A stretch of DNA of 1,340 nt from Escherichia coli (GTDB lineage: Bacteria > Pseudomonadota > Gammaproteobacteria > Enterobacterales > Enterobacteriaceae): assembly GCF_003334335.1 (NCBI RefSeq), contig NZ_QOWQ01000109.1. One strand, given 5' to 3'. Under the pieces are notes generated by a model. It saw only the letters and a list, made by a program, of their open reading frames with translations, made no database searches and was not told the origin of the DNA. The position numbers were made by a program, and so were the translations under genes. Position 1 is the stretch's first letter. Each line of letters opens with the position of its first letter. Shown one piece after another: positions 1 through 1,340 of the stretch.

Positions 1-1
1 C

Positions 2-24
2 CATAAGCGCTAACTTAAGGGTTG
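2..24. repeat. Terminal inverted repeat at the transposase-distal end (IRR relative to the transposase direction)
   Basis: CATAAGCGCTAACTTAAGGGTTG at 2..24 is the exact reverse complement of 1318..1340 (23/23). The match breaks at 25 versus 1317. Confidence 0.95.
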
Positions 25-172
25 AACCATCTGAAGAATGCGACGCCTCGGTGCCTCGTTAAGACGATGCCTCGCGTTCTTCAATTGCGTTTTGTAGGCT
101 GTCAGGGATACTGTCCCACGAATGGCCACCTGTAAGCTCCAGATGACCATTTTTGTTATTCTCCACAACGAG

Positions 173-1285
173 TTAGTTCTTCTTTTCGGATCCGGCACTT
201 CTGGGGGGGAAATCCAGCGATGGCTGGATTATGTCGTCAATTAAAAATGCGGCGAGTAGATTAGCAAATATCCACGCTTTCGCGAGTTCAGGTTCCTTTG
301 CACGCAAAGCATCCAGGTGCAGCAAACTTTTGAGCCGCTTAAAAGCCAGTTCAATTTGCCATCGCAGACGGTAACAATCAGCCACTTGCTCTGCTGAATA
401 TTCATCTTCCGGTAATGATGTTAGCAATAGCACATGGCCCGCTGCTTCCAGCGTTTCCGCCTGAACTACTCGTCCTTTTCGACGATTCTCGCTGAGCAGT
501 CGGGTTTTACTGATTAATGCTTTTTCGGGAGGAAGTGATACGGCAATGAGACGTGCCGGAAAGGGAGCTCCGGCTTTTTTATTACCTGAATTGCCTATCA
601 TTACAGTGGTTTCACCGTTCTTACCGCAATCCAGCCCGCGCAGAAAACCCATCATGTCAAAGCGCATTCCTTCTGCAGTTAACCAGCGCAATCCTCGCCA
701 GTGAACCCGGACGATATAATCAGCTTCTCCAAAAGCAAGTGAGCGGATACATTCGGGACGCGAACCGAATCCCCGGTCAGCAATGCGTATCTCGTCTGCC
801 GTTTGCGCAAATCGGTCCAGCCGTTCAGCGTCTCTGCTGTCGGTTAGCTCAAAATCAGTGAACTGACAGGTATGAGGATCATATCCCATATGTAGTCGCC
901 ATTCAGCGCTGCCGCCCCCGGGCGCACTGATTGCTGTTCCATCGACAAGACGCAATCTCTTTCCGCTTGTACAACCCGTAACTGCGGCGCGTACAGCAAG
1001 TGTTTGTGCGGCAAGTATGCCAAACCAGTCGGCGGCATTCCGCAGCCGCTTCAGGAGAGCCACGTCAGATAATGTTGCAACGTCATGGAGCTGAGCCCAT
1101 GCAGTGACTTCACGTAATGACATCCCCCCGGGGCCGTAAGCCAGCCCCAGACGTAGCAGAGTTGCAGCATCACGAATTTCGCGGCGGCGGGTTAGAGCCC
1201 CGGCATTACGTGCCGAAGTATCCAGTTCTTCGGGCTTACCAATATGGGCCAGAATTGCTGACCAGTTATCGTGAGAGTAATTCAT
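173..1285 (-). CDS. insL: IS4-family DDE transposase (IS186 InsL), 370 aa plus stop
   Basis: The track ORF 173..1291 opens with GTG (1291..1289), CCG, then ATG (1285..1283). Starting at the ATG gives 370 aa beginning MNYSHDNW, which is the InsL length and N-terminus as I recall them. The stop is TAA at 175..173. Catalytic residues were checked codon by codon: D in LVDGT (943..941, GAT), D in ADRGF (778..776, GAC) and E (352..350, GAA) within YRLRWQIELAFKRLK (373..329), a perfect IS4-family Y-2-R-3-E-6-K motif. The start choice between ATG 1285 and GTG 1291 is the main uncertainty. Confidence 0.92.
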   Translation of the reverse strand: MNYSHDNWSAILAHIGKPEELDTSARNAGALTRRREIRDAATLLRLGLAYGPGGMSLREVTAWAQLHDVATLSDVALLKRLRNAADWFGILAAQTLAVRAAVTGCTSGKRLRLVDGTAISAPGGGSAEWRLHMGYDPHTCQFTDFELTDSRDAERLDRFAQTADEIRIADRGFGSRPECIRSLAFGEADYIVRVHWRGLRWLTAEGMRFDMMGFLRGLDCGKNGETTVMIGNSGNKKAGAPFPARLIAVSLPPEKALISKTRLLSENRRKGRVVQAETLEAAGHVLLLTSLPEDEYSAEQVADCYRLRWQIELAFKRLKSLLHLDALRAKEPELAKAWIFANLLAAFLIDDIIQPSLDFPPRSAGSEKKN

Positions 1286-1296
1286 CGGCACGTTAA

Positions 1297-1305
1297 ATCA
1301 TATCA
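1297..1305 (-). promoter_or_regulatory. Candidate extended -10 element (TGaTATGAT) for the transposase promoter
   Basis: The minus strand at 1305..1297 reads TGATATGAT, which fits the extended -10 consensus TGnTATAAT in 8 of 9 positions counting n. The only -35-like hexamer is a weak TTAAGG inside the IR at a 19-nt spacing. Only 55 nt of element sequence lie upstream of the ATG, so any internal promoter must sit here, next to or overlapping the IR. This is motif-based only and not experimentally anchored. Confidence 0.3.
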
Positions 1306-1317
1306 GGCGTAATACCA

Positions 1318-1340
1318 CAACCCTTAAGTTAGCGCTTATG
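1318..1340. repeat. Terminal inverted repeat at the transposase-proximal end (IRL relative to the transposase direction)
   Basis: CAACCCTTAAGTTAGCGCTTATG at 1318..1340 is the exact reverse complement of 2..24. It lies 32 nt upstream of the transposase ATG on the minus strand. Confidence 0.95.

Follow-up and report, generated by a model that had tools for sequence, protein, structure and literature searches.

We find that the bacterial insertion sequence IS186 most likely produces its transposase by programmed +1 ribosomal frameshifting, with a predicted 424-aa full-length protein made beside the 370-aa form, as suggested by comparison of the element with its relatives. The frame change, which we infer to happen on the ribosome, would take place near the 3' end of the gene and give access to a conserved C-terminal domain encoded in the +1 frame. 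IS186 is resident in E. coli K-12 and B, where its insertion, for example into the lon promoter, often gives rise to mutations in the laboratory and in the clinic, and to our knowledge all annotations show its transposase as a single-frame protein of 370 aa. An "absence of frameshift" is part of the definition of the IS4 family (PMC2266710), and our literature search found no paper tying IS186, IS421 or the IS4 family to frameshifting, an earlier mention being possible.

The window analyzed here, 1,340 nucleotides of E. coli DNA, is a complete IS186/IS421 element. It is bounded by two terminal inverted repeats, features without strand, located at 2..24 on the side of the transposase 3' end and at 1318..1340 on the side of its 5' end, the arms of which are 23 nt long and 100% complementary (CATAAGCGCTAACTTAAGGGTTG). 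These ends fit the pattern of the IS231 subgroup, CAT-------AA--TAA (PMC2266710), and E. coli copies of IS186 are flanked by 10-bp target duplications, e.g. GGAGTAATCC; the element thus displays both the CAT/TAA-type ends and the target duplication of ~10-12 bp found in IS4-family members with IS231-type ends. Standard decoding gives a transposase ORF on the minus strand (173..1285), of 370 aa from an ATG or 372 aa from a GTG at 1291, which finishes as ..LDFPPRSAGSEKKN* with a TAA at 175..173. In the numbering of the GTG start, Pfam DDE_Tnp_1 (PF01609, E 1.6e-26) spans residues 109-350 and NCBIfam IS4_1 residues 19-352, the latter model (NF033592, transpos_IS4_1) scoring 133 bits for a cut-off of 115. 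The DDE domain contains the YREK motif (Y305, R308, E312 and K319), with the Y-(2)-R-(3)-E-(6)-K signature present as YRLRWQIELAFKRLK from residue 305. Between the 0-frame stop and the inverted repeat lie 148 nt, the length given in an earlier note on this DNA, made from its sequence alone, where this segment was considered unexplained. An Rfam scan of the window returned two sub-threshold chance matches only, and the 3' segment is therefore not explained by a known RNA family; a promoter and terminator scan found none in 1-260.

The earlier note had drawn attention to a C tract followed by a rare codon at the 3' end of the transposase gene and to an open +1 frame, and its description of these features was borne out in all details. 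The plus strand carries G7 at 203-209, hence the minus strand reads GAT TTC CCC CCC AGA AGT (214..197). The proposed +1 shift site (200..209, minus strand) is composed of C7 (209..203, TT[C CCC CCC]) and of the rare Arg codon AGA (202..200). Reading the frames verified that the +1 frame is free of stops from 228 down to a TAG at 12..10, which lies inside the perfect 23-nt repeat; the tail ORF of the relatives likewise finishes ..LS* inside TTAAGTTAGCGC. The +1 frame being open from 228 onward and the 0 frame running to its stop at 175..173, any frame change in IS186 must fall in this 0/+1 overlap (173..228, minus strand), which measures 56 nt in identical copies, the minimal windows of 29 nt bracketing the shift site. 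A +1 shift past CCC CCC would append 63 codons (13..201, minus strand; EVPDPKRR...MVQPLS, stop at 12..10), encoding EVPDPKRRTNSLWRITKMVIWSLQVAIRGTVSLTAYKTQLKNARHRLNEAPRRRILQMVQPLS, and 361+63 residues would give the 424-aa product, with a predicted frame-junction peptide ..SLDFPPEVPDPK (AWIFANLLAAFLIDDIIQPSLDFPPEVPDPK). The conserved motifs of this extension are S11-L-W13-R14, AIRG and P51-R-R-R54.

We then compared this extension with those of related elements, and the outcome favored the interpretation given in the earlier note. With a tail HMM, a ~60-residue domain (S-x-W-R ... AI-G ... PPR-R-R) was found to follow the transposase core in 75 of 84 elements, hosted by Proteobacteria, Bacillota, Armatimonadota and Anaerolineae, and was not detected in 8 loci. 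Relative to the core, the tail is shifted by +1 in 55 of these 75 loci and by +2 in one, and shares its frame in the other 19. The alignment of 46 tails is essentially gap-free, the W and one R being invariant and S, R and R near-invariant. Homologues with one contiguous longer ORF, which the earlier note proposed to look for, do exist: besides the 19 in-frame loci, full-length DDE transposases of 430-482 aa carry DDE_Tnp_1 and, at their extreme C-terminus, the tail, at least 9 such in-frame fusions being database proteins. These proteins surfaced only when we ran an exhaustive HMM search and analyzed genomic loci in six frames; word-indexed searches for proteins, made with the tail or its profile, gave nothing but short fragments. 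In a neighbor-joining tree, the +1 state is distributed across the whole tree and the in-frame forms are nested at least 4 times. At the level of sequence, the extension is thus a protein-coding domain under purifying selection and, in the in-frame relatives, the transposase C-terminus; a conserved 0/+1 overlap followed by a frame under purifying selection, and homologues fused in one frame, are both features of programmed +1 frameshifting. Pfam and NCBIfam searches with the tail alone gave only a sub-threshold match to E2F_TDP (16.9 bits for a cut-off of 25.7), taken as noise. Seven long 0-frame homologues (P0056, P0060, P0062, P0082, P0089, P0096 and P0104) were rejected as tail carriers since what extends them is a non-conserved read-on of the 0 frame, in GC-rich hosts, and a MAFFT alignment of short tail fragments with a fused protein was discarded, the fragments being misplaced.

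The proposed position of the frame change is marked by a specific motif. CCC is followed by U in 46 of the 48 distinct +1-type junctions (UGA 14, UGG 18, UGU 7), as counted after anchoring each junction on the alignment to residue 361; an automated pick of the last in-frame C run was wrong in ~8 loci and hence not used for the tallies. At the homologous position the relatives read CCC CCC TGA/TGG/TGT, while the junction is C7+AGA in IS186 and C7+GGA in its nearest relative. The Pro codons at the junction are always CCC, GC-rich hosts included. Note that the junction U is both the third position of a +1-frame codon and the first base of varied 0-frame codons, and is thus unexplained by coding. 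By these tallies, a conserved CCC_U motif beyond coding, as found in programmed +1 frameshifting, is placed exactly at the frame junction, IS186 itself displaying CCC_CCC_AGA. CCC_UGA is an established +1-prone site, with frameshifting generally ≤2%, and up to 15% in pheL (UUC_CCC_UGA) (PMC3082878). The C7 tract with the rare AGA, put forward as the frameshift signal in the earlier note, is seen in IS186 but does not extend to the clade, where the signal is CCC_U and often CCC_UGA. In IS186 the site is derived by a TGA→AGA change, and the nine 0-frame residues at the end of the protein, RSAGSEKKN, are a lineage-specific read-on. As CCC_A with AGA departs from the CCC_U consensus of the clade, the IS186 site may be of low efficiency. 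UGG or UGU, neither of them a classic "hungry" codon, occupies the A site in about half of the relatives.

Three other readings of these data were considered. The +1 frame could be open by chance, or as a by-product of cis-acting DNA conservation, the region being non-coding. The probability of ~3% calculated in the earlier note for one open frame of 73 codons is fair for the IS186 sequence on its own, insertion sequences often conserve their subterminal DNA because transposase binds there, and an imperfect inverted repeat is present at 32-83 of the window. However, the same frame is open and conserved in amino acids in dozens of diverged elements, and is therefore far above chance. Elements differ from each other at 26-61 of 141 nt in the tail region, yet the protein is conserved. 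Third codon positions of the +1 frame, and of this frame only, take up most of the substitutions (dN/dS 0.08-0.39), among which are synonymous multi-nucleotide Arg swaps, CGT<->AGA/AGG. The codon-position constraint over 13..201 that the earlier note asked about is apparent in the comparison of IS186 with one relative, L001 (differences 7/2/17 at the three positions, dN/dS 0.08), and the scattered stops that would have spoken against coding are absent from the +1 frame of the homologues, whereas the other five frames have stops. Together with the existence of in-frame fusions, these offset, alignment and substitution data effectively refute a non-coding origin, as far as sequence comparison can tell. 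It is also very unlikely that the tail is a separate protein of 46-62 aa acting in trans from its own start, either the ATG at 150..148 or the GTG at 198..196, even though gene callers predict a 46-aa ORF in relatives and in E. coli (the P0135 cluster comprises 186 member sequences) and GGAG is present ~10 nt upstream of the ATG in IS186. Indeed, the invariant S-x-W-R lies upstream of the sole internal Met, which is itself not conserved and is missing in many relatives (L016, L043, L055, L061, L039, L024 and L025); L004 has no ATG or GTG from the shift site to S-L-W-R, its only TTG there being the L codon of the motif, downstream of S. Moreover, in the 19 loci and the database proteins described above, transposase and domain form a single in-frame fusion.

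Somewhat less improbable, though still unlikely, is that the fused protein arises from a change in the length of the C/T run, by RNA-polymerase slippage (programmed transcriptional realignment) or by a heritable C7→C6 slipped-strand event acting as an on-switch. The junction is indeed a homopolymer or pyrimidine run (C3-C7, T7C3 or T5C5), and its length varies in E. coli: among the 2721 records that contain the segment, a C6 copy is found in 146 (~5%) and a C8 copy in 41, and a C10 allele, which keeps both frames, also occurs. C6 is present in three O104:H4 assemblies and in E24377A pETEC_73, a metagenome-assembled copy (L059) has C5, in frame, alongside C6 siblings, and the exact 424-aa product of the C6 allele has been deposited from 130 contigs. 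As stated in the earlier note, the loss of one C gives the longer product, natural C6 alleles directly encoding the 424-aa protein, and their existence indicates that the fused protein is also reached at the DNA level. Yet the tract is nearly fixed, with an exact C7 copy in 2593 of the 2721 records, and some of the C6 and C8 calls probably stem from errors in assembling the homopolymer, e.g. in an MG1655 re-assembly, while other tract-length variants appear real; the relation between copy number and tract allele was not informative. Transcriptional realignment typically involves poly-A/T tracts (A >7, T >8) and families showing both directions (PMC3711429), whereas here the runs are short, C3-C7 or T4-T7 followed by C, and 55 loci with offset +1 stand against one with +2. 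Since in some members nothing more than CCC follows a T run or TCT, the common denominator is CCC_U and not the length of the run. Returning to ribosomal frameshifting, we counted as support that most E. coli records carry the exact C7 copy, beside the new IS186 insertions that laboratory K-12 strains yielded (PMC3045373).

Directly 5' of the C tract, the minimum-free-energy structure is an 8-bp hairpin, AAUCCAGC-CAUC-GCUGGAUU (211..230, minus strand). In the gap-free alignment of 22 proteobacterial-type relatives, its positions can pair in 74% of cells versus 59.5% in shuffles (0/500), and its covariation score, from these 22 loci picked for common geometry, reaches 0.366, compared with 0.126 for shuffles and no more than 0.155 for slid controls. 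The covarying pairs are 20-29 (AU 10, CG 7, GC 3) and 22-27 (CG 10, GC 9). In an unbiased energy test, 11 of 47 loci rank below the 5th percentile when set against windows of the same gene, which is a moderate enrichment only, and the hairpin is absent from the Bacillota-type clade in this set. On 70S ribosomes, +1 shifting is stimulated by hairpins that refold upstream of the site, and such hairpins can mimic a Shine-Dalgarno duplex (PMC6321510); the IS186 hairpin may likewise stimulate the +1 shift from the 5' side. By eye, no obvious Shine-Dalgarno-like motif is seen near the site.

To describe the extension in three dimensions, we used an AlphaFold2 model with in-frame homologues in the alignment (pTM 0.82). 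The tail models as two helices (373-389 and 394-408; pLDDT 65-88) on a Tn5-like core, its last 14 residues being modeled as disordered, and the sole strong structural match in a fold search was the Tn5 transposase. By analogy with the C-terminal dimerization region of that enzyme, synapsis or full activity probably requires the tail.

In the mechanism that we propose, IS186 and most of its IS4-family clade would encode the transposase in two frames. Standard decoding would yield a 361-370-aa protein finishing at or just past a conserved Pro-Pro, while some ribosomes would slip +1 with peptidyl-tRNA-Pro on the C run. The slip site would be CCC_CCC_U in the clade, usually continued into a stop, Trp or Cys codon, and C_CCC_CCC_AGA in IS186, with the rare Arg codon in the A site. 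Shifted ribosomes would read 63 more codons up to the stop inside the terminal inverted repeat, giving the 424-aa protein, in which the added segment would be the conserved two-helix domain with its basic PPR-R-R end. How much full-length transposase is made relative to the truncated form would then depend on how often ribosomes slip.

The proposed shift resembles the shifty stops CCC_UGA of E. coli pheL, Listeria phage tsh/cps and some antizyme mRNAs, in which peptidyl-tRNA-Pro sits on CCC before a slow A-site codon; 14 relatives carry exactly (U/C)NN_CCC_CCC_UGA, several reading Phe-Pro(-Pro)-stop like pheL. The C-terminal extension supplied by the new frame also has its counterpart in the phage tail proteins. 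In pheL, by contrast, the shifted product is not conserved and the shift seems incidental, while the +1 product of the IS186 clade is a conserved domain; the clade further departs from shifty stops by a sense A-site codon (UGG, UGU, AGA/GGA) in ~2/3 of cases and by its host gene, an IS transposase. With prfB (RF2, CUU_UGA_C) it has in common a conserved 0/+1 arrangement and a slippery P-site codon before UGA. The stimulator is a Shine-Dalgarno sequence in prfB and a candidate 5' hairpin by the E site in the IS186 clade, both duplex-forming, but the slippery codon is CCC instead of CUU, no RF2 autoregulatory logic is evident, and the shift adds a small domain near the gene 3' end, whereas in prfB it is needed for almost the entire protein. 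In IS1, IS3, IS5 (IS427/IS1031) and IS630, recoding by -1 frameshifting or transcriptional realignment sets the ratio of truncated to full-length transposase, as we propose for IS186. There, however, the shift joins a DNA-binding ORF to a catalytic ORF, while in IS186 a +1 shift, on Pro codons and not on A_AAA_AAG or poly-A, would add a ~60-aa C-terminal domain to a complete DNA-binding and DDE core. The yeast Ty1 +1 frameshift, CUU_AGG_C, combines a slippery P-site codon with a rare Arg codon. By analogy, the slippery peptidyl-tRNA in IS186 may wait for the scarce Arg-tRNA of AGA, with the differences that the host is bacterial, that tRNA-Pro is the slippery species and that AGA derives from an ancestral CCC_UGA. 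Finally, the second isoform of Tn5 (IS50; Tnp/Inh) arises from alternative initiation and lacks the N-terminal part that binds DNA, while the short form of IS186 lacks the C-terminus.

The conserved C-terminal domain found in the +1 frame in 55 of 75 elements is at odds with the IS4 family being devoid of frameshift, and is a reason to amend the description of the family while keeping IS186 in it. Control by a +1 shift would be a mode not described for this transposon family, and the +1-frame tail accounts for the 148-nt 3' segment of IS186. If the 424-aa protein is the active enzyme, the annotation of IS186 is incomplete in thousands of genomes, C6 "frameshifted" pseudogenes are intact and possibly hyperactive genes, and the "absence of frameshift" definition of IS4 needs revision for a multi-phylum clade. 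IS186 would then offer a natural and phylogenetically deep case in which +1 frameshifting on CCC_U(GA) is put to use, a 5' hairpin being its candidate stimulator, and the biology of tRNA-Pro, EF-P and Pro-Pro stalling would be testable through transposition frequency, an easy phenotype. More tentatively, the frameshift may sense the state of proline decoding and couple transposition to translational stress (EF-P activity, m1G37 modification of tRNA-Pro, RF2 level, argU tRNA supply). In this speculative picture, the abundant 361-370-aa form, having the DNA-binding and DDE parts without the C-terminal helices, would bind the ends as an inhibitor, and only the rare 424-aa form of the transposase would be competent for synapsis. 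If so, the regulatory polarity would be opposite to that of Tn5 Tnp/Inh, and IS186 would provide the first utilized +1 frameshift of the CCC_U(GA) type in a cellular E. coli genetic element.

The 1340 bases of the window are one complete IS186/IS421 copy, bounded by perfect 23-nt terminal inverted repeats detected by repeat search (2-24 and 1318-1340). The sole long ORF in an ORF scan (173..1285, minus strand) encodes a transposase of 370 aa from its ATG, which matches Pfam DDE_Tnp_1 and NCBIfam transpos_IS4_1 in profile searches and carries a YREK signature (Y305, R308, E312, K319). Identical copies, with a median of three per genome, are present in 2147 of 5426 complete E. coli genomes; 10-bp target duplications border the E. 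coli copies, and laboratory K-12 strains gain new insertions (PMC3045373). Segments matching the E. coli element at 99-100% identity also lie on short contigs of assemblies labeled Prevotella MAG, Marinobacter sp., Staphylococcus cornubiensis and Rheinheimera sp. (L005, L007, L011 and L038), most likely as E. coli contamination.

The earlier note proposed a +1 frameshift site at the 3' end of this gene. The sequence on which it relied, GAT TTC CCC CCC AGA AGT at 214..197 on the minus strand with seven C at 209..203 (C7), is indeed present. The standard transposase frame (0 frame) terminates ..FPPRSAGSEKKN*, with its stop at 175..173. Translation of the window confirmed that the +1 frame stays open from 228 to a TAG at 12..10, within the inverted repeat, and that a +1 shift past both Pro codons would add 63 residues (EVPDPKRR...MVQPLS; the tail, 13..201), for a total of 424 aa. 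We agree with the caveat given there that one open 73-codon frame is by itself weak evidence. An imperfect 19-nt inverted repeat (32-50 / 65-83; 84% complementary, 14-nt loop, fold z-score -1.7) sits within the tail coding region, beside the terminal inverted repeat; it may be bound by the transposase or act at the mRNA 3' end.

We found metagenome transposases 79-88% identical to that of IS186 and retrieved their DNA (loci L001 to L004). L002, L003 and L004 terminate ..[FI]PP* on TTT/ATT CCC CCC TGA; IS186 therefore has a TGA to AGA change, which extends its 0 frame nine codons further, to a TAA that occurs untranslated in L002 and L004. The junction of L001, the nearest relative, reads TTC CCC CCC GGA. 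The contigs of L001, L002 and L004 extend as far as the inverted repeat, and in these three no stop interrupts the +1 frame between the C run and the same TAG; in L003, whose contig ends 64 nt past its stop, the +1 frame is open over that whole stretch. Tail length is equal and the amino acids are conserved, with multi-nucleotide synonymous changes that include Arg CGT to or from AGA/AGG and AGA to or from CGC. Over a 47-codon tail block without the overlap and the inverted repeat (Nei-Gojobori count), differences by codon position are 7/2/17 between IS186 and L001 (dN/dS 0.08), 13/9/20 between IS186 and L004 (0.28) and 2/2/8 between L002 and L004 (0.15); stops are absent from the +1 frame of this block and present in the other five. 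The codon-position constraint that the earlier note proposed to test for is thus borne out by a third-position excess and dN/dS of 0.08-0.28 in the three listed pairs, and this pattern rules out both a chance ORF and conservation of the DNA for a cis-acting role.

Scanning one genome for each GTDB species, we recovered 79 loci whose transposases share 36-100% identity with that of IS186, in Alphaproteobacteria, Bacillota, Armatimonadota, Acidobacteria, Anaerolineae, Longimicrobium and others. At almost all of these loci, the match in the 0 frame ends at the P361 equivalent, on a pyrimidine run, and the +1 frame past that point carries the motifs S-[LI]-W-R, AI-G and [ED]-P-P-R-[KR]-R. Six-frame translations of all 84 loci were searched with an HMM made from 24 tails, which placed the tail domain directly after the transposase core in 75, at an offset of +1 in 55, 0 in 19 and +2 in one (L065 2277-2441). 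The 46 distinct tails align essentially gap-free, with Trp and Arg invariant. In the in-frame elements, found in Pseudovibrio, an Anaerolineae clade and two Acetobacteraceae/Stellaceae MAGs, an ordinary linker replaces the C run. Two C5 copies were also seen: a decayed one in Ca. Erwinia dacicola with a stop within the tail (L014 680-900), and an in-frame one with C6 siblings in the same MAG (L059 1100-1330), where the homopolymer may have been wrongly sequenced or assembled.

A profile search run exhaustively over 1.84 billion representative proteins returned 139 tail-bearing proteins, most of them stand-alone ORF calls of 40-145 aa. Gene callers repeatedly predict a 46-aa ORF (MVIWSLQVAIRG...) in the tail frame (L002 2636-2776; L004 1288-1428; L087 1357-1497; window 10-150), and such fragments stand in public databases as 'IS4 family transposase, partial' or 'hypothetical protein'. 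The tail could accordingly be read as an independent small protein starting at an internal ATG or GTG; against this, the candidate start Met is not conserved and comes after the invariant S-x-W-R, and in-frame fusions of tail to transposase exist. Contiguous longer homologues, which the earlier note had suggested seeking, are represented both by the 19 in-frame loci and by database proteins of 430-482 aa among the 139, in which DDE_Tnp_1 is followed by the tail as extreme C-terminus; these align over their full length with the conceptual 424-aa protein of IS186.

The two frames can also be joined in the DNA. Scoring of the C tract in 2721 E. coli records with the segment showed C7 to predominate, with at least one exact C7 copy in 2593, a C6 copy in 146 and a C8 copy in 41 (e.g., tract variants at NC_018658.1 3817858-3817937, NC_009788.1 23211-23290 and NZ_CP032667.1 3864962-3865041). 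PGAP calls copies with either C6 or C8 "frameshifted" pseudogenes; the C6 allele encodes the exact 424-aa fused protein, deposited from 130 contigs as "IS186, transposase" (AFS75608.1 and others). Some variants are probably homopolymer assembly errors, as in an MG1655 re-assembly, while others appear real because they recur in three O104:H4 assemblies and E24377A pETEC_73. A C10 allele (L087 1290-1310; FPPPR..., 371 aa; protein cluster P0003, 57 member sequences) is a +3 tract expansion that keeps both frames. The fused protein can therefore also arise at the DNA level, though as a minority state.

At the P361-aligned position, U follows CCC in 46 of 48 distinct junctions; the two exceptions have A (IS186) or G (L001) there. 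The 0-frame codon that comes next is UGG in 18, UGA in 14, UGU in seven, UCU in three and UCG, UAA, UAC or UAU in one each. Coding fails to explain this conserved U, since the +1 frame reads it in third position and the 0 frame in the first position of codons that vary. The junction Pro codons are always CCC, GC-rich hosts included, and the minimal 0/+1 overlap windows, of 29 nt, bracket the CCC_U site. Transcriptional slippage or phase variation is a possible contributor, disfavored by runs that are short and heterogeneous, by CCC_U being universal apart from the two exceptions, and by a direction that is near-exclusively +1. The route to the tail with the best support, which we consider likely, is programmed +1 ribosomal frameshifting at the two Pro codons. 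In IS186, the first CCC would re-pair perfectly with CCC after a slip and the second with CCA, the latter slipping while the A site awaits the scarce AGA decoder. A slip awaiting a rare Arg decoder is the logic of Ty1, which the IS186 site would resemble by analogy. CCC_UGA is an established +1-prone "shifty stop" (PMC3082878), and big recoding screens focused on poly-A/T and CTT_TGA heptamers (PMC3711429). No paper retrieved in a literature search tied IS186, IS421 or the IS4 family to frameshifting; an earlier mention elsewhere is possible. In Bacillota/Armatimonadota-type relatives (L033, L040, L047, L051, L056, L062, L064, L070, L073, L074 and L082), the 0 frame past the C run has a conserved W-G-[YF]-[PERT]-[LI] (nucleotides CCCUGGGGNUWC) followed by an early stop. 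This is either a component of the recoding signal or a brief conserved terminus of the 0 frame.

Immediately upstream of the C tract, the mRNA is predicted to fold into an 8-bp hairpin, AAUCCAGC-CAUC-GCUGGAUU (230..211, minus strand). Among 22 proteobacterial-type relatives aligned gap-free on the shift site, a biased set since picked for common geometry, the hairpin columns pair in 74% of cells versus 59.5% in shuffles (0/500 as high). Their covariation score is 0.366, against a shuffle value of 0.126 and slid controls that do not exceed 0.155. Compensatory changes include one pair with AU 10, CG 7 and GC 3 and another with CG 10 and GC 9; the peptide encoded there varies among proteobacterial relatives. 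An unselected energy test placed 11 of 47 loci below the 5th percentile of own-gene windows, which amounts to enrichment only, and across the homologous position in L001-L066 the hairpin is absent from the Bacillota/Armatimonadota-type relatives. Refolding hairpins located upstream, beside the E site, stimulate the +1 shift of E. coli ribosomes at CUU_UGA (PMC6321510). For the IS186 hairpin, a role as stimulator is plausible but unproven.

In a neighbor-joining tree of the cores, the +1 state is found throughout and in-frame forms are nested within it at least four times, so the two-frame arrangement is old and maintained. The tail is, close to certainly, a bona fide, selected C-terminal transposase domain, and the reversions to a single frame point to the fused protein as the functional unit.
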